This document shows positions 1 through 64,000 of a stretch of 64,000 nucleotides of DNA, one piece after another (the first letter of the stretch is position 1; every line of letters begins with the position of its first letter). Source of the DNA: Acidimicrobiales bacterium (lineage in GTDB: Bacteria; Actinomycetota; Acidimicrobiia; Acidimicrobiales; JAJPHD01); NCBI GenBank assembly GCA_050744225.1, contig JBOGGT010000076.1, forward strand, positions 63,503 to 127,502. The letters are read 5' to 3'. The notes beneath the pieces are model-generated. The model was not told the DNA's origin. It saw only the letters and a program-made list of their open reading frames with translations, and made no database searches. The position numbers and the translations under genes are program-made.

Positions 1-378
1 CTGCTGGTGAACATTGCCGGAGTCGTGTTCAACGAGCTGCGCCTGAACGGAGACCCGCCCTTCCGGCGCACAGCGCTCGCCCGCAACCGAGCCGACATGG
101 CCAGCTTCGGGGAACGCCTCTCAGCCGTGTCCAAGGCGATGGTGGCTCCCGACGTGGACCTGCATGCGCACCCAACTCCGGAGCACTGCTCGGCGTGCGA
201 CTTCAGGTCACCCTGTCTGGCGCTGAACGAGGGCTCCGACCCGAGAGCTATCCTTGCAAGTTCCTACCGGCATCGTCCCGAGGACGACTGGGTGGAGGGT
301 CGGCTCGGGTCGGCCGCCTGGTCGGCCAGCCGTGGTGCGGCGCCGCCGCGCTTTGAAGGAGGAAGGACCCAACCATGA
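1..378 (+). CDS. 3' end of a PD-(D/E)XK / Cas4-AddB-type nuclease (gene begins upstream of the window)
   Basis: The frame of ORF 7..378 is open from base 1. The C-terminal HCSACDFRSPC is a CX2CX5C triad like the Fe-S cysteines of RecB/Cas4/AddB-family nuclease domains. Confidence 0.4.
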   Translation: MLVNIAGVVFNELRLNGDPPFRRTALARNRADMASFGERLSAVSKAMVAPDVDLHAHPTPEHCSACDFRSPCLALNEGSDPRAILASSYRHRPEDDWVEGRLGSAAWSASRGAAPPRFEGGRTQP

Positions 379-412
379 ACACCAGCCCACGGTTCACCCA
401 AGGCCGCCACCG

Positions 413-727
413 ATGACCCTGGAGGAGATGTTCGCCGACCTGGTGGCGGCGCCCCCCGCGCCGGGCGTGTCGCTCTATGTGTCCCGCCGGGGCGACGAGT
501 ACCGCTGGCGACTCCTGGTCGAGGGCGAGGTGGCCACCGGGATGGCGCCGGGGGATGAGATGCCCGACGCGTGGCTGTACCACACGGGTGGCTGGCCCGA
601 GGGCGGCGATCCCGAGCGAGAGCGCGCCTTCTTCGACGACCTGATGCTGGAGATGGACTCGATGACCGGCGCCGGCGCCGACCGCTGCCGCTGGGACCCC
701 GAGGATCCCTACTACCACCGGCACTGA
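413..727 (+). CDS. hypothetical small acidic protein
   Basis: Internal ATG of ORF 254..727 (MTLEEMFADLV...). Protein-like composition, directly downstream of the nuclease fragment. No recognisable domain. Confidence 0.35.
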   Translation: MTLEEMFADLVAAPPAPGVSLYVSRRGDEYRWRLLVEGEVATGMAPGDEMPDAWLYHTGGWPEGGDPERERAFFDDLMLEMDSMTGAGADRCRWDPEDPYYHRH

Positions 728-779
728 CGACCCCACTTCTATTAACTTTTGTACCACCCGCCTCACCCGCCGTGTCCAC

Positions 780-2039
780 TCACGCTTCCCTGCTCCCGTC
801 CGGGACCGGTGCGGCCCGCTCGCCTGGGCCGGGCTGGGATCCCGCCTCGATCATCCCCTGCAACTCCCGGGCCGAGCGGAAGCGGCGCTGCCGCCCGTCT
901 GGTTCGAGGCGAAGCGACAGGTAGGCGAGCGCGCCGGTCGGGATCGGCAGCCAGTAGTTGACCAGGCGGTAGGCGATGACGGCCAGGATGGCGATGGCCC
1001 TGGGGGTGCCAAAGCCGACCAGGGAGGGGATGAGGACGCCCTCCACGACCCCTAGACCGCCCGGGGTGATCGGTATGGCGGCCAGCACGTTGGCCAACCC
1101 GTAGGCCACGAAGAGCGAGTCCAGGCCGAGCAGGTGATGGAACGCCAGCAACATGACCCAAAGCGACCCCGCGTCCAGGACCCAGTTGGCGCTGGCCCAG
1201 CCCACCGCCCTCAGGAGGAGTCGCCGGTCGCTGAACAGCTCCGAGACGCGTGAGGCGACCCTGGCGAACAGGGCGGTGACCGCCTGCTCCCTGATCCAGG
1301 GTAGGTGTCGAGCCAGTGTTCCGAGGATCCGCGCCGAGCGATCAGCACCGCGGGTGAGGGCGGCGACCAGGGCACCAAAGGCCGCGAACAACCCCACTCC
1401 GACGGCTGCGGCGATGACGTACAGCACGTTGTGCAGGCCATCCAGGGCGATCGACGCCACCAGGGCCAGCCACAGGATCACGTTCAGCACCACCGCGGAG
1501 CCGATCCCCTGGGTGGCCACCGCGAAGCCCGCATCCGTGCCGCTCGCTCCTGCCTTTGTGAGCAGCCTGAAGGCCAGGCCGGTCCCCCCCGCCGTGCCCC
1601 CTGGTACCACGTGGCTCACCGCAATCCCGGCGAGGTCGATCCGGAACAGCCGGCTCAGCGACACCGAGCCGCGGGGGAGGACCACCCTGGTGAGTGCGGC
1701 GTAGGAGAATAGAGAACCGACCTCGAGCGCCACCGCCAGGGCCACGTAGCTCACGTTCACCTGGCCCAGCAGTCGCAGGTCCTTGTGGACCCCGGCCAGC
1801 TGGGGAAGGACCAGGTACTCGATCACCAGGGCAATCAAAAATGCCATGATCGCTCGCCGGAGCGACCTCTTTAGCAGGTGCCAGTGCGCCAGCCGGCGGT
1901 CAAGGCGCCACCAAGGGGCGCTGACCCGATCCTGAGCTGTCCCCGCCTCCTTCGAATCCAGGCCGATCTGGGCGCCATCAGTTCCCACCGTGAACATCGT
2001 ATGCTCATCCGTCGTGCGCCCCCTCGTAGTGCTGCCCAC
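780..2039 (-). CDS. flippase-like / lysylphosphatidylglycerol-synthase-TM-domain (UPF0104) membrane protein
   Basis: 419-aa ORF with multiple hydrophobic spans and the typical ...AIPITPGGLGVVEG... motif. The start is uncertain: it overlaps the ppm1 5' end, and an alternative ATG lies at 1997. Confidence 0.65.
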   Translation of the reverse strand: MGSTTRGRTTDEHTMFTVGTDGAQIGLDSKEAGTAQDRVSAPWWRLDRRLAHWHLLKRSLRRAIMAFLIALVIEYLVLPQLAGVHKDLRLLGQVNVSYVALAVALEVGSLFSYAALTRVVLPRGSVSLSRLFRIDLAGIAVSHVVPGGTAGGTGLAFRLLTKAGASGTDAGFAVATQGIGSAVVLNVILWLALVASIALDGLHNVLYVIAAAVGVGLFAAFGALVAALTRGADRSARILGTLARHLPWIREQAVTALFARVASRVSELFSDRRLLLRAVGWASANWVLDAGSLWVMLLAFHHLLGLDSLFVAYGLANVLAAIPITPGGLGVVEGVLIPSLVGFGTPRAIAILAVIAYRLVNYWLPIPTGALAYLSLRLEPDGRQRRFRSARELQGMIEAGSQPGPGERAAPVPDGSREA

Positions 2040-2898
2040 CTACGACGAGGCTGCCAATATTGCCACCGTCCTCAAAGCGGTTCGCGGGGCCGTACCGGAG
2101 GCGCACATCCTGGTGGTGGACGACGCGAGCCCCGACGGGACAGCAGACCTGGCCAGCGCCTCGGCCGAGGCCCTCGGCCAGATCCACCTGCTCAGCCGTC
2201 CCGCCAAGTCGGGCCTGGGGAGTGCGTACCGGGATGGCTTCGCCTGGGGGCTGAGGGCCGGCTTTGACGCGTTGGTCGAGATGGACGCCGACCTGTCCCA
2301 CGACCCGGCCGCGTTGGGCTCTCTACTGGCGGCCCTGACCGGCGGGGTAGAGCTGGTGGTCGGATCCAGGTACGTGCCGGGCGGGTCCATACCCGCCTGG
2401 TCGTTCCGACGCCGGGCCTTGTCCCGTGCCGGCAACGTGTATTCGGGTGTCATGCTGGGCCTGCCGATCCGGGATCTCACCTCGGGATACCGGGTTTACA
2501 GCGCTTCCCTGCTGCGGCGCCTGGACCTCGGTAGGGTCCGGGCTGAGGGCTATGGCTTCCAGATCGAGATGGTTCGCGCCGCGGTGGCGGCTGGGGCAGC
2601 TGTGGTGGAGGTTCCGATCACCTTCGTGGACCGTACTCTCGGGCGGTCCAAGATGTCGGCCCGAACCGTGGTCGAAGCATTGGCCCTGGTCACCTGGTGG
2701 GGTATCGCCCGCCCGTTCCGCCTCCTGGGCCCCGGCTCAACCTCCGGGACCCAGGCCCCCGCCGATGGTGTGGTCCAGGCCCCCGCCGATGGCGTGGTCC
2801 CGGAGGCCCCCGCCGATGGCGTGGTCCCGGAGGGGCCCGACCTCCCAGCCGGCGTCGGCGAAGTACTCGGCGAGCATAGGGAGCGCTCCGAGGGCTGA
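1990..2898 (+). CDS. ppm1: polyprenol-phosphate mannosyltransferase (GT2, Ppm1/Dpm1-like)
   Basis: VVLPTYDEAANI...VVDDASPDGT...EMDADLSHDP motifs of GT2 dolichol/polyprenol-P-mannose synthases. An alternative GTG start lies at 2014. The C-terminal tail is made of the (APADGVV) repeat. Confidence 0.8.
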   Translation: MNIVCSSVVRPLVVLPTYDEAANIATVLKAVRGAVPEAHILVVDDASPDGTADLASASAEALGQIHLLSRPAKSGLGSAYRDGFAWGLRAGFDALVEMDADLSHDPAALGSLLAALTGGVELVVGSRYVPGGSIPAWSFRRRALSRAGNVYSGVMLGLPIRDLTSGYRVYSASLLRRLDLGRVRAEGYGFQIEMVRAAVAAGAAVVEVPITFVDRTLGRSKMSARTVVEALALVTWWGIARPFRLLGPGSTSGTQAPADGVVQAPADGVVPEAPADGVVPEGPDLPAGVGEVLGEHRERSEG

Positions 2899-3540
2899 GC
2901 GCCAGGCCCCGGCGTCTGAGGCGTAGTCCGTGTCGTGCAGCAAGACGGTACCGCCACCGCACATGTCTGCCCGGATGTCGGCGACCACCGATGCCGGCGT
3001 GGCGCACGCCCGCCAGTCCCGCCCCCAGGCGCTCCACAGGACCAGCTCCAGCTCCAGCCTCCTCGCCGCCAGCAGCCCGGCACCTGAGATCACCCCGTAG
3101 GGCGGCCGGTGCCAGCGGGGGAATGCTCCCGTCGCACCTGCGACGACATCGAGCCCCCGGGCCAGGTCGCCGACAACGGCCCTTGGGGTGCGGGCAAGCT
3201 GGTTGCGGTGGGCGTAGCCGTGCAGGCCTACCTCGTGTCCCGCCGCGGCGACTTCTGCCGCCAGGCTGGCGTGGCGCTCGGCCATGGATCCGAGCATGAA
3301 GAACGTTGCCTTCCAGCCGAGGCGATCAAGCGCCGACAAGAACGCGGGCGTGGAGGCGGGGTCCGGACCGTCGTCGAAGGTGAGCGCCACGTGGGTGTTC
3401 CTGCCGATGCCGTGCAACCTCGGGATCAAGCATCGACGGATCGTGCTCACCCAGGCGATTGCGGGTCCGACGTGGGCGAGCGCTGCGGTTCCCCCGGCGG
3501 CCGCGGCCACCAGGCCAGGAGACAATCGGTGCCCACTCAC
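2737..3540 (-). CDS. polysaccharide deacetylase (NodB-type)
   Basis: HVALTFDDGPDP...TFFMLG...GHEVGLHGYAH motifs. Its 3' end overlaps ppm1 by 162 nt. Confidence 0.8.
   Translation of the reverse strand: MSGHRLSPGLVAAAAGGTAALAHVGPAIAWVSTIRRCLIPRLHGIGRNTHVALTFDDGPDPASTPAFLSALDRLGWKATFFMLGSMAERHASLAAEVAAAGHEVGLHGYAHRNQLARTPRAVVGDLARGLDVVAGATGAFPRWHRPPYGVISGAGLLAARRLELELVLWSAWGRDWRACATPASVVADIRADMCGGGTVLLHDTDYASDAGAWRSALGALPMLAEYFADAGWEVGPLRDHAIGGGLRDHAIGGGLDHTIGGGLGPGG
2755..2832. repeat. tandem repeat of 24/27/27 nt (gcccccgccgatggYgtggtcc(cgg)ag)
   Basis: Read directly from the sequence. It encodes APADGVV(PE) on the + strand (ppm1 tail) and LRDHAIGGG on the - strand (deacetylase tail). Confidence 0.95.
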
Positions 3541-3553
3541 GTCTGGTGTCTCC

Positions 3554-5311
3554 TCAAGAAGCGGCGGTCACATCGGAGCTGGTCGGAATGCCCGAGCGAC
3601 TCAACTGGAGGTGCAATGAGCGCAACTGAGCCTCCAGGGCCGTCGCGCTCTCGTGGTGCGCGTCGAGAAGGTAGACGTGGCCGGGACGAAGCTCAGGCCA
3701 AGACGAACCCATTGCGAGGTTGGTCGAGCGCAGGATCCGTTCGTGGCTTGCCGAAGCAAAGATGAGGGAGGAATCGTTGACCCACTTGCCGGGTATGTAC
3801 AGGTTGCAGGGTTCCCCGGTGTCCCTGGAGATCAGCTTTGCTGTGTTGGTGACATTGTCGTCGACAGAGAGTAGCGCCAGGCCTCCCGGCGGCGTGTTGC
3901 CCCCATTGGCCACGGTCACCCCGGCGTCGGCCATGTCCCGCACCTCTGTCGGATATTTTGCGGCCAGGCTGCCGTCGATGACAGCCCCCAGGTGGTACTC
4001 GGCCAGGATCCCCGGGACGTCGGAATCGGCCATCGCGCTGGCGTCGAGCCGCACGAATGCGTAGACCGCGGTGCTGTTCGCAGGGGGATGGGCTGCGTCC
4101 AGGCCGGCCGCGTTGGCCGCATCACCCGCCATGTTCAATCCGGTGAAGACCGCGGCGGCAGCCATACCCGTCAGGGCCAGGCGCCGAGCCATTGGGTGGG
4201 GGATGGGGCTCGGGATCGGGTCACTGGCGAAAGCTACCTCCGCGACATCGCTGGCGGCGTCCCCGCAGAACATTGCCTGTCCGAGCTGTGCGAACTGCCC
4301 CGTGCCGTCGGCGGCTCGATCCAGGGCGGCCGCGAGACCCCCGACGTCGGTGGCAAAGACTGCGACCCCCGCGCGGTCCATCTCGATGGCGTTCTGGCGA
4401 CCGTGGCCTGGGATGGGCCGGTACGTCACGACCGGAAGCCCGGCGGCAAAGGCTTCCATGCAGGTGAGGCCTCCGGCGTTTTGCAACAGGACGTCCGAGG
4501 CCGCCATGAGAGTGGCCATGGCGTTGGTCCAGCCGAGCACCATGCCGGTCCCCCGCGCCTCCAGCCGTTCGCGCAGCTTGGCATTTTGCCCGCACACCAC
4601 GAGTGGGAACCAGCCCTCGCACGCCGCCAGGGCATCAAGGGTCTCCTCCAGCTCGCCCACGCCCCAGGATCCGGCCACCACCAGGACCACCCGCGCCTCG
4701 GCGCGCAGGCCCAGCTCGCCTCTCGCATCGGCTCGTTGGGGCAGGGAGGCTCTGAAGGCCTCGGCCACCATGGGACCAGGAGAGGCAGATGGCCTGCCCG
4801 TGGCCGCCTCGGCCGCGCTGGCGGAAAAGGGGTGCACGCACAGGTTCAGGTCGATGCCCCGGTGTACCCAGAGGGGGTGGACCGCAAAGTCTGTGACGAA
4901 AGTGATGGCCGGCACCGCCAGCCTTCTCCATCGCCGGGTTCGGAGCCTGCCGAGCACCACCGAGGCCAGCGGGTAAGTCGACACCACGGTGCTGGCGCCC
5001 AGCTCGGCCGCCCAGCGCATGAGCCTGCGCCCAAAGATCGCTCCCATGAGGAGCGCCAGCGGAGCGCACAGCACCGCTCCGACGAACCACACCCGGTAGG
5101 TCGCCTCGTAGGCCCAAGGGGCATGGTTGAGCTGGAACTCGAAGACCGCCTTGATAATCCGACCGATGCGCGGCGAGGCGTCGAGGAAGTCCACCGTCGC
5201 GCAGCGCACCCCCTTGGCTTCCAGACGCTTGGTCAGCTCGCGCGCCGCTCCGTCGTGGCCGGCACCCATGCTCGCCGATACCACCAGGACACTCGTAGTC
5301 ACAGCGGACAA
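3554..5311 (-). CDS. MGDG-synthase/GT28-like glycosyltransferase with a TM segment and an extra C-terminal domain
   Basis: The N-terminus VLVVSASMGAGHDGAARELTKRL is typical of diacylglycerol glycosyltransferases. It is followed by a GT-B C-terminal half, a hydrophobic segment and an uncharacterised ~190-aa domain. Confidence 0.7.
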   Translation of the reverse strand: MSAVTTSVLVVSASMGAGHDGAARELTKRLEAKGVRCATVDFLDASPRIGRIIKAVFEFQLNHAPWAYEATYRVWFVGAVLCAPLALLMGAIFGRRLMRWAAELGASTVVSTYPLASVVLGRLRTRRWRRLAVPAITFVTDFAVHPLWVHRGIDLNLCVHPFSASAAEAATGRPSASPGPMVAEAFRASLPQRADARGELGLRAEARVVLVVAGSWGVGELEETLDALAACEGWFPLVVCGQNAKLRERLEARGTGMVLGWTNAMATLMAASDVLLQNAGGLTCMEAFAAGLPVVTYRPIPGHGRQNAIEMDRAGVAVFATDVGGLAAALDRAADGTGQFAQLGQAMFCGDAASDVAEVAFASDPIPSPIPHPMARRLALTGMAAAAVFTGLNMAGDAANAAGLDAAHPPANSTAVYAFVRLDASAMADSDVPGILAEYHLGAVIDGSLAAKYPTEVRDMADAGVTVANGGNTPPGGLALLSVDDNVTNTAKLISRDTGEPCNLYIPGKWVNDSSLIFASASHERILRSTNLAMGSSWPELRPGHVYLLDAHHESATALEAQLRSLHLQLSRSGIPTSSDVTAAS

Positions 5312-5445
5312 CCTATCGTGTTTGAGCGATGGATATGGGGACGCTGATAATACCCGTGGGCCACCACGCCGTGATCAGACCACTCTGCGCATCCTATGGG
5401 GGAGTCCGCCTCCACTGCGCGCTCCGGCCCCACCATCGGGGACCG

Positions 5446-6354
5446 GTGCTAGAGGCTTTGGTGGTGGCAACATCGCTCGCGGCGGCCTTTTTGTTCGCGG
5501 TGGCGTCGGTACTCCAGCACCGCAGCGCGGCCCAGGAGCCCGCCGAGCACTCGATGCGCATTTCCCTGATCACCCGGCTCATTCGCCAGCCCGCCTGGCT
5601 TGTGGGCATGGCGGCAGACGTTGGTGCCTACGTACTGCAGTTCGTGGCCCTGGGCCATGGGTCTCTGATCCTGGTGCAGCCCCTCCTGGTGGCGGGTCTC
5701 CTGTTCGCCCTGCCGATGTCTGCCGCCCTGTTCCGTCGTCGGCTGGCGGTGGCCGAGTGGGTTGGCGCAGCCGGGACGGTGGCCGGCTTGGCGGTCTTCC
5801 TGGTGGCGGCGTATCCGGGGCCGGGCCATCCCGAGGCCAGCCTGTTGAGCTGGGTGGAGATCCTGGTGGCTATCCTGGTGCCCTCGACGGTGTTGGTGGT
5901 CTTCGCGGGTCCGTCGCCGAGCACCCGTAGGGCGGTCATGCTGGGCTCGGCCACTGGCCTGGTGTTCGGCCTGACCGCCGCGCTCACCAAGGCGGTGGCC
6001 CACCTCCTCTCCCTGGGGATCGTGCACCTTCTCCTCGGCTGGCAGACCTATGTCCTGGTGGTGGTCGGGATCGCCAGCATGGTGGTGGCCCAGAGCGCAT
6101 TCCAGGCGGGGCCGTTGCGCGCCTCGCTCCCGATCCTCACCGTCTTGGACCCGGTGGTGAGCATCGTTATAGGTGCCCTGGCCTTCGGTGAGGCACTGGG
6201 GTCCGGCCCGGCGCGACGGGCCGGGGAGGTGCTGGGTCTGGTGCTCCTGACGCTGAGCGTGGCCCTCCTCACCCGGTCGGGGCCAATCGGTCCGGAGTGG
6301 GTGCCCGGCGGGCAGCACCGAGAGCAGGTGGAGCCCGGGGACGCAACTGCCTAG
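5446..6354 (+). CDS. polytopic membrane protein (DMT/NIPA-like)
   Basis: ORF 5329..6354 has about 9 hydrophobic spans. The GTG at 5446 is preferred because it leaves room for divergent promoters; the start is uncertain. Confidence 0.55.
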   Translation: MLEALVVATSLAAAFLFAVASVLQHRSAAQEPAEHSMRISLITRLIRQPAWLVGMAADVGAYVLQFVALGHGSLILVQPLLVAGLLFALPMSAALFRRRLAVAEWVGAAGTVAGLAVFLVAAYPGPGHPEASLLSWVEILVAILVPSTVLVVFAGPSPSTRRAVMLGSATGLVFGLTAALTKAVAHLLSLGIVHLLLGWQTYVLVVVGIASMVVAQSAFQAGPLRASLPILTVLDPVVSIVIGALAFGEALGSGPARRAGEVLGLVLLTLSVALLTRSGPIGPEWVPGGQHREQVEPGDATA

Positions 6355-6476
6355 ACTTGAGTGGGCACTGATGGGGCCGCGGAAAGTCCTAATTTCAGGT
6401 AGAATGTCCCACAATTCATGGGACTGTGAGGGCAGGGCCGGGGATTTGGTGCTCCCGGTCCGTGCCGGAGGAGAAT

Positions 6477-6761
6477 GTGGACTCTACTCATCCAGGTTGG
6501 GACAGCGGACAGTGGCGGGGCGGAGCCGCATGTCGGGAGGTGGAGCCTTCGCTGTTCTTCCCGGTCGGCGTCACCGGCCCGGCGGAGGTACAGATCATTG
6601 CCGCCAAGGCGGTGTGCGGGCGTTGCAAAGTCCGGGAGGTCTGCTTGGAGTTCGCTCTCCAGACCAATCAGGAGTACGGGGTGTGGGGCGGGATGGACGA
6701 GGACGAGCGCCGGGCGGTCCGGCGAGCCAGGCGAGCGGCCCGGCTGCGCGCCGCTTCCTAG
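6477..6761 (+). CDS. whiB: WhiB-family transcriptional regulator
   Basis: The four Cys (C-X22-CGRC-X5-C layout, ACRE...CGRCKVREVC) and the GVWGG turn are present, with a basic tail. The GTG at 6477 is preceded by GGAGGAG. Confidence 0.85.
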   Translation: MDSTHPGWDSGQWRGGAACREVEPSLFFPVGVTGPAEVQIIAAKAVCGRCKVREVCLEFALQTNQEYGVWGGMDEDERRAVRRARRAARLRAAS

Positions 6762-6765
6762 GACC

Positions 6766-8070
6766 TCACGGCCGCACCACCGCGGCCAGTAGTGCTTGCA
6801 GCTTGAGCTGGGTCTCTACCAGCTCTTCGCGCGGGTCCGAGCCGGTGACCAGGCCGACTCCCGCGACGAGTCGGGCCGTGCGGCCCCTCAGGGTGGCCGA
6901 ACGGATCCCCACCACCCAGTCGCCGTCGCCGCGGCTGTCCACCCATCCGACAGGGCCGGCGTAGTTTCCCCTGTCCATGCCTTCCACCTCGGCGATGAGG
7001 TCCAGGGCGGCCTGGGTGGGAGAGCCCGCGACCGCCGGTGTCGGGTGCAGTCGGGCGGCCAGCTCCAGCGCACTCGGCAGGTGGTCCACCTGGTTTAGGG
7101 TGCCCTCGACCAGGGTGGCCAGGTGCGAGACGTTGCGCAGCAGGACTATCGACGGCGCTGCCGGGACACCCAGGCGGGTACAGATCGGCCCCAGTGCCTC
7201 GACGACTGCCTCGACGGCCAGGCGGTGCTCGTTCCGCTGCTTGGGCGACGCCATGAGTCCGGCGATGAGGGCATCGTCGGTCTCGGGGTCGCCGCTGCGC
7301 GCAACTGTGCCGGCGTGGGGGTGCGAGCGGATCGTCCGGCCTCGCCGGCTGATCAGCAACTCGGGGCTCGCCCCCACGAATCCCCCTACCGAGAACACCG
7401 TGCAGGAGGGGTACAGGGCCCGAAGCCTCCCGAGTACGTCGCTCGGATGGAAGTCCCGGTTGCCTTCCACCAGGACCTCGCGAGCCAGAACCACCTTTTC
7501 CAGGCGACCAGCGGTGACCGCGGAGACCGCTTGTGCAACCCGCTCGCACCACTCGTCGTGGGGGCACGGCGAGCTGAGGGTGAACCGGTCCGGCGGCCAA
7601 TGCGTCGTGGCCTCCGACCCAGCCTCCGACCCAGCCTCCGACCCTGCCCCCGACCCAGCCCCCGACCCTGCCCCCGACCCTGCCCCCGACTCCGACCCTG
7701 CCCCCCGAGGGCGGACGGTGGTGCGCCAGGCGGTGCCGCTCTCGTCTATCCCGACGGTGACTGCGGGCACCACCAGCCTGCCCTGCGCCCTCGGATCGAA
7801 TGGTAGGGCGCCGATCGCGATGGGTCCGGTCCCAGGTAGGCCCACCTCGTCATTGCAGCGGATCTGGCGTAGGACTGCCACCGGGTCGGCCGCACGCGGG
7901 TAGTCCAGCACCATGGCTTCGCCCAGGCAGGCGAGGCCTACCCCGTCCCTCTCGAACAGGATCCCGGCATCCCCAGCCATCTCCAGCAGGTCCAGCTCGT
8001 CCCCGCCGCCCCGGAGCCGGGCCTTGTCCCCCAGCTTGGTGGTCTTAGCCACCAGGTCGGCAGGGTTCAT
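6766..8070 (-). CDS. menF: isochorismate synthase
   Basis: Chorismate-binding C-terminus (LHPTPAVAG...RGNYAGPVGW...VGIRSA...AGVGLV..SDP..E..ET..K). It contains a (GAGS/EAGS) repeat insertion. Confidence 0.85.
   Translation of the reverse strand: MNPADLVAKTTKLGDKARLRGGGDELDLLEMAGDAGILFERDGVGLACLGEAMVLDYPRAADPVAVLRQIRCNDEVGLPGTGPIAIGALPFDPRAQGRLVVPAVTVGIDESGTAWRTTVRPRGAGSESGAGSGAGSGAGSGAGSEAGSEAGSEATTHWPPDRFTLSSPCPHDEWCERVAQAVSAVTAGRLEKVVLAREVLVEGNRDFHPSDVLGRLRALYPSCTVFSVGGFVGASPELLISRRGRTIRSHPHAGTVARSGDPETDDALIAGLMASPKQRNEHRLAVEAVVEALGPICTRLGVPAAPSIVLLRNVSHLATLVEGTLNQVDHLPSALELAARLHPTPAVAGSPTQAALDLIAEVEGMDRGNYAGPVGWVDSRGDGDWVVGIRSATLRGRTARLVAGVGLVTGSDPREELVETQLKLQALLAAVVRP
7611..7706. repeat. 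12-nt tandem repeat, about 8 units (ccYccgacccWg)
   Basis: Read directly. It encodes GAGSGAGSGAGSGAGSEAGSEAGSEA inside MenF. Confidence 0.95.
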
Positions 8071-8846
8071 TGCCGTGTGCCCACGAGCAACTGGGCAACC
8101 CCGCCGCTGAGAGCGAAGCGCTCGGGTTTGGCCCAGCCGGCCTCCCTGAGCATCTCCAGTAACTGGCCCGGCTCGGGCAAGTAAGCCACCGAGCGCGGTA
8201 GGTAACGGTACGCGTTCCCGTCCGACAGCAGTGCCCCGATCCAGGGCACGACGTGGCCGAAGTAGGCCCGGTGGCCGAATCGCAGGAGCGCACTTTTCGG
8301 CTCGGCGACCTCCAGCAGGGCGATCCGACCACCTGGGCGCACCACCCGAGCCAGCTCGGTGAACAGCACGGGCAGGTCAGCCACGTTGCGCAGGGCAAAT
8401 CCGGACACCGCCCCGTCCAGGCAAGCGTCGGGGAGGGGAAGCGCCAGCCCGTCGCCCTGCAGGAGCGGAGCACAGGTGCGTGCGTGGGCGAGCATCCCCC
8501 AAGAGAGGTCCAACCCGATCGGACGGGCACCACCGGCACGGAGCTCGCGGCACAGGTCGCCCGTTCCGCAAGCCACGTCCAGGACCCTCGCTCCGGTCCT
8601 GAGCCCGAGCGAGCGCACAGTCCGTCGCCGCCAACCCCGGTCCAAGGAGAAGGTCATGATCCGGTTGACCAGGTCGTAGCGCGGAGCGATCGAGTCGAAC
8701 ATGGACCGGACCACCGCCACCTTCTCCTGGCCCTGGGGGAGGGGCCGGGCGTCGTCGTACGCTGGTGACAGGTCGTACGCCGGTGGCAGCGTTGCGGATC
8801 GCCGGTTCGCCTGCCCGCCTGAAGACCCGCTGGCGTGCTGGTCCAT
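8067..8846 (-). CDS. menG: demethylmenaquinone / ubiquinone-menaquinone methyltransferase
   Basis: MFDSIAPRYDLVNRIMTF and the SAM motif VLDVACGTGD. The ATG at 8846 was chosen because a longer start would run antisense through the riboswitch. ATGA overlap with menF. Confidence 0.85.
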   Translation of the reverse strand: MDQHASGSSGGQANRRSATLPPAYDLSPAYDDARPLPQGQEKVAVVRSMFDSIAPRYDLVNRIMTFSLDRGWRRRTVRSLGLRTGARVLDVACGTGDLCRELRAGGARPIGLDLSWGMLAHARTCAPLLQGDGLALPLPDACLDGAVSGFALRNVADLPVLFTELARVVRPGGRIALLEVAEPKSALLRFGHRAYFGHVVPWIGALLSDGNAYRYLPRSVAYLPEPGQLLEMLREAGWAKPERFALSGGVAQLLVGTRQ

Positions 8847-8867
8847 CTGTCCAACTCTACCCCGGCA

Positions 8868-9097
8868 CCTGGTGAACCTGCGGGCTAAGCTCGGCCTGGT
8901 CGACACAAATGGGAGTGGGACCAGGAAGCCGGTGTGATTCCGGCACGGTGCCGCCACTGTGTCCGGGGAGTGAGCCTCCGATTGTGCCACGGTCTGCGAG
9001 GGCCGCAAGGCGGGGGGGAGCGTAGATCCGGGAGTCAGGATACTGACCGCTCCCTCCGCTACGACGGGGCGTTAGCACCCCGGAGGGAGGCAACACC
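8868..9097 (+). promoter_or_regulatory. cobalamin (B12) riboswitch with an SD-sequestering expression platform
   Basis: The core AGGAAGCCGGTGTGATTCCGGCACGGTGCCGCCACTGTG carries the B12 box GCCACTG. The downstream GCCACGG...GGGCCGCAAGGCGGG matches the conserved 3' half. CTCCCTCCG (9050-9058) can pair with CGGAGGGAG (9081-9089), which is the SD of the TTG start at 9098. Confidence 0.8.
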
Positions 9098-9625
9098 TTG
9101 AGGTTGACCAAGTGGCGCAGGCCGTTTGGGTTGGGCTGGTTGGGCTGGTTGGGCTGGTTGGGCTGGTTGGGCCTAGCCGTCCTGGCCTCGGCGTGCGGGG
9201 GAGCCACCGGAGCGCCCCCCGGATCGGCGGCCCCTGGGTCGTCTAATTCTTGCCCGAGCGCCGTGGGGGTGGTGATCCAGTCCTCCCCCTCCGAGTCGAC
9301 GTCGGAATGCGTGCCCGTGGGTGCCAGTGGCGAGATCAGCGGGCTGGCTGCTCTCAAAGCAGCAAAGGTCGAGATCGGGACCCAGAGCTACAGCTTCGGC
9401 CTGGCGATCTGCCAGGTGGACGAGGTCCCGGCCCACTACTCCCAGTGCCTTCCCGCAGGCAAGCCCTCCTGGGCGCTGTTCGTATCCCGACACGGTGGCG
9501 CCTGGGCGTCGGCTTCTACTGGGGTCAGCGGCATCACCCTCAAGGCCTCCGACTCCCTCGGGCTACGCTACGACTCACCCAAGGGCACGGCCTTGCCTCC
9601 TTCGGTAGCGCCCCCCTCGATTTGA
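9098..9625 (+). CDS. secreted lipoprotein, DUF4430 (transcobalamin-like) candidate
   Basis: Signal peptide plus ...LASAC lipobox. The C-terminal pattern SWALFVSRHGGAW....GITLKASDSLGLRY resembles DUF4430. First gene behind the B12 riboswitch. Confidence 0.55.
   Translation: MRLTKWRRPFGLGWLGWLGWLGWLGLAVLASACGGATGAPPGSAAPGSSNSCPSAVGVVIQSSPSESTSECVPVGASGEISGLAALKAAKVEIGTQSYSFGLAICQVDEVPAHYSQCLPAGKPSWALFVSRHGGAWASASTGVSGITLKASDSLGLRYDSPKGTALPPSVAPPSI
9125..9173. repeat. 9-nt tandem repeat x5 (ttgggctgg)
   Basis: Read directly. It encodes (GWL)5 within the signal-peptide h-region. Confidence 0.95.
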
Positions 9626-9663
9626 GGCAAGCTCGTTTGAGGCAAGCTTGTTTGAGGCAAGGA
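9621..9663. repeat. 15-nt tandem repeat x3 (tttgaggcaagctYg)
   Basis: Read directly. Unit 1 contains the lipoprotein TGA stop. Units 2 and 3 add in-frame TGAs at 9638 and 9653, and each unit has a GAGG. Confidence 0.95.
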
Positions 9664-9672
9664 TCTTTCAGG

Positions 9673-10581
9673 TTGAGCAGACCGGCTGCGCTCGCCCTCT
9701 GGGTGCTCGCGGGAGCCTCGATGGCCCTGGCGAGCAACCAACCCATGGTCCGGGCCCTGGTTCTGGTCGCAGCGTGGAGCCTGCTCGCCAGGAGGCTGGT
9801 TCCCGGGCGTCACCTGCGCCCTCTGGGCATCGGGCTCGCCGTCGCCGGCGTGCTTACGGTGGCCTTCAACACCCTAGGGAGCCATAGCGGGGCGACCGTG
9901 CTGGCGTCAGCGCCCAGATGGCTGCCCTTGGTGGGTGGGCCGCTCACGCTCGAAGCCCTCGCCTACGGGGCCGGCATTGCTCTGGGACTCACCGCAGCTG
10001 TGTCCGCTGCAGCAGCCCTCTCGCTGGTCATCGAGCCCAGCGATCTGGTGGATGCCCTGCCCTGGTGGCTTGCCCACACTGGGGTGGCGGTGGGTGCGGC
10101 GCTCAACCTGGTCCCTGGTGTTGCCGCCAGCTACGTGTCGGTACGCGACGCCCAGCGGCTCCGGGGCTGGGCGTCCCCGCACCCCGCGCACCCCTCGCGT
10201 GGGCGCCGACCCGTGAGGGGACGGCGCGTCCCCGGGGTCAGGGCCACCCGGGGGGTGCGGGGCATTGTCGATCTGGTGGTGCCTGTCCTGCTCGGGGCCA
10301 TCGAGTCTTCCGTAAGGCTCGGAGAGGCCATGGAGGCGCGGGCATTCGGTTCCGGGGCGCGCCACGCCTACCTGGACCCCCAGCGCACCTCGACGAACCT
10401 GGTCGTGGGCGTCGGTTCGGTGCTGGCCCTGTCCGGTTTCGCCACCCTGCGGATCAGCGGGCTCATCGGAGCCTGGTATCCCTACCCAACCCTGGCCCTA
10501 CCGGCGCTCGGGGCGACCGTCATCGGGCCCCCCGCGATGTTGTGCCTACTGGGAGCCTTGATCCAACCGGGGCCGGCCTGA
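9673..10581 (+). CDS. energy-coupling factor transporter transmembrane subunit (EcfT/CbiQ-like)
   Basis: Part of ORF 9250..10581: polytopic, with the ...SVRDAQRLRG... arginine-rich coupling region typical of EcfT. The TTG start is tentative. Confidence 0.6.
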   Translation: MSRPAALALWVLAGASMALASNQPMVRALVLVAAWSLLARRLVPGRHLRPLGIGLAVAGVLTVAFNTLGSHSGATVLASAPRWLPLVGGPLTLEALAYGAGIALGLTAAVSAAAALSLVIEPSDLVDALPWWLAHTGVAVGAALNLVPGVAASYVSVRDAQRLRGWASPHPAHPSRGRRPVRGRRVPGVRATRGVRGIVDLVVPVLLGAIESSVRLGEAMEARAFGSGARHAYLDPQRTSTNLVVGVGSVLALSGFATLRISGLIGAWYPYPTLALPALGATVIGPPAMLCLLGALIQPGPA

Positions 10582-12074
10582 TGGACGCCGGGGGTGGGTC
10601 ACGGGCCAGGTTCGAGCACCTCTGCTACTGGTACCCGGCGCTCTCAGGTGGGTTTCCCGCCGACCCCGCCACTTCTGGACTGTTCGACGTCAGCCTAGAA
10701 CTGGGAGCCGGGCTCAACCTGATAGGCGGGGACTCGGGGGCTGGCAAGTCCACCTTGCTCCGTGTCCTGAACGGACTGGTGCCGCACTTCTACGGTGGTC
10801 GGATCGCGGGGAGTGCGAGCGTTGCCGGCATGGACGTGGCCTCGACCCCGCCCAGGATTCTCGCACGCCACGTCGGGTTTGTATTCCAAGAAGCCGAGGC
10901 CGGATTCGTGCGCGGGACGGTTGCCAGGGAGGTTGCCTTCGGTCCCGAGAACCTTGGCTTTGCCCCTGGCGCGGTGGAGCGCCTGGTCGCAGACGCCCTC
11001 GAACTGGTCGGGGTCGCCGGTTTGGCGGCGCGCCGGCTGAGCACCTTGTCAGGCGGAGAGCGCCAGCGGGTGGCCCTGGCCGGAGCGCTGGCGGCCGCTC
11101 CCGAGGTGGTGGCACTCGACGAGCCCAGCTCCCAGCTCGACCAGGCAGGAGTCGCGGCGCTGGTTCGCATCCTGGAAAGCCTCGCTGCGCAGGGCCACAC
11201 GGTGGTGGTGGCGGAGCATCGCCTCCGCCCGTTCCTCAACGGCGCGCAGGCGTCCCGGCAAGTGACCATGGTGGCCGGCCGTCCGGCGCCGCCCAGTGCT
11301 GTCACCAGCCCCCCGACGCCTGCCCCTCCGATGCCCGCCCCCCCGACCCCCGCCCCCCTGACCGCCCGCAGCCCGACCCCCCGCCCGCATCGGCGCCGTT
11401 CGACCGAGGGCCGGACCAAGCCGGTCGAGTCTTTGACAGGCTGGGCCACATCGGGCCTGACCGCTGGCATCGGCAACCGGGCAGTGCTTGAAGGCGTCGA
11501 GTTGTACGGGTCACCAGGCCAGATAGTGGTGTTGAGCGGCCCCAACGGATCGGGCAAGACCACCCTGTTGAGGACGATCGCCGGCCTGTTGCCCCCACTC
11601 GAAGGCCAGGTGATCAGGCCCGTGTGTACTTCGGCGCACGGTCGCCCGGTTGGGTACCTGCCCCAGGACCCACACAAGTTGCTGCACCGGCGCAGCGTCC
11701 TGGCCGAGGTGAGACAGACCCTGCGCTGGTCCCGGTTGGTGGATGACCCGATGCTCATCCTGCGCCAGCTGGGAATGGATGGACTGGCCGACACCGACCC
11801 GAGGGACCTCTCGACGGGCCAGCGCCAGCGGGCGGCCTTGGCGGCGGTCCTGGCCGGTCGTCCGGCGCTGGTGTTGTTGGACGAGCCGACGCGGGGGATG
11901 GATGCAGCTTCCCGCATGGCGCTGGTCACGACCCTCGGCGAGCTGGCTGCGGACGGTTCCTGCGTGATTCTGGCCACCCACGACTACGAGCTGGCCGAAC
12001 AGCTCGGCGACCGGATAGCTCTCGTGGACGGCGGCCGGACCCGGCTGGTGCAACCGGAACGGCTGGGAGGGTGA
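10581..12074 (+). CDS. ECF/ABC transporter ATPase, two fused ATP-binding domains
   Basis: Two Walker A motifs (GDSGAGKST, GPNGSGKTT), two signature/Walker B sets (LSGGERQRV...LDEPSS; STGQRQRA...LDEPTRGMD) and a Pro-rich linker. The ATG shares its A with the upstream TGA (1-nt overlap). Confidence 0.85.
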   Translation: MDAGGGSRARFEHLCYWYPALSGGFPADPATSGLFDVSLELGAGLNLIGGDSGAGKSTLLRVLNGLVPHFYGGRIAGSASVAGMDVASTPPRILARHVGFVFQEAEAGFVRGTVAREVAFGPENLGFAPGAVERLVADALELVGVAGLAARRLSTLSGGERQRVALAGALAAAPEVVALDEPSSQLDQAGVAALVRILESLAAQGHTVVVAEHRLRPFLNGAQASRQVTMVAGRPAPPSAVTSPPTPAPPMPAPPTPAPLTARSPTPRPHRRRSTEGRTKPVESLTGWATSGLTAGIGNRAVLEGVELYGSPGQIVVLSGPNGSGKTTLLRTIAGLLPPLEGQVIRPVCTSAHGRPVGYLPQDPHKLLHRRSVLAEVRQTLRWSRLVDDPMLILRQLGMDGLADTDPRDLSTGQRQRAALAAVLAGRPALVLLDEPTRGMDAASRMALVTTLGELAADGSCVILATHDYELAEQLGDRIALVDGGRTRLVQPERLGG

Positions 12075-13027
12075 GCGACACGGCCCGAGGCCCGAACCCG
12101 GCGCGGAGCCTCATGGCACCCCCGGCCCGGCGCCCCACGGCGCCCCCGGCGCCCCCGGCGCCCCCGGCGCGGAGCCTCAGCCTGCCGGGGCTGATGTGGG
12201 TTGCTTCTGCGCTCGGCCTGGCCCTGTTCGCCTGGCCCTTCCTCGGCGTGGGCGCGCCGACAGCGGGAGCAGCCACGGCGGCAGCGGTGGGAACGCTGGT
12301 TGCGCTGGTGGTCATGGAGCTGGCCACCCGGCGCCTGGACGCTCGCAGCTTCGCCCTCCTGGTTTCGCTGTCTGCCATCGACGCGGGCGCCAGGGCGGCG
12401 TTGGTCTCGGGGATCGGGGGCTTCAGCCCCATCTTCTTGCTGATCCTGTGCGGTGGGTACGTGTTCGGACCCAGCTACGGGTTCCTCCTCGGCGCCACTT
12501 CCCTGCTCGTCTCTGCCCTGGTCACCGGGGGGCTGGGTCCCTGGCTCCCCTACCAGCTCTTCGCCGTCGGCTGGGTGGGGGTTGCCGCTGGCTGGGTCGG
12601 GCAATGGCGCCGACGGAGGGCAGTCCAACGGAGGGGCCGCCAACGCCCCAGCGCCGAGGCTTGGCCGTCGGCGCTGGACGTGGGCTGGCTGGCGGCGGTG
12701 GGGGTGGTCTCGGGATACGCCTTCGGTGTGATCATGGACCTGTGGGACTGGACGTTTTTCTCGGCTTCTCCAGGCCTGGGCTTCAAGCCCGGGATGGGCC
12801 TCGGTGTGTTGGCGGCGCACTTCGGGCGCTTTTACCTGGCTACCTCTGCGGTCTACGACTCCTTCCGTGCGGTGGGCAATGCGGTGCTGGTGGTCGCCCT
12901 CGGATTTCCGATCCTTGTTGCGCTGGCCAGGTTGCGGTCCGGCCTCACCTTCGAGGTCATCTCCCTCGAACAGGCGCTCCCCGAACTGGATGCCGGGAGG
13001 CAGGCCCACCCGTCCAGGCCCGGATAG
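12071..13027 (+). CDS. ECF-transporter substrate-capture (S) component candidate
   Basis: Polytopic membrane protein, last gene of the riboswitch-ECF operon (GTGA overlap). The family assignment is by context and topology only. Confidence 0.5.
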   Translation: MSDTARGPNPARSLMAPPARRPTAPPAPPAPPARSLSLPGLMWVASALGLALFAWPFLGVGAPTAGAATAAAVGTLVALVVMELATRRLDARSFALLVSLSAIDAGARAALVSGIGGFSPIFLLILCGGYVFGPSYGFLLGATSLLVSALVTGGLGPWLPYQLFAVGWVGVAAGWVGQWRRRRAVQRRGRQRPSAEAWPSALDVGWLAAVGVVSGYAFGVIMDLWDWTFFSASPGLGFKPGMGLGVLAAHFGRFYLATSAVYDSFRAVGNAVLVVALGFPILVALARLRSGLTFEVISLEQALPELDAGRQAHPSRPG

Positions 13028-13166
13028 CTCCCGACGGAGGGTCCCTGGCGGATTCAGCTCGTCGGGCAATTGCGAAGTTGCATGGGGTATCCATGGGACT
13101 CATTACAGCGGGACCATGTTTCGCCCGGGTATCGTCCGCTTGAACGTCGGGATAATGGACGGTGTC

Positions 13167-14132
13167 TCAGGGTGACTGCAGGGCGGCGTCGATGCGCTCG
13201 AGCACCTGGCGGTTCAGCCTGGGGACCACCTCCAGGGCGGTCAGGTTCTGCTCCACCTGCTCGACCCGGCTGGCACCGGTGATTACCGACGAGACGTGCG
13301 GGTTGCGCACGCACCAGGCGATGGCCAGCTGGGCCAGGCTGGATCCCAGCGATCCGGCCACCTCGCCCAGGCGGCGGACCTTGGCGTTGGACTCGGGGTC
13401 GGTGAGGGAGCTGCGCAGCCACTCGTAGCCAGCCAGCGCCGCCCGGCTCCCGTCGGGGACCCCGTCCAGGTACTTGCCGGTGAGCAGTCCCGAGGCCAGC
13501 GGGCTCCAGGTGGTGAGGCCAAGCCCGACATCCTCGTAGAGGGGGGCGAGCTCGGTCTCCACCTTGTCCCGGTGCAACAGGTTGTACTGGGGCTGTTCGA
13601 CCACCGGTTTGCGCAGGTGGTGGATCTCGGCGATCTCCCAGGCCTCGCGGATGTCTTCGGCCGACCACTCCGAGGTCCCCCAGTAGAGCGCCTTGCCCGA
13701 GCCCACTATGTCGCTCATGGCCCACACCGTCTCCTCTATGGGCGTCTCCGGGTCGGAGCGGTGGCAGAACAGGAGGTCAACGTAGTCGAGGCCCAGCCGC
13801 TCCAGCGAGCCCTCGACGGCTTCGAGGAGGTACTTGCGGTTGAGGGTCTGGTGGGTGTTGGGGTCGTCGTGCAGCCCCCAGTACAGCTTGGTCGAAACCA
13901 CGTAGCTGTAGCGCGGCCAGCGTTGCCGGGCGATCACCGCCCCCATCAGGCGCTCGGACTCACCCCCGCCGTAGGCCTCGGCGTTGTCGAAGAAGTTGAT
14001 CCCCCCCGCCCGGGCCGCCGCCATGCAGCGCCCTGCGAGGTCCTCGTCCAGCTGCGGCCCGAAGGTGACCCACGAGCCGAGCCCCAACACGCTCACCTTC
14101 AACCCGGAGCTTCCGAGGCGGCGGTACTCCAT
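13167..14132 (-). CDS. aldo/keto reductase (Kv-beta-subunit-like)
   Basis: [21 protein letters not shown]...[14 protein letters not shown]...STK are typical AKR motifs. Confidence 0.85.
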
Positions 14133-14142
14133 CTCGCCCTAC

Positions 14143-15579
14143 CTACCCTTGTCGGAGCGAGCCAAACTGGCCCCTGGTCGGCTCGGCACAACAAAACCAC
14201 GATTCGCTCAGGTGCGGCCTGGTAGCGCCAGTCCGGGCAGTGGCAACGGGCAGGGAGCGGCCCGCCGCGGCTCCCACCAGCTCGGCCACCCGCTCGAAGG
14301 TGTCGAAAGGATCCTCACCGATGGCAGCAGCGTGCTCGGCGATGGAGGCCAGATCGCCCTGCAGGGCGTCAATCGCGGGGTCCGGGTGGTGCCAGGTCCA
14401 GCCGAGCGCCTCGGAATCGTAACCCTCCAAGTGTGGAGCCAGGTCCGAGCGCCCCAGCAGCAGCGACCCCTGCGGCAGCAACAACCGGATGGAGTAGTGC
14501 ACCGGGTCCACGCCTGCGACCAGGTCGTGCGCAGCCACGAAGGAGACCAGGTCCGCCACCTGGCCGGCGGTCGTCCAGGGGGTGAAAGGCAAGAAGGACG
14601 GCCGGATCTCGATGCCGTGCCCCCGCAGCAGGTGGATCGCCCTGGCTGCGTCGGCGACGGTGTGCCCCTTGCCCAGGCGCACCAGGGTCGCCTCGTCCAC
14701 CGACTCCAGCGCCGAGACCACGAACAGGCACCCGGAGCGGGCCAGCTCCGCCCACACGGTGTCGTGGCGCAGGATATGGGTGACCTTCACCGTGGCGTCG
14801 AAAGTAACCTCGGGAAACGCGCCGTGGATCTCAGCGGCCACAGCCAGTGCGTGCGCCGGCCTGTTTAGGAAGTCTGGATCGCCGAAGGTCAGGTGACGTG
14901 CCCCACTTGCGACCAGCGCGCCCACATCCGCCATCAGCGTGGCCAGCTCGACCTTGCGGGTCCTGCCGTCGTAGACCACCGGCACCGGGCAGTGCCCGCA
15001 GCGATGCGAGCAGCCGTGTGTCGACTCCACGTAGCCGACCAGCCGGCGCTCGTCGCCCACCACGAGTCGGGCGTAGCGCTCCAGCGGGGGGAGCAGGTGC
15101 CGGGCGGGAACCCTGAAGGGCGACGGCCTCAGCTCGACCGACACCGCCCCCGCCGCCCCCGCCGCCCCCGCCGCCCCCGCCGCCCCCGCCGCACCGTCCC
15201 CTCCTGCGGCCAGGGCGTCTACCCAGGCGACCAGGGCGGGTTCGTACTCCCCGGCGATCACGCGGTCTGCGACCGAGCCGATCGTGAGGTCCTGGCTCAC
15301 CGGGGCGTACAGGCCGTACAGGCAGATCGGCAGTCCGGGTCGTTGCACCCGCATGGATCGCGCGGCGGGTATGGCCAGGCGCATGGCGGTGTGCATGGGC
15401 ACCGAGAACCCCACTGCCTCCGCCCAGGCGAGCGTCTCGTCACCCCCGTCCACCCAGGGTTGGACCGCCAGGTCCCAGCAGCGCACCTGGTGACCGGCCC
15501 TGAGCAGGGCGGCGGCGGGGGAGGCGAGGTGCAGGGGCTGGTGCCCCAGTTCGTAGGTGGACACCAGCAGGACTCGCAC
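14143..15579 (-). CDS. B12-binding-domain radical SAM protein with a C-terminal CCAEP tail
   Basis: The GTG at 15579 gives VRVLLVSTYELGHQP (B12-binding-like N-terminus). The CSHRCGHC CX3CX2C cluster motif is present. The C-terminus is ...SWFCCAEPTRGQF. Confidence 0.8.
   Translation of the reverse strand: MRVLLVSTYELGHQPLHLASPAAALLRAGHQVRCWDLAVQPWVDGGDETLAWAEAVGFSVPMHTAMRLAIPAARSMRVQRPGLPICLYGLYAPVSQDLTIGSVADRVIAGEYEPALVAWVDALAAGGDGAAGAAGAAGAAGAAGAVSVELRPSPFRVPARHLLPPLERYARLVVGDERRLVGYVESTHGCSHRCGHCPVPVVYDGRTRKVELATLMADVGALVASGARHLTFGDPDFLNRPAHALAVAAEIHGAFPEVTFDATVKVTHILRHDTVWAELARSGCLFVVSALESVDEATLVRLGKGHTVADAARAIHLLRGHGIEIRPSFLPFTPWTTAGQVADLVSFVAAHDLVAGVDPVHYSIRLLLPQGSLLLGRSDLAPHLEGYDSEALGWTWHHPDPAIDALQGDLASIAEHAAAIGEDPFDTFERVAELVGAAAGRSLPVATARTGATRPHLSESWFCCAEPTRGQFGSLRQG
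15144..15192. repeat. 9-nt tandem repeat x5 (ccgcccccg)
   Basis: Read directly. It encodes (GAA)n inside the radical SAM protein. Confidence 0.95.
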
Positions 15580-15691
15580 GGACCCACGGTAGCCGTCGCG
15601 CTTGTCCACCGAAAATGTGGATAAGCGCGACAGCTGGACCCGCCGCCGGGCCAGCAGCCGCACGGTCTCGGAGGTAGGCTGTGCGTTCGGG

Positions 15692-18301
15692 ATGGACGCC
15701 AACCGGCTGCGGGCCGCATTCACCAGCTTTTTCGAGGAGAGGGGGCACCTCGCCGTCCCGTCGGCGAGCCTGATCCCCCATGACCCGACCCTGCTGTTCA
15801 CCGTGGCCGGCATGGTGCCCTTCAAGGGGTACTTCGCCGGGGACGAGGTCCCTCCCTCCCTCCGGCTGGTCTCGGTGCAGCGCTGCCTGCGGGTCAGCGG
15901 CCGGCACGACGACATCGAGGCCATAGGGCGCTCCAGCCGGCACCTGACCTTGCTGGAGATGCTGGGCAACTTCAGCTTCGGTGACTACTTCAAGTCGGAC
16001 GCGATCCCCTGGGCGTATGAGCTGGCCACGGAGGTGCTGGGACTGGACCCCGAGCGCATCTGGGTGACGGTCCACGACGGCGACTACGAGGCGGAGGCGA
16101 TCTGGGCGGATGGCGTGGGGTTTGCCCCGGAGCGCATCCAGCACATGGGCGAGGACAACTTCTGGCGCATGGGCGAGACCGGGCCGTGCGGGCCGTCTTC
16201 GGAGCTCTTCTGGGACAGAGGTCCCGCTTATGGCCCTGACGGCGGGCCGGCCAAGGGCTCCGACGAGCGCTTCGTCGAATTCTGGAACCTGGTCTTCACC
16301 CAGTACTACCAGCGCCCAGACGACACCCTGGTGGAGCTCCCCCGGAAAAACATCGACACCGGCGCCGGCCTCGAGCGGATCCTGTGCATCACCCAGGGGG
16401 TGGATTCGGTCTTCGACACCGACGTGATGGCGCCCCTGGTGGCTGCCGCCTCGGAGGTCACCAAACGCAAGTACCGGGAGGATGCGCCGACCGATGTCCG
16501 GCTGCGGATCCTGGCGGACCACGCCCGCTCGGCCAGCTTCTTGATCAGCGACGGGGTCTTCCCTTCCAACGAGGGCCGGGGATACGTGCTGCGCCGGATA
16601 ATCCGCCGTGCGGTTCGCCACGCCCACCAACTGGGAGTCAGCGCCCACGTCATGGCCCCACTGGCGGTGGCTGTGGCCGAGGTGATGGGGACGGCCTATC
16701 CCGAGGTGGCCCGCCAGGCCGACTTCGTGCAGGGGATCCTGGATCGGGAGGAGGCCCGGTTCCGCCAGACCCTGCGCACCGGGCTGGCGATCCTGGAGGC
16801 GGAGCTGGGCGATCAGGGCGAGACCCTGTCCGGGGCCGTGGCCTTCCGCCTGCACGACACCCATGGGTTCCCGATCGAGGTGACCCGGGAGATCGCGGCG
16901 GAGCACGGGGTGGCGGTCGACCAGGACGGCTTTGCTGCAGAGATGGCCGCCCAGCGCGCCCGGGCGCGCGCTGCGGGGGTGGCTGGGGGCGCCGACCCGG
17001 ACCGGAGCGCCCGCTACCGCGAGGTGCTGGACCAGTTTGGGACCACCGACTTTCGTGGGTACGAGGAGTGCGCGACCACCGGGCACATTCTTATGATCAT
17101 CGATGGTGGCACCGAGGGCCAGGTCGAGGTGTTCTTGGACCGGACCCCGTTCTATGCCGAAGGGGGTGGCCAGGTTGGCGACACAGGGGTGATCACCACC
17201 GGCACGGGGAGCGCGCAGGTGCTGGACACCACATCGGCCCTGCCGGGCCTGACCCGCCACGTCGCGGTGGTCGCCGGGGAGCTGCGCCCCGGCCAGGAGG
17301 CTCGGGCGGAGGCTGACCAGTCGAGACGGGCGGCAATCCGGCGCAACCACACCGCCACCCACCTGTTGCAGTGGGCGCTGCGCCAGGTCCTGGGCGCGCA
17401 CGTGGCCCAGCAGGGGTCGCTGGTGGCCCCTGACCGGTTGCGCTTCGACTTCAGCCACTTCGGGGGCCTCACCCCGGCGGAGATCGAGCGGGTGGAGGAC
17501 CTGGTCAATGCGGCAGTCCTGGCCAACGATGCGGTGGTGACCGAGGAGCTGTCCCGGGCGGAGGCGGACGCGGCCGGCGCGATCGCCTTCTTCGGGGACC
17601 GCTACGGCGAGCGGGTGAGGGTGGTGCGTGCCGGGCCGTCGACGGAGCTGTGCGGGGGTACCCACGTTGGCTCGCTGGGAGCCATCGGGCTGGTCAAGGT
17701 GGTCTCGGAGGCCTCCATCGGGGCGAACACCCGCCGGATCGAGGCGCTCACCGGAAACGGATCCCTGGAGTGGTTGCGCGAGGAGGAGCGGCTGCTGGCG
17801 CGCGCCGCGCAGCTGCTGAGGGCTCCCTCGCCCGCCGAGGTTCCCGAGTGGGTGGAGCGCCTCGCCGAGCGCGCGAGGGCCGCATCCGACGAGGTGAAGG
17901 CCCTGCGTGCCCGTGCGACCGCGACCGAGGCCGCCGTGCTCGCGGGAGGGGCCGTGCCGGCGGGAGGGGCCGTGCCGGCGGGCTTGGTGGTGGTGCGGAG
18001 GGACGGGGTCAGCCGGGATGGCCTGCGGGACCTGGCGGTGGCGGTCCGGGACCACCCCGGGATCGACGCGGTGGTGTTGATCGGTTCCCCCGAAGGCCAG
18101 GGCGTTGCGCTGGTGGCCGCGGTGGCCAAGGGGTCGGGCCTCGTGGCTTCGGAGCTGATCGCAGGCGCGGCACGCGCTGTCGGGGGGGGCGGGGGACGGG
18201 ACCCGGAGCTGGCCATCGCCGGCGGCCGGGACCCGGCACGCATCGACGAGGCGTTGGACATGGTCCGGGCAAAGCTCGGACTGGTTGGTAGCCGTAGTTG
18301 A
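15692..18301 (+). CDS. alaS: alanine--tRNA ligase
   Basis: MDANRLRAAFTSFFEERGH..., FTVAGM, GNFSFGDYFK, HTATHLL and the C-terminal DHHA1-like region. Confidence 0.95.
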   Translation: MDANRLRAAFTSFFEERGHLAVPSASLIPHDPTLLFTVAGMVPFKGYFAGDEVPPSLRLVSVQRCLRVSGRHDDIEAIGRSSRHLTLLEMLGNFSFGDYFKSDAIPWAYELATEVLGLDPERIWVTVHDGDYEAEAIWADGVGFAPERIQHMGEDNFWRMGETGPCGPSSELFWDRGPAYGPDGGPAKGSDERFVEFWNLVFTQYYQRPDDTLVELPRKNIDTGAGLERILCITQGVDSVFDTDVMAPLVAAASEVTKRKYREDAPTDVRLRILADHARSASFLISDGVFPSNEGRGYVLRRIIRRAVRHAHQLGVSAHVMAPLAVAVAEVMGTAYPEVARQADFVQGILDREEARFRQTLRTGLAILEAELGDQGETLSGAVAFRLHDTHGFPIEVTREIAAEHGVAVDQDGFAAEMAAQRARARAAGVAGGADPDRSARYREVLDQFGTTDFRGYEECATTGHILMIIDGGTEGQVEVFLDRTPFYAEGGGQVGDTGVITTGTGSAQVLDTTSALPGLTRHVAVVAGELRPGQEARAEADQSRRAAIRRNHTATHLLQWALRQVLGAHVAQQGSLVAPDRLRFDFSHFGGLTPAEIERVEDLVNAAVLANDAVVTEELSRAEADAAGAIAFFGDRYGERVRVVRAGPSTELCGGTHVGSLGAIGLVKVVSEASIGANTRRIEALTGNGSLEWLREEERLLARAAQLLRAPSPAEVPEWVERLAERARAASDEVKALRARATATEAAVLAGGAVPAGGAVPAGLVVVRRDGVSRDGLRDLAVAVRDHPGIDAVVLIGSPEGQGVALVAAVAKGSGLVASELIAGAARAVGGGGGRDPELAIAGGRDPARIDEALDMVRAKLGLVGSRS

Positions 18302-18786
18302 GGGCGCTCGGCCTGGACCTCGGCGCGGCCCGCATCGGGGTGGCGCTCAGCGACAGCGGGGGGAGCATGGCGATGGCGCGAGACGCCATCTTGCGTTCGA
18401 CCGGCCCGGCGGATCGGCTGGTGGATCGCCAGGCCATCGCCGAGCTGGTGAGCTCGACCGGGGCCGGGGTGGTGGTGGTGGGCCTTCCGCTTTCGCTGGA
18501 CGGACGCATGGGGCCTGCCGCGCGGGCGGTGGCCGCTGAGGTGGACGCCCTGCGGGCCGCGCTGGCTGTGCCGGTGGAGGTGGCCGACGAGCGGTTCTCG
18601 ACCGTGACGGCGCGCCGGGCGTTGAGCGCTGCGGGACGCCCGGCGCGGCGCCAGCGGGGGGTGATCGACAGCGCTGCGGCCGCGGTCATACTCCAGTCCT
18701 GGCTCGACTGCCGCCGCCGGGCCGGACCCGGCGACCAGCCCGGCAGCCCGGTGGACGCACTGCCCGGCGGCGAGGCCTGCGGGTGA
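18298..18786 (+). CDS. ruvX: Holliday-junction resolvase-like nuclease RuvX/YqgF
   Basis: (M)RALGLDLGAARIGVALSD... The TTG start overlaps the alaS TGA (TTGA). Confidence 0.85.
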   Translation: MRALGLDLGAARIGVALSDSGGSMAMARDAILRSTGPADRLVDRQAIAELVSSTGAGVVVVGLPLSLDGRMGPAARAVAAEVDALRAALAVPVEVADERFSTVTARRALSAAGRPARRQRGVIDSAAAAVILQSWLDCRRRAGPGDQPGSPVDALPGGEACG

Positions 18787-19823
18787 GCGGACGCCCGCGG
18801 CATCGCCGTACCGGCTTGCTTATCGGACTGGTCACCCTCGCCGTGGTGGTCCTGGTGGCGGGCATCGGGTGGGCCGTGCTTCGCGGTCAGTCAGGCGGTT
18901 CGCCGGGGGGGGCTCCGGTCACCGTCAAGGTGTCCGCCGGTGAGGGTCTTTCGGCCCTCGCCCCGACCTTGGCCTCCGACGGGGTTGTCTCCAGCTCGCT
19001 CTCCTTCAAGCTCTACCTGCGGGGCAAGTCGAATCTCTCCGTCCAGGCCGGCACCTACGTCCTGCGTCGCCACGAGGCCTACTCCTCCATTCTGGCTACC
19101 CTCGCGAAGGGTCCACAGCTGGTCACCCTGGTCATCCCGGAGGGGTTCTCCCTTGCCCAGATTGCAGCCAGGGTGGGGACGATCCCGGGGCACAGCGCGG
19201 CTGGATTCCTGGCGGAGGCGATGAGCGGGCAGGTCACCTCGCCGTACGGGCCTTCGGGGACCGACGACCTGGAGGGCCTGCTGTTCCCGGCGACCTACAC
19301 CGTCGCCCCTGGTGCCACCGACGAGAAGATCCTGCAGATGATGGTCGACGCCTTCGACACCCGTGCTTCTTCTGCCGGTATCACCCAGGCCGCGGCCAAG
19401 CTGGGGATCAGCCCGTACGAGGCGGTCATCGTGGCCTCCCTGGTGATCAAGGAGGCCAAGCTGCCCGCGGACATGGGAAAGGTGGCCCGAGTGGTCTACA
19501 ACCGCCTGGCGGACGGGATGCCCTTGCAGATCGACGAGACCGTCATCTACGCCGCCGGCGGCGATCCGAACGCGCTCTCTGGGAAGAGCCCTGCGGAGGT
19601 GGAGCCGAACTCGCCTTACAACACCTACAACGTCAAGGGCCTGCCCCCCACCCCCATTGCCTCACCGGGGATGGCGGCCTTGGACGCGGCCCTGAGCCCG
19701 ACCCCGGGGAACTGGCTGTATTACGTGGTCGTCTCGCCGGACGGTGCTGAGGCGTTCTGCGCGACTTATGCCTGCCAGCAGGCCAACGTGGCCAAGGCTA
19801 CGTCTCAGGGCCTCCTCAACTGA
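18783..19823 (+). CDS. mltG: endolytic murein transglycosylase MltG (YceG)
   Basis: N-terminal TM segment, and YNRL....LQIDETV.Y...NSPYNTY...GLPPTPIASPG motifs. Confidence 0.85.
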   Translation: MSGRPRHRRTGLLIGLVTLAVVVLVAGIGWAVLRGQSGGSPGGAPVTVKVSAGEGLSALAPTLASDGVVSSSLSFKLYLRGKSNLSVQAGTYVLRRHEAYSSILATLAKGPQLVTLVIPEGFSLAQIAARVGTIPGHSAAGFLAEAMSGQVTSPYGPSGTDDLEGLLFPATYTVAPGATDEKILQMMVDAFDTRASSAGITQAAAKLGISPYEAVIVASLVIKEAKLPADMGKVARVVYNRLADGMPLQIDETVIYAAGGDPNALSGKSPAEVEPNSPYNTYNVKGLPPTPIASPGMAALDAALSPTPGNWLYYVVVSPDGAEAFCATYACQQANVAKATSQGLLN

Positions 19824-19834
19824 GCGCGTCTCGG

Positions 19835-20728
19835 CTGGCAGGCGTTCGGCCGGCGGGTGCGTGGCCCACGGGCGCCACCCGCCTGGTCGGCGTCATCGGG
19901 GACCCGGTCAGGCACTCGCTCTCACCGGTGCTGCACAACGCGGCCTTTGCCGCTTTGGGGATGGACTGGGCCTACGTGGCGCTCCCGGTGGTCGCCTCCG
20001 AGGTTGGCCCGGCGCTGCGGGCGGTGGTGGCGCTGGGCCTGGAAGGGCTCAACGTGACCATGCCTCACAAGGCTTCGGTGGCTGTCCACCTCGACCGTCT
20101 CAGCCCGACCGCCGCTGCGTTGGGGGCGGTGAACACGGTGGTTCGCCTGGGGGGCGAGCTGGTGGGTGAGAGCACCGACGGGTCGGGCTTCTTGGATGCG
20201 TTGCGCCTGGACGAGGGGTTCGACCCCTCCGGGCGCCGTTGCTGGGTTCAGGGTGGCGGGGGAGCGGCCAGGGCAGTGGTTCTCGCGCTGGCCGGTGCGG
20301 GGGCGGCGTCGGTGGTGGTGGCGAACCGCAGCGCGGAGCGGGCCGCCGCCGCCGCGGCTCTCGCCGGGCGGATCGGCAGGGTGGGAGGGCTGGAGGAGGC
20401 CGGCGACGCTGACCTGGTGGTGAATGCCACCCCCGTGGGCATGTCCGGTCGGGCCGGGTCCGGGGTGGCCGGGTCCGGCGGGGGGCTAGGCGAGCTGCCC
20501 CTGCGGGTCGAGCTGCTCGGTCCGGGACAGCTGGTGATTGACCTGGTATACCACCCCCTGCGGACGGCGCTGGTCGAGGCCGCCCTCAGCCGGGGAGCAA
20601 GGGCCAGCGGGGGCCTGGGGATGCTGGTGCATCAGGCAGCTCACTCCTTCAGGTTGTGGACCGGGGCGAAGGCGCCCCTGGAAGCGATGCGTGCAGCGGT
20701 TGCAGGCGTGGTCGATCCCGGGCCGTGA
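19835..20728 (+). CDS. aroE: shikimate dehydrogenase (5' boundary unresolved)
   Basis: The conserved GVIGDPVRHSLSPVLHNAAF lies upstream of the first canonical start (GTG 19928). Only CTG codons (19835, 19883) are available in frame after the stop at 19748. Confidence 0.75.
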   Translation: MAGVRPAGAWPTGATRLVGVIGDPVRHSLSPVLHNAAFAALGMDWAYVALPVVASEVGPALRAVVALGLEGLNVTMPHKASVAVHLDRLSPTAAALGAVNTVVRLGGELVGESTDGSGFLDALRLDEGFDPSGRRCWVQGGGGAARAVVLALAGAGAASVVVANRSAERAAAAAALAGRIGRVGGLEEAGDADLVVNATPVGMSGRAGSGVAGSGGGLGELPLRVELLGPGQLVIDLVYHPLRTALVEAALSRGARASGGLGMLVHQAAHSFRLWTGAKAPLEAMRAAVAGVVDPGP

Positions 20729-20732
20729 CGTA

Positions 20733-21602
20733 CTACTTCCAGACCGCGACCGGGGTGCCGTTGACCGAGTAAGTGTAGCCCCCGGTGCGTTTGGCTTCGT
20801 TGGGGTCGCTGGACAGGCGGCTGTAGTCGATCCCAAAGGTGTACTCGTGCGCAGTCGCGAGCCGCTTCCCGGTCGGGTCGGGGCTTTGCACGATGCCCCG
20901 GTCGACGAAGGCGCCGTCGGCGAAGCTGAACTGGTCCGGGTGGAGCACGTACCCGTCGGGGCCTGCGATGACCATCCAGGCGATGATCGCCCCACCGGTC
21001 TGGTCGCCCTGGGTGTCCAGCTCCCCGATCCGGGTCCCGTCCGGCGCGGTGTACCAGGAGACCTCGTCTGGGTCCGGGTTGTCGGTGGAGCTCAGCATCT
21101 GCACAGCCGGGGTGGTCCCCTTGACCGCGTCGAGGCGGGCGGTGCTCTCGTCAAGCAGGCAGCCGGCTATGGAGATGCCGTCGATGGTCCCGCCGGTGTG
21201 AAAGGCAAGCCTGCACACCGGGGCCCGTGCTGCCAACCAGGCACTGTCGCCCGAAAGGATCGCCGCTCGCCCCGCCGGGGTGGCTCTGGCGAACCTGGCC
21301 GCCTGCACTTCGTCGATCTTGGCATCGGTGTTGTCTGTCTGGATGGCCATGCAATTCTCGATGCCAAAGGTTGTCTCTGGCGAGGTGCAACTGGCCGGCA
21401 CCGCTTCGGAGGTGGCGGCGCGCCCAGATTCGGGGCCTTCGGTCTCGATGATGGGCACGAACTTCGAGGCTGACGTTGTCGTGGAGGTCGCGACTGATCC
21501 TCTGGTGGTGCTGGTAACAGGTGGAGGCAAAGAGGTGTTGCATGCCGCCTGGGCAAGTGGTATCCCCAGAGCGAGGGCGAGCAGGGCCGGTCTTGGGCGC
21601 AT
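20733..21602 (-). CDS. secreted lipoprotein, unknown function (possible LprI/DUF1311-like N-terminal region)
   Basis: The ATG at 21602 gives MRPRPALLALALGIPLAQAAC (lipobox). The longer ORF to 22130 would overlap the oxidase gene. Confidence 0.55.
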   Translation of the reverse strand: MRPRPALLALALGIPLAQAACNTSLPPPVTSTTRGSVATSTTTSASKFVPIIETEGPESGRAATSEAVPASCTSPETTFGIENCMAIQTDNTDAKIDEVQAARFARATPAGRAAILSGDSAWLAARAPVCRLAFHTGGTIDGISIAGCLLDESTARLDAVKGTTPAVQMLSSTDNPDPDEVSWYTAPDGTRIGELDTQGDQTGGAIIAWMVIAGPDGYVLHPDQFSFADGAFVDRGIVQSPDPTGKRLATAHEYTFGIDYSRLSSDPNEAKRTGGYTYSVNGTPVAVWK

Positions 21603-21641
21603 CGACCCATCCTGCCATACTGGCCAGGCTACGGTAGGCGG

Positions 21642-23312
21642 GTGATCGGCACCGAGGGAGCCCAGCCGGGCAGGATCGACAGGCGCGAGTTCCTCCGCAG
21701 TGCGGCCAAGGCCGCGGTTGTGCTGGGAAGCGCTGCGCTGGGCACGGCCGCGCTGGGAGGGTGCGGGAGCCCGGTGCACGGGGAGCCCCCTCTGGGCACC
21801 GACGGTCGCCCGGTCGGTTCCCCGCACCCCACGAGCCGCGCGCCGGCGACCACCCCGGCGACCACCGACACCACCATCGACACCGACCCACCGGACTGGG
21901 CCACCCTGGCCAACTCCCTGAAGGGTCGCCTGGTCCTGCCAGGAGGCCGGGGGTACACAACGGCCACCCAGCTCTTTAACCCCAGCTTCGACTCCATCCA
22001 CCCGGCGGCGGTGGCCTACTGTGCCAATCCCAGCGACGTCCAGCGCTCGATCGCCTTCGCTCGCGCCCACGGCGTGGCCCTGGCCACCCGCGGAGGCGGT
22101 CACAGCTTCGCCGGTTACTCCACTGGCCACGGCCTGGTGGTGGACGTCAGTTCGATGAGCTCTGTGACGGTGGAGGCAGGGGCGAGGACGGCGAGGGTGG
22201 GCGCTGGTGTGCGGCTCGTTGCACTATATTCCAAAATGGCTGGCCAGGGGGTGGCGCTGGCCGGCGGTTCCTGCCCGACGGTGGGGATCGCCGGGCTAAC
22301 CCTGGGGGGAGGCCTCGGGGTGGTGGATCGGACCCACGGGCTCACCTGCGACGCGCTCAGCTCCCTGGAGGTGGTCACCTCCGACTCCAGGTTGCTCACC
22401 TGCGACCCGGGGTCGGAGCCCGACCTTTTTTGGGCCAGTCAGGGAGGGGGCGGAGGGAACTTCGGGGTGGCCACTTCGTTCACCTTCGACGTTCACCCGG
22501 TCGATGAGCTCGCACTGTTCACCCTGGTCTGGCCTTGGGCGGCGGCGAACGACGTGGTCGGGGCCTGGCTGAGCTGGGGTCGGACCGCTCCTGATGCCAT
22601 CTGGGCCAACTGCCAGCTGGGGGCGTCGGCATCGGGGACCGCCGATGTGAGGGTGACCGGGGTGTGGGTGGGCTCCGCCGCCGCCCTGGCGACCGCGCTG
22701 GCGCCGTTGCGGGCAGCGGTGGGCTCAGCGCCGACCTACAGCTTCGTGGGGCCAGAGCCGTTCGTGAAGGCGATGATGATCGAGGCCGGTTGCGAGGGCG
22801 ACACCGTCGCCGAGTGCCACCTACCGAGCGAGAACCCGGCTGGCACGTTGAGCCGGTCCCCTTTCGCCACCAAGTCCAACTTTCTGACCGGGCCGCTCTC
22901 GGGGGCGGGAGTCGCCGCGGCGGTGGCGGCGGTGGCTGAGCGCACCAGTGTTGGGGAGCCGGGCTCGGGGGGGATCGTGCTCTCCCTGACCGGCGGTGCG
23001 ATCAACCAGGTTCCCGAGGCGTCCACGGCCTTCGTGCACCGCAATACCGAGTATTTGGTGGAGTACAACGCCGGGTGGGACACCGGGGCTTCGCCTGCGG
23101 TGGTCGCGGCCAACAAGGCCTGGGTTGCGCGGGCATGGACCTCGATGCAACCCTATGTCAGCGTCCAGGCGTACCAGAACTACATGGATCCAACCCTGGC
23201 CGGGTGGGAGGTCGCCTATTACGGGTCGAACCTGGCCCGGCTGGTTCGGGTAAAGGCGGCCTACGACCCCGACGACGTGTTCCACTTCGCCCAGAGCATC
23301 CCCACCCACTGA
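21642..23312 (+). CDS. Tat-exported FAD-linked oxidase with a berberine-bridge-enzyme-like C-terminus
   Basis: Twin-arginine signal (IDRREFLRSAA), the FAD_binding_4-type RGGGHSFAGYS motif and a C-terminal YQNY.D....W...YYG.N..RL..VK..YDP..VF. Confidence 0.8.
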   Translation: MIGTEGAQPGRIDRREFLRSAAKAAVVLGSAALGTAALGGCGSPVHGEPPLGTDGRPVGSPHPTSRAPATTPATTDTTIDTDPPDWATLANSLKGRLVLPGGRGYTTATQLFNPSFDSIHPAAVAYCANPSDVQRSIAFARAHGVALATRGGGHSFAGYSTGHGLVVDVSSMSSVTVEAGARTARVGAGVRLVALYSKMAGQGVALAGGSCPTVGIAGLTLGGGLGVVDRTHGLTCDALSSLEVVTSDSRLLTCDPGSEPDLFWASQGGGGGNFGVATSFTFDVHPVDELALFTLVWPWAAANDVVGAWLSWGRTAPDAIWANCQLGASASGTADVRVTGVWVGSAAALATALAPLRAAVGSAPTYSFVGPEPFVKAMMIEAGCEGDTVAECHLPSENPAGTLSRSPFATKSNFLTGPLSGAGVAAAVAAVAERTSVGEPGSGGIVLSLTGGAINQVPEASTAFVHRNTEYLVEYNAGWDTGASPAVVAANKAWVARAWTSMQPYVSVQAYQNYMDPTLAGWEVAYYGSNLARLVRVKAAYDPDDVFHFAQSIPTH

Positions 23313-23333
23313 GTCCCAACTGAGAGGCCGTCC

Positions 23334-24368
23334 ATGCCCAACGCCGCGCTGTACCACATGAATTTCCTCCAGGCGATCGTGATCGGCGCGATCCAGGGGA
23401 TCAGCGAGCTGTTCCCGATCTCGAGCCTGGGCCACACCGTGCTCATACCCTCCTGGATCGGCGGGACCTGGGCCACACTGGTCCGCCAGGAGTCGCTCTC
23501 GGAGAGCCCTTACCTGGCCTTCGTGGTCGGGCTCCACCTGGCGACCGGGGTGGTGCTGGTCAGCTTTTACATCCGTGAGTGGGCACGGGTGGTGATCGGG
23601 ATCATCCGCAGCCTGGTGCGCCGGCGGATCGAGACTGACGCAGAGCGCCTGGGGTGGCTCATCGTCATCGCCACCGTCCCGGTGGGGATCCTCGGCCTCC
23701 TGCTGGAGCACCAGTTCCGGGTCCTGTTCGCCAAGCCCGCTGCCTCGGCCATCTTCTTGACCATCAACGGGCTGATCCTGTTCGCCGGGGAGACCTACCG
23801 CCGGCGGGGCAAGCATTCGCGGGGCCTGGCCGGCTCTGCGGGCTTGGCCGGACCTGCGGGTTTGACCGGCTCGGGGATGCGACTGGGCGGGGCGCCCGAG
23901 CGCCGCAGCTTCGGTCCCCCATTGAAAGGCTCGCAGTTCAGGGACGACCGGATTGTGCCGATGGACTCCGAGGCTGAGCGGACACTCTCACGTATCGGGG
24001 TGACGAGTGCCTTTTTCATCGGACTCTCTCAGGTCCTGGCCCTCCTGGCGGGGATCAGCCGGGAGGGGGTGACCATGGTGGGCGGCCTGTACCGGGGTCT
24101 CAGCAACACCGACGCGATGCGCTTCTCCTTCCTGCTGTCCACCCCGGTGATCTTCGCCGCCGGCGCTCTGAAGGTCCCTGACCTGCTCGGACCCTATGGA
24201 GACGGCATCCGGGCTCAGGTGGTCGCCGGGAGCCTGGCTGCAGTGGCGACCTCGATATTCGCGGTGGTCTTTCTGTCTCGCTACTTCAAGACCCGGACGC
24301 TCCGGCCCTTCGCCATCTACTCCGTGCTGTTCGGGGTGGCCTCGATCATCCGCTTCGCGGTGTTCTAA
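23334..24368 (+). CDS. uppP: undecaprenyl-diphosphate phosphatase
   Basis: N-terminal AIVIGAIQGISELFPISSLGH and C-terminal FSFLLSTPVI motifs. It carries a Gly/Ala-rich repeat insertion. Confidence 0.9.
   Translation: MPNAALYHMNFLQAIVIGAIQGISELFPISSLGHTVLIPSWIGGTWATLVRQESLSESPYLAFVVGLHLATGVVLVSFYIREWARVVIGIIRSLVRRRIETDAERLGWLIVIATVPVGILGLLLEHQFRVLFAKPAASAIFLTINGLILFAGETYRRRGKHSRGLAGSAGLAGPAGLTGSGMRLGGAPERRSFGPPLKGSQFRDDRIVPMDSEAERTLSRIGVTSAFFIGLSQVLALLAGISREGVTMVGGLYRGLSNTDAMRFSFLLSTPVIFAAGALKVPDLLGPYGDGIRAQVVAGSLAAVATSIFAVVFLSRYFKTRTLRPFAIYSVLFGVASIIRFAVF
23823..23876. repeat. 18-nt tandem repeat x3
   Basis: Read directly. It encodes GLAGSA-GLAGPA-GLTGSG in a UppP loop. Confidence 0.9.
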
Positions 24369-24896
24369 GCCGGCCAGCAGGGTTTCCACCGAAGGGCGGT
24401 CGTCGGGGCTCGCCGGTCGCCACAGGGCGATCACCTCGGCGGAACGGACCACCGCATCTCCCCCCAGTTGGAGCGGGTCCTCCACAGGTGCGCGGATCTC
24501 TTTTCCCGAGGCACGGGTCCGGCGGTAGATCTCCTTTGTGCCTGGGGTCCACACCTCGCGCAGCTTGGCCCGGATGAGTCCGAGGCGTTGATAAGCCAGC
24601 CGCTCGGTGTCCGAAAGGAAGGGCCAGGGCCAGTCGAGCTGGCTCGCAAGCCGGGCGAGGGCCTCCGCCGGGCTGAACCCCACTGCCACCGGTTCGACCC
24701 CCAAGTCGCGGAGCTCGGCGGAGCGTTCGAGCACTTCGCAGAGGTGCTCATGGCAGGGAATGCAGTTGCGGTGGCGGATCAGGACAACCAAGCAGAGAGC
24801 TGGCCCAGCGCCGAGGTCGACCATGTCGCCGGACCGCGAGTCGGGCAGCACGATCCCGCCAAGCGACAGCCCCTCCGGCGCAATCATCTCCACCAT
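23988..24896 (-). CDS. AhpC/TSA-family (peroxiredoxin-like) thioredoxin-fold protein with a long low-complexity tail
   Basis: LVVLIRHRNCIPCHEH (CxxC) and PWPFLSD motifs. The recognisable domain ends near 24370, but the first in-frame stop is at 23988. Confidence 0.6.
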   Translation of the reverse strand: MVEMIAPEGLSLGGIVLPDSRSGDMVDLGAGPALCLVVLIRHRNCIPCHEHLCEVLERSAELRDLGVEPVAVGFSPAEALARLASQLDWPWPFLSDTERLAYQRLGLIRAKLREVWTPGTKEIYRRTRASGKEIRAPVEDPLQLGGDAVVRSAEVIALWRPASPDDRPSVETLLAGLEHREADDRGHPEQHGVDGEGPERPGLEVARQKDHREYRGRHCSQAPGDHLSPDAVSIGSEQVRDLQSAGGEDHRGGQQEGEAHRVGVAETPVQAAHHGHPLPADPRQEGQDLRESDEKGTRHPDT

Positions 24897-24920
24897 TGCC
24901 CACAGGTTACGCCGAACCGT

Positions 24921-24962
24921 CCAGTCCCCGCCGAGCGCGGCCCAGTCCCCGCCGAGCGCGGC
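24921..24962. repeat. perfect 21-nt direct repeat x2 (ccagtccccgccgagcgcggc)
   Basis: Read directly. It lies in the 95-nt divergent region between the AhpC-like start (24896) and the ligase ATG (24992). Confidence 0.95.
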
Positions 24963-24991
24963 CTACAGTGCGTTCGGTGGAACTTCCTGTC

Positions 24992-26056
24992 ATGCCTCCC
25001 GTGTCGCCCATGCTGGCTAAGGCGGCCAAGCAACTCCCCCCCGAGGGTGACTGGGCCTACGAGCCAAAATGGGACGGCTTCCGGACCGTGGTGTTCCGCG
25101 ACGGTGCGGAGATCGAGCTGGGGAGTCGGAACGAACGACCGCTCACCAGGTACTTCCCGGAACTGGTCGAGTAGCTTAGGGTCGCGCTGCCCGAGCGCTG
25201 CGTGCTGGACGGCGAGGTGGTCATCGCTGCTGCCGACGGCCTCGACTTCGACGCCCTGCTCGGCCGGATCCACCCGGCCGAGTCCCGGGTCCGCCGGCTC
25301 GCCGCTGAGACCCCGGCTTCGTTCGTGGCTTTCGACCTGCTTGCCCTCGACGACCTCGACCTTCGCTCGTCTCCCTTGATCCGACGCCGCGAGGCCCTGG
25401 CGGCGGTGCTGGACGGCGCTGCGCCCCCGGTGCACCTGACCCCGACCACCACCGACCGGGCGCTGGCAGTCGAATGGTTCCAGCGCTTCGAAGGTGCGGG
25501 GCTCGACGGGGTGGTAGCTAAGTCGCTCGGGCTCGAATACCTTGAGGGCGCCCGCCGCTGGGTGAAGGTCAAGCACCAGCGAACGGCCGACTGCGTGGTG
25601 GGCGGGTTCCGCTGGTACCGCGGGGGCAAGGGTGTGGGCTCGCTCCTGCTCGGTCTGCACGACACCCGGGGAGTCTTGCACCACGTCGGCGTCACGGCTG
25701 CGTTCACCCAGGCCCAGCGTTTGGAGCTGGTGGAGGTCCTCGAACCGCACCGGATGCATGGTTCCGACGGCCACCCCTGGGCTGCGATGTCCGACGATCC
25801 GGTGAGGCGGCCAGGAGGGCAGAGCCGGTGGAGTGCCGGGAAGGACCTGTCCTGGGAGCCGCTCGTCCCCGAGCTGGTGTGCGAGGTGGCATATGATCAC
25901 CTGCAGGGCCGACGTTTCCGCCATGCCGCTACATTCGTCCGGTGGCGCCCGGACCGCGAACCCGAAAGCTGTTGTTACGACCAGCTGGACGTCATTGCTC
26001 CGGCGCTGTTGGAGGAGGTATTTCGCGCCGGTCCTGGGCGCCCCAATCTGGGATGA
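24992..26056 (+). pseudogene. ATP-dependent DNA ligase (LigC/LigD-ligase-domain type) interrupted by an in-frame TAG at 25172-25174
   Basis: ORFs 24896..25174 and 25202..26056 are in the same frame. The first carries the adenylation motif EPKWDGFR, and the second continues with VLDGEVV..., FVAFDLL and GLDGVVAK. ...FPELVE-TAG-LRVALPERCVLDGE reads as one continuous sequence. Confidence 0.75.
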
Positions 26057-26065
26057 CCTCCGATC

Positions 26066-26569
26066 TCAGGATGGGGCGATTACGTTGCAGCCGAGCGAGC
26101 CCGCGGCGGCAGCCATCCTGTGGTCATAGGTGACCAAGCAAGCCAGGTCGTCGCCCAGTTGCAACGCGGTGGCCAGATGGATGGCGTCCAAGGAACGCAC
26201 AGTTGCGGGCCGGATCTTGGTTGCCGAGGAGAGGACCCGGTCGCTCACCCGCAACAGATCAATCCTCCTCAGGACATCTGTTCCCCGGCGGCGGGCGGTG
26301 GGACCGAGGCGGAGCTTGGCGAGGACCGATGAAGGGGGTTCCTGGCCAGGCTCGATGACCAGTGGTGGGGGAAGATCGTCCATCGCAGCGTTGGCCGGGG
26401 CTACTTCCCCGCTCGTGCGGAGCCGATCAAGGGGGCTGGCGGGGGGAAGCGGGCTGAGCAGTGCCACCGGTCGACCCCGATCAGTGATCTCGAAGACCTC
26501 CCCCCGCTCCACCTGGCGCAGGAGTTCGCTCGCCCGCTGCCTTAGCTCCCTGACCCCCACGGTCTCCAT
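26066..26569 (-). CDS. Phd/YefM-type antitoxin fused in frame to the C-terminal half of a PIN (VapC) toxin
   Basis: The N-terminus METVGVRELRQRASELLRQVERGEVFEITDRGRPVALL is antitoxin-like. The C-terminus ...VRSLDAIHLATALQLG....LVTYDHRMAAAAGSLG is the PIN C-terminal half. The PIN N-terminal acidic residues are absent. Confidence 0.6.
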   Translation of the reverse strand: METVGVRELRQRASELLRQVERGEVFEITDRGRPVALLSPLPPASPLDRLRTSGEVAPANAAMDDLPPPLVIEPGQEPPSSVLAKLRLGPTARRRGTDVLRRIDLLRVSDRVLSSATKIRPATVRSLDAIHLATALQLGDDLACLVTYDHRMAAAAGSLGCNVIAPS

Positions 26570-26595
26570 GTGCTAACAGTAGCACGTGGACCGTC

Positions 26596-27822
26596 CTAGA
26601 TGGCCGGTGGCTTCTCCAGGAGAGGCATCCCGCACAGGGCGCGGCCCACGAAGTCGTAGAGGGCGTCGGTGGTCGGTGCCATCACCCGCGCGGCACGGGC
26701 GTCGCGGAAGCGGCGCTCCACCCCCAGCTCTTTGCGGAAGGCCGAGCCCCCGCAGACCTTCATCGCCAGGTCGGTGACTGCCAGTGCGGCCTCCGAGGCG
26801 GCGGCCTTGACCTCCAGCACCCGCAGCACGGCCTCGGGTCGGCCCTTGTCCCAGGCGGCCACGGTCTCGCGCAGCAGGGCCGCCGCAGAATCGGTGGCGA
26901 TGCGCATCCGGGCCAGATCCGCTCTGGGGATCGGCAGGTCCGCCAGGCTGGCGTCCAGGTGGGCTAGGCGTGCCCTACCCAGGTGAGCAATGGCCTCGGT
27001 GGTCACTGCCTCGGCGAGCCCGACGCTGAAGGCGGCGTTGAGCACCAAGAACCAAGGCAGGATGCTGATCATCGCCAGGTCGAGGCCCGTCCCGTCAGCG
27101 CCCAGTATGTCGGCGAGATCGACCACCACCCCTTCGGCGGTGACCGGTACCGAGCCGTTGCCCCGCAGCCCCAGGCCGTCGAAACCACCGGCCACGCTCA
27201 GGCCCGAGGCGCCGGAGCGGACCAGCCAGAGGGTCATCGCCCCCGACCCGGACACCGGCCGGCTGGACCACACGTAGCAGGCTGCCTCGCGAGCCGAGGT
27301 CACCCAGCTCTTGCGGGCGTCGAGGCGCGCCTTCCCCGGCAAGGCGCCCCCCTCCCCGGCGGCGCCCCCCTCCCCGGAGGCGTCTCCCCCGGAGGCGTCT
27401 CCCCCGGAGGCGCCGGCCTCCCCCGCCTTCCCGACGGTGCTCGCGGTGCCCATCGGGACCCAGAACTGGCTCCCCGAGCCGAACTCGGAGAAGGCGATGG
27501 TGGACAGCCAGGAGCCGTCGGCGACTGCCCGGCGGGCCGGATCGGACCCGTACGCCCCGATCGCCGACGCCGCGGTGTAGTGCATCATCAGGACCATGGC
27601 GCTGGACCCGCAGTGGCGGGCGAGTGCCTCGACCACCTCGGCAGCGGCCCGCAGGCCCTGGCCCATCCCCCCGAGCTCGGTCGGGCCGACGAGGCCCAGC
27701 AGCCCGGAGGAACGCAGGGCCTCAACAGTCTCGGCGGGGAACCGCCCGTCGCGGTCCACCTCCAGGGCGTGGGCGGCGGCGACCGGGACGACGGCGGCCA
27801 GTGCCTCGCGGAAGTGGCTCAA
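26596..27822 (-). CDS. acyl-CoA dehydrogenase family protein
   Basis: ...EVDRDGRFPAETVEALRSSGLLGLVGPTELGG... and a C-terminal ACAD helical domain. The TTG at 27822 overlaps the TGA of the upstream small gene. It contains a Gly/Ala/Glu repeat insertion. Confidence 0.8.
   Translation of the reverse strand: MSHFREALAAVVPVAAAHALEVDRDGRFPAETVEALRSSGLLGLVGPTELGGMGQGLRAAAEVVEALARHCGSSAMVLMMHYTAASAIGAYGSDPARRAVADGSWLSTIAFSEFGSGSQFWVPMGTASTVGKAGEAGASGGDASGGDASGEGGAAGEGGALPGKARLDARKSWVTSAREAACYVWSSRPVSGSGAMTLWLVRSGASGLSVAGGFDGLGLRGNGSVPVTAEGVVVDLADILGADGTGLDLAMISILPWFLVLNAAFSVGLAEAVTTEAIAHLGRARLAHLDASLADLPIPRADLARMRIATDSAAALLRETVAAWDKGRPEAVLRVLEVKAAASEAALAVTDLAMKVCGGSAFRKELGVERRFRDARAARVMAPTTDALYDFVGRALCGMPLLEKPPAI
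27343..27427. repeat. tandem repeats of 18, 18, 15 and 15 nt plus a degenerate unit
   Basis: Read directly. It encodes ...GGDASGGDASGEGGAAGEGGA... inside the ACAD. Confidence 0.9.
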
Positions 27823-28052
27823 CCCCCTCGCTCCTCGGGGGGCGGCTCGCGCCCCCCGGCGGCCATGCGGGTGCGGACCAGCACCTCGTGTTCCCATGGG
27901 CGGGGGTCCGCGCCGAAGTCGTAGAACAGGCAACCCTCCGGGCATGCAAACGGGTCGCTCTCGTTCATGTCCACCCGGCAGGTCTCTACCCGCTCCGAGC
28001 CGCCCGGCGCGCCGTTCGGCAGGTAATGAAGGCAATCGGTGTTCACGGCCAT
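27819..28052 (-). CDS. small conserved 4-Cys protein (paralog 1), unknown function
   Basis: MAVNTDCLHY...ERVETCRVDMNESDPFACPEGCLFYD aligns with the ORF at 37042..37329. Its stop overlaps the ACAD start. Confidence 0.6.
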   Translation of the reverse strand: MAVNTDCLHYLPNGAPGGSERVETCRVDMNESDPFACPEGCLFYDFGADPRPWEHEVLVRTRMAAGGREPPPEERGG

Positions 28053-28153
28053 GCGCCCATACTAGTTCCACCGGGCCGGTGTCCGGGCGAGGCGTAGTCC
28101 AGCCGTCATCCGCCCGCAACCTGCCCGAAACCTGACTCCGCTTGCCTGGCGAC

Positions 28154-30718
28154 ATGGAAAGGAGGCGCAGTCTCGTCGTGGCCGGCCACGGCATGGTCGG
28201 TCACCGCCTGGTCGAGATGCTGGTCGAGCGGGGCTTCACGAAGCACACCGACCTGTCGGTCTTTTCAGAGGAGCCCCGCCCCGCCTACGACCGGGTGGCC
28301 CTTTCCTCACTGTTCTCAGGCAGCACCCCTGAGGAATTGAGCCTGTTGCGCCCTGGCTTCGTGCCCACTCCCGGCCTGTCCCTGCACCTGGCCGAGTCGG
28401 TGAGTGCCATCGACCGGGCAAAAAAGGTGGTCACCTCCTCCTCTGGCCGCCAGGCCCCCTACGACACGCTGGTGCTCGCCACGGGTTCCGCACCTTTCGT
28501 CCCGCCGATACCGGGTACCGACGCGGCGGGCTGCTTCGTCTACCGGACGGTGCAAGACGTGGAGGCGATCAAGGCCTGGGCGGCACACTGCCAGGTGGGG
28601 GTGGTCATCGGCGGCGGCCTCCTGGGTCTGGAGGCGGCCAACGCCCTGCTCCAGCTGGGCTTGACCACCCACGTGGTGGAGCTGGCCCCGCGGCTCATGC
28701 CCCTGCAGGTGGACGAGGGCGGGGGAGTGGCGCTGCGCCGCCAGGTCGAGGCGCTGGGGGTCATCGTGCATCCTGGCGCGAGAAGCGCCGAGGTGCTCAC
28801 CTGGGCGGCCAGGGCGCGCAGCCCCCGGAGGGTGAGCGGCATCCGCCTTGACGACGGCTCCGACCTGGTGGCGGGAATAGTGGTCTTCTCTGCCGGGATC
28901 CGGCCCCGTGACCAGCTGGCCCGGGATTGCGGCCTCGCTCTGGGAGAGCGCGGGGGGATCTCGGTCGACGAGGGATGCGTGAGCTCGGACCCGGCGGTGC
29001 TGGCCATCGGGGAGTGCGCCCTGGTGGCGGGGCGGACTTGGGGACTGGTCTCTCCGGGCTACCAGATGGCGAGGGTGGTGGCCGACAGGCTCACCGGAGT
29101 GCCCGACGCTGCGTTCACCGGAGCCGACCTGTCCACCAAGCTCAAGCTTTTGGGCGTGGATGTGGCCAGCTTCGGCGACGCCCACGGTGCGGCCCCCGGA
29201 GCGGAGGCGATCTTGTTCTCCGACGCCCGGGCCAACATCTACCGCAAGCTGGTGGTGGATGTCGCCGACGGCCGGGTGCTGGGCGGTGTCCTGGTCGGGG
29301 ATGCCTCCGGCTACACCGAGCTGGCGGCCATGGCTCAGGGCACCATGTCCACCCCGGAACAGCTGGCCGCCATGGTCCTTCCGGCGGGCGCAGCCGCCGG
29401 GACGGGAGCGCGCCTCGCCGGGGTCGGGGCTCTGGCCGGTGCTTCGACCATCTGCAACTGCGAGAACGTGTCCAAGGACTCGATCTGCACCGCGATCGCG
29501 CTCGGGGCCACCGAGGTCGGGGCGATAAAGGGTGCGACCCGGGCCGGCACTGGGTGCGGGGCTTGCGTGCCCCTGCTGGTCGACCTGCTGGCCGAGGAGG
29601 GTGTCGACTCGGCGAGCCAGCTCTGCGAGCACTTCGCCTACACGCGCCAGGAGCTGTTTGACATCGTGCGCATCGAGCACATCACCAGCTTCTCCGAGCT
29701 GGTATCGACCAGGGGAGTCGGCCGGGGCTGCGAGATATGCAAGCCAGCGGTCGCCTCGATGCTGGCCTCGCTCGGAGGTGGGTACATCCTGGAAGGGGAG
29801 CAGGCGAGCCTGCAGGACACCAACGACCACTTCCTGGCCAACCTCCAGCGTGACGGCACCTACTCGGTGATCCCCAGGATTCCAGGCGGCGAGATCACCC
29901 CGGCCAAGCTGGTAACCCTCGGCCAGGTCGCCGCCGAGTTCGGCCTGTATACCAAGATCACCGGTGCCCAGCGCATAGACCTCCTCGGGGCCAGGGTGGG
30001 GGACCTGCCCGCCATATGGTCCAGGTTGGTGGCCGCAGGCTTCGAGTCAGGCCACGCCTACGGCAAGGCCCTGCGGACGGTCAAGTCCTGCGTGGGGACC
30101 ACCTGGTGCCGTTACGGGGTCCAGGACTCCACAGCCCTGGCGATCGAGCTCGAGCTGCGCTACAGGGGGCTGCGCTCGCCCCACAAGCTCAAATCCGCGG
30201 TGTCGGGGTGCTCGCGCGAGTGTGCCGAAGCCCAGTCCAAGGACTTCGGGGTCATTGCCACCGAGGCGGGGTGGAACCTGTACGTGTGCGGCAACGGGGG
30301 TACCCGCCCCCGCCACGCCGTGCTGCTGGCCTCCGACCTGGACCGCGAGGCCCTCATCCGGGTCATCGACCGGTTCCTGATCTTCTACATCCGCACCGCC
30401 GGGCGCCTGGAGCGCACCGCCAGCTGGCTCGAAAAGCTCGACGGCGGTATCGACTACCTGCGCTCGGTGGTGGTGGACGATGCACTGGGCCTGGGTGCAG
30501 AGCTGGAGGCGGCGATGGAGTCCCACGTCGCCGGCTACGCCTGCGAGTGGCGCGAGACCCTCGAGGACCCCGAGCGGGTGGCGCGCTTCTCACACTTTGT
30601 GAACAGCGCCGAGCCGGACCCGGGCGTGGTGATGGTGCCCGAGCGAGGTCAGCTCCGGCCCGCACCGACCAAGAAGCTGGAGCCCAAAAAGCTGGAAGGG
30701 GCGCGAGCCACCAGGTGA
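28154..30718 (+). CDS. nirB: NAD(P)H-dependent nitrite reductase large subunit
   Basis: N-terminal FAD/NAD fold (LVVAGHGMVGHRL), a BFD-like [2Fe-2S] region (CNCENV...GTGCGAC) and the sirohaem/4Fe-4S motifs (KSCVGTTWCRYG, SGCSRECAEA). Confidence 0.9.
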   Translation: MERRRSLVVAGHGMVGHRLVEMLVERGFTKHTDLSVFSEEPRPAYDRVALSSLFSGSTPEELSLLRPGFVPTPGLSLHLAESVSAIDRAKKVVTSSSGRQAPYDTLVLATGSAPFVPPIPGTDAAGCFVYRTVQDVEAIKAWAAHCQVGVVIGGGLLGLEAANALLQLGLTTHVVELAPRLMPLQVDEGGGVALRRQVEALGVIVHPGARSAEVLTWAARARSPRRVSGIRLDDGSDLVAGIVVFSAGIRPRDQLARDCGLALGERGGISVDEGCVSSDPAVLAIGECALVAGRTWGLVSPGYQMARVVADRLTGVPDAAFTGADLSTKLKLLGVDVASFGDAHGAAPGAEAILFSDARANIYRKLVVDVADGRVLGGVLVGDASGYTELAAMAQGTMSTPEQLAAMVLPAGAAAGTGARLAGVGALAGASTICNCENVSKDSICTAIALGATEVGAIKGATRAGTGCGACVPLLVDLLAEEGVDSASQLCEHFAYTRQELFDIVRIEHITSFSELVSTRGVGRGCEICKPAVASMLASLGGGYILEGEQASLQDTNDHFLANLQRDGTYSVIPRIPGGEITPAKLVTLGQVAAEFGLYTKITGAQRIDLLGARVGDLPAIWSRLVAAGFESGHAYGKALRTVKSCVGTTWCRYGVQDSTALAIELELRYRGLRSPHKLKSAVSGCSRECAEAQSKDFGVIATEAGWNLYVCGNGGTRPRHAVLLASDLDREALIRVIDRFLIFYIRTAGRLERTASWLEKLDGGIDYLRSVVVDDALGLGAELEAAMESHVAGYACEWRETLEDPERVARFSHFVNSAEPDPGVVMVPERGQLRPAPTKKLEPKKLEGARATR

Positions 30719-31041
30719 GATGGACCAGGGTCTGTCGCTTCGACGAGCTGACCCCCGATCGGGGGGTGTGCGCCAAGGTAGGAGAACACCAGGTGGCGGT
30801 GGTGCGCACCTCGGGTGACGACGCGCTCTACGCGCTGGGAAACCATGACCCCTTCTCGGGGGCGAACGTGTTGTCCCGGGGGATCGTGGGGAGCCTCGGG
30901 GGAGTGGTGGTGTTGGCGTCCCCGCTGTTCAAGCAGCACTTCTGCCTCGCCAGCGGCCGCTGTGTCGAAGAACCGAAGGTCGTGGTCACCACCTTCGAGG
31001 TGCGCCGCAACGGGGAGTGGGTGGAGGTCGGCGACCCTTAG
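30715..31041 (+). CDS. nirD: nitrite reductase small subunit
   Basis: Rieske-like NirD sequence (WTRVCRFDELTPDRGVCAKVGEHQVAVVR...DPFSGANVLSRGIVG). GTGA overlap with nirB. Confidence 0.85.
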   Translation: MRWTRVCRFDELTPDRGVCAKVGEHQVAVVRTSGDDALYALGNHDPFSGANVLSRGIVGSLGGVVVLASPLFKQHFCLASGRCVEEPKVVVTTFEVRRNGEWVEVGDP

Positions 31042-31484
31042 GGCGACCCTATTTCGGGGGGGGAGAACCAGGGCTGCATCGCCTGGGCGAGCATCAGGTC
31101 CCCCGAGACCCGCAGGCGGCCGGTCATGAAGGCGCGCATGCCATCCAGGCGCCCGGCCATGAAGCGGAGGAAGTCCGCCACCCCGAGGGCGAGGGTGACC
31201 CGGGCCACCGCGGCGTTGCCGGGGGCCACCGAGCAGGTCCCGTCGGCCACGGTGACCTGCCAGGTCCGCTTCCCCGAGGGCGTGGCAAGCTCCCACTGGA
31301 TCACCGCGCTCGCCCCGACGGCCCGCTCGGGCAGGAAACCAGCGGCCATGGTGGCGAAGGCCCGTGCCAGGACAGTGTCGGTCCCCATGGCTTCGACCCG
31401 CGCCGTCACCGCTGCGTCCTTGCGCCCCTCGACGAGGCCGGCGATCTCGGAGTCCGACAGGACTGGCAGGCCGGGGTCGCTCAC
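31038..31484 (-). CDS. SCP2 sterol-binding-domain protein
   Basis: The C-terminal ...DFLRFMAGRLDGMRAFMTGRLRVSGDLMLAQAM is typical of SCP2 domains. Confidence 0.7.
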   Translation of the reverse strand: MSDPGLPVLSDSEIAGLVEGRKDAAVTARVEAMGTDTVLARAFATMAAGFLPERAVGASAVIQWELATPSGKRTWQVTVADGTCSVAPGNAAVARVTLALGVADFLRFMAGRLDGMRAFMTGRLRVSGDLMLAQAMQPWFSPPEIGSP

Positions 31485-31640
31485 GGGGCCAGCCTAGGCG
31501 CATCACGGGTCGTGGGTGGGCGCCAATGGGGAGGGGGCACTGGGCGATATTCCTTGAGGTGGGGGGGCCGACTTCGACAGCGGGGGGCGCGTTGGCTAGA
31601 TTCACGCTCGATGCCCCGCGGCCAGGATGCTCCGACGCCT

Positions 31641-32474
31641 ATGTCACCTGCCAGGCGGCGCGCCCTGGTGGCGGGCCTGGTGGTGCTGGGGGCCTTGATG
31701 CTTGGGGGTTGCAGCGGTCTGCCGACCTTCGGGACCTTCCTGCCGGTGACCAAGGAGGAGGGTGGTACATACAGCCTCTACCAGGTGCTCACCCTCGCGG
31801 CGATGATCATCGGCGCGTTCATCTGGGCCCTGATATTCTGGTGCGTCTTCCGATACCGGCGCAAGAAGGCGAACCCCGCCACCGGCGAGGAGCCCAAGCA
31901 GACCCGTTACAACCTCAAGTGGGAGGTGGTCTACACCGCGACCCCCATCCTTCTGGTGATCATCATCTTCGTCTTCACCGTCATCAGCGAGGACCAGGCC
32001 GACGCGGTGGTCAGCCACCCGGCGGTGACGGTGGACGTGACCGGGTTCCAGTGGGGTTGGAAGTTCGACTACCCGCTCGCCGGCGCTGAGCACATCACGA
32101 TTGGGCCGGTGGGCGAACCCACCCCCACGCTGGCGCAGGCGACCACCGGCCTGCAGGCCCAGGTTCCGGTGGAGACCTATCCCACCATGGTGATCCCGGT
32201 GAACGAGACGGTGCACATCAATCTGGTGTCCAACGACGTGGTGCACGGCTTCTACGTGCCCCAGTTCCTCTTCAGCCGCTACGCCCAGCCCGGCGTGACC
32301 AACACCTTCGACTTCACCCCAAAAAGGACGGGGACCTTCTCCGGCCGCTGCACCCAGTTCTGCGGGCTCTACCACGCCGAGATGCAGTTCTACGTCCAGG
32401 TCATGTCAGGCTCCGCCTATACCGCGTGGGTACACGCCCATGAGGCTCCGATCACACAAGGACCGCTCACGTGA
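31641..32474 (+). CDS. ctaC: cytochrome c oxidase subunit II
   Basis: Lipoprotein-type signal, two TM segments and the CuA site HGFYVPQF...CTQFCGLYHAEM. Confidence 0.9.
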   Translation: MSPARRRALVAGLVVLGALMLGGCSGLPTFGTFLPVTKEEGGTYSLYQVLTLAAMIIGAFIWALIFWCVFRYRRKKANPATGEEPKQTRYNLKWEVVYTATPILLVIIIFVFTVISEDQADAVVSHPAVTVDVTGFQWGWKFDYPLAGAEHITIGPVGEPTPTLAQATTGLQAQVPVETYPTMVIPVNETVHINLVSNDVVHGFYVPQFLFSRYAQPGVTNTFDFTPKRTGTFSGRCTQFCGLYHAEMQFYVQVMSGSAYTAWVHAHEAPITQGPLT

Positions 32475-34162
32475 CGCTGCTCGATGAACCCCGCGTAGTC
32501 GATTTCGACCAACCCCCCGAGCATCACCACGAGGGGCCATCGGGGCTCTACCAGTGGATCACGAGCACTGACCACAAGGTGATCGGAAAGAGCTACCTGT
32601 ACACCTCGATCGTGTTCTTCCTGCTGGCCGGGTCGATGGCGCTCCTGATCCGCACCCAGCTGATCATGCCCAACAACACCTTCGTGAGCCAGCAGACCTA
32701 CGACGAGCTTTTCACCATGCACGGCAGCTTGATGATGTACCTGTTCGCTGGGCCGTTCGCCTTCGGGGGCTTCGCCAACCTGATCATCCCCATCCAGGTC
32801 GGCGCCCCGGACATGGCCTTCCCCCGGCTGAACCTGCTGTCCTACTGGTTGTACTTCTCGGGCGGGATCATCCTGATCGGCGGGTTCTTCGTCTCCGGGG
32901 GCGCGGCGGACTTCGGTTGGGTCGGCTACGCCCCGCTGTCCAACATCATCAACTCTCCCGGTCCGGGGTCGGATATGTGGATCGCCGGTCTGATCCTGAC
33001 CGGCTTCTCGGCCATCTTCACCGGCATCAACCTGGTGACCACCATCTTCTACCTGCGCGCGCCGGGCATGACCATGTTCCGCATCCCGATCTTCTCCTGG
33101 AACATGCTGGTCACCGCGATCCTGATCCTGATCGCCTTCCCGGTGCTGACCAGCGCGCTGATCATGCTGTACGCCGACCGCCACCTCGGCACGCACTTCT
33201 TCACCGTTGTCGGTGGAGGGGTGCCGGTCCTGTGGCAGAACCTGTTCTGGTTCTTCGGGCACCCCGAGGTCTACATCCTGGCCCTACCCTACTTCGGGAT
33301 CGTCACCGAGATCCTCCCGGTCTTCTCCCGCAAGCCGGTGTTCAGCTACAAGGGCCTGGTCTTTGCCACCCTGCTCATCGCCGGGCTGTCGACCGGAGTG
33401 TGGGCGCACCACATGTTCACCACCGGGGTGGTGCTGCTGCCCTTCTTCGCCGGTATGAGCTACCTGATAGCGGTGCCCACGGGACTGAAGTTCTTTGCCT
33501 GGATCGGGACCATGTGGCACGGGCATCTCTCTTTCAAGACACCGATGCTCTTCGCGGTGGGATTCTTGGTGGTGTTCCTGCTGGGTGGCCTGTCCGGAGT
33601 CATCCTTGCCGCTCCCTCGGTGGACTTCTTCGTGCATGACACCTACTACGTCGTGGCGCACTTCCACGAGGTGCTGATCGGCACCGCGGTGCTGGGCGGC
33701 TTCGGGGGCTTCTACTACTGGTACCCCAAGTTCACCGGCCGGATGCTCCGGGACAACCTGGGCCAGTTGCACTTCTACATGCTGATCGTCGGCTTCGTCA
33801 TACAGACCCTGCCCCAGTACATCCTCGGCCTGGAGGGGATGCCCCGACGGATCCCCGTGTACACCGTGGCGGACCACTGGACGACGCTGAACGTGTTCTC
33901 CAGCTGCGGCGGATACCTGATCGGACTGTCGTTCGTGGTCTGGCTGGTGAACCTGTGGATATCCTGGCGCAAGCCGATTGCCGCGGGGGACGACCCCTGG
34001 GGCGGGCATACCCTGGAGTGGGCGACTTCCTCGCCGCCACCGCACCACAACTTCTACTCGATCCCCCCGATCCGATCTGAGCGGCCCACCTGGGACATGA
34101 ACCACACCGAACCCCCACCGGGCTCCGCGGTCGAGGGGCCCACCGGGATAACGGTCAGATGA
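32471..34162 (+). CDS. ctaD: cytochrome c oxidase subunit I
   Basis: 563 aa with WFFGHPEVYIL, HHMF and other canonical heme-copper oxidase motifs. Confidence 0.95.
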   Translation: MTLLDEPRVVDFDQPPEHHHEGPSGLYQWITSTDHKVIGKSYLYTSIVFFLLAGSMALLIRTQLIMPNNTFVSQQTYDELFTMHGSLMMYLFAGPFAFGGFANLIIPIQVGAPDMAFPRLNLLSYWLYFSGGIILIGGFFVSGGAADFGWVGYAPLSNIINSPGPGSDMWIAGLILTGFSAIFTGINLVTTIFYLRAPGMTMFRIPIFSWNMLVTAILILIAFPVLTSALIMLYADRHLGTHFFTVVGGGVPVLWQNLFWFFGHPEVYILALPYFGIVTEILPVFSRKPVFSYKGLVFATLLIAGLSTGVWAHHMFTTGVVLLPFFAGMSYLIAVPTGLKFFAWIGTMWHGHLSFKTPMLFAVGFLVVFLLGGLSGVILAAPSVDFFVHDTYYVVAHFHEVLIGTAVLGGFGGFYYWYPKFTGRMLRDNLGQLHFYMLIVGFVIQTLPQYILGLEGMPRRIPVYTVADHWTTLNVFSSCGGYLIGLSFVVWLVNLWISWRKPIAAGDDPWGGHTLEWATSSPPPHHNFYSIPPIRSERPTWDMNHTEPPPGSAVEGPTGITVR

Positions 34163-34172
34163 GCGGCCTCCG

Positions 34173-34718
34173 ATGAGCGGAGCTCCGATGAGCGATGGGG
34201 GGCCCAACCCGACCCAGTCGCCCGGCGACGACGCGGTCCGCGCTGCCGGGGGTGCGCGGATCTCGCAGGGCTGGGTGAAGCGGGACCTGCGCGCCGCATG
34301 GGGCACCGCCAGGGGCACCGGCGGGTTCCGCTTTGAGGCCATGATCTACCTGGGCATCGCCCTGTTCTTCTCGGTCGTGCTGGCGGGTTACTGGTTCACC
34401 AGCGGGGAGGACGGCGGAGCGGTGATGCTGTTGTTCACCGTCTGCCTGGGCCTGCTGCCCGGCGGGTACATGTTCTTCTGGTCCCGGCGGATGAAGCGCC
34501 GGCCAGAGGACAGCCTCGACGCCGAGCAGTCCGACGGGGCGGGCGCGGTGGGGAGCTTCCCCGACCAGAGCGTGTGGCCCTTCGTGCTCGGCACCGGGAT
34601 GGGATTTTGCGCGATGGCGTTGGTTTTCGGTCCCTGGCTCGGTCTGATCGGCGGCCTGATGGGGATCGCCGCCGCCATCGGCGTGACCGGAGAGAGCCGC
34701 CGGGGCGGCAACGTCTGA
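34173..34718 (+). CDS. ctaF: cytochrome c oxidase polypeptide 4 (CtaF-like), start uncertain
   Basis: Four hydrophobic segments directly after ctaD. Sequence pattern ...FPDQSVWPFVLG... Confidence 0.6.
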   Translation: MSGAPMSDGGPNPTQSPGDDAVRAAGGARISQGWVKRDLRAAWGTARGTGGFRFEAMIYLGIALFFSVVLAGYWFTSGEDGGAVMLLFTVCLGLLPGGYMFFWSRRMKRRPEDSLDAEQSDGAGAVGSFPDQSVWPFVLGTGMGFCAMALVFGPWLGLIGGLMGIAAAIGVTGESRRGGNV

Positions 34719-34807
34719 AGGCTGTCACCGGGCCGGTCTGACGCCGTGCCGCACCTGACCGCGCCCCCCGGTTGGGGCGGAGTGCCCAAGGCGTGCGAGC
34801 ATGTGGG

Positions 34808-36046
34808 ATGGCCACTGACCGGATCGTTCCTGCCCAGCTCCACCCGTTCGCCCGTCCAGCCGCCGAGGCGGCCAGCTTCGTGAACATCGTCTCGGGACAC
34901 GGGGCGACGGTCACCGACGACCACGGCAACGACTACGTGGATGCCCTTGGCAGCCTGTGGTACTGCCAGATCGGGCATGGCCGGGAGGAGATGGCTGAGG
35001 CCATCGCCGCGCAGTGCCGCACCCTGGCGGGATTCCATACTTTTGACCGTTTCGCCAACCCGCCGGCTGAGGCTCTCTGCGCGGAGCTGGTCGGGATGGC
35101 GCCCATGGACGGCGCCCGGGTGTTCCTAACCAGTGGAGGGTCTGAGGCGGTCGAATCCGCGATAAAGCTGGCCAGGATGGCCCAGGTGCGTTCTGGGCAC
35201 TCGGAACGGACACTGATCGTGAGCCGGCGCCCCTCTTATCACGGCGTCACCTATGGCGCGATGTCTGCCACCGGACTTCCCCCCAACCAGGAGGGCTGGG
35301 GAGCCCTGCTGCCCGATATGGTGCAGGTGGACAGGGACGACCTTGACAAGCTGGACGCGCTGCTTGCGGAAGAGGGTTCCCGCTTGGCTGCGATCATCGC
35401 CGAGCCGGTGATCGGTGCCGCGGGGGTGTACCCGCCAGCGCCGGGCTACCTTGCGGGGCTGCGGGAGCGTTGCGACCGCCTCGGTGCCTACCTGATCCTG
35501 GACGAGGTTGTCTGCGCCTTCGGGCGGCTCGGGACCTGGTGGGCGGCGGAGTACTTCGATGTTCGGCCCGATCTGGTGACCTTTGCCAAAGGCGTCACCT
35601 CGGGCTACCAGCCCGTGGGCGGAGTGCTGGTGGGCCGGGCGGTTCGTGAGCCGTTGGAGGCCGACCCGGCGTTCTTGTTGCGCCACGGCAACACCTACAG
35701 CGGTCACCCCGCCGGGTGCGCGGCGGGCCTGGCCAACCTGGCGATCATGCGCCGGGAGGGCCTCCTCGGACGCTCCGTGGAGGTGGGTGCGGCCCTACGG
35801 TCGGGGCTGGAGAGCCTGGTTGACGGCTCCAGGGTCACAGAGGTTCGAGGGGCGGGAGCCGTTTGGGCGCTGGGGTTCGGCCCAGGGGCGGATGCGGTGG
35901 CCGTCCGCAACGCCATGTTGGCGCGTGGGGTGATCGCCCGGCCCATAGGTCCATCCACCATGGCGTTCTGCCCTCCCCTGGTGATCACCGACGCCGAGAT
36001 GGATCACCTGGTCAGCGCCACTGGCGAGGCGATCGTCGCGTGCTGA
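34808..36046 (+). CDS. class-III (omega) aminotransferase
   Basis: WYCQIGHGR..., SGSEAVE, LILDEVVCAFGRLG and TFAKGVTSGYQP (PLP lysine) motifs. Confidence 0.85.
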   Translation: MATDRIVPAQLHPFARPAAEAASFVNIVSGHGATVTDDHGNDYVDALGSLWYCQIGHGREEMAEAIAAQCRTLAGFHTFDRFANPPAEALCAELVGMAPMDGARVFLTSGGSEAVESAIKLARMAQVRSGHSERTLIVSRRPSYHGVTYGAMSATGLPPNQEGWGALLPDMVQVDRDDLDKLDALLAEEGSRLAAIIAEPVIGAAGVYPPAPGYLAGLRERCDRLGAYLILDEVVCAFGRLGTWWAAEYFDVRPDLVTFAKGVTSGYQPVGGVLVGRAVREPLEADPAFLLRHGNTYSGHPAGCAAGLANLAIMRREGLLGRSVEVGAALRSGLESLVDGSRVTEVRGAGAVWALGFGPGADAVAVRNAMLARGVIARPIGPSTMAFCPPLVITDAEMDHLVSATGEAIVAC

Positions 36047-36996
36047 GCCCCAGCGAACTGGTCCGTGACTACGACGCGCTTCGCCATGGCCTGGGCGGGG
36101 CGTGGGTGGACCGTGACGTAATCAGGGTCGCAGGACCCCAGGCCATTGCCTACCTTCAGGGTCAGCTCAGCCAGGACGTGGTGGCCCTGGCAGTCGGCGG
36201 GTCTGCGCCGTCGTTGCTGCTCTCTCCTCAGGGGAAGGTGGACGCCTGGCTCCGGGTGACCAGGGTGGCGGACGACGCCTGCCTGCTCGATGTCGACGCC
36301 GGGTGGGGGGAGGCGGTGATGGAGCGCCTCGGCCGCTTCAAACTGCGGACGAAGATGGAGATGAGCGCTGGTGCTGCCTGGCGCTGCCTGGCGTTGCGGG
36401 GTCCGGGAGTCGCCGGCGTTCCAGGCGCGGCCGGGCTGGTGGTTCCGGCGTTCTGGCCAGGCGTGGAGGGAGTCGACCTACTGGGAGAGTCGGTGGAGGT
36501 GCCCCCGGGTGTCACACTGGTCGGGCCCGATGCGCTCAGGGCCCTGCGGGTGGAGGCGGGCGTGCCCGCGATGGGCTCCGAGCTGGGCCCCAAGACGATC
36601 CCGGCCGAGGCGGGCCTGGTGGCGGCCTCGGTGAGCTTTACCAAGGGTTGCTACACCGGGCAGGAGCTGGTTGCCAGGATCGACTCGCGGGGAAACCGGG
36701 TGCCCAGGCGGCTGCGCGGCGTGGTGGTCGCGTGGGAACTGCTGGAGCGTCTGGGGGCCGCCTCCGCCTCGGCGTTGGCCCACCCACACAGCTCGCCCCC
36801 GCCGGTAGGGGCTGAGCTGGTCCTCGATGACAAGGTTGTCGGGGCGCTGACCAGCGTCGCATCCTCCCCCGGCCTGGAGGCCGTGGTGGCACTGGCCTAC
36901 GTCCGGCGCGAGGTCGAGCCGCCAGTGGAGCTGAGCCTGAGGTGGGATGACGCCTCTGTGGCAGCCCAGGTCCGGGAGTTGCCCCTGGTCGGGTGA
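36040..36996 (+). CDS. ygfZ: folate-binding YgfZ/GcvT-like protein
   Basis: AYLQGQLSQD... and the FTKGCYTGQELVARI signature. GTG start overlapping the upstream stop. Confidence 0.75.
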   Translation: MLSPSELVRDYDALRHGLGGAWVDRDVIRVAGPQAIAYLQGQLSQDVVALAVGGSAPSLLLSPQGKVDAWLRVTRVADDACLLDVDAGWGEAVMERLGRFKLRTKMEMSAGAAWRCLALRGPGVAGVPGAAGLVVPAFWPGVEGVDLLGESVEVPPGVTLVGPDALRALRVEAGVPAMGSELGPKTIPAEAGLVAASVSFTKGCYTGQELVARIDSRGNRVPRRLRGVVVAWELLERLGAASASALAHPHSSPPPVGAELVLDDKVVGALTSVASSPGLEAVVALAYVRREVEPPVELSLRWDDASVAAQVRELPLVG

Positions 36997-37027
36997 CAGT
37001 ACAGGTCCGGGAGTTGCCCCTGGTCGG
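36967..37027. repeat. 26-nt direct repeat at period 35 (caggtccgggagttgcccctggtcgg)
   Basis: Read directly. Copy 1 is the last 26 nt of ygfZ before its TGA. Copy 2 follows 9 nt later and is followed by three CTAG within 20 nt. Confidence 0.95.
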
Positions 37028-37041
37028 CTAGTTGCTAGCGG

Positions 37042-37329
37042 CTAGCTGTTCCCCCCGTCGCTGCGTCTTGGGCCCCGGCCCTTTGGGGGCTGGATCCAGC
37101 CAGCGTTGGACACTCCCCGGGGCTCGTAGAACAGGCATCCCTCGGGGCAGGCGAACGGGAGGCTCTGGTTGGCCTCGATCCTGCAGCGCTCGACCCGTTC
37201 CACCGGGCCGGCGCCGCTGGGTCCCGAGCCGGAGCGCGCTCGGCCTCCGTCGACTCTGCGTGGGCGGGTCGGTGACTGGCCGCCCACCGACTGCATTACA
37301 TAGTGACGGCAGTCCTCGTTCACGGCCAT
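37042..37329 (-). CDS. small conserved 4-Cys protein (paralog 2), unknown function
   Basis: The ATG at 37329 gives MAVNEDCRHY...ERVERCRIEANQSLPFACPEGCLFYE. It has the same motif order as 27819..28052, with a Gly/Arg/Ser-rich insertion. Confidence 0.6.
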   Translation of the reverse strand: MAVNEDCRHYVMQSVGGQSPTRPRRVDGGRARSGSGPSGAGPVERVERCRIEANQSLPFACPEGCLFYEPRGVSNAGWIQPPKGRGPRRSDGGNS

Positions 37330-37384
37330 GCTCCATGGTGCCAGATGCGGGCACCAGATAGGTGGCGGCTGTAAGGTCGGCCAC

Positions 37385-38071
37385 GTGGAGGACAAGTCGA
37401 TCAGCCGGGCCGAGATGGCGCGCTGGAGCCAGAGCCTTGCGGCCATCGCCCGCACTGGCCTCGGGTTCACCCAGAATCTCTACGAGCGGGAGCGTTTCGA
37501 GGAGGTCCTGAAGGTCGCTGCGGACATCGCGGTGGCCTCCACTGGCCCCAAGGTGGAGGATCCGGCCGAGCTGGTGGAGGGCTGGCTAGGGGAGGTGGTC
37601 GCCGGGGTGCCTGGCTATGTGACCCCCAAGGTGGCGGTCGGGGCAGTGGTGGGCAACGAGGCCGCTGAGATCCTCTTGGTGCGCCGAGCCGATTCGGGGG
37701 CTTGGCTGTATCCCACCGGTTGGGCAGATGTGGGCTACTCGGCCTCGGAAGTGGTGGTCAAGGAGGTCATGGAGGAGACCGGGATCGAGGCGGTGCCCGT
37801 AAGGGTGATCGCGGTGCTCGACGGGCTCAGGCTCGGCTTCAACCGGGTTCCGCTCTACTCGGTGGTCTTCCAGTGCAGGGCGGTCGGTGGTGCTCTGGCT
37901 GCCCACCCCTTGGAGTGCTCCGATGTCGGCTGGTTCGCCCAGGATGCGCTCCCGGAGCCGATCATAAGTGCGTCGCACTGGGTGGCTCACGCCTTCGCGT
38001 CGCTGCGGAACGAGCCCATCGAGGTGATGTTCGACCCCCCTCGGCCCGCACCGTGGCGAGTCCCTGGCTGA
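37385..38071 (+). CDS. NUDIX hydrolase with a NUDIX-associated N-terminal domain
   Basis: Nudix box GWADVGYSASEVVVKEVMEETGIE. The N-terminal ...IARTGLGFTQNLYERERFEE is typical of the N-terminal helper domain. Confidence 0.8.
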   Translation: MEDKSISRAEMARWSQSLAAIARTGLGFTQNLYERERFEEVLKVAADIAVASTGPKVEDPAELVEGWLGEVVAGVPGYVTPKVAVGAVVGNEAAEILLVRRADSGAWLYPTGWADVGYSASEVVVKEVMEETGIEAVPVRVIAVLDGLRLGFNRVPLYSVVFQCRAVGGALAAHPLECSDVGWFAQDALPEPIISASHWVAHAFASLRNEPIEVMFDPPRPAPWRVPG

Positions 38072-38095
38072 GCCGGGACGGGTACGATCTATTGC

Positions 38096-38485
38096 GTGAT
38101 GCAGCGATGGCTCGGCCCCAGGGCGCTCGGATTGCACCTGGTGGTCCTGATCTGGGCTCCTGGGTGCATCGTCGCCGGCATCTGGCAGGTGAACGTGGCC
38201 CTGTCGGGCCTTCGCCTCGCCTGGGTCTACAGCATCGAGTGGCCGGCCTTCGCGCTGTTGGGCATTGCGGTGTGGTACCACCTCATCGTGGACGATCGGT
38301 CGACCACCGGCAGGGAAGGCCTGCGTAAGGCTCGCCAGGCTGCCGGGTTGGTCGATGTCCCCGTGGCAGAGCGGGTGGCCGCCGTGCGGCGCCCGGAGTT
38401 GGAGGACGAGCGCCTGGCCGCTTACAACGACTACCTGGCGTCGCTGGCCGCGAGTGGGCGCCGTAAGACCGTACGGCATCCGTGA
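38096..38485 (+). CDS. small membrane protein, unknown function
   Basis: Two hydrophobic segments plus a charged tail. Its stop overlaps the start of the next gene. Confidence 0.45.
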   Translation: MMQRWLGPRALGLHLVVLIWAPGCIVAGIWQVNVALSGLRLAWVYSIEWPAFALLGIAVWYHLIVDDRSTTGREGLRKARQAAGLVDVPVAERVAAVRRPELEDERLAAYNDYLASLAASGRRKTVRHP

Positions 38486-40014
38486 AGGAGCTGCTGGCTT
38501 ACCGCATCATGGCCTACGTGGTGGGGGTGGGCCTGATCCTGGTGTGCGCGGGGATACCGCCACAGCTGCTCGGGTACCCCGAGTTCGAGAACGTCATCGG
38601 GGTGGTCCACGGCATCTTCTACATCATCTACCTGCTGGCGTCCTTCGCGCTCTACCGCAAGGCACATTTCACCAAGTTGCAGCTGGTGGGGCTGGTATCT
38701 GCTGGCTTTGTACCGCTCTTGGCCTTCTACGTGGAGCGCCGGACCACCAAGCGCATCAGCCGTGACCTGGTGGCGCTGGATCTCGCAGCCGGCCCCAGCA
38801 CCCCCGGCCCCAGCACCCCCGGCCCCAGCACCTCCGGCCCCAGCACCTCCGGCCCCAGCACCTCCGGCCCCAGCACCGTGACGCCGGAGTCCTGAGCGTC
38901 CGGCGAACCCAGCCCCAGACGCCAGCACCACGATCCCGAGGATCGCGATCAGCGGACCGGTGTTGGGGTCGGTTGACGAGCCGCTGGTCAGCTCGCCCAG
39001 ACCCTGGCCCAGGACCCAGTCGGCGAGCGCAAGGCAGATCCCGACGCTGGCAGCCACCTTCCGCGGCCATCCGCCAAACAGAGCCACCACGCCGATCAGG
39101 GCCTCAACCACCCCCAAGCCGACGATCAGGCCATTGCCGGCGGACAAGATCCAAGCCGCCGCCGAGTAGTCCCAACCGGCCAGCCAGGTGGGGCTGCCTG
39201 GTGCCAGTGCCAGTGGTCCCCCGGCGAGGGCGTCCGCGCTGGCCTGGGCGGGCAGGGAAAGCAGCACCACGCCCCCGATCCACAGCACGGCCCAGGCGAC
39301 CACTGCCCAGGTCCTGGGGGGGAGGTCGGAGCCGCGGGCCCCAGCCAGCAGGCCCGTAGAAACCCGAGAAGCTGCGTGGCGCAACCGTCCAACCTCCGAC
39401 CGTCCGTTTGCAGAGCCCGCAGAGCCCGCAGAGCCCGCAGAGCCCGCAGAGCCCGCAGAGCCCGCAGAGCCTGCAGAGCCTGCAGAGCTGTTGGCCTTGG
39501 CTGGCCAGGCGACCAGGCCGAGCGTCACGTAAATCAGCGCCGCTCCCGGAGCCCCGGTGGAGATGGCGGCGTGCCCGGCTGCGATGGCGTCCAAGCCCTC
39601 GCCGAAGTACCACACGGCAAGGCCCCAAACCACAGACAAGGCCAGCGCGGCCCGCACTGTCGGACGGATCAGGAGCCCGAGCCCGATGAGTAGCTGTATC
39701 GAGGCGAAGGTGGCGTCGAAACCGAACGGGTGAGTCTGGATCAGGGCGACGGCCCATCCGACTGGAACCGAGACGAATGCCGGCTCGCCGATGCCTTGGG
39801 GCGCGATCACCGTGGCGGCAAAGCCGTTGCCAAACATAAAGGGCTGGAGCTGGAGCAGCCCGTCGAGGAGCCACAAAACCCCCAGGACCAGCTGGATGCC
39901 CCGCCGGGTGACCCGTACCCGCGGGACCCTCCAGCGCACCCTCCGACGCGCTGACCCGACTTCCGGAGAGGAGCTTGCGTCAATCCCTGGCCGTGCCGTA
40001 CCTACGCCTGCCAT
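38431..40014 (-). CDS. polytopic membrane protein (DoxX-like topology), unknown function
   Basis: Repeated hydrophobic segments from 40014 to about 38900. The first in-frame stop is only at 38431, so the ORF runs antisense through the DUF3817 gene. Confidence 0.5.
   Translation of the reverse strand: MAGVGTARPGIDASSSPEVGSARRRVRWRVPRVRVTRRGIQLVLGVLWLLDGLLQLQPFMFGNGFAATVIAPQGIGEPAFVSVPVGWAVALIQTHPFGFDATFASIQLLIGLGLLIRPTVRAALALSVVWGLAVWYFGEGLDAIAAGHAAISTGAPGAALIYVTLGLVAWPAKANSSAGSAGSAGSAGSAGSAGSAGSAGSANGRSEVGRLRHAASRVSTGLLAGARGSDLPPRTWAVVAWAVLWIGGVVLLSLPAQASADALAGGPLALAPGSPTWLAGWDYSAAAWILSAGNGLIVGLGVVEALIGVVALFGGWPRKVAASVGICLALADWVLGQGLGELTSGSSTDPNTGPLIAILGIVVLASGAGFAGRSGLRRHGAGAGGAGAGGAGAGGAGAGGAGAGGAGAGCEIQRHQVTADALGGPALHVEGQERYKASRYQPHQLQLGEMCLAVEREGRQQVDDVEDAVDHPDDVLELGVPEQLWRYPRAHQDQAHPHHVGHDAVSQQLLHGCRTVLRRPLAASDAR
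38482..38895 (+). CDS. DUF3817-type membrane protein with a (GPSTP) repeat tail
   Basis: MKELLAYRIMAYVVGVGLI...VVHGIFYIIYL...GFVPLLAFYVERR. Confidence 0.7.
   Translation: MKELLAYRIMAYVVGVGLILVCAGIPPQLLGYPEFENVIGVVHGIFYIIYLLASFALYRKAHFTKLQLVGLVSAGFVPLLAFYVERRTTKRISRDLVALDLAAGPSTPGPSTPGPSTSGPSTSGPSTSGPSTVTPES
38791..38880. repeat. 15-nt tandem repeat x6 (ggccccagcacc[cct]cc)
   Basis: Read directly. It encodes GPSTP/GPSTS on the + strand and GAGGA on the - strand. Confidence 0.95.
39411..39488. repeat. 9-nt tandem repeat, about 8 units (cagagcccg)
   Basis: Read directly. It encodes (SAG)n in a loop of the minus-strand membrane protein. Confidence 0.95.
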
Positions 40015-40082
40015 ATGCGTAGCCTTCGGAGTGGATTCGGGTCGCGTATGGCCGTTGTCGTCTCGGCGGGAAGGTCTCGGTG

Positions 40083-41633
40083 CTAGGGCTGGGTGGAACC
40101 CTGGCCGGAACCCTGGCCGGAACGCTGGCCGGAACGCTGGGTGGTCGCGGGCATCTGGCGTGCGCCGTCCGCCATTGCGTTCAGGGATCCCGAAGGCACC
40201 GGGATGGGCGGGCGGTGATCAGCTCCGTCGCCGGGCCGGATCTCTGAAGGGGCCAGGGTGTAGCCCCCCTCCGGGGTCCGGGAGATGATGCTCGGGCGCT
40301 TGTGCCGGCCTGCCTCCGGCGCCTTGGACAGCTCCCTGCAGATCTTGAAGGTCACGAACCCGGCGACGAAGGGCGCGATGACCAGGGCGTAGCGCAGCAC
40401 CGGGAGCACCACGTTCAGTGAGATGGCGAAGAAGTTGGCCAACAGGTCAGTCGAGCTGGCGATGAACAGCACCGAGAAGAAGGTGAGTACGCCCACGCCG
40501 ATTGCGGTGCGCCAAGCGGCGTCTCTGGGTCGTTCCAGCAGGTGGTGGGATCGCCGGTTGTCCTTGGTGAACTTGGCCTCGATCCAGGGCCAGAGCATCA
40601 TGAACGGCACGGCGACCCCAGGCATCAGCACTGCGGGGAAGAACAAGGTGGGGATCATGTGCCCCTGCAAGTTCACTTCCCAGCGCGGCATGAGCCGCAG
40701 CGCACCGTCCAACCACCCCATATACCAGTCCGGTTGGACCAGGTAGGTGACGTTGTAGGGGACATACGGCCCGTACAGCCAGATGGGGTTGATCTGGGCC
40801 AGGCCCCCGAGCAGGGCGGTGATCCCGAAGATCATCATCAACAACCCGGTGGTCTTGAAGACGAAGCCGGGCCACACCGGCGTCCCAACCACGTTGCGCT
40901 CCGTTGCGCCGTGCCCTCGGAACTGGGTGTGCTTCTGGTGCCACAGCAGCCCCAGATGGACCGCCAGTAGGGCGACGATGATGCCGGGTAGCAGGAACAC
41001 GTGGATGATGTACAAGCGGTAGTCGTAGCTGGTCCCTGGGAAGTTGCCGCCGAAGAAGAAGAAGGTGAGGTAGGTCCCGACCACCGGGATCGCCAGCATG
41101 ACCGAGAACATGATCCGGACGCCGGTTCCCGAGATCAGGTCGTCGGGGAGGGAGTAGCCAAGGTACCCGTTCACCAGGGCCAGGAAGAGCAGGGCCACCC
41201 CGATGACCCAGTTGAGCTCGCGGGGACGGCGGAAGGCGCCGGTGAAGTAGATCCGGCACATGTGCAACACGATGGCGCCGATGAAGATGTCGGCCGACCA
41301 GTGATGCATCTGGCGGATCACGATGCCGCCCCGGACGAACAGACTGATATTGACCACCGAGGTGTACGCGTCCGAGACGCTCTGGCCATCCAAAGGCTTG
41401 TAGGCGCCGTGGTAGACGTGGTGGGTCAGCGATGGGTTGAAGAAGAAGGTCAGGTATACCCCGGTGAGGATCACCACGATGAACGAGTAGAGGGCGATCT
41501 CTCCGATCATGAATGACCAGTGGTCCGGGAAGATCTTGTTCAGGCTCTTCTTGGTCCAGTGGGCCAGGCCGACCCGGTCGTCCATCCAGCCGGCGACCGC
41601 GCCGAGCGGAGCCATGTTGGGTTCGGTACTCAT
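40083..41633 (-). CDS. qcrB: cytochrome bc1 complex cytochrome b subunit
   Basis: ...IFPDHWSFMIGEIALYSF..., the haem-ligand histidines and the actinobacterial long C-terminus. Confidence 0.95.
   Translation of the reverse strand: MSTEPNMAPLGAVAGWMDDRVGLAHWTKKSLNKIFPDHWSFMIGEIALYSFIVVILTGVYLTFFFNPSLTHHVYHGAYKPLDGQSVSDAYTSVVNISLFVRGGIVIRQMHHWSADIFIGAIVLHMCRIYFTGAFRRPRELNWVIGVALLFLALVNGYLGYSLPDDLISGTGVRIMFSVMLAIPVVGTYLTFFFFGGNFPGTSYDYRLYIIHVFLLPGIIVALLAVHLGLLWHQKHTQFRGHGATERNVVGTPVWPGFVFKTTGLLMMIFGITALLGGLAQINPIWLYGPYVPYNVTYLVQPDWYMGWLDGALRLMPRWEVNLQGHMIPTLFFPAVLMPGVAVPFMMLWPWIEAKFTKDNRRSHHLLERPRDAAWRTAIGVGVLTFFSVLFIASSTDLLANFFAISLNVVLPVLRYALVIAPFVAGFVTFKICRELSKAPEAGRHKRPSIISRTPEGGYTLAPSEIRPGDGADHRPPIPVPSGSLNAMADGARQMPATTQRSGQRSGQGSGQGSTQP
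40095..40142. repeat. 12-nt tandem repeat x4 (ggaacSctggcc)
   Basis: Read directly. It encodes the SGQR/SGQG repeats at the QcrB C-terminus. Confidence 0.9.
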
Positions 41634-42586
41634 GTCGGGTCCCCCAGGTTTGCGGCCGCGCCCCGCTCCCAGAACCCGGGGCCGATCGGCTCGAGGAAGT
41701 CCCTGCGAGCTCGGAGGTAGCCCTGGTCGTCGGCGTAGATCGGCAGTTGGGGCAGGGGCCGCGGCGCCGGGCCGAAGATCGGGTAGCAGCCGGTAAGGAT
41801 GTCAAACAGCGACTGGTGGCACGGGCAGAGCAACTGCTGGGTCTCGGCCTCGTACAGCGAGACCGGGCAGCCGGCGTGGGTACACACCTTGGAAAAGGCC
41901 AGGTAGCCCGCCGGCGACCAGCTTGCGGGACCCTGCTTGGTCTGGATGGGCTCCGACGCGACGCGGATCAGGAGGGTCTGCGCGGTCTGCTGGATGCCGG
42001 GGTCGTTCTCTCCACCCTCGGGAAACGTGGTGATGTACCCTCCCACGTCGATGTCGGAGACCCGGACCGGCTTGCCGGCGGGGTCCACCATCCGCGTGCC
42101 GGGCTTCCAGGCGGTGGAGAACAGGGCCAGTTTGGGCTGGGGCCCGAGCGAGCGCAGCGGGAAGATGAAAACCGCGGCCACGGCTGCTCCGGCGACGCTC
42201 ATCAGCCCGAGCAGCTTGCGCCGGGCAAAGATCGAGGCCCCTCGTCCGAACGCCCCTACCACGGCCTCGCGGTCCTCGGGCTTGCTGGGCAGGTCGTGGC
42301 GGTCCTCGTAGTCCCTGGCCTCCACGAACGGACCCTTGGGGACCAGGTACTTGCCCCAGGCGGTCATCCCCGCTCCGAACGCCGTCAGTGCGACCCCCAG
42401 CATGGCGCCCTCGATCTGGGGTTGTCCTCCGAGCCAGAACACCACTGCCAGGGTCACCGTGGCGGCAACGCTGAGCGTGAAGCAGAACGCGATGATGCGT
42501 GCCGCCCGGATCGGGTTCTTGGAGGCGGGCGCCAGGCGGGGGTCGTCGGGTGAAAGCGGCTCGGTGGGAGAGGCAGGCAGGGTCAA
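41630..42586 (-). CDS. qcrA: cytochrome bc1 complex Rieske iron-sulfur subunit
   Basis: Rieske motifs CTHAGCPV...CPCHQSLF. The TTG at 42586 overlaps the qcrC TGA (TTGA). The longer ORF to 42901 would overlap qcrC. Confidence 0.9.
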   Translation of the reverse strand: MTLPASPTEPLSPDDPRLAPASKNPIRAARIIAFCFTLSVAATVTLAVVFWLGGQPQIEGAMLGVALTAFGAGMTAWGKYLVPKGPFVEARDYEDRHDLPSKPEDREAVVGAFGRGASIFARRKLLGLMSVAGAAVAAVFIFPLRSLGPQPKLALFSTAWKPGTRMVDPAGKPVRVSDIDVGGYITTFPEGGENDPGIQQTAQTLLIRVASEPIQTKQGPASWSPAGYLAFSKVCTHAGCPVSLYEAETQQLLCPCHQSLFDILTGCYPIFGPAPRPLPQLPIYADDQGYLRARRDFLEPIGPGFWERGAAANLGDPT

Positions 42587-43440
42587 TTCCGGTCCCCGAT
42601 CCAGTAGAGCAGGCCGAGCATCGAGCCTAGGCCCAGGAAGAGGGCGACCAGGCCCTCGGTGATGGGGCCGACGTGCGCCAGCCCGTTGCCCCCCCGGTCG
42701 GCGGGATGCTGGATGTGCTGGGTGACGTACGCAGTGATGTCGTTGATCTGGGCCGCGTTGAACTGGAACGAGCTGAACCTGGGCATGTTGGCCGGCCCGG
42801 TCTGGATGGCCTCGACCACCTGGGTGGGGGTGGCATAGGAGAGCGAGGGAGCGGACAGCCCGTTGGACAGGGCGTCGCCGACCCCGCCGACCGCGTGGCA
42901 CCCGGCGCAGTTGGTTGAGAAGAGGGAGAAGCCCTGGCCGACATCAGCTCCGTTCAGGTCGACCGAGGGGATGCCAGGGCCACCGGGACCGAGTGAGGTC
43001 ACGTACTTGACGATGTCCAGCTGCTCAGGGCGGGTGAAACGAGACTGCTTCGGTTCGGCTTCCGCGCTCGGGGTGGCGAGTGGCATACGCCCGGACGAGA
43101 CCCAGAAGTCGATGGTCGCCGAGCCCAGCCCCACCAGGTTCGGGGCACGGGACGATCCAGAGGCGCTCTCCCCGTGGCACGAGGCGCAGTTGGCAACGAA
43201 CAACAGCTGGCCGTTCTGGACGCTCGAGGCATCCAGGGACAAGGTCGGGGGCGTGGTGGTCGAGCCGGCGGTGGTCGAGGTCGAGGCGGGGGTGGTAACC
43301 GCAGGGGTGGTCGAGGCGGGGGTGGCAACCGCAGGGGTGGCTGCCGCCGTTGCCCCGGGGGAGGAGGCAAAGAAGGTAAGTCCCAGCGCGGAGCTGAAGC
43401 CCAGCAGTGCCAGGGGCGGGAGGAGGCGGATCCGGTGCAT
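42583..43440 (-). CDS. qcrC: cytochrome bc1 complex dihaem cytochrome c subunit
   Basis: Two CXXCH motifs (CASCHG, CAGCHA) and a C-terminal TM anchor. Confidence 0.9.
   Translation of the reverse strand: MHRIRLLPPLALLGFSSALGLTFFASSPGATAAATPAVATPASTTPAVTTPASTSTTAGSTTTPPTLSLDASSVQNGQLLFVANCASCHGESASGSSRAPNLVGLGSATIDFWVSSGRMPLATPSAEAEPKQSRFTRPEQLDIVKYVTSLGPGGPGIPSVDLNGADVGQGFSLFSTNCAGCHAVGGVGDALSNGLSAPSLSYATPTQVVEAIQTGPANMPRFSSFQFNAAQINDITAYVTQHIQHPADRGGNGLAHVGPITEGLVALFLGLGSMLGLLYWIGDRN
43281..43340. repeat. 30-nt tandem repeat x2
   Basis: Read directly. It encodes TPAVATPAST/TPAVTTPAST in the QcrC N-terminal linker. Confidence 0.9.
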
Positions 43441-43450
43441 GCTCAGCGGC

Positions 43451-44041
43451 TCAGTGCACCAGGAACAGGGACAGGTACAGTGCCACCCACACGATGTCGA
43501 CGAAGTGCCAGTAGTAGCTCACGGCCTGGAAGACCACCACCTCACCGGGGTCTCCCTCCGGTCCCACCATCCTGCCCGCCAGGGCGATCATGGCTACCAA
43601 TCCGACGATGACGTGCAGACCGTGGATGCCGGTCATCATGTAGAACAGCGAGCCGAAGGCGTCGGTGTTGGTGGAAAACGGGACCTTGGTCCACTCCACC
43701 GCCTGGCTCAGCACGAACGTGGCTCCCATGACGAACGTCCCCGCCAGCCACCACCGAGCGGAACGGCGCATGCCGTGCTCCACGTTCCACAGTGCCTTCT
43801 GCATGGTGAAACTGGACATCACCAGGATGAAGGTGAAGAGCGCCGACTGGACGATGTCCAGCTTGTCGCCGGGTGGTGGCCAGGTCGGGGCGTATGCACG
43901 GATGGTGTAGTAAGCGGCGAACAGACCGCTGAAGAACATCAGCTCGGAACCGAGCCAGATCATCACCCCGACGCCCAGCATCGAGGGTCGGGCGTGGGGG
44001 GTGGGGAGCAGTTGTCGGTCGACGGCGATGGCCTGGGTCAT
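43451..44041 (-). CDS. ctaE: cytochrome c oxidase subunit III
   Basis: ...FFSGLFAAYY..., YWHFVDIVW motifs. Confidence 0.9.
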   Translation of the reverse strand: MTQAIAVDRQLLPTPHARPSMLGVGVMIWLGSELMFFSGLFAAYYTIRAYAPTWPPPGDKLDIVQSALFTFILVMSSFTMQKALWNVEHGMRRSARWWLAGTFVMGATFVLSQAVEWTKVPFSTNTDAFGSLFYMMTGIHGLHVIVGLVAMIALAGRMVGPEGDPGEVVVFQAVSYYWHFVDIVWVALYLSLFLVH

Positions 44042-44053
44042 CGGGAGCAGTTT

Positions 44054-46297
44054 CTAGTCGAGATCGCCGCGCCGTGACACATCGGCCAGGCCACCCGCTC
44101 CCGGAACGTCGTGGAGTGGTGCGGGCAGTGCCAGGTGGTGGAGGATGCTGAGCCGGCGAGTCGGACGGGTGAGGGCGACGTACAGGGCGCGCAGCCCGGT
44201 CTCGGCGACGATCAGGGCCGGTTCGACCACGATCACCGAATCGAACTCCAGGCCCTTGACCTCGTCCACTGTGATCACCGATGCCCTGGCTGAGTCGGCG
44301 GAGCCGCTGGTGCTCACCAGGGCCATCCCCGCCACGAGGAGAGCGCTCCTCAGCTCGGCGACCAGGGTCGCAGGAGCGATGACCGCCAGGTTCCCCCCAG
44401 CTCGCGGGTCTCCCAGCACCGCCAGCTCGTGGCTGGCGGTGATCACCACGTCGCTGACCAGCTGAACGCTGGACGACCGGGCGATCGTCGGAGGGCCCCC
44501 GGTCGAGCGAGCGGAGCGGGGGGGGACCTGTCCGGGGGCCGCGGAGGCGAGCACCAGGGCGGCGAGCGCCATGATCTGCGCCGGAGTCCTGTAGTTCACG
44601 CTGAGCTCGACCAGGTGGGGCTCGCGGCGCGCATCCAGCGGTCCCGTGATCTGGCTCCACGCGCTGGCCGCGTGAGGCCCGGTTGCCTGGGCAATGTCTC
44701 CGACCAGGGTCATCGAGCCCGATATCGAGCGCCGGGCGAGCATCCGAAGCTGCATCGCGGAGAGGTCCTGCGCCTCGTCCACCACGATGTGCCCGAATGC
44801 CCTGGGGGCCTCCTGGCCCGGCAGCGGCCCGAGCAGGACCGCTGCCTCGTCCAGCAGGGCTATGTCCGCACGGGTCCAGGCGATCTCACCCATGGCGTCG
44901 GCCCTGGGCCGGTAGAGGCTCGCCTGCGCGGCCGGCCCCAGCAGGTCCTTGCAGGCCAGGGCGAGCAGCGGCTTGGCCCCGAACAGGTCGTGCAGCAGCT
45001 CCTCGGCGCTCAGCCGGGGCCACATCCGATCCAGCGCCGCAACCACCCCCGGCAGCCGGCGCAGCTCCCCCGGCAGCTCGCTGGCTGGATCCGGTTCCGG
45101 CGCGTCGCGGGCCGCGTCCGGAGCGTCGCGCCCGGGGCTGTCCGGCTCGTCCACCACGTCGAAGACGCCAGCGCCGCCCTCGGGTGGAGGCCGGACCTGG
45201 TCGAGCGCAGTCCTGGCCCGCTCGTAGTCCGCCGCCAGCCGCTTGGTCAGGGCCGCCTCGACCAGAGGCCGGCGGGCGTTGTGCGTCCCCGGGCGTCGCC
45301 GCGCGGCCTGGACAAGGCGCTCCAACTCGGCTGCACTCACCCGCAGGACCACCGACCCATATGGGACCGCCAGGTCTCCTCGAAGGGGGCGCTGGCGGCT
45401 GCGCACCGCAGCTATGAGTAATTTGCACATGTGGGTGGTTCCTTTGATGTGGGCCACTCCCGCCGGTTCCACCCCCCGGATGGGCACGTCGAGCAGTCCC
45501 TCCACCGTGGAGGATGCGACCCCGTTCTCGCCGAGCGAGGGGAGCACCTGCTCGATGTAGCGCAGGTACGCCCGGTTTGGGCCGATCACCAGCACCCCCT
45601 GGCTCTCCAGGGGAAACCGGTGGGTATACAGCAAGTAAGCGGCCCGGTGCAGCGCCACCACCGTCTTGCCCGTACCCGGCCCCCCCTGGACGACCAGGAT
45701 CCCGGGCAGCGGGGCTCGGATGATCTCGTCCTGCTCTCGCTGGACGGTGGCAACTATGTCTCGCAGGTAGCCCGACCGCGAGCGGCTCATGGCCGCCAGC
45801 AGCGCCCCACTCGGGACATCCGAGTCGCTGTCGGAGTCGCCCTCCTCCCCAGCGCCCGAGTCGCCCTCAGCGAACAGCTCGTCCTCGATCCCCACCAGGC
45901 GCCGGCCCTCGCTGGCAAAGTGGCGTCGGCGGTGGAGTCCCATCGGCTCTGCCCCGGTTGCTCGGTAGAACGGCGCGGCCACCGGGGCGCGCCAATCCAC
46001 CACCAGTAGCTCCGAGTCGGCGGCCGACACCGGCAGCCGGCCGATGTGGTAGCTGTCGGAGTCGGTGTCGATCCGGCCGAAGCACAGGGGCCGGTCTCCC
46101 AGGTCGAGCTGGGTGAGGCGGGCCAGGCTGGATCGCACGGTCATGTCCCGCTCGGTCTTGGCCTGGGGGGTGCCCCCCCGGCCCTGGTCCAGGACCGCGG
46201 CCATCCGCTGGCGGGCAGCTTCGCGCATGGCCTCCAGCCGCTCGTAAGCTTGGTCGATGTGGGCCTGTTCGGCCTCAAGTTCAGGTTGGGGCGCCAA
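44054..46297 (-). CDS. helD: HelD/HelR-type UvrD-family helicase-like RNA-polymerase-associated ATPase
   Basis: The N-terminal coiled region (EAEQAHIDQAYERL), LCFGRID...YHIGR...LVVDWRAPVAAPFY, Walker A GGPGTGKT and the C-terminal UvrD_C-like motif. Confidence 0.8.
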   Translation of the reverse strand: MAPQPELEAEQAHIDQAYERLEAMREAARQRMAAVLDQGRGGTPQAKTERDMTVRSSLARLTQLDLGDRPLCFGRIDTDSDSYHIGRLPVSAADSELLVVDWRAPVAAPFYRATGAEPMGLHRRRHFASEGRRLVGIEDELFAEGDSGAGEEGDSDSDSDVPSGALLAAMSRSRSGYLRDIVATVQREQDEIIRAPLPGILVVQGGPGTGKTVVALHRAAYLLYTHRFPLESQGVLVIGPNRAYLRYIEQVLPSLGENGVASSTVEGLLDVPIRGVEPAGVAHIKGTTHMCKLLIAAVRSRQRPLRGDLAVPYGSVVLRVSAAELERLVQAARRRPGTHNARRPLVEAALTKRLAADYERARTALDQVRPPPEGGAGVFDVVDEPDSPGRDAPDAARDAPEPDPASELPGELRRLPGVVAALDRMWPRLSAEELLHDLFGAKPLLALACKDLLGPAAQASLYRPRADAMGEIAWTRADIALLDEAAVLLGPLPGQEAPRAFGHIVVDEAQDLSAMQLRMLARRSISGSMTLVGDIAQATGPHAASAWSQITGPLDARREPHLVELSVNYRTPAQIMALAALVLASAAPGQVPPRSARSTGGPPTIARSSSVQLVSDVVITASHELAVLGDPRAGGNLAVIAPATLVAELRSALLVAGMALVSTSGSADSARASVITVDEVKGLEFDSVIVVEPALIVAETGLRALYVALTRPTRRLSILHHLALPAPLHDVPGAGGLADVSRRGDLD

Positions 46298-46358
46298 AGG
46301 GAGATCCAGGATACCTCGTGCCCCAGGCAGGATCGCTCCAGCCGGCTAGTGGCTCTGG

Positions 46359-47519
46359 GTGGCGGCGAGTAGCTTCCGGGGAGTGCCTCGAAGCGCTGGT
46401 AGAGCCGTCGATCCCCAGACGACGGCCAGAGCCGACTCGGCCAGTACGGGCTCGGCCCGTACCGGCTCAGTAGGAGCCGACTCGGCTAGTTCGGGCTCAG
46501 ATTTCTTGAGGGCCTGTCGGTGTCAGCCGGTCGAGCGCACACCGGTTTGGTTCATGCGCCAGGCGGGGCGCTCGCTGCCCGAGTACCGGGCGCTGCGGGG
46601 ATCGGGCAGCATCCTGGACGCGGTGGGCATCCCCGAGCTGGCCGCGGAGCTGACCATGCAGCCGGTCCTGCGCTACGGGGTGGACGCGGCGATCCTCTAT
46701 TCCGACATCATGGTCCCCTTGGCCGCGATCGGCTTCGGGGTGGACATAGTGCCGGGAGTCGGGCCCGTGGTTGAGCGCCCGTTTCGCACCGAGTCCGACC
46801 TGGCCCGGATCCGCCCGCTCGATCCACAAGCGGACACCCCCTATGTCACCGAGGCGATCAAGATGCTGGTAAGCGAGCTCAAGGTGCCGCTGATCGGGTT
46901 TGCGGGCGCACCCTTCACGTTGGCCAGCTACCTCATCGAGGGCGGCCCCTCCCGCACCTACGGCGCCACCAAGGCATTCATGCACGGTGAGCCGGCGCTG
47001 TGGGCCCGGCTGGTCGACGCCCTGGCAGAGCTCTCCCTGGCCTCGTTGCGCTCGCAGGTCGCAGCCGGTGTCGCCGCAGTCCAGCTGTTCGACTCCTGGG
47101 CGGGGACGCTCTCGGAGCGAGATTACCGGGCACTTGTCGCGCCGGCCAGCGCCAAGGTGCTCGCAGGGCTGGAGGAGACCGGCGTACCTCGTATCCACTT
47201 CGGTGTGGGGACCGGAGAGCTGCTCGGCGCGATGGCGGAGGTGGGAGCCGAGGTGGTGGGGGTGGACTGGAGGGTGTCGCTGGTCGCGGCTGCGCCGAGG
47301 GCCGGTCCTGGGCGCGCCCTGCAGGGTAACCTGGACCCGGCCGTCTGCCTCGCCCCTTGGGAGGTGGTCGCCACCCAGGTCCGCCGCGTGCTGGACGACG
47401 CCGCCGGGTTGCCCGGACACGTGTTCAACCTGGGTCACGGGGTGCTCCCCGAAACCGACCCGGCTACCTTGGCGCGCATAGTGGAGATGGTGCACGAAGC
47501 CGGGGGGGACCGCCGATGA
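46359..47519 (+). CDS. hemE: uroporphyrinogen decarboxylase (start uncertain; the conserved core begins near 46503)
   Basis: [23 protein letters not shown]... The N-terminal ~48 aa are low-complexity and repeat-derived. Confidence 0.9.
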
Positions 47520-48427
47520 TTGGCCTGTTGGTCATGTCCTACGGTGCGCCCAACGACCCCACCGAGATCGAGGCCTATTACACCCACGTCCGCCGGGGCA
47601 GGCCGCCCACGCCAGACGCGCTCGCGGACCTCCAGCGGCGTTACTTCGCCATCGGAGGGGTGTCCCCGTTGGCGATGCGCACCCAGGACCAGGCGACGGG
47701 GATCGGCGCGGCGCTGGAGCGGCTCCAGCCGGGTCGCTGGAGGGTCGTCGTGGCCTCCAAGCACGCCTTTCCATTTATTGACGACGGGGTGTCGCAGGTG
47801 GCTTCCTTGGGGATCCACCACGCAGTCGGCCTGGTCATGGCCCCGCACTACTCCGCGCTCAGCGTCGGCGAGTACGCGGATCAGGCCAAGTCGGCGGCGA
47901 GGGTGGCCTGGGTGGAGATGCGCTTCGTGGAGAGCTGGAACCTGCTCCCCGGGCTCATCGCGTGCCTGGCTGGGCGTCTGGTCGCCGCCATCGAGAGCCT
48001 GCCCGAGGAGGTGAGGGGCGCCACGCAGGTGCTGGTCACCGCCCACAGCCTGCCCGAGCGGGTGGTGGAGATGGGGGACCCCTACCCAGCTCAGCTCCGT
48101 CAGACCGCGGAGGCGGTGACCGCAGCGGCCGGGGTCGAGCGCTGGGAGATTGCCTGGCAGAGTGCCGGGCGGACCCCTGAGCCCTGGCTGGGACCCGACC
48201 TGGGCGACTCCGTCCGGGCCGCGGCTGCGTCTGGGGCACGAGCCGTGGTGGTCTGCCCTGCCGGCTTTACCTCCGACCACCTGGAGGTGCTCTACGACGT
48301 GGACATCGAGGCGGTCAGGCTGGCCGAGAGCCTGGGCCTTATCCTGGTGAGGACCGAATCGCTCAACGACGACCCAACCCTGATGGGCGCGCTGGCCGAG
48401 CTGGTTATTCACACCTGGGAGGCTTGA
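47516..48427 (+). CDS. hemH: ferrochelatase (coproporphyrin-ferrochelatase type)
   Basis: [10 protein letters not shown]......YY..VRRGR.P......L..RY..IGG.SPL is the pattern of actinobacterial HemH/CpfC. ATGA overlap with hemE. Confidence 0.85.
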
Positions 48428-48438
48428 CCAGGCCGGTT

Positions 48439-48481
48439 CATGGAGTGAATAGCTGCAGTTTTTGCAGCTATTCACTCCATG
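48439..48481. repeat. perfect 19-bp inverted repeat with a 5-nt loop (catggagtgaatagctgca-gtttt-tgcagctattcactccatg)
   Basis: Read directly. It starts 12 nt after the hemH stop and is markedly AT-richer than its surroundings. No U-tract follows. Confidence 0.95.
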
Positions 48482-48497
48482 GACGGCGGGGGGCGAG

Positions 48498-49958
48498 GTG
48501 ACCGGCCGGCCACCACCGGGGGGCAGGCGCCCCCCGGTGGTGGCGGTGGTCGGTGGCGGGATCGCGGGGCTGGCGTCAGCGCTGGCGCTGGCGGACGCCG
48601 GGGTCGAGGTGGTCTTGTTGGAGGCTGGCGACCGGCTGGGTGGCAAGATCCTGACTGAGGACTTCGCCGGGGTCCCGGTCGAGGCAGGCCCCGACGCCTT
48701 CGGAGCCCGGGTCCCTCACGCGGTGAGGCTGTGCGAGAGGCTGGGCCTGGGCGACCAGCTGGTTTCGCCGACCACCGGGGAGGCCTCCCTATGGGTCGGA
48801 GGTCGGCTGCGACGCCTTCCCGCCGGCACGGTCCTGGGAGTTCCCACCAGGCTGGGCTCCCTCGTCCGGTCCGGCATCCTCTCCCCGCTCGGCCTGGTGC
48901 GGGCCGGCCTGGACCTGGCCCTCCCGGCGACACCCGCCGGCGCGGACCCCTCGGTCACAGCACTGGTTCGCCGCCGGATGGGCGCTCAGGTGGCCGATCG
49001 GCTGGTCGCGCCGCTGGTCGGTGGCATCAATGCCGGGCGCGCCGAGGTGTTGAGCGCTGCGGCGGTGGCCCCGGCTCTCGACGCCGCGGCTCGCCGCTCC
49101 CGCAGCCTGGTACTCGGCCTCCGCCGCCCCGCCCCAGCCGCCCCGGCGATCACCAGCCCGATCCCCCCCGCCCCGGCGATCACGGAGGAGCGGCCGGCGT
49201 TCCTCACTCACCGGGCGGGGCTGAGTGCGGTGGTGGGCGCCATCGCCGCCGAGCTGGGGGGTATGCCGCACGCCGAGCTGCGGACCGAGGCGCCGGTCAC
49301 CGCACTGCAACGAGTCGGCGACCGGTGGTCCCTGGACACCCTCCAGGGTCCGGTGGTGGCCGACGGGCTGGTTCTGGCGGTGCCGGCGTTCGTGGCCGGG
49401 GTGCTGCTGGCGCCGCATGCCCCCGAGGCTGGCCGACTGCTCGACCAGATCAACTACGCCTCGGTGGCCCTGGTCGCCCTGGCGTACCCCGACAGCGCGC
49501 TGCGACAACCCCTTCAGGGTACCGGCTTCCTGGTGCCGGCGGGGGAGGGGCGCACGGTCACGGCTGTCACCTTCACCTCACGCAAGTGGGCACATGCCTC
49601 GTCGCAGCACCGGACGACATTATTCAGAGCTTCGGTGGGGAGGTGGGGGGACAGCCGTCACCAGGGCCTGGGCGATTTTGACCTGGTGTCGGTGGTGGCC
49701 GCCGAGCTGGGGGAGGCGTTGGGGCTGCGGGGCGGGCCGGAGCGCTGGCGGGTCAGCCGGTGGCCGCGCTCGTTCCCCCAGTACGAGGTGGGGCACCTCG
49801 CTCGGGTGGCGGCGGTGGAGGCCAGTGTCCACGGGCTGCCGGCGCTGGCCCTGGCCGGGGCCGCGTACCGGGGGATCGGGATCCCGGCCTGTATCGCCAG
49901 CGGCCAGGCCGCCGCGGCGGCGCTGCGCGGCGCTCTGGGCTGGCATGGGGAAGAATAG
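48498..49958 (+). CDS. hemY: protoporphyrinogen/coproporphyrinogen III oxidase
   Basis: FAD fold VVAVVGGGIAGLASALAL...VVLLEAGDRLGGKI. The GTG at 48498 is chosen over the TTG at 48462, which lies inside the hairpin. Confidence 0.85.
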   Translation: MTGRPPPGGRRPPVVAVVGGGIAGLASALALADAGVEVVLLEAGDRLGGKILTEDFAGVPVEAGPDAFGARVPHAVRLCERLGLGDQLVSPTTGEASLWVGGRLRRLPAGTVLGVPTRLGSLVRSGILSPLGLVRAGLDLALPATPAGADPSVTALVRRRMGAQVADRLVAPLVGGINAGRAEVLSAAAVAPALDAAARRSRSLVLGLRRPAPAAPAITSPIPPAPAITEERPAFLTHRAGLSAVVGAIAAELGGMPHAELRTEAPVTALQRVGDRWSLDTLQGPVVADGLVLAVPAFVAGVLLAPHAPEAGRLLDQINYASVALVALAYPDSALRQPLQGTGFLVPAGEGRTVTAVTFTSRKWAHASSQHRTTLFRASVGRWGDSRHQGLGDFDLVSVVAAELGEALGLRGGPERWRVSRWPRSFPQYEVGHLARVAAVEASVHGLPALALAGAAYRGIGIPACIASGQAAAAALRGALGWHGEE

Positions 49959-49963
49959 AGCAC

Positions 49964-50767
49964 ATGCCGAGGCCTACATGGACCGGGTCGATCAGCTTCG
50001 GGCTGGTCAACGTCCCGGTAAAGCTGTTCACTGCGGTCCGCAAGCGCGACCTGAGGTTTCACCAGTTGCACGCCGCCGACGGGGCGCGGATCAGCCAGCG
50101 CCGGGTCTGCTCGGAGGACGGCCAGGAGGTCGCCTTCGACGACTTGGTCAAGGGATACGAGGTCAGTCCCGGCCGCTACGTGGTCATCGAGCCGGAGGAG
50201 CTCGACGCCCTGGACCCGGTGGCCAGCCACACCGTGGACATCGAGGATTTTGTGGCGCTGGGCGAGATCGACCCGCTCTACTTCGACAGCTCCTACTACC
50301 TGGTCCCCGAGGTGGCCGGAGCAAAGGCCTACCGGCTACTGCTGGACTCGATGAGCGAGGCCGGTCGGGTGGGGATCGGCAAGGTGGTCATGCGCTCCAA
50401 GCAGTACCTGTGCGCGGTGCGGCCCTTGGGCGATGTCCTTGTGCTCACCACCATGAACTTCGCCGACGAGGTCCAGGCCCGCTCCGAGCTGGATGGCCTG
50501 CCCGGTCCGGAGGTGGCGGCCACCGAGCGTGAGCAGCGCATGGCGACCCAGCTGGTCGAGGCGCTGAGCGGCGACTTCGACCCCAGCCGCTACCGCGATA
50601 CCCACCGCGAACGGGTCATGGAGCTGATCAACGCCAAAGTGGCCGGCGAGGAGATGGTGGTCGAGGCCCCCGGCCCCTCCGCTCCGGTGATCGACCTGAT
50701 GGCCGCCCTGGAGGCCAGCCTCGCCAGGGCCAGGGAGCAGGGCCAGGCCGGCGCCACGGCCGGGTGA
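49964..50767 (+). CDS. ku: Ku DNA-end-binding protein (NHEJ)
   Basis: PTWTGSISFGLVNVPVKLFTA...RFHQLH...VVIEPEELD...YYLVPE..GAKAYRLL. Confidence 0.9.
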   Translation: MPRPTWTGSISFGLVNVPVKLFTAVRKRDLRFHQLHAADGARISQRRVCSEDGQEVAFDDLVKGYEVSPGRYVVIEPEELDALDPVASHTVDIEDFVALGEIDPLYFDSSYYLVPEVAGAKAYRLLLDSMSEAGRVGIGKVVMRSKQYLCAVRPLGDVLVLTTMNFADEVQARSELDGLPGPEVAATEREQRMATQLVEALSGDFDPSRYRDTHRERVMELINAKVAGEEMVVEAPGPSAPVIDLMAALEASLARAREQGQAGATAG

Positions 50768-52290
50768 GGCGGGGGAGGGTCGCACTCGTATCCCTGGCCG
50801 CGGGGGTACTGGTCGCTCTGAGCCTTCCCCCCTTGGGCCTGTGGGAGCTGGGCATCGTGGGACTCGGGGTGCTGGCTTGGCGCCTCGGGGGGCTCCGCCC
50901 GGGGGCTCGGGTGTTGGCTGGGCTGATGTTCGGGGTCGGTCTGTTCGGACCCACCCTCATCTGGGTGACGGCCTTCAGCGCGGTTGGGTACGTGATCGTC
51001 GTCGGCTTGGAGGCTGCATTCTTTGCGTTGGCGTCGCTGGCGGTGCCGGCGGGGCGGGGTCGGAGCCTGGTGTTTCCGGCGGTGGTGACCCTGGCCAGCG
51101 CAGCGCGCAGCGCCTGGCCGTTCGGGGGCCTGCCGATGGGGGGGATAGTGCTGGGCCAGGCGGGCGGGCCACTGCTGGGGGCCTCGCGGGTCGGCGGACC
51201 GCTGCTGGTGACCGGCCTGGCTGCGCTCGGTGGGGTCTGCCTGGCGGGCCTGGCCCCCGTGGCGCTGGCCGGCACCGGTCTGGCGGTGGGTCGCGGTCGC
51301 CCGGGCGGGACGCAACTGGGCCGAGCCGGTAGCCGGTGCCGGCCCGGTGCCGCTTCTATATTAATTGGGCTGGTGGTCGTGTTGACCGTGGCCCTCTCGG
51401 CGACCATCGCGCCCGACGGGGGCCCGGCGGTGGCCAAGCTACGGGTGGCCCTGGTGCAAGGTGGGGGTATGCGGGGCGAGCCGGCGATAGACGTCAACCC
51501 CGCGATCCCCTACGACGCCCAGCTGATCGCCACAGCGGACATAACCGAGCAGGTGGGGCTGGTGCTCTGGCCGGAGGACACCATCGCGCTGTATGGGCCG
51601 CTGGCCGGCTCGGTCCAGGACCAACAGCTGGGCGCGCTGGCCCAGGCCCTTGGTTCCACCGTCGTGGCGGGGGTCACCGAGGATGTCGGCAAGACCCAGT
51701 TCCTCAACCAGGCGGTGGCGTGGGGGCCGAGCGGAAAGGTGATCGGCAGCTATGAAAAGGTACACCGGGTCCCTTTCGGAGAGTACGTGCCGCTGCGCTC
51801 GATCCTCAAGCACATCGTCAACCTCTCCGCTGTCCCCAGGGACGCCATACCGGGCCACTTGCCCGGGTTCCTGCGGACTCCGGCGGGGCCGCTGGGGGTG
51901 ATGATCTCCTACGAGGTGTTTTTCTCCAACAGAGCCCGGGTAGCAGTCCAGGCCGGGGGAGAGTTGCTGGTCGTGCCCACCAACACCTCCTCTTACCGCA
52001 GTGACCAGGTCCCGGCGCAGGAGGAGGCGGCCGACCGGATGCGGGCGGTGGAGGAGGGAAGGGACCTGGTCCAGGCTTCTCCCACCGGTTATTCCACGGT
52101 GGTGAACAGCCATGGCGAGGTCCTTGACCGCTCGGGGCTCGGGGTGAAGGCGGTGATCGAGGCCACGGTGGCCAAGCGTAAGGGTCTCACCCTCTACGAG
52201 CGCGGGGGGGACCTTCCTGAGTTGTTGGCCGCGGCCCTGGCGGTTCTGGCGGGGTGGGCGGTGGGGATAAAGGCGGCTCGGCCGGGGTAG
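50764..52290 (+). CDS. lnt: apolipoprotein N-acyltransferase
   Basis: Polytopic N-terminus plus a CN-hydrolase domain (VALVQGG....WPE...., YEKVHRVPFGEYVP, MISYEVFF). GTGA overlap with ku. Confidence 0.85.
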   Translation: MRRGRVALVSLAAGVLVALSLPPLGLWELGIVGLGVLAWRLGGLRPGARVLAGLMFGVGLFGPTLIWVTAFSAVGYVIVVGLEAAFFALASLAVPAGRGRSLVFPAVVTLASAARSAWPFGGLPMGGIVLGQAGGPLLGASRVGGPLLVTGLAALGGVCLAGLAPVALAGTGLAVGRGRPGGTQLGRAGSRCRPGAASILIGLVVVLTVALSATIAPDGGPAVAKLRVALVQGGGMRGEPAIDVNPAIPYDAQLIATADITEQVGLVLWPEDTIALYGPLAGSVQDQQLGALAQALGSTVVAGVTEDVGKTQFLNQAVAWGPSGKVIGSYEKVHRVPFGEYVPLRSILKHIVNLSAVPRDAIPGHLPGFLRTPAGPLGVMISYEVFFSNRARVAVQAGGELLVVPTNTSSYRSDQVPAQEEAADRMRAVEEGRDLVQASPTGYSTVVNSHGEVLDRSGLGVKAVIEATVAKRKGLTLYERGGDLPELLAAALAVLAGWAVGIKAARPG

Positions 52291-53317
52291 CGGGTGCGTC
52301 GACCGGCTCGCCCGGCTCGGCCGGCTCGGCCGGGGTAGCGGGTGCCTCGAACTCCACGGTGACGCGCTGGAAACTCTTGTAGCGCTCGATCTGTGAGTAC
52401 GACTCGTAAACCTTGCGGTCGGCCGGCGTCAGGTCGGTGGTGTCAGTGAACAGTGTGGCCAGTCCCCTTGGCCACAGCCGCCGTACGTGGACCACGTTGA
52501 TCTCGGCGCATATCACGGTGATCACGGCTTCGAGATAGATCCAGGCCAGCAGCCCAAGGACCACACCGAACACCCCGGCCAGGGCGTCGACCCCGTTCAG
52601 GGCATGGGCAACGTAGTAGGTACCCAGGGTCTGGAGGGCTTGCCAGCACGCTCCCGCCAGGATCGCGCCGGGCAGCACTTGGCGCGTGCTCAGGTCGATC
52701 GCACTGAGCCACCGATAAGCCAGGGCAAATATGGCCACATTGAGCAAAAAGGAACCCGCTGTGGTGGCGATCCTGGTCAATTCGTTCAAGGTTCCGGTGG
52801 TGTCGATGCTGAATCCGGACAGGGAGGTGGTCACGAGCACTCCCAGGCCGAGTGTGATCAGCAGCACCCCGCTGCGCAACCGGCTCGTAAGCGGGTTCGG
52901 GCGGTCCAGGCGCGGGACAGCCCAGATCCGGTTGAAGGCCTTCTGTGCTGCCTGGACAACTTCGAGGCCTCCGTGGATGCAGACCGCCGCGCTCACGCCG
53001 AGAGTCACGAAACTTCCACGCAGGGCGTGGACGTTGTTGCTGATCTGGGTCCCGATGATCGGGAAGTTGGCCAGGGCGGAGCTGAGCAACTCTTTGTGGA
53101 GTCCGGAGTTGCTACCGACGACCAGGTCCAGGATCGTGACCAGGATCACAAGCAAGAAGAACAGCGAGATGAACCCGTAGAAGGCGATCAGCGCAGCCAG
53201 GAAGTTGCCCTGATCCTCGAAGAACTTGTAGGTGACCGCCAGCGGGAATCCCAGCCAGCGGTGCTGACGCTGGAAGGCGTCGAGCCGGGAGAGCGGGCCG
53301 TTGCCCGCGCTGGCCAA
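52187..53317 (-). CDS. YihY/BrkB-family membrane protein
   Basis: ...FFEDQGNFLAALIAFYGFISLFP-like N-terminus and about 6 TM segments. The Pro-rich tail overlaps lnt by 104 nt. Confidence 0.8.
   Translation of the reverse strand: MASAGNGPLSRLDAFQRQHRWLGFPLAVTYKFFEDQGNFLAALIAFYGFISLFFLLVILVTILDLVVGSNSGLHKELLSSALANFPIIGTQISNNVHALRGSFVTLGVSAAVCIHGGLEVVQAAQKAFNRIWAVPRLDRPNPLTSRLRSGVLLITLGLGVLVTTSLSGFSIDTTGTLNELTRIATTAGSFLLNVAIFALAYRWLSAIDLSTRQVLPGAILAGACWQALQTLGTYYVAHALNGVDALAGVFGVVLGLLAWIYLEAVITVICAEINVVHVRRLWPRGLATLFTDTTDLTPADRKVYESYSQIERYKSFQRVTVEFEAPATPAEPAEPGEPVDAPATPAEPPLSPPPTPPEPPGPRPTTQEGPPRARRG
52274..52345. repeat. 24-nt direct repeat at period 48 (cggctcggccggggtagcgggtgc)
   Basis: Read directly. 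Copy 1 contains the lnt TAG stop. The - strand encodes the PATPAEPAEP... tail of the YihY-like protein. Confidence 0.9.
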
Positions 53318-53319
53318 AC

Positions 53320-53880
53320 TCAGGCGGACTGCCCGCTGAGCCCTGGGACTTGATCGCCGTCGGGGGTGGCCGCCGTTGGGCCTCCCTCGCCGCCAGACCC
53401 CTCCGCGTCACCCCCGGGTACGTCCCGGTCGACAAACAGCAACCGGTTGAAGATGACAAACTTTCCTATCCAAAGCACTCCGTAAGAGGCCAGGGACGCG
53501 ATCTCGGTGAGCGCGGTGACCCCGTCGCGTGAGAGCTTCAGCTGATGTCCCAGGCCGGCGGCCAGGTCAACCGCGTAGACAGAGAAGGCCAAGCCGATGA
53601 AGGCCAGCACCCAGAACGGGAGCACCTCTTGGAACAGGCGCGAGCGGCCCCGCTTGCCCCACGCCCAGTAGCGATTCAGGGTATAGGAGGGTACCGTGCC
53701 CACCGCACAGGCGATGACCTGGCACCAACCCGCGCTCGCCACCCTGAGCACATCGAAAGTCACGAACAGGGTGAGCAGGCTGACCAACACCGATACGACC
53801 GAGACCACGGTGTACTTGATCGCCTTGCGTCCGGTTGGGGTCCGAGCCATCTCCAAAAGGGCGCGCCGGGACAGGTCCAC
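53320..53880 (-). CDS. GtrA-family membrane protein
   Basis: ...YTVVSVVSVLVS...SYTLNRYWAW is the GtrA pattern, with four TM segments. Confidence 0.8.
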   Translation of the reverse strand: MDLSRRALLEMARTPTGRKAIKYTVVSVVSVLVSLLTLFVTFDVLRVASAGWCQVIACAVGTVPSYTLNRYWAWGKRGRSRLFQEVLPFWVLAFIGLAFSVYAVDLAAGLGHQLKLSRDGVTALTEIASLASYGVLWIGKFVIFNRLLFVDRDVPGGDAEGSGGEGGPTAATPDGDQVPGLSGQSA

Positions 53881-53891
53881 TTGGGCTGATG

Positions 53892-54713
53892 CTAGCTGCT
53901 CGATGCCGGGTTACGCACACCCCCGCGATGGTGGCGGTGAGCATCCCAGGTCCGTCCAACCGCGTAGGCAAGCCCACCGAAGCTCCCTATGAAGAACCCG
54001 ACCGGAAGGTTGGAGACAAACGAGATCGCGATGGATGCCCACACCGTTGCCAAAGCGATTGCGACAGACCAAGCCATGGCCAGCCCGGGACGGCTGGTGA
54101 ACGAGCGGGCCGCGGCCGGGGGGCTGATCAGGAGGCTGAAGGTGAGGAGGGTCCCCACCACCGGGACCGCAGCAGCGGTGGTCAGGGCGATCACCAACAG
54201 CAGGCAGACTTCCATGCCCTGGCACCGGATGCCTCTGGCCGAAGCCACCTCCGGGGTGATGCCGGACAGGGTGAGCGGACGGTAGAGGGCGAGCACGGCC
54301 GCCGCGCACACCGCGGCTATGAGGGCGGTGGGCAGGAGCTCGGAGCTGGCGACCCCGAGGACCTCGCCGAACAGCAGGGAGTAGATCTCTGGCGCGTACT
54401 CGGTGGTCATGGACGCAAAGAGGGCTCCAAGCCCGAGCATGGCCACGACCGCGAGCGCTGCGGCCACGTCGCGCCGCCCTCGCCTTCCAAGTGCGCCGAT
54501 GCCCAGCGCCCCGAGCAACGCGAACACCCCGAGGCCAACGATTGCGTTCACCCCCACCAGGGCCGCCCCGGCCGCTCCGGCGAACGCCCCGTTGGGGATG
54601 ACGTGCGCGGCGAAGGCCGCACCCCGCAACACGACGAAGAACCCCACCATCCCTGCGACCACACCCAAGATGGTGGCCACCTCCCAGGTGTGGAGCATAA
54701 ATCCGGAAAACAT
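53892..54713 (-). CDS. metal ABC transporter permease (TroD/MntD/ZnuB-like)
   Basis: The internal ATG of ORF 53892..55679 gives MFSGFMLHTWEVATILG..., the ABC-3 family pattern. Confidence 0.85.
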   Translation of the reverse strand: MFSGFMLHTWEVATILGVVAGMVGFFVVLRGAAFAAHVIPNGAFAGAAGAALVGVNAIVGLGVFALLGALGIGALGRRGRRDVAAALAVVAMLGLGALFASMTTEYAPEIYSLLFGEVLGVASSELLPTALIAAVCAAAVLALYRPLTLSGITPEVASARGIRCQGMEVCLLLVIALTTAAAVPVVGTLLTFSLLISPPAAARSFTSRPGLAMAWSVAIALATVWASIAISFVSNLPVGFFIGSFGGLAYAVGRTWDAHRHHRGGVRNPASSS

Positions 54714-55600
54714 CAGGCGGTCGCCTCCTTGCGCTTGCCTGGACCTCGGCGGGGCAGTGCGCCAGCCAGCAGGTAAAAGACAAAGATCAAGCTCACCACG
54801 AAAAAGCTGACCGGCCAGCCCTGGTCGTGGGGGGGCCAGTAGTAGCTGTCGTAGGCAAGCAGGATCCCACCCCAGGTGGCCACCAGGCCGAGGACCGAGG
54901 CGACCAGCATGGCCAGTCCGGTCCGCTTGGTGAGGCGGAGGGCGGCGGCCGCCGGACCGATGAGCAGGGCAGTGCTCAAGATGGCCCCGATGGTCACGGC
55001 CGACAGCGACACCGCGAGCGCCAGGGCTCCGAGGTAGCCGACCCCGACCACGCGGACCGCCACCCCCCGAGCCGCCGCCAGCTCTGAACCGAGGGTGCTC
55101 AGCACCAGCGGCCGGTAGAGGCAGACCACGATGCCCACCGCCAAGGCGCTGAATGCCATCACGACCGGCACGGTCGATCCCGAGAAGGTGAAGATGGAGC
55201 CGAACAGGACGTTGAGGGCGACTCCGGTGGTGCTGGTGACCGTGGTGTCCAGGTACAAGAACAGTGCTGCCAGCCCAAGCGCCGACCCCAGCACGATCCC
55301 GGTGGCGAGGTCGCGCCCACGAGGCCGGCGGATCCCGATCAGCTCCATCACTCCAGCTGCCGCCACGTTCATGGCGACGAAGCCGAACAGCGGGCTGATC
55401 CCGATCAAGAACGCAGCTGACCCGCCGGCGGTCCCGATGTCGGACAGCGAGTGGCCGGCGAAGGACTGCCCCCGCATCACCGTGATGGTGCCCACCACCC
55501 CTGAGACCCCGGCCACCAGCCCGCCGACAATCAGTGCGACGTGTACCGGCGAGCTGGAGAAGAACCCAGGACCGAAGATCCCGACCGAGAAGCCCCTCAC
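54713..55600 (-). CDS. metal ABC transporter permease (TroC/MntC-like)
   Basis: 295-aa ABC-3-type permease. Its stop overlaps the next start. Confidence 0.85.
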   Translation of the reverse strand: MRGFSVGIFGPGFFSSSPVHVALIVGGLVAGVSGVVGTITVMRGQSFAGHSLSDIGTAGGSAAFLIGISPLFGFVAMNVAAAGVMELIGIRRPRGRDLATGIVLGSALGLAALFLYLDTTVTSTTGVALNVLFGSIFTFSGSTVPVVMAFSALAVGIVVCLYRPLVLSTLGSELAAARGVAVRVVGVGYLGALALAVSLSAVTIGAILSTALLIGPAAAALRLTKRTGLAMLVASVLGLVATWGGILLAYDSYYWPPHDQGWPVSFFVVSLIFVFYLLAGALPRRGPGKRKEATA

Positions 55601-56532
55601 TGGCTAGGCCGACGTGGCGGAGCCGACCTCGCCGGAGCCGCCCTGGCTCTGGTGTGGGACCCTTCGCAATGGGCGTCATCGCGCCCTGCCACCACCAGGA
55701 CCCGGCCGTTGACGTGGATGACGTCCACCCGGTGCCCGTACAGGGCGCTGAGGGTCTCCGTGCGCACCACCTCTTCGGTGGTTCCGCTGGTTGCCCGCCC
55801 GGCCGCGAGGTAGATCACCCGGTCCATCGAGTCGAGCAGGGGGTTCATGTCGTGGGCAGAGATCAGGACCGCGATCCCCGAGGAGGTGGCGATACGCGCC
55901 AGCAGGGCCACCACCTCTTCCTCGCTGCGGAGGTCCAGGTTTGCCAGGGGCTCGTCGAGTAGCAGCAGCTTGGGCCGGCTGATGAGGGCGTGCGCGATCA
56001 TCACCCGCTGCTGCTCGCCGCCGGAGAGGTTCCCGACCCGCGCCTCGTCCAGGTGAGTGGCATCCACCGCCGCCAGGACCTCGTCGATGGCGGCGCGGCG
56101 CGCAGCTGATGGCCATGGAATACCCAAGCGGTGGCCGTCCAGGCCCAGCCCGACCAGGTCTCGGGCTCGTACCGGCATGTCGGGATCGAGCGCGAGGGTC
56201 TGGGGGACGTAGCCGATCAGCGGGTTGCGGCGCGAGCGGGGACGCCCGGCCACGAGGACCTCCCCCGATGTCGGGGTGACCAGGCCGAGTATTGCCCGCA
56301 GGAGCGTGGTCTTGCCCGCCCCGTTGGAGCCGATCAGCCCGGTGACCTCACCGGGCCCCAGCTTGAAGCTGACCCGGTGGAGGACCTCGCGTCCACCCAG
56401 CGACACGCTGAGCTGGTTGACCGTGAGGATCGCCGCCGCCGCCGCGCCCGGCGCGCCCGCAGCGGTCGGTGCGCCCGGCTCGACCGCAGCCGTGTCCGGC
56501 CCGCCCGAGCGGGTAACGGCCCGGATGCGCAC
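55597..56532 (-). CDS. metal ABC transporter ATP-binding protein
   Basis: Walker A GSNGAGKTT, signature LSGGEQQRV and Walker B LLLLDEP. Confidence 0.9.
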   Translation of the reverse strand: MRIRAVTRSGGPDTAAVEPGAPTAAGAPGAAAAAILTVNQLSVSLGGREVLHRVSFKLGPGEVTGLIGSNGAGKTTLLRAILGLVTPTSGEVLVAGRPRSRRNPLIGYVPQTLALDPDMPVRARDLVGLGLDGHRLGIPWPSAARRAAIDEVLAAVDATHLDEARVGNLSGGEQQRVMIAHALISRPKLLLLDEPLANLDLRSEEEVVALLARIATSSGIAVLISAHDMNPLLDSMDRVIYLAAGRATSGTTEEVVRTETLSALYGHRVDVIHVNGRVLVVAGRDDAHCEGSHTRARAAPARSAPPRRPSQ

Positions 56533-56534
56533 GG

Positions 56535-57497
56535 CTACAGCTTCACCGTGGAGGTGCGGTCGGCCACGGCCTTGGTGAGGGCGGTCACCTCGGCCAGCAT
56601 CCAGGTCTGGTAGGTGTAGCCAGGGGTGGGCATTGTCTCGTATACCCCCACCACCGGTATCCCGTCGGCCCTGGCGGCGTTGATGAAGCTCTGGGTGAGG
56701 GGGTCGGTGACCTGCTGGTTGTACACGAGCACCCTTACCTTGTGCTGGCTGAAAAGGCTGGTCTGGAGAGACACGTCCTGGGGCGCGGGATCCACCCCGT
56801 TCATTATCTCTGCCTGGAAGCCGAAAGGCGTCAGGTTGTCAGCACCCATCGCTTGGAGCATGTAGTCCGCTACCGGCTCGGTGGTTGCGACCGGGGTCCC
56901 CCCGTAGCGGGCCTTGAAGGTGGCAATCGCAGCCAGCCAGGGCTTGAGTGAGGCAGCGAAGCTCGCGGCGTTCGCCTTGAAATAGGCGGCGTGTGCCGGC
57001 GCCAGCTCGGACAGGTCGGTGGCCATCGCGCCGGCCACCGCACCCATGGTGGTCGGGTTGTACCAGAGGTGGGGGTTGGGGGTGTCATCCGGCAGTTCCA
57101 GCAGGTCCTGCACGTCGATCGACAGGCGTTTGGGGTTGGCCGACGCCGCCTCCAGCTTTTCCATGAACCCGTCGTAGCCCACGCCGTTCTGGATCACCAG
57201 CTGCGCGGCGCTGACCGACTCCGCCACGCGCGGGCTCACCTCGTAGGTGTGCGGGTCGGTGCTGGGGTTGGATTCGACCGAGGTCACGCTCACGTAGCGC
57301 CCGCCGATCTGGGCCGCCACGTTGCCGTAGGTGTTCTCCGCCGCAACTACCGCGATCTTCCCGCCGGCCCCGCCACCCGCCGCCGCACCCCCGCTACCCA
57401 CCGCCATGCCGGGCCCGCAGCCCCCCAGGACCAGGGTTCCGGTGATCGCCAGCGCCAGGAGCCAGCTCTTGCCACCCCCGTACAGCCTCCAGCGCAT
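56535..57497 (-). CDS. metal (Zn/Mn/Fe) ABC transporter substrate-binding lipoprotein (TroA/ZnuA family)
   Basis: The ATG at 57497 is preceded by AAGGAGG. Lipobox LVLGGC. ...NPSTDPHTYEVSP... is a cluster-A-I SBP motif. Confidence 0.85.
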   Translation of the reverse strand: MRWRLYGGGKSWLLALAITGTLVLGGCGPGMAVGSGGAAAGGGAGGKIAVVAAENTYGNVAAQIGGRYVSVTSVESNPSTDPHTYEVSPRVAESVSAAQLVIQNGVGYDGFMEKLEAASANPKRLSIDVQDLLELPDDTPNPHLWYNPTTMGAVAGAMATDLSELAPAHAAYFKANAASFAASLKPWLAAIATFKARYGGTPVATTEPVADYMLQAMGADNLTPFGFQAEIMNGVDPAPQDVSLQTSLFSQHKVRVLVYNQQVTDPLTQSFINAARADGIPVVGVYETMPTPGYTYQTWMLAEVTALTKAVADRTSTVKL

Positions 57498-57610
57498 CGT
57501 GTTCCTCCTTGTCGGCATCCGTTGCAGATTAGTCTATCAGTAATGGATACCAATGCAAGTAAGGATCCGAGGCCCCCCCGGATGGTGTGTAGCGGTGAAG
57601 CCCGTGCAGG

Positions 57611-57790
57611 ATGCACCGGAAGAACATCTATCTCTCCGAAACCGAGCAGGTGGCCCTCGATGCTCGGGCGGCCGCCGAATGGCGCAGTCGAAGCGACCTC
57701 GTGTGCGCCTTGATCGACCGTGAGCTGAACCTCGAAGAGGACGGATGCCAGGACGTACTCCTTTACGAACTGGCGGAGGAATTTGGCTAA
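57611..57790 (+). CDS. ribbon-helix-helix (CopG/antitoxin-like) protein, 59 aa (not in the ORF track)
   Basis: My translation is MHRKNIYLSETEQVALDARAAAEWRSRSDLVCALIDRELNLEEDGCQDVLLYELAEEFG*. It has a beta-strand/helix/helix RHH pattern. No partner toxin gene follows. Confidence 0.5.
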   Translation: MHRKNIYLSETEQVALDARAAAEWRSRSDLVCALIDRELNLEEDGCQDVLLYELAEEFG

Positions 57791-57849
57791 GAGATCGAGA
57801 GCACTCGTGCCCACGACCCAGATCTTCGCATCGACTGAGTGGTGGCTGG

Positions 57850-58095
57850 TTAGCCAGCACCCTGGTCTGCGGAGCCTCTGCCGTCATTGGCCTGCACGTA
57901 GCCAAGTGGGTGAAGTACCCAGTAAAGGTTGAGGTCGAAGCCCCAACCAAAGGCCTTGGGGGTAAACAAGCGGTGATCCTGGGCATTCCACCATCGGGAC
58001 TTGACCCGAGCCACCGTTGGCCGGCGGAAGTCGTAAGGCATCCCAAGTCGCTTCCCCTGGGGTCCGGGGACTGGCTGATCTGTCTGCTTGATCAT
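57850..58095 (-). CDS. small protein with a DUF5808-like motif
   Basis: ...GMPYDFRRPTVARVKSRWWNAQDHRLFTPKAFGWGF... The internal ATG of ORF 57850..58131 is used. Confidence 0.4.
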   Translation of the reverse strand: MIKQTDQPVPGPQGKRLGMPYDFRRPTVARVKSRWWNAQDHRLFTPKAFGWGFDLNLYWVLHPLGYVQANDGRGSADQGAG

Positions 58096-58163
58096 CTCGA
58101 TCACCTCTGACCCAAATCTTACTGGCCCCACCGGGTGTCACACTCGCGTGGCAAGCTGTAGGG

Positions 58164-59231
58164 GTGGACGCTGCCCTCGACCGACCGCTGGCCGTCGCCG
58201 ATCAGTCGGATGCCGGCGGAGGGTCGGCGATGCAGGGGGTGGCCAGCCGGCTGGCGAGGTTGCTCGACGGAGGGGGAGAGCGGCTTGGCGGCGAGGGGCA
58301 CGGCGGGCTGGTGGCCGAGCCCGTCGTGCGCATCGCGGTCCTTCCGAAGGCGGCCCAGCCAGCCGAGGTCTGGGCCATCGACGGCGGTCAGGCGACGGTG
58401 GCGGACGCCCGTTGCGTCACGGTGGTGGTGGTCAGGGTGGCTCGCGCCTGCTGGCGGAACGGCGCGTGTTTCACCGAGAAGGTGGGTCCGCTCCGGCCCT
58501 ACCTGCTCGGCGGGGATGAGCGGCGGGCCACACTAGCGGACCTGGCAAACATCGGACTGGACCTGCCGGCGGACACCGTTATTGACGCCAACCTGCTGCG
58601 GGACGCCGCGGAGTGGGATGCCCTGGCCCGCACCGTCGAGGAGGCCGAGCCTGGTGCGCTGGTGCTCGTGGACGGGGACCTGCGGCCCGACTGGCGCATC
58701 CCCGGAGCCTGGGCGGCGCGCATCCTCGCCCGTGCGGCGGAGCGAGGGGTCGTGGTGGCTGCGGTCACCAAGCACTCGGGCTTGGCCCGCGGCGGAGCGC
58801 CGTTGGTGGCCGCCCTGGAGGCCGAGGCCGAGGCAGATCCCGCCCTCGGGTCCCGCGCCCGGTGGTGGGCGGCGGTGGCGCACACCGGGCCGGGCGTGGA
58901 GCCGCCGCTCAGGGTGGCGGTTGCCCGGCTGGACCCGTCGGCCCGTTTCGCCTTCCGGGTCGACGTCCCCGCCCCGCTCGCCCCGCCCGCCCCGCCCGCC
59001 CCGCCCGGCCTGGCCCAGGTGCTGGCCATGCTGGCGGCGGTCTCCGATGACGCGGCGTTCCCCGGGTATCCTTACCCACTGTCGGTGGTGGACGGGCTGG
59101 CGGCCTGCCCCCCCTGGGTCAGACAGGACGCGAGACTCGCCTTGGACGAGCACCTCGACAAGCAGGGAGTTGGTCTGGTGCGGAGAGAGCGATATTTCAC
59201 GGACAGGCATCGGCTCATGGAGCGGGCGTGA
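58164..59231 (+). CDS. nurA: NurA-like 5'-3' nuclease
   Basis: VWAIDGGQ, LVLVDGDL, VVAAVTKHSG and FPGYPYPLSVVDGLA occur in the order of the NurA catalytic motifs. It sits upstream of and overlaps herA. Confidence 0.7.
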   Translation: MDAALDRPLAVADQSDAGGGSAMQGVASRLARLLDGGGERLGGEGHGGLVAEPVVRIAVLPKAAQPAEVWAIDGGQATVADARCVTVVVVRVARACWRNGACFTEKVGPLRPYLLGGDERRATLADLANIGLDLPADTVIDANLLRDAAEWDALARTVEEAEPGALVLVDGDLRPDWRIPGAWAARILARAAERGVVVAAVTKHSGLARGGAPLVAALEAEAEADPALGSRARWWAAVAHTGPGVEPPLRVAVARLDPSARFAFRVDVPAPLAPPAPPAPPGLAQVLAMLAAVSDDAAFPGYPYPLSVVDGLAACPPWVRQDARLALDEHLDKQGVGLVRRERYFTDRHRLMERA

Positions 59232-60802
59232 GCGCAGACATCGCCCCGAGGGGTCGGCTGTACGGCAAGAACGTGCTGGAGGCGGTGTTCCGGGCCGCTC
59301 CCGACGAGGATCTGTTCCTGGGTGAGCTGTTGGTCGGGGTGGACGAGGTGACCGGGAGGCGCTACCTGTTCCGGGTGGTGGACGTCACCTACGGGTCCGA
59401 GCACCGCGAACCCGGATGGGCCGAGCGGGTGGCCGGGACCATGCTGGCCGATGATGCGGCCGGTGAGACCGGCGCGCACCCGCTGCACGACGCGGGGCGG
59501 CGGACCTACCGGGTGGCTGATTGCCGGTGCCTGGGCTACGTCACGCCCGACGGGACCACCTTCCGCAAGCCCAAGAGCCTGCCGACCCAGTTTTCCCGGG
59601 TCTGCTCGCCCGAGCCGGCTGACCTGGCCTTCCTCGCCAGTCGCATGGGGGACCTGCACGTGGGAAGCCTCCGCAGCGGTGAGGAGGAGGTGGATGTGGG
59701 AGTGGGCATCCCCGGAGAGTCTTTGGCGACCCACCTGGGGATCTTCGCCACCACCGGGATGGGCAAGTCCAACCTGATGCAGGTCCTGTCTGGAGCGGTC
59801 ATGTGCCGCCAGGGTCGCTATGCCCTCTTGCTGATCGACCCCCACGGCGAGTACCGCAAGGCGCTCGGGCGCCACCCCTGGGCGCCAGAGCGGCTGCGCA
59901 CCTACGCCGCGCGGTCCCTTCCAGGGACTTCGGGGCTGCGGATCAGCCTGGGCGAGCTGTCCATCGACGACCTGCGAACCGCGCACGACTGGAGTCGCCC
60001 GCAGGAAGAGGCGCTCTTCGAGCTGGCCCGTCACTACGGCGTGGAGGACCTGACCTGGCTCGCCGAGCTGGCGCGGCTGGACGACCTTCCTGGGTTTCGG
60101 GAGGTGGAGCTGAGGGGGCGTGTGGCACTCAACACCCTCCAGGTGATCCAGCGGCGGGCGCGCCGGATCGTCGGCCTGGCCTGCATCGCCACCGATCCGG
60201 CCGTCTCGGTCGGCGCGGCGGTGCTGCGGGACCTCGGCGACGGGCGGGTGGTACTGGTGGATGTGAGCGGGCTGGGCTCGACCGAGGAGGTGCTGGTGGC
60301 ATCCTTCCTCACCCGCCGGGTGCTGGAGGAGTGGTCCTCGGCGTATCTGGACACGCCCGAGGTGCACGAGCGGATGCCGGTGGTGGCGGTGGTGTTGGAG
60401 GAGGCGCAGCGGGTGTTGGGGGGGAACAAGGACCGGGAGTCGAACGTGTTTCCTCGCCTGGCGCGCGAGGGGCGCAAGTTCAAGGTGGGCCTGGTGGCGA
60501 TCACCCAGCAGCCGAAGCTCCTGGACGCAGAGCTGTTGAGCCAGCTGAATACATTCTTTATACTGGGGTTGGCGGACGAGAAGGACCGCAGCATCCTGCG
60601 GGGCTCGTCCAAGCAGGACCTCTCTGCGCTGGGCCCGGAGATCCAGACCCTCATGCCCGGCGAGTGCCTGCTGGTGAACCTGGCCGCCCCCTTCGCAGTC
60701 CCCGCGAAGATCGACTTGTACCAGGCCCACCTCGCCTCGGTCCCACCCCCACCCCCACCTCGTCCCGTGGCGCCGCCCAACGTGGCCGCGCTGGTGGACT
60801 GA
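59228..60802 (+). CDS. herA: HerA-type (DUF87/FtsK-HerA superfamily) hexameric ATPase/translocase
   Basis: Walker A GIFATTGMGKSN, Walker B VVAVVLEEAQRV, and ...AITQQPKLLD...LNTFFILGL. Confidence 0.85.
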   Translation: MSADIAPRGRLYGKNVLEAVFRAAPDEDLFLGELLVGVDEVTGRRYLFRVVDVTYGSEHREPGWAERVAGTMLADDAAGETGAHPLHDAGRRTYRVADCRCLGYVTPDGTTFRKPKSLPTQFSRVCSPEPADLAFLASRMGDLHVGSLRSGEEEVDVGVGIPGESLATHLGIFATTGMGKSNLMQVLSGAVMCRQGRYALLLIDPHGEYRKALGRHPWAPERLRTYAARSLPGTSGLRISLGELSIDDLRTAHDWSRPQEEALFELARHYGVEDLTWLAELARLDDLPGFREVELRGRVALNTLQVIQRRARRIVGLACIATDPAVSVGAAVLRDLGDGRVVLVDVSGLGSTEEVLVASFLTRRVLEEWSSAYLDTPEVHERMPVVAVVLEEAQRVLGGNKDRESNVFPRLAREGRKFKVGLVAITQQPKLLDAELLSQLNTFFILGLADEKDRSILRGSSKQDLSALGPEIQTLMPGECLLVNLAAPFAVPAKIDLYQAHLASVPPPPPPRPVAPPNVAALVD

Positions 60803-60830
60803 GCCGTGCTGGTGGGCTGAGCCGTGCTGG
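60799..60830. repeat. 14-nt direct repeat at period 18 (ctgagccgtgctgg)
   Basis: Read directly. Copy 1 contains the herA TGA. Copy 2 provides a second in-frame TGA at 60818. Confidence 0.9.
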
Positions 60831-60849
60831 CCGTCGTCGAGGGGGACCC

Positions 60850-61965
60850 GTGCTGATCGCCGCAATCGGGGACGCCCACCTGGGGCGCTCCTACCTGCCC
60901 GCCACCACGCCCGAGGGGGTCAATCAGCGCGAGCGGGACTTCGAGATCTCCTTCGAGGCGGCGGTGTCGCTGGCGCTGGCTCAGGAGCCCGGGTTGGTGG
61001 TCTGGTTGGGGGACGTGTTCGACCATCCCCGCCCCACCTACCGCTCCTTCCGGGTGGTCCAGCGGGCTCTGGCCCGTATCCGGGACCACGGGGTGGAGGT
61101 GGTGGTCATTTCCGGCAACCACGACACCCCCCGCCTGCCCGGGACCGGTAGCCCCTACTCGGCGCTGGCGGACGCCTTCCCGGGATTTCACTTTGCCCAC
61201 CGTCTGGCTTACGAGCGTTTCGAGCTCGCTGGCCTGGTGGTCCACGCGGTGCCCCAGATGATGACGGTGGAGGCTACTCTGGAGGCCCTGGACCGGGCCG
61301 ATCGGGAGCGCAGCTTGGACCGAACCAACCTGCTCCTCACCCACCCACGGCTCTTGCAGCTCCAGCCCAGGTACGCCGACATCAACGAGATCGAGGTGGA
61401 CGCCGGATCGCTGCGCTCTGACCTGGTGTTGCTCGGGCACTACCACGTGCATACCACGGTGGGCAAAGGGATCTGGTATGCCGGGTCCACCGACACCTTC
61501 AGCTTTGCCGACGAGCCCGAGGCGGCCAAGGGCATCGTCGTGCTGGACTCCGACACGGGCGAGTGCGCGCACGTGGCGCTGAGCGATCAGCGGCGCCTGC
61601 TGACCCTGGAGTCTGTGAGTGCGATCGGCATGGGACCAGCCGAGGTCGCCCATGCGGTGCTGGACCGGGTGAGCGCGGTGCCTGAGGGAGCGGTGGCTCG
61701 GCTCTACCTCGAGGGCGTCGACCCCGAGGCCTACCGTTTGCTGGACCTGGAAGCGGTGCGCGAGGCGCACCGGTCCGCTCTGCACGTCAAGCTCATCCCG
61801 GAGTTCACCGGGGTTGGGGAGCAGGTGGAGCTGCCGTCGCTTGACTCGCTGCCCTCCAGGTGGGGTCGCTACGTGGCTGGCCAGGACCTGACCGGCTTCG
61901 ACCGGGAACGGGTCGACCAGCTGGGCAGGGACTACCTGGACCGGGCGGTGGAGCGCTCGGGTTGA
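60850..61965 (+). CDS. mre11: Mre11/SbcD-family DNA repair exonuclease
   Basis: Phosphoesterase motifs IGDAHLG, GDVFDH, GNHD, THP and GHYH, in order. Confidence 0.85.
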   Translation: MLIAAIGDAHLGRSYLPATTPEGVNQRERDFEISFEAAVSLALAQEPGLVVWLGDVFDHPRPTYRSFRVVQRALARIRDHGVEVVVISGNHDTPRLPGTGSPYSALADAFPGFHFAHRLAYERFELAGLVVHAVPQMMTVEATLEALDRADRERSLDRTNLLLTHPRLLQLQPRYADINEIEVDAGSLRSDLVLLGHYHVHTTVGKGIWYAGSTDTFSFADEPEAAKGIVVLDSDTGECAHVALSDQRRLLTLESVSAIGMGPAEVAHAVLDRVSAVPEGAVARLYLEGVDPEAYRLLDLEAVREAHRSALHVKLIPEFTGVGEQVELPSLDSLPSRWGRYVAGQDLTGFDRERVDQLGRDYLDRAVERSG

Positions 61966-61966
61966 G

Positions 61967-64000
61967 GTGAGGATTACCCGGCTGTACCTGCGCAACTACA
62001 GGGTCTACGAGGAGCCGCTGGAGCTGGAGATACCGCCGGGCCTGGTGGGCATCTACGGGGTGAACGGCGCGGGCAAGTCGGCGCTGCTGGAGGCAATCGC
62101 CTTCACCTTGTGGGGCAAGGCCCGGACCAACAAGGACGAGGTGCGCACCGCGGGAATAGTCGGAGACTGCGTCACCGAGGTCGCCTTCGAGCACGAGGGC
62201 CATCTCTACGTGGTCCGCCGCACCATCTCCGGGGCGAGTGCGACGGTTCGGGCCGAGGCCCACGCCGACGGGTCTCAGGTGTCAGAGGGGGTCAAAGACA
62301 CCGCTCGCTACGTGCACTCGGTGCTGGGGATGGACGAAGCGGCATTCAAGGCGTCGGTCTTCGCCGAACAGAAGCAGCTGGCCGCCTTTTCGGTCCGCCA
62401 GCCCGCCGAGCGCCGTGCTCTGGTGCTCGGGCTTCTGGGGATCACCCCCCTCGACGCGGCGCGGGACCAGGCAAGAAGGGACGCCCGCGACGCGCACGCC
62501 CAGCTCGTTCAGATCCGCGCCGTGCTGGCCGACCTGGGCGCGATCGAGGTCGAGCTGGCTTCGGAGGCCGCCCTGGCGGTCGAGGCCGCCGAATCAGAGG
62601 TGCAGGCAGCGACAATCGCGGCGTCCGTGGCCGCCGAGGCGGCGGAGGCTGAGGCCGAGCTCCGCCGGCTGGATGCCCTTGGCCGACGCTACGACGCCCT
62701 CGTGGTGGATGGTCGCGCCCGGCGGACCGAACACGATGGCTTGGCAGAGCGGGCTCAGCGACTGGAGGGCGAGGCCAGGGCGCTGTCTGAGGCGGAGGGT
62801 GCGTTGGCGGGCCTGGAGGCGGCCGCAACCGGGTTGGTCGGTGCTCGGGCTTGCCTGGTCCTGGTCGATACGGTCGCAGGCGCAGTCGTCGTGTTCGAAC
62901 GAGCAGAGGCCGGAGTGCCAACTGAGCCGGCGCGGGTTGATCCTGATCGGTTGGCCGCGGTGCTGGAGCGGGCGCATACGACAACGGCTCGGCTGGCTGA
63001 GCTGGAGGGCCGTCGCTCGGCGGCAGCTGATGGGCTGGAGCGAGCCGCCTCGGGACTTGCAAGATCTGGTGAGCTCTCCGGCGAGGCCGACTGCCCACTG
63101 TGCGGCCAGGCGCTCGGCGGGGCCTTCGAGGCGGTGCAGGCTCACCGGCGTGAGGAGTTTGAAGCGGCTGAGGCCACCCTGGCCGCACTCCTCGACCAGT
63201 CCAGGTGTGTCGCGGCGGAGGCGGGCGAGGCCGATGAGGCCGTAGCGGAAATGAGGGCCGAACATGACGCCGCGGAGGCGGCGCGGATCGGTTGGGAGCG
63301 GGCCACTGGTCGTCTGGCCGATGCCGGAGAGCGCCTGAGCGAAGCGCTCGCCGCCGCCCGTGCCGGCGGCGTGGCCACCGAGGGGCTTGGAAGGGACCGA
63401 GCGGCTCTGTCAGCCCTACGGGATCGCTTCGCTGCCGAGGTGGGCGACGCTCAGCGATGCTCGGACGAGGCGGCGACCCTGCGGGGCCGCTTGGAGCGCC
63501 GTCAGGGACTGGACGCCGAGATGTGCCAGATCACCGCCCGTCTTGGCGAGCTGGAAACAGAGCTGGCCGCGCTCCGGGCGAGTCTGCGTGGCCTGGAGTA
63601 CCAACCTGAAGCCCTGCTCGGTGCCGCTCAAGCCGCCGAGGCCGCCAGGGCAAGCGCCCAGGCGGCGCAGCGTTGCGCCCAGGCCGCCGAGCTGGCGGCG
63701 GCGACGGCCCAGGCGAGGGTGCACGCGTGCGTCCGTCGAGCGCAGGACGCCCGCCAGCAGCACCGACACCTCGATGAGTTGGCCGAACAAGCCCGCCACC
63801 TGGGGCGTACCGCCGAGCTGCTCGGGGCGTTTCGCAACGCGGTGGTGGGCAGCGTTGGACCGCGCCTGTCCTCTCAGGCCAACGACCTGTTCGCCGAGCT
63901 GACCGACCATGAGTACGACGGGTTGGAGGTGGACCCCGAGACCTACGAGATCAAGATCTGCGATCACGGCTCGACCTTCGGGATGGACCGCTTCTCCGGC
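61967..64000 (+). CDS. rad50: Rad50/SbcC-family ATPase (3' end beyond the window)
   Basis: My translation from the GTG at 61967 is VRITRLYLRNYRVY...GVNGAGKSALLEAIAFTLWG (Walker A). Long Ala/Glu/Arg coiled-coil follows. The CPLC zinc hook is at 63092-63103 and FSG of the signature motif sits at the window edge. The frame stays open to base 64000. Confidence 0.85.
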   Translation, partial: MRITRLYLRNYRVYEEPLELEIPPGLVGIYGVNGAGKSALLEAIAFTLWGKARTNKDEVRTAGIVGDCVTEVAFEHEGHLYVVRRTISGASATVRAEAHADGSQVSEGVKDTARYVHSVLGMDEAAFKASVFAEQKQLAAFSVRQPAERRALVLGLLGITPLDAARDQARRDARDAHAQLVQIRAVLADLGAIEVELASEAALAVEAAESEVQAATIAASVAAEAAEAEAELRRLDALGRRYDALVVDGRARRTEHDGLAERAQRLEGEARALSEAEGALAGLEAAATGLVGARACLVLVDTVAGAVVVFERAEAGVPTEPARVDPDRLAAVLERAHTTTARLAELEGRRSAAADGLERAASGLARSGELSGEADCPLCGQALGGAFEAVQAHRREEFEAAEATLAALLDQSRCVAAEAGEADEAVAEMRAEHDAAEAARIGWERATGRLADAGERLSEALAAARAGGVATEGLGRDRAALSALRDRFAAEVGDAQRCSDEAATLRGRLERRQGLDAEMCQITARLGELETELAALRASLRGLEYQPEALLGAAQAAEAARASAQAAQRCAQAAELAAATAQARVHACVRRAQDARQQHRHLDELAEQARHLGRTAELLGAFRNAVVGSVGPRLSSQANDLFAELTDHEYDGLEVDPETYEIKICDHGSTFGMDRFSG

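Follow-up and report, generated by a model that had tools for sequence, protein, structure and literature searches.

A Cys-Cys member of the CUAEP/CCAEP-tail radical SAM (seleno)protein family, sister group of ArsL, encoded next to an aldo/keto reductase

Introduction

The DNA analyzed here, a 64-kb stretch referred to below as the window, encodes a radical SAM protein that ends in a short tail with two adjacent cysteines, and directly behind it lies a gene for an aldo/keto reductase (AKR). The locus raises the question of what such a tail would do in a radical SAM enzyme, whether that enzyme depends on cobalamin, and whether the AKR is its necessary partner. The original prediction, made from the sequence, described a B12-binding-like N terminus, assigned the protein to a family named for its CUAEP/CCAEP tail, took the vicinal cysteines for a redox or relay site, and envisaged a two-enzyme pathway with the AKR. 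The preprint that describes the family (Haft et al. 2022 preprint, 10.1101/2022.07.06.499078) calls it uncharacterized and reports CU motifs to be rare, with examples among Hg and organometal proteins.

Results

Genes and their parts. The following features of the window are referred to below.

13167 to 14132, minus strand: AKR gene (321 aa, ATG start), encoding a probable AKR6-type (Kv-beta-like) NADPH aldo/keto reductase
14133 to 14142, minus strand: 10-nt spacer from the radical SAM stop codon (TAG) to the AKR ATG
14143 to 15579, minus strand: radical SAM gene (478 aa plus TAG stop, GTG start), Cys-Cys form, NF040546
14157 to 14175, minus strand: decayed SECIS-like relic, AGGGGCC-AGUUU-GGCUCGC, 5 of 7 pairs, coding for part of RGQFGSL
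14176 to 14205, minus strand: conserved tail motif E459-S-W-F-C463-C464-A-E-P-T468, with C463-C464 15 residues before the stop
14989 to 15012, minus strand: CSHRCGHC, the CX3CX2C motif for the [4Fe-4S] cluster, residues 190 to 197 (C190, C194, and C197)
15144 to 15192, minus strand: perfect tandem repeat, 9 nt by 5.4 copies (Tandem Repeats Finder, 100% matches, score 98)
15205 to 15579, minus strand: N-terminal Rossmann-like domain, approximately residues 1 to 125, labeled B12-binding-like, with a subthreshold PF02310 match

The reading frame and its translation agreed with the predicted 478-aa protein carrying CSHRCGHC. Both genes lie on the minus strand, on which the original prediction was silent. 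Because of their Pfam domain scores (Radical_SAM, 50.7 bits; Aldo_ket_red [PF00248], 213.7 bits) and thousands of homologues (5783 at an E value of ≤1e-10 among the candidates scored), we regard both open reading frames as real genes. The AF2 model of the radical SAM protein had a pLDDT of 90.7 and a pTM of 0.90; its sole segment with a pLDDT of <50, residues 135 to 141, fell within the interdomain linker, a (G-A-A)n stretch (AAGAAGAAGAAGAAGA) that is encoded by the tandem repeat according to its translation. This perfect linker repeat is a peculiarity of the window copy within NF040546. The three cluster cysteines were kept without exception in the 67 diverse family representatives and in two ArsL proteins, whereas His196 and Pro198 of the cluster motif were specific to the family, ArsL having Tyr and Ser instead. 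A sequence search of the PDB with the radical SAM protein returned no solved close homologue (best E value, 4.9e-5).

Family membership. The family named in the original prediction exists as NCBI model NF040546, on which the window protein scored 548.5 bits (E = 1.2e-164) against a curated cutoff of 500, in a full-length alignment of residues 3 to 473 with profile positions 1 to 467 of 468. The second-best model was that of ArsL (NF040542), at 259.3 bits over residues 3 to 409 and below its cutoff of 450, and the next family reached 42 bits. The window protein belongs to this CUAEP/CCAEP-tail family in its Cys-Cys form, with TGT codons at both tail positions, as had been predicted. The family is already named, and the window gene is a new, ordinary Cys-Cys member of it. 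Its lack of an assigned function, likewise anticipated, agrees with the description in the preprint by Haft et al., and a literature search for a functional study of the CUAEP/CCAEP family found none; the protein did not fall into a subfamily already characterized. At least 454 species genomes carried genes of the NF040546 type, for the most part in housekeeping gene contexts.

The tail and its selenocysteine forms. The C terminus of the radical SAM protein reads ...SWFCCAEPTRGQFGSLRQG, with the codons TGT TGT GCC GAG CCG for CCAEP, as the original prediction had it. The tail was conserved in all of the 120 best homologues, 96 of them with CC[A/S]EP and 24 with a stop at ...WFC, and in all 82 loci with a complete tail (37 with TGA and 45 with Cys), so that its conservation among orthologues, on which the prediction had depended, was borne out. 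Approximately 15 conserved residues make up the tail consensus (...RPxL[S/T]ExW[F/Y]-C-[C/U]-[A/S]-E-P-T), with E, W, F/Y, C, C/U, E, and P as its invariant positions, including both E459 and E466. The second Cys of the window protein is encoded by TGT at 14188 to 14190, the position at which relatives have TGA for selenocysteine (Sec); Sec was found there in 30 of the 67 cluster representatives and in about 40% of the relatives. Across the same 67 representatives, the only universally conserved cysteines were the three cluster ligands and the two tail positions. A third conserved Cys as a metalloid ligand was considered and rejected, C86 and C284 being kept only among close relatives and not family-wide. 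The modeled pLDDT of the tail was approximately 77 to 84, so that docking of the tail is more probable than disorder.

In the TGA forms, a SECIS-like hairpin with a 7-bp stem was located 12 nt downstream of the UGA, so that the relatives with TGA at the second Cys did prove to have an accompanying element of the kind that had been suggested. Its stem was perfect in 32 of 35 TGA forms (98.8% of cells paired), and compensatory changes occurred in five of the seven pairs; the observed value was attained in 0 of 500 shuffles. Cys forms had a median of 4 of 7 pairs at the hairpin site, compared with 5 of 7 in the window. The hairpin was resolved only through the comparison of many loci; folding of single sequences after the tail was uninformative in this GC-rich DNA (Z-scores of −0.84 to +0.19). 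No tRNA or tRNA-Sec was found in the window. The alternation of Sec and Cys, together with the covarying hairpin, fits a second tail position whose chemistry matters. Since the window gene is Cys-only, it should be expressible in Escherichia coli without selenocysteine machinery.

The N-terminal domain and cobalamin. The PF02310 match of the N-terminal domain, at 24.2 bits, did not reach the gathering score of 32.1, and the models of class B families (HpnR, ladderane, QCMT, PhpK, and BchE) scored at most 42 bits, far under their cutoffs. The domain aligned from residue 2 onward with the N terminus of ArsL. When the AF2 model was compared with solved structures by Foldseek, AprD4 (6fd2) ranked first (E = 9.7e-20; TM score, 0.64 to 0.68), followed by TsrM and OxsB, both of which bind cobalamin; taken by itself, this fold comparison is ambiguous. 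AprD4, a radical SAM 1,2-diol dehydratase, has a Rossmann-like N-domain free of cobalamin, reconstituted ArsL is active without cobalamin, and a review groups ArsL homologues and AprD4 as not binding cobalamin. On the basis of the PF02310 score, the homology to ArsL, the AprD4 fold, and this review, the N-terminal domain probably does not bind cobalamin. The predicted B12-binding-like N terminus was thus retained as a likeness, in the form of the subthreshold match, but binding itself is doubtful given the AprD4 fold and cobalamin-free ArsL.

The only Rfam match in the window was a cobalamin riboswitch at 8884 to 9065, outside the radical SAM/AKR operon, and no riboswitch was found by Rfam in the window ahead of the radical SAM gene. 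The riboswitch stands over an ECF transporter next door, in a transporter arrangement that recurs in at least two related loci, L087 and L089 (riboswitches were searched for in the window only). As the transporter is convergently transcribed, we consider it a separate unit.

The AKR gene. The AKR fell below the cutoff of the Kv_beta model TIGR01293 (332.4 versus 365.4 bits) and matched AKR6D1 (8hw0, 361 bits) and Kv-beta2 (331 bits) over its full length in the PDB. D49, Y54, K82, and H124 can be read in its sequence and are presumably the catalytic residues, as in AKRs generally. The predicted 10-nt distance from the radical SAM gene was confirmed, nothing resembling a promoter or a terminator was detected in this interval, and we believe that the two genes are probably cotranscribed and translationally coupled. 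In those relatives that have the AKR, the two genes were 0 to 13 nt apart or overlapping (overlapping in L088). In a comparison of 89 related loci, the AKR gene was present behind the radical SAM gene in all seven informative loci of the window's clade and in none of 80 other loci. Of the first 83 related loci, only L001, L004, and L005 were matched when the window AKR was used as a tblastn query, and the gene was present in three further close relatives. The AKR as a family-wide partner was rejected on account of its absence from the 80 loci outside the clade, and it is treated here as a clade-specific accessory; of the proposed two-enzyme pathway, the coupling within the window's clade remained, but its generality did not.

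Gene neighborhood across relatives. Genes in these GC-rich loci were called with a GC3 and GC1>GC2 filter. Comparison across taxa, which the original prediction had proposed, confined the AKR to one clade and brought out a different conserved partner elsewhere: in about 60 of the 89 loci, a gene for an L-amino-acid-ligase-type ATP-grasp protein (PF13535, LAL_C2, and ATPgrasp_N domains) lay directly upstream of the radical SAM gene, an adjacency that extended to a relative only 39% identical. The best PDB match of the ATP-grasp protein was L-amino acid ligase BL00235 (120 bits), its similarity to LysX and RimK being weaker. Such an adjacent ligase fits an alpha-amino-acid product. Genes for DUF169, DsrE-like, and Rv0495c-like proteins also occurred near the radical SAM genes of relatives, but a tblastn search of the whole 64-kb window gave no match to ATP-grasp, DUF169, SaoD/DsrE-like, Rv0495c-like, or M20 genes; the neighbors in the window are alaS, the AKR gene, and the ECF transporter. 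Recurrent neighbors in relatives included IspDF, DisA, SpoU methylase, MsrA (directly downstream in some of them), CoaX, CarD, MscS, alaS, and a periplasmic binding protein. No ars genes (arsM, arsQ, etc.) were among these recurrent neighbors, and arsenite is therefore not indicated as an acceptor.

Relation to ArsL. True ArsL proteins scored about 340 bits on the CUAEP model, and mutual cross-scores were 259 to 345 bits. The window protein was 32% identical to the ArsL-family protein P0269 in a collinear alignment of 419 aa (E = 5e-65). By these sequence comparisons, the CUAEP/CCAEP family is the sister group of ArsL, and ArsL is its closest characterized relative. This relationship had been missed in the original prediction and offers a more specific mechanistic lead than a redox or relay site.

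ArsL splits SAM, free of cobalamin, into methylthioadenosine (MTA) and a 3-amino-3-carboxypropyl (ACP) radical, and it transfers this group to arsenite that is bound by the Cys tail at its C terminus. The RCCLKC tail binds As(III) through three Cys; no product forms without the tail, whereas SAM is still cleaved, and a tail variant reduced to the CC pair (MCCA) has high activity with methylarsenite. The basis for C-gamma-S over C5′-S cleavage in ArsL is not known. ArsL is so far the sole CX3CX2C radical SAM enzyme shown to form the ACP radical and not the 5′-deoxyadenosyl radical; its discoverers predicted further such enzymes in the radical SAM superfamily. According to PMC8552651, arsL lies in ars operons with arsM and arsQ.

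Discussion

The membership of the window protein in its family, the conservation of the tail, the alternation of Cys and Sec with its hairpin, the homology to ArsL, and the pattern of partner genes were all observed directly in the comparisons above. What the enzyme does with its tail can be argued by analogy with ArsL, and the reading that we tentatively prefer is an ArsL-like, cobalamin-independent transfer of the ACP group to a soft atom that the Cys-Cys/Sec pair would bind. The [4Fe-4S] cluster bound by CX3CX2C would reductively cleave the C-gamma-S bond of SAM, yielding MTA and an Fe-bound ACP species with no involvement of cobalamin; the mobile, conserved C-terminal tail would then swing into the active site with the soft acceptor atom, a metalloid or a chalcogen, on its thiol/thiol or thiol/selenol pair, and joining of the ACP group to this atom would give a gamma-substituted 2-aminobutanoate. 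The ATP-grasp ligase encoded directly upstream in most lineages might then take up this amino acid; in the window's lineage, where the ATP-grasp gene is missing from the locus, a probable AKR6-type reductase stands in the presumed operon instead. The mode of SAM cleavage, the tail as the carrier of the acceptor, and the nature of the product are all inferred in this proposal. Several observations count against it, namely, that the tail offers two chalcogen ligands compared with the three that hold As(III) in ArsL, that residues close to the active site differ from those of ArsL, that it is hard to see what an AKR would do in ACP-transfer chemistry, and that the ATP-grasp, DUF169, DsrE-like, and Rv0495c-like genes of relatives are missing from the window.

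Other readings of the tail were weighed against this proposal. The one closest to the original suggestion, which we think rather unlikely, is that the enzyme performs canonical 5′-deoxyadenosyl chemistry and that the Cys-Cys/Cys-Sec pair shuttles reducing equivalents or an H atom, cycling through a disulfide or selenenylsulfide. Redox tails have precedents in thioredoxin reductase (GCUG in mammals and SCCS in Drosophila) and in class I ribonucleotide reductase, which has a Cys pair at its C terminus, and alternation of Cys and Sec at one position of a vicinal tail pair is what thioredoxin reductases display; the presence of two chalcogen ligands where the ArsL metalloid site has three, the NADPH-dependent AKR in the operon of the window's clade, and MsrA directly downstream in some relatives point the same way. 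However, the closest characterized homologue binds substrate with its CC tail instead of shuttling redox equivalents, the partner found across the family is an amino-acid ligase rather than a thioredoxin or a reductase, and reduction of disulfides or selenenylsulfides is not known for AKRs. Cobalamin dependence, with the protein as a class B enzyme (e.g., a methyltransferase) acting with the AKR in an obligatory two-enzyme pathway, appears improbable. It would account for the weak PF02310 match, for TsrM and OxsB as the second and third fold matches, for the tight coupling of the AKR (10 nt here, overlap in L088, 7 of 7 clade loci), and for the riboswitch-controlled ECF transporter nearby; but PF02310 stays below threshold, the class B models reach at most 42 bits compared with 259 for ArsL, ArsL is free of cobalamin and its homologues are listed as nonbinding, the top fold match AprD4 is cobalamin-free as well, the AKR is absent from the 80 other related loci, and the transporter belongs to a separate, convergently transcribed unit.

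Two further readings seem unlikely to us in equal measure. If the family were isofunctional with ArsL, the CC/CU pair would bind As(III) or methylarsenite, which would be converted to hydroxyarsinothricin or arsinothricin-like amino acids, from which the ATP-grasp protein of other lineages would make a dipeptide, much as bialaphos is built on phosphinothricin. The families are sisters, the CC-only tail variant of ArsL works well on methylarsenite, As(III) binds tightly to vicinal dithiols and selenol-thiols, and a ligase partner fits a Trojan-horse peptide. Against this stand the ArsL score of 259 below a cutoff of 450, the lack of a third Cys, the absence of recurrent ars genes among neighbors of a housekeeping kind (IspDF, DisA, CarD, MsrA, CoaX, and alaS), and a spread over at least 454 species genomes in such contexts, unlike that of a specialized antibiotic cluster. 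Alternatively, the tail might be the enzyme's own substrate, with the radical SAM domain alkylating or cross-linking its own Cys/Sec or with the ATP-grasp protein ligating onto a tail Glu, like LysX on LysW or RimK on S6, so that the tail would serve as a covalent carrier. The roughly 15 conserved residues (RPRL[S/T]ExWFC[C/U][A/S]EPT) exceed the need of a simple metal-binding pair, E459 and E466 are invariant, and the weaker LysX/RimK similarity of the ATP-grasp partner would be in line with such ligation. Self-modification would be single-turnover, however, the ATP-grasp protein best matches free-amino-acid ligases (BL00235, 120 bits; LAL_C2), and there is no ATP-grasp gene nearby in the window or in several clades.

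In the sister group of ArsL we see a large and widespread family in which Cys and Sec alternate at the presumed substrate-holding position and which is usually paired with an amino-acid ligase. It is conceivable, if doubtful, that the CUAEP/CCAEP proteins form a second and much larger ACP-transferring radical SAM branch that makes a C-Se, C-S, or C-metalloid bond to an atom brought in by the Cys-Cys/Sec tail, and jointly with this that a new gamma-substituted 2-aminobutanoate, together with a ligase-made dipeptide, is widespread in soil Actinomycetota and that the pathway has been rewired to an AKR6 reductase in the window's lineage. If the proposed chemistry holds, noncanonical radical SAM chemistry would extend beyond arsenic, and a new amino-acid or dipeptide metabolite would be indicated in abundant, uncultured soil Actinomycetota; if not, the window gene would be one more member of a family annotated as being of unknown function.

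Comparison with known systems places these proposals. The window AKR resembles AKR6 proteins (Kv-beta and AKR6D1) in its full-length similarity and its D-Y-K-H residues, but it scores below the TIGR01293 cutoff and no channel partner is known for it. Thioredoxin reductase shares with the window family a vicinal Cys-Sec/Cys-Cys pair, a flexible C terminus, and the interchange of Sec and Cys; its fold and cofactors are unrelated, nothing here indicates a flavin or an NADPH-linked disulfide relay, and the likeness is one of analogy only. AprD4 has the same two-domain architecture and is the best structural match, but it is only 16 to 18% identical, acts on an aminoglycoside by canonical 5′-dA chemistry, and lacks a Cys-Cys/Sec tail. 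ArsL differs in its tail (FKRCCLKC with three Cys, compared with WFC[C/U]AEPT with two chalcogens), so that the RCCLKC motif with its three As(III)-binding Cys is not matched in the window protein, which has only C463-C464. It differs also in the cluster motif (CxxxCxYCS versus CxxxCxHCP), in residues near the active site (Y/S in place of H196/P198, and those corresponding to M62-H63-T64, H306, T333, and P369), in several His residues specific to the window family, in having no Sec forms among the sequences compared, and in an ars-operon context with arsM and arsQ that the window gene does not share. Common to ArsL and the window protein are a Rossmann-like N-domain, a radical SAM core, and a short tail in which a CC pair follows an aromatic residue.

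The radical SAM gene and its family

The two genes were read as follows.

15579 (GTG) to 14143-14145 (TAG), minus strand: radical SAM open reading frame, 478 aa (ORF and translation)
14133-14142, minus strand: 10-nt spacer between the radical SAM stop codon and the AKR gene (sequence)
14132 down to 13167, minus strand: aldo/keto reductase (AKR) gene, 321 aa (ORF)

CSHRCGHC occupies residues 190-197 of the radical SAM protein, which ends ...HLSESWFCCAEPTRGQFGSLRQG (codons TGT TGT GCC GAG CCG). All that the original prediction had stated about both genes (ORFs, motif, tail codons and 10-nt gap) was correct; the strand, minus, had gone unstated. Homologues all begin MR(V/I)LLVSTYELGHQP, so the GTG start fits, and a longer TTG-initiated reading (608 aa) was disfavoured. 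The AKR is of the AKR6 type, scoring 361 bits against bacterial AKR6D1 and 331 against Kv-beta2, and the catalytic D-Y-K-H usual for AKRs was read from its sequence. A perfect tandem repeat of a 9-nt unit (5.4 copies, 100% identity; 15144-15192, minus strand) lies within the radical SAM gene and encodes AAGAAGAAGAAGAAGA. This stretch belongs to the interdomain linker and is the one segment that AF2 modelled with low confidence. The repeat, which is missing at the level of the majority consensus of a 58-sequence alignment, looks like a recent expansion through in-frame slippage.

The NCBI family that the original prediction had named for the CUAEP/CCAEP tail does exist (NF040546), and the window protein almost certainly belongs to it, with 548.5 bits against a curated cutoff of 500 and the whole model covered. 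The family was termed uncharacterised by Haft et al. (bioRxiv 10.1101/2022.07.06.499078), who counted it with the small number of selenoprotein families that have a Cys-Sec dipeptide; no later functional study of it was found in the literature searched. Relatives numbered at least 5783 at E ≤ 1e-10 (among candidates scored in a 90%-identity cluster database) and 364 clusters at E ≤ 1e-30 (50%-identity representative library), and 454 species-level genomes contained them. The best 80 loci were mostly from Acidimicrobiia and Thermoleophilia MAGs, with a few from Burkholderiales and one from Limnocylindria. The window gene adds a new but unremarkable member to a family that had already been named and marked as uncharacterised.

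Cys/Sec alternation in the tail

The conservation expected of the tail was borne out: ...RPRL[S/T]E[P/A/S]WFC stood at the same place in 120/120 best homologues, followed by C-[A/S]-E-P-T in 96 and by an exact end after WFC in the other 24. At the DNA level, the truncated calls proved to be a TGA codon followed in frame by GCx GAG CCC ACC (C-U-A-E-P-T), with the true stop 8-14 codons later. Of the fetched loci, 82 had a complete 3' end, and these divided into 37 with TGA and 45 with TGY; 30 of 67 diverse cluster representatives were truncated at W[F/Y]C. Across these 67, the only universally conserved Cys positions were the three cluster ligands and two in the tail. In the AF2 model of the window protein the tail was not disordered (pLDDT ~77-84).

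The suggestion that relatives might carry TGA at the second Cys together with a SECIS element likewise held, in the form of a SECIS-like, covarying 7-bp stem (consensus GAGGGCC-AGUUC-GGCCCUC) beginning 12 nt after the UGA. The stem was perfect in 32/35 distinct TGA-form sequences and kept 6/7 pairs in the other three. In a 24-sequence alignment, 98.8% of cells were paired and 5/7 pairs showed compensatory changes; in one locus (L082) the entire stem was swapped for ACUCACC/GGUGAGU. These pairing and covariation values were reached by 0/500 shuffles and by no slid control. Stem spacing and form agree with bacterial SECIS geometry, and the hairpin fits a SECIS element on both counts.

Cys forms kept a median of 4/7 stem pairs and never 7/7. 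Because the hairpin encodes the peptide E-G-Q-F-G-P-L, that stretch is near-fixed in Sec forms and variable in Cys forms. The window, a Cys form, kept 5/7 pairs and encodes R-G-Q-F-G-S-L, and a neighbour-joining tree nested it within two TGA forms (_U) and beside two Cys forms (_C) as (L001_U,(L006_U,(WIN_C,(L004_C,L005_C)))). Taken together, these make its Cys-Cys tail look like a fairly recent Sec-to-Cys replacement with a decaying SECIS relic. Several independent Sec/Cys switches appear to have occurred elsewhere in the tree.

Gene neighbourhood

The window shared the radical SAM-AKR gene order with its relatives at 65-79% identity (L001, L004, L005, L087, L088 and L089). Together these are 7/7 informative loci of the window's clade; L006 and L007, whose contigs end too early, were left out. 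Spacing in Cys forms was 0-13 nt or overlapping, and a scan of the interval in the window revealed no promoter- or terminator-like site. In the other 80 loci, no AKR gene turned up in the flanks. Gene context thus couples the two enzymes of the originally predicted pathway in one clade and does not bear out a pathway common to the family. In the window's lineage the AKR gene is stably linked to the radical SAM gene and probably co-transcribed with it; the AKR may act on a by-product or simply share the promoter. The arrangement of divergent alaS, radical SAM-AKR and convergent ECF transporter was common to the window and at least L087 and L089. The mechanical alaS ORF starts at TTG 15602 (plus strand), 22 nt from the radical SAM start; an in-frame ATG at 15692 (MDANRLRAAF...) has GGAGG ahead of it and is the likelier start, which would leave a divergent intergenic region of ~112 nt.

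The usual partner was a ~430-aa ATP-grasp gene. About 60 loci had it directly upstream in the same orientation, and 65 of the first 86 had it somewhere in the flank; L086, a low-GC relative with only 39% identity to the window protein, was among them. The ATP-grasp product carries ATP-grasp_4, ATPgrasp_N and LAL_C2 domains, as in L-amino-acid ligases, and among solved proteins it came closest to the L-amino acid ligase BL00235 (120 bits), with BacD next. DUF169 recurred in 18 loci, a convergently transcribed SaoD/DsrE-family gene (NF040913) in 12-15 Solirubrobacterales loci and a PF11307/Rv0495c-family gene in 6; the remaining recurrent neighbours were housekeeping genes (IspDF, DisA, SpoU methylase, MsrA, CoaX, CarD and MscS). 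No recurrent ars genes were present among these neighbours, and the 64-kb window contained no ATP-grasp, DUF169, DsrE-like, Rv0495c-like or M20 gene.

Several clades had arrangements of their own. One Sec-form clade (L025, L029, L035, L048, L060) had MsrA and carD downstream on the same strand and IspDF, DisA and SpoU methylase upstream; this order may reflect simple synteny or a redox connection. In an Acidimicrobiales clade (L064, L068, L072, L074, L075), the upstream position otherwise taken by the ATP-grasp gene was filled by DUF169, in the same orientation as the radical SAM gene, with nadB, nadC and coaX nearby. The Cys-rich PF11307/Rv0495c-family gene (L086, 3677-4450; L069; L063; L001, 13178-13876; L009; L010) immediately followed the radical SAM gene in three distant loci. 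In the window's sister clades it came after an M20 peptidase gene, and in L001 a gene for a PLP enzyme of Cys/Met metabolism preceded it as well. Two paralogous ATP-grasp and radical SAM cassettes occurred ~146 kb apart on contig CAVZBW010000005.1 of one genome (L046 and L049), both Cys forms with a C-C-S-E-P tail and DUF169 near each.

Cobalamin

The N-terminus had been called B12-binding. PF02310 gave 24.2 bits on the window protein, under its threshold of 32.1, and cobalamin-dependent radical SAM family models gave at most 42 bits. The top PDB fold match of the AF2 model (pLDDT 90.7, pTM 0.90) was AprD4, a radical SAM dehydratase with a Rossmann-like N-domain that does not bind cobalamin, but the cobalamin enzymes TsrM and OxsB came close behind, so that fold alone is not decisive. 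The stronger argument is homology to ArsL, the carbon-arsenic bond-forming radical SAM enzyme, with whose N-terminal domain that of the window protein aligns from residue 2. ArsL has been fully reconstituted without cobalamin, and a 2026 review places its homologues inside the B12-radical SAM similarity network, yet as not cobalamin-binding. Since the N-domain is homologous to that of an enzyme working without cobalamin, the label is probably wrong.

A cobalamin riboswitch (RF00174, 76 bits; 8884-9065, plus strand) precedes an operon at 9098-13027 (plus strand) that converges on the AKR gene and encodes a small exported protein along with ECF transporter parts (a CbiQ/EcfT-like component, a double ABC ATPase and a weak S-component). 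A small ORF just past the riboswitch (~9120-9170, plus strand) begins MRLTKWRRPFGLGWLGWLGWLGWLGLAVLASACGG, a (GWL)4 repeat within an apparent lipoprotein signal peptide; read on the other strand, the sequence is PNQPNQPNQPNQ.

Proposed mechanism and comparison with ArsL

The second-best model for the window protein was ArsL (NF040542; 259 bits over residues 3-409), with all others far lower. Genuine ArsL proteins scored ~340 bits on the CUAEP model, and P0269 (656 bits on NF040542) aligned collinearly with the window protein over 419 residues at 32% identity (E 5e-65). In ArsL, the reduced cluster cuts the C-gamma-S bond of SAM to give methylthioadenosine and a 3-amino-3-carboxypropyl (ACP) radical or Fe-C organometallic species for coupling to As(III). 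The arsenite is held by three cysteines of the C-terminal RCCLKC tail; tail deletion abolished product formation with SAM cleavage retained, and a variant cut to MCCA (the vicinal pair only) was the most active on methylarsenite.

Family membership, the conserved Cys-Cys/Sec pair, full-length ArsL homology and the usual amino-acid-ligase partner are the observed basis for a tentative ArsL-like ACP-transfer mechanism, which as a whole we consider possible rather than probable. SAM would be cleaved in the ArsL manner, the tail would present the Fe-ACP intermediate with a soft acceptor atom, and the product would be a gamma-substituted 2-aminobutanoate, handed to the ligase in most lineages. Arsenite is a possible acceptor, unsupported by gene context; Se or S carried on the pair, or another thiophilic metalloid, is equally open. 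In the main rival, which we regard as unlikely, the conserved pair would form a redox tail like that of thioredoxin reductase, in the service of canonical 5'-dA chemistry. The originally predicted picture, in which the enzyme depends on B12 and the AKR is its obligatory partner, is the least supported and highly improbable. The original observation was right, and its interpretation right in part.

In the literature searched, we found no earlier report of the ArsL sister relationship as a mechanistic lead for the CUAEP family, of the ATP-grasp ligase as conserved partner, of the location and covariation of the SECIS hairpin and its relics in Cys forms, or of the lineage-restricted AKR operon. 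These four make the family an attractive, directly testable target. The window's Cys-only form lends itself to expression; beyond this, the window contributes little. Several invariant residues specific to the CUAEP family, M62-H63-T64, H196 and P198 (CxxxCxHCP), H306, T333 and P369, differ from those of ArsL, and it is therefore unlikely, as far as residue conservation can indicate, that the two share one substrate.

Follow-up and report, generated by a model that had tools for sequence, protein, structure and literature searches.

The open reading frame ORF A, located on the minus strand of a 64,000-nucleotide Acidimicrobiales window (the whole stretch of DNA analyzed here), is a real gene under purifying selection, and its product belongs to a large, class-wide and previously unnamed family of four-cysteine (Cys4) mini-proteins of the Acidimicrobiia. 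The neighbours of these genes in different clades suggest that the family could well consist of cysteine-ligated metal or Fe-S mini-proteins tied to Fe-S cluster biogenesis, of which ORF A would be an extra copy.

The initial annotation gave ORF A as 27819..28052 with a 77-residue product, in full agreement with the sequence, where the gene lies on the minus strand and opens with an ATG; the cysteines are C7, C25, C37 and C41. The GC3 of ORF A is 0.85, and comparison with the orthologous ORF of locus L004 revealed 8, 5 and 25 substitutions at codon positions 1, 2 and 3, a third-position excess; of the codon changes, 19 are synonymous and 11 nonsynonymous. P0001 and P0002 are orthologues of ORF A, and a protein identical to that of ORF A is called in three public assemblies. 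An ATG-initiated ORF of 532 aa (26596..28194) runs in the frame of the downstream acyl-CoA dehydrogenase (ACAD), as would be expected if the ACAD started upstream in another frame and ORF A were spurious. However, GC3 in the ACAD frame upstream of its TTG is only 0.61, the amino acid sequence of ORF A is conserved even where no ACAD directly follows (L001), hundreds to thousands of homologues retain the cysteines, and the public gene calls agree with ORF A. These data already refute a spurious ORF, the probability of which is negligible.

To delimit the family, members were defined by a start directly before [DE]-C-[RK]-H-[YF], cysteines spaced x16(17)/x11/x3, a C-P dipeptide at the third cysteine and a conserved Trp 12-13 residues past the last one. 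ORF A and ORF B, a second family gene of the window, fit this definition and align at all invariant columns. The spacing C-x17-C-x11-C-x3-C reported for ORF A is correct (C7-x17-C25-x11-C37-x3-C41); the usual spacing, C-x16-C-x11-C-x3-C, was found in 204 of 240 homologues, and all four cysteines were retained in every one of the 240. The x11 and x3 spacings are fixed, the first loop alone accepting insertions. The proteins have about 55-120 residues, built on a module of about 50 residues (C-x16/17-C-x11-C-P-x2-C, followed by the Trp), and several subfamilies carry strongly basic C-terminal tails. More than 570 loci were found in species-representative genomes, and a sister subfamily comprises at least 8000 clusters at 90% identity. 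An hhalign comparison of alignments A1 and A2 (probability 98%, E 3e-14) shows homology between the two subfamilies.

The HMM and BLAST searches proposed initially uncovered a large homologous family, which has no counterpart in Pfam, NCBIfam or the PDB. Neither Pfam nor NCBIfam assigned a family to ORF A, to ORF B or to any of eight distant members (for ORF A, none at E <= 1), and profile searches of PDB sequences with alignments A1, A2 and A3 gave nothing, or chance matches at E >= 0.5 (NDUFS5, potato inhibitor). A literature search on small proteins linked to suf in Acidimicrobiia gave no relevant result. Structure prediction, also proposed at the outset, was carried out with AlphaFold2 on ORF A and P0006 and gave pLDDT values of 50 (35-sequence alignment) and 47 (106-sequence alignment), so that neither model was usable; for this reason we infer the cofactor and the role of the family. 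Domain fusions sought among 149 representative clusters were rejected, the long proteins being either GC-rich ORFs that had been mis-called or products of frameshifts that read through into a neighbour, namely SufB, an Hsp33-like protein and an ApbE-like protein (all three recognized by eye from sequence) or a Glyoxalase_6 domain (Pfam). An LCCL-repeat eukaryotic match was likewise spurious.

ORF B (37042..37329, minus strand) encodes a 95-residue protein of type B, the common form, with about 25 residues inserted between the first and second cysteines. It had been put forward as a relative of ORF A with the same motif skeleton, and the skeleton is indeed present in both; BLASTP (44% identity, E 3e-16) identifies the two as true paralogues. 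The search revealed 195 homologues of ORF B, including P0003, which is 99% identical to it. Convergent with ORF B lies a gene for a YgfZ/CAF17-like folate-binding protein (35863..36996, plus strand; Pfam GCV_T and GCV_T_C; NCBIfam TIGR03317, 67.9 bits, over the 49-bit cutoff); its start is uncertain, as the longest ORF runs into the aminotransferase gene upstream. Divergent from ORF B is a gene for a NUDIX hydrolase with a Nudix_N domain (37328..38071, plus strand; Pfam NUDIX and Nudix_N), whose true start is probably the ATG at 37412. All three testable genomes (the window, L005 with L010, and L006 with L007) carry both A and B, which indicates that ORF A is an added paralogue, a lineage-specific extra copy being the best reading. 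ORF B would then be the ancestral-type copy, and ORF A may have arisen within a shallow lineage of the Acidimicrobiales, coming to lie between nirBD and the ACAD gene.

The regions upstream of the family genes share a promoter-like motif. A -10-like hexamer, TAGTAT (28059..28064, minus strand), forms a putative promoter 6 nt ahead of the ATG of ORF A, and the orthologues of ORF A have TAGTAT, TAGAAT or TATAAT at the same spacing. CACCAT (37335..37340, minus strand) occupies the corresponding place 5 nt ahead of the ORF B ATG. A NANNNT hexamer was found 5-8 nt ahead of the start codon in 132 of 138 unique upstream regions (about 96%), against a background of 9%, whereas Shine-Dalgarno-like 4-mers were present in only 13 of the 138. 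A scan of 26400-28300, including the region upstream of ORF A, for the two-hexamer sigma-70 consensus revealed no promoter. Since the -10-like hexamer stands 5-8 nt before the start and no Shine-Dalgarno sequence accompanies it, a signature that ORF A and ORF B both carry, these results suggest that transcripts of the family may be leaderless.

Downstream of ORF A, the window encodes a FadE16-like (Rv1679-like) ACAD of 408 aa with a TTG start (26596..27822, minus strand; Pfam Acyl-CoA_dh_N, _M, _1 and _2); its score against NCBIfam NF049984 is 371 bits, under the 600-bit cutoff. As the initial annotation stated, the ORF A stop TGA (27821-27819) shares bases with this TTG (27822-27820) in the sequence TTGA. 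Several lines of evidence bear out the TTG as the real and conserved start of the ACAD: a TTG is found at the equivalent position in the orthologous loci L004 and L006, where the N-terminal peptide upstream of the next GTG is conserved; the Pfam Acyl-CoA_dh_N alignment begins at ACAD residue 15, at profile position 19; public gene calls on three identical contigs give the same 4-nt overlap; and GC3 differs between the two frames, as noted above. A Shine-Dalgarno-like GAGGAG (27831..27836, minus strand) lies 8 nt upstream of the TTG, within the 3' end of ORF A; its equivalent is absent in L004, and L006 has AGGAG ahead of its TTG. The scan of 26400-28300 found no terminator-like site. This result, together with the TTGA overlap and the identical public gene calls, indicates that ORF A is very probably co-transcribed with the ACAD gene in the window genome and that translation of the two is possibly coupled.

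The initial annotation had gone further and seen in this overlap translational coupling and a functional partnership, for example a dedicated redox partner. In its full form, this view would make ORF A a small Fe-S partner of the ACAD, accepting or donating electrons in the manner of a ferredoxin and kept at a fixed ratio to the enzyme by the coupling. In favour of this view, an ACAD gene follows in all four A-type genomes, with a gap of 2 nt in L004 close to the overlap of the window, and ACAD genes also occur near other family members: no more than 1.5 kb downstream in 4 of 86 subfamily-ii loci, and immediately beyond sufC in three Ilumatobacter loci. However, the junction is not conserved. 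The spacing extends to about 170 nt in L006, where the ACAD has its own AGGAG Shine-Dalgarno sequence, and in L001 and L002 a gene for a MazE-type antitoxin and an ORF of 149 aa that matches nothing in Pfam, presumed to be a toxin-antitoxin pair, are inserted between the small gene and the ACAD gene. The order nirB, small gene, ACAD was found only in four closely related genomes, in which the small protein is 70-85% identical; since this clade is shallow, the adjacency may be no more than shared inheritance. No ACAD gene adjoins any of the 78 type-B loci, and the ACADs of the subfamily-ii and Ilumatobacter loci are pimC-like, another type than that of the window, to which tblastn detected no similarity; orthology of the suf-adjacent Ilumatobacter enzyme with the window ACAD was rejected, as tblastn gave no match and the best NCBIfam models differ. 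Besides, ACADs normally hand electrons to electron-transfer flavoprotein (ETF) and not to small Cys4 proteins. The expected co-occurrence with ACAD genes across lineages was not observed, and in other clades the small gene stands beside Fe-S and sulfur-trafficking genes. Of the proposed coupling and partnership, very probable co-transcription and possible translational coupling stand, and a dedicated redox partnership, which we consider improbable, does not.

A different client is suggested by the other side of ORF A, where nirB, encoding the large subunit of NAD(P)H-nitrite reductase, an Fe-S/siroheme enzyme (28142..30718, plus strand; Pfam Pyr_redox_2, Fer2_BFD, NIR_SIR_ferr and NIR_SIR), diverges across an 89-nt intergenic region. 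The nirB gene is equally conserved on this side in all the genomes of the clade with sufficient flank, and adjoins the A-type gene in L001, L002, L003, L005, L006 and L174. Service of ORF A to the ACAD finds no support, and as a client NirB is no less plausible.

The link to Fe-S cluster biogenesis rests on the neighbours found in different clades. In Ilumatobacter fluminis and three other long contigs the gene order is sufB, small gene, sufD, Rieske, sufC, an embedding shared by about 24 of 80 metagenome loci; the small gene is still beside sufD in L168, where sufB has been displaced, and in L152 and L159, where the orientation is reversed. A gene for the Fe-S carrier Mrp/ApbC lies downstream of the family gene in 6 loci, and a gene for a LarE-like sulfur transferase is convergent in 45 of 78 type-B loci. 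The YgfZ-like gene next to ORF B is found at the same position in L007 and L010, and YgfZ/CAF17-like proteins are implicated in 4Fe-4S assembly or repair. Other observations count against such a link. The cysteine spacing of the family fits no defined Fe-S or Zn motif, no Fe-S assembly gene stands beside ORF A, no suf gene was found within the window, and suf linkage is restricted to one large clade of subfamily ii, being absent for ORF A, ORF B and type B. Another large clade, in which the gene follows those for RNase PH and a 185-aa protein of unknown function, has no Fe-S link. Type B, the clade nearest to ORF A, has mostly NUDIX (divergent in 64 of 78 loci) and LarE-like neighbours, often convergent or divergent rather than operonic, which could be conserved housekeeping synteny. 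'Suf' matches in type-B loci were rejected as generic ABC ATPases (25-27% identity).

On this evidence, the four cysteines would serve as ligands to a metal centre, for which an Fe-S cluster is the likeliest candidate and Zn a less likely one. The family may belong to the SUF system, where it would take part in the biogenesis or trafficking of Fe-S clusters as a small carrier, adaptor or sensor. A more specific version, which we hold more tentatively, is that the family might be a hitherto unrecognized, class-specific component of the SUF network, a leaderless Cys4 cluster carrier, adaptor or sensor whose gene stands between sufB and sufD in Ilumatobacter-like genomes, with paralogues such as ORF A specialized for particular clients, for example NirB.

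Three further explanations have to be weighed against an Fe-S biogenesis role. A Zn-binding structural mini-protein with a housekeeping or regulatory function, such as a transcription or translation accessory, would be in keeping with the class-wide conservation, the tiny size and the apparent -10-like element of its own, as in many core small proteins, and with the highly basic tails of several subfamilies; Zn is often bound by Cys4 sites, and contexts vary among clades, so that the Fe-S neighbours would be coincidental synteny. We consider this unlikely, since the cysteine pattern lacks paired CxxC knuckles, neighbours with roles in Fe-S or sulfur trafficking come in four kinds and turn up repeatedly in different clades, and the gene stays beside sufD despite rearrangements. 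Less likely still, although slightly likelier than the ACAD partnership, is a functional analogue of the WhiB-like (Wbl) proteins, that is, an Fe-S redox or iron sensor regulating transcription of suf, nirBD or neighbouring genes. The Wbl-like traits of the family described below, the frequent divergent arrangement with neighbours and the WhiB7-like gene divergent to the family gene in four loci speak for it, but DNA or sigma-factor binding is unsupported, and neither motif nor profile relates the family to Wbl.

The cysteines could also be redox-active (dithiol/disulfide) and the protein work in thiol or CoA redox chemistry, its partners being a CoA-disulfide-reductase-like flavoprotein, acyl-CoA enzymes and the NUDIX hydrolase, which might be a pyrophosphatase of CoA or CoA-disulfide. 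A gene for such a flavoprotein is divergent in at least 13 type-B loci (TIGR03385, 423 bits, under cutoff), the NUDIX gene is the frequent type-B neighbour already described, and ACAD genes are found in several clades. This explanation is very improbable, given that a thioredoxin-like CxxC motif is absent, metal ligation is the more typical use of four invariant cysteines, and the suf-embedded clade is left unexplained.

Soils, fresh water and oceans harbour abundant Acidimicrobiia, a class that is genetically almost unstudied. A family that is near-universal in this class, with thousands of members and neither a Pfam or NCBIfam name nor a solved relative, is a concrete candidate, open to testing, either for a new factor assisting Fe-S cluster assembly or for a regulator based on Fe-S. 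Its conserved layout of -10 box and start codon also offers a clean comparative case of leaderless gene organization in Acidimicrobiia. For the window itself, the weakly supported idea of an ACAD redox partner gives way to a broader, evidence-based context.

Among known systems, the Wbl [4Fe-4S] proteins resemble the family in being small and restricted to Actinomycetota, with four invariant cysteines, a Trp-containing motif past the last cysteine and, in many family members, a basic C-terminal tail; cluster-dependent folding, as in Wbl, is plausible. However, the Wbl motif is C-xn-C-x2-C-x5-C, and the family (C-x16-C-x11-C-x3-C) has neither the G[VI]WGG turn nor a match to Pfam Whib (PF02467). 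Homology was rejected, as hhalign of alignment A3 against the Wbl alignment A4 gave a probability of 0.1%. Ferredoxins show a more limited likeness. The 4Fe-4S type has the motif CxxCxxCxxxCP and the thioredoxin-like [2Fe-2S] type C-x10-12-C-x29-34-C-x3-C; the family shares with them a Cys-Pro dipeptide, a terminal C-x3-C pair and four cysteine ligands. The initial annotation was right that the motif is not a standard ferredoxin one, since CxxCxxCxxxCP is absent and no Fer4 or Fer2 Pfam match was obtained at E <= 1; the thioredoxin-like motif is also absent, and the protein is about half the size of such a ferredoxin. Zinc-ribbon and other Cys4 mini-proteins, for example of the Ruc/Rv0991c type, are likewise Cys4 proteins of fewer than 100 residues conserved in Actinomycetota, but differ in their paired CxxC knuckles and show no sequence match. 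The accessory genes of actinobacterial suf operons (a Rieske-type ferredoxin between sufD and sufC, SufT/DUF59 and SufA-type carriers) are also small and cysteine-rich, and one large clade of the family holds a fixed slot between sufB and sufD. The family is nevertheless unrelated in sequence to any of these (no Pfam, NCBIfam or PDB match), has its own -10-like element and, in many clades, is unlinked to suf.

ORF A (27819..28052, minus strand, ATG start) encodes a 77-residue protein, MAVNTDCLHYLPNGAPGGSERVETCRVDMNESDPFACPEGCLFYDF..., as described in the initial annotation. ORF B (37042..37329, minus strand), proposed there as a second member with the same motif skeleton, was confirmed as a paralogue sharing 44% identity with ORF A (E 3e-16) and the elements MAVN-DC-HY / ERVE-CR / PFACPEGCLFY. 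Between ORF A and an 85%-identical orthologue, 8, 5 and 25 substitutions were found at codon positions 1, 2 and 3, respectively; judged from the sequence, ORF A is under purifying selection.

The TGA of ORF A (27821-27819) overlaps the TTG (27822-27820) opening the conserved N-terminus of the downstream gene, an acyl-CoA dehydrogenase (ACAD) by the Pfam models Acyl-CoA_dh_N/M/1/2, whose best NCBIfam model was Rv1679/FadE16 (371 bits, under cutoff). The TTG is present at the matching position in orthologous loci, the peptide preceding the next GTG is conserved, and three public assemblies with an identical protein have both genes called with the same 4-nt overlap. Moreover, GC3 in the ACAD frame 5' of the TTG was 0.61, as against 0.85 in ORF A and 0.90 in the ACAD body. 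These results favour this TTG as the true start of ACAD and argue against a start further upstream, which would have cast doubt on translation of ORF A. The ACAD gene also contains two tandem-repeat arrays (27322-27412), one of 18 nt x 3.3 and the other of 15 nt x 2.7, encoding a Gly/Ala/Ser/Asp-rich insertion (…GGDASGGDASGEGGAAGEGGA…) between the N-terminal and middle domains. Directly 3' of ACAD lies a single ORF (26066-26569, minus strand) whose N-terminus is that of a Phd/YefM antitoxin and whose C-terminus is a PIN domain, perhaps a toxin-antitoxin pair that has decayed or been frameshifted.

No Pfam-A or NCBIfam model matched ORF A, ORF B or the distant relatives tested, and profile searches across all PDB sequences gave no meaningful match for the family. 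The possibility of a spurious ORF lacking homologues with conserved cysteines can be set aside, since the family is large and all members keep the four cysteines, with spacing x16/x11/x3 in 204 of 240 homologues. ORF B as query recovered 195 homologues, an exhaustive HMM search yielded 149 clusters at 50% identity, and, with each GTDB species represented by one genome, a scan located more than 570 loci, a lower bound; the best 80 of these were all from Acidimicrobiales or Actinomycetota MAGs. A sister subfamily (subfamily ii; about 115 residues, at least 8000 clusters at 90% identity), which includes cultured Ilumatobacter fluminis, has the consensus MPMRxECKHFESRTYxNGExVRKCxLDLAPEAPWRCPExCPxYExR..DAGW and is homologous to the first (hhalign probability 98%, E 3e-14). 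Insertions are confined to the first inter-Cys loop: in ORF B and its 99%-identical homologue P0003 an insertion of about 25 low-complexity residues widens the Cys1-Cys2 spacing to x41, where x16 is canonical. The spacing is x21-x50 in several further members, and the loop is evidently permissive. Members are annotated as 'hypothetical protein' in every source and no description of the family was found in the literature; the family is real, has no name and is conserved throughout the class Acidimicrobiia.

The 25 nt 5' of the start codon were aligned for 138 unique loci. The alignment shows an A/T-rich hexamer, usually CAGAAT, TAGAAT or TAGTAT, that ends 5-8 nt ahead of the start codon; the pattern NANNNT occurred in 96% of the regions against a background of 9%, and the stricter NAN[AT][AT]T in 60% against 0.6%. 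ORF A is preceded by TAGTAT-GGGCGC-ATG, and its orthologues have TAGTAT, TAGAAT or TATAAT. Shine-Dalgarno-like 4-mers were found in only 13 of the 138 regions, and a generic two-hexamer promoter scan of window positions 26400-28300 gave no match. Leaderless transcripts are common in Actinomycetota, and we infer that the hexamer without a Shine-Dalgarno sequence is their signature, an architecture that would explain the invariant N-terminus.

The ORF A clade (type A) comprises the window, L004, L001/L002/L005 and L006, homologous loci with small proteins 70-85% identical and the order nirB (divergent) - small gene - FadE16-like ACAD. A type B copy, of the ORF B clade, is also present in all three testable type A genomes, and type A is therefore an added paralogue, with ORF A a lineage-specific duplicate. 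The small gene/ACAD junction varies from the 4-nt overlap in the window to a 2-nt gap in L004 and about 170 nt in L006, where ACAD has its own AGGAG Shine-Dalgarno; in L001/L002 a MazE-type antitoxin gene and a 149-residue ORF without Pfam match (L001 8281-8969), presumed to be a toxin-antitoxin pair, are inserted. The nirB homologue of L001/L002 (L001 6569-7905) aligns only as 117 and 332 residues of the 858-residue window NirB (28142-30718) and may be truncated or frameshifted.

In 64 of the 78 type B loci, a NUDIX hydrolase with a Nudix_N domain lies divergently, about 50-100 nt upstream. Convergent and downstream, 45 loci have a LarE-type PP-loop sulfur transferase (TIGR00268, 281 bits, over cutoff), and 13 have a CoA-disulfide-reductase-like flavoprotein upstream. 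A YgfZ/CAF17-like protein (TIGR03317, over cutoff) is convergent beside ORF B and in L007 and L010. Within 37327-37412 of the window, a single CATG contains both the ATG of ORF B (minus) and that of the longest NUDIX ORF (plus, 37328); since Nudix_N begins at residue 30, the NUDIX start is probably the ATG at 37412, and a divergent promoter region of 82 nt would then separate the two genes. A chlorite-dismutase-family gene, HemQ/ChdC-like by our reading, recurs a few kb 3' of type B genes (L013 5818-7566, L171 11506-11986, L173 8758-9012), which suggests an extended conserved neighbourhood. Near-perfect tandem repeats at 38789-38877 (15 nt x 5.9) and 39410-39488 (9 nt x 8.8) encode PSTPG / GAGGA-type and GSA-type repeats in opposite-strand ORFs for putative membrane proteins (38482-38895, plus; 38431-40014, minus).

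Subfamily ii falls into two main clades. In one, the small gene is embedded in the suf operon in the order sufB - small gene - sufD - Rieske - sufC, in I. fluminis, three other long contigs and about 24 of 80 metagenome loci; it remains beside sufD where other genes displace sufB (L168, L134, L144, L148, L167) or the orientation is flipped (L152, L159). In the other, it lies 3' of RNase PH and a strongly conserved, unannotated 185-residue protein, present within 1.5 kb upstream in 23 loci and in 27 overall. This acidic protein (L116 4403-4960; L132 4419-4976; L117 2985-3542), whose gene shares a strand with RNase PH and the small gene and lies between them, is 80-98% identical across the 27 metagenome loci and has no Pfam or NCBIfam match; the metagenome contig L112 has two tandem small genes (441-722, 1148-1435), each after a (partial) copy of its gene. 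In smaller groups, a Mrp/ApbC Fe-S carrier (ParA + FeS_assembly_P) is downstream of the small gene in six loci and a pimC-like ACAD neighbours it in four. A WhiB7-like Wbl gene with the C-terminal AT-hook RPRGRPPKNPR is divergent to it in four loci (L123, ~4700-5020, minus; L161; L164; L096); an ordinary Wbl gene of the window itself lies at 6426-6761 (plus), far from ORF A and ORF B.

With a length of about 50 residues, no evident signal peptide and four cysteines that never vary, the protein is most simply read as carrying a Cys4 metal site. A Zn mini-protein with a role unrelated to Fe-S would fit such a site, but the lack of CxxC knuckles, the Cys-Pro and C-x3-C elements and the failure of AlphaFold to fold the apo-sequence (pLDDT 47-50 with alignments of up to 106 sequences) favour ligation of an Fe-S cluster. 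Since sufB/sufD, Mrp/ApbC, YgfZ and LarE-like neighbours recur in different clades, the best-supported hypothesis, which we infer only tentatively, is that the small protein assists Fe-S cluster biogenesis as an accessory carrier, adaptor or sensor. A thiol/CoA redox protein is a competing explanation. The initial annotation, whose observation of the overlap is confirmed, had read it as arguing for translational coupling and a functional partnership with ACAD. This interpretation is partly supported: co-transcription of ORF A with ACAD is likely, but the partnership is a weak explanation, because the junction is variable and conservation is just as good on the opposite flank, which carries the Fe-S/siroheme enzyme NirB.

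With respect to known families, the protein is not a Fer4 ferredoxin, an identity that was rejected: it matches neither the Fer4 profile nor the Fer4 motif, from which the initial annotation had already set its cysteine pattern apart. Membership of the Wbl family was likewise rejected (hhalign probability 0.1%, no GVWGG motif). A Wbl-like analogue is a further rival, the likeness lying only in general character: small, Actinomycetota-restricted proteins with Cys4 followed by a Trp motif and basic tails. To the accessory genes of suf operons the family bears a likeness by position only, in one clade; it would be a small Cys4 metalloprotein and is possibly a SUF accessory factor.
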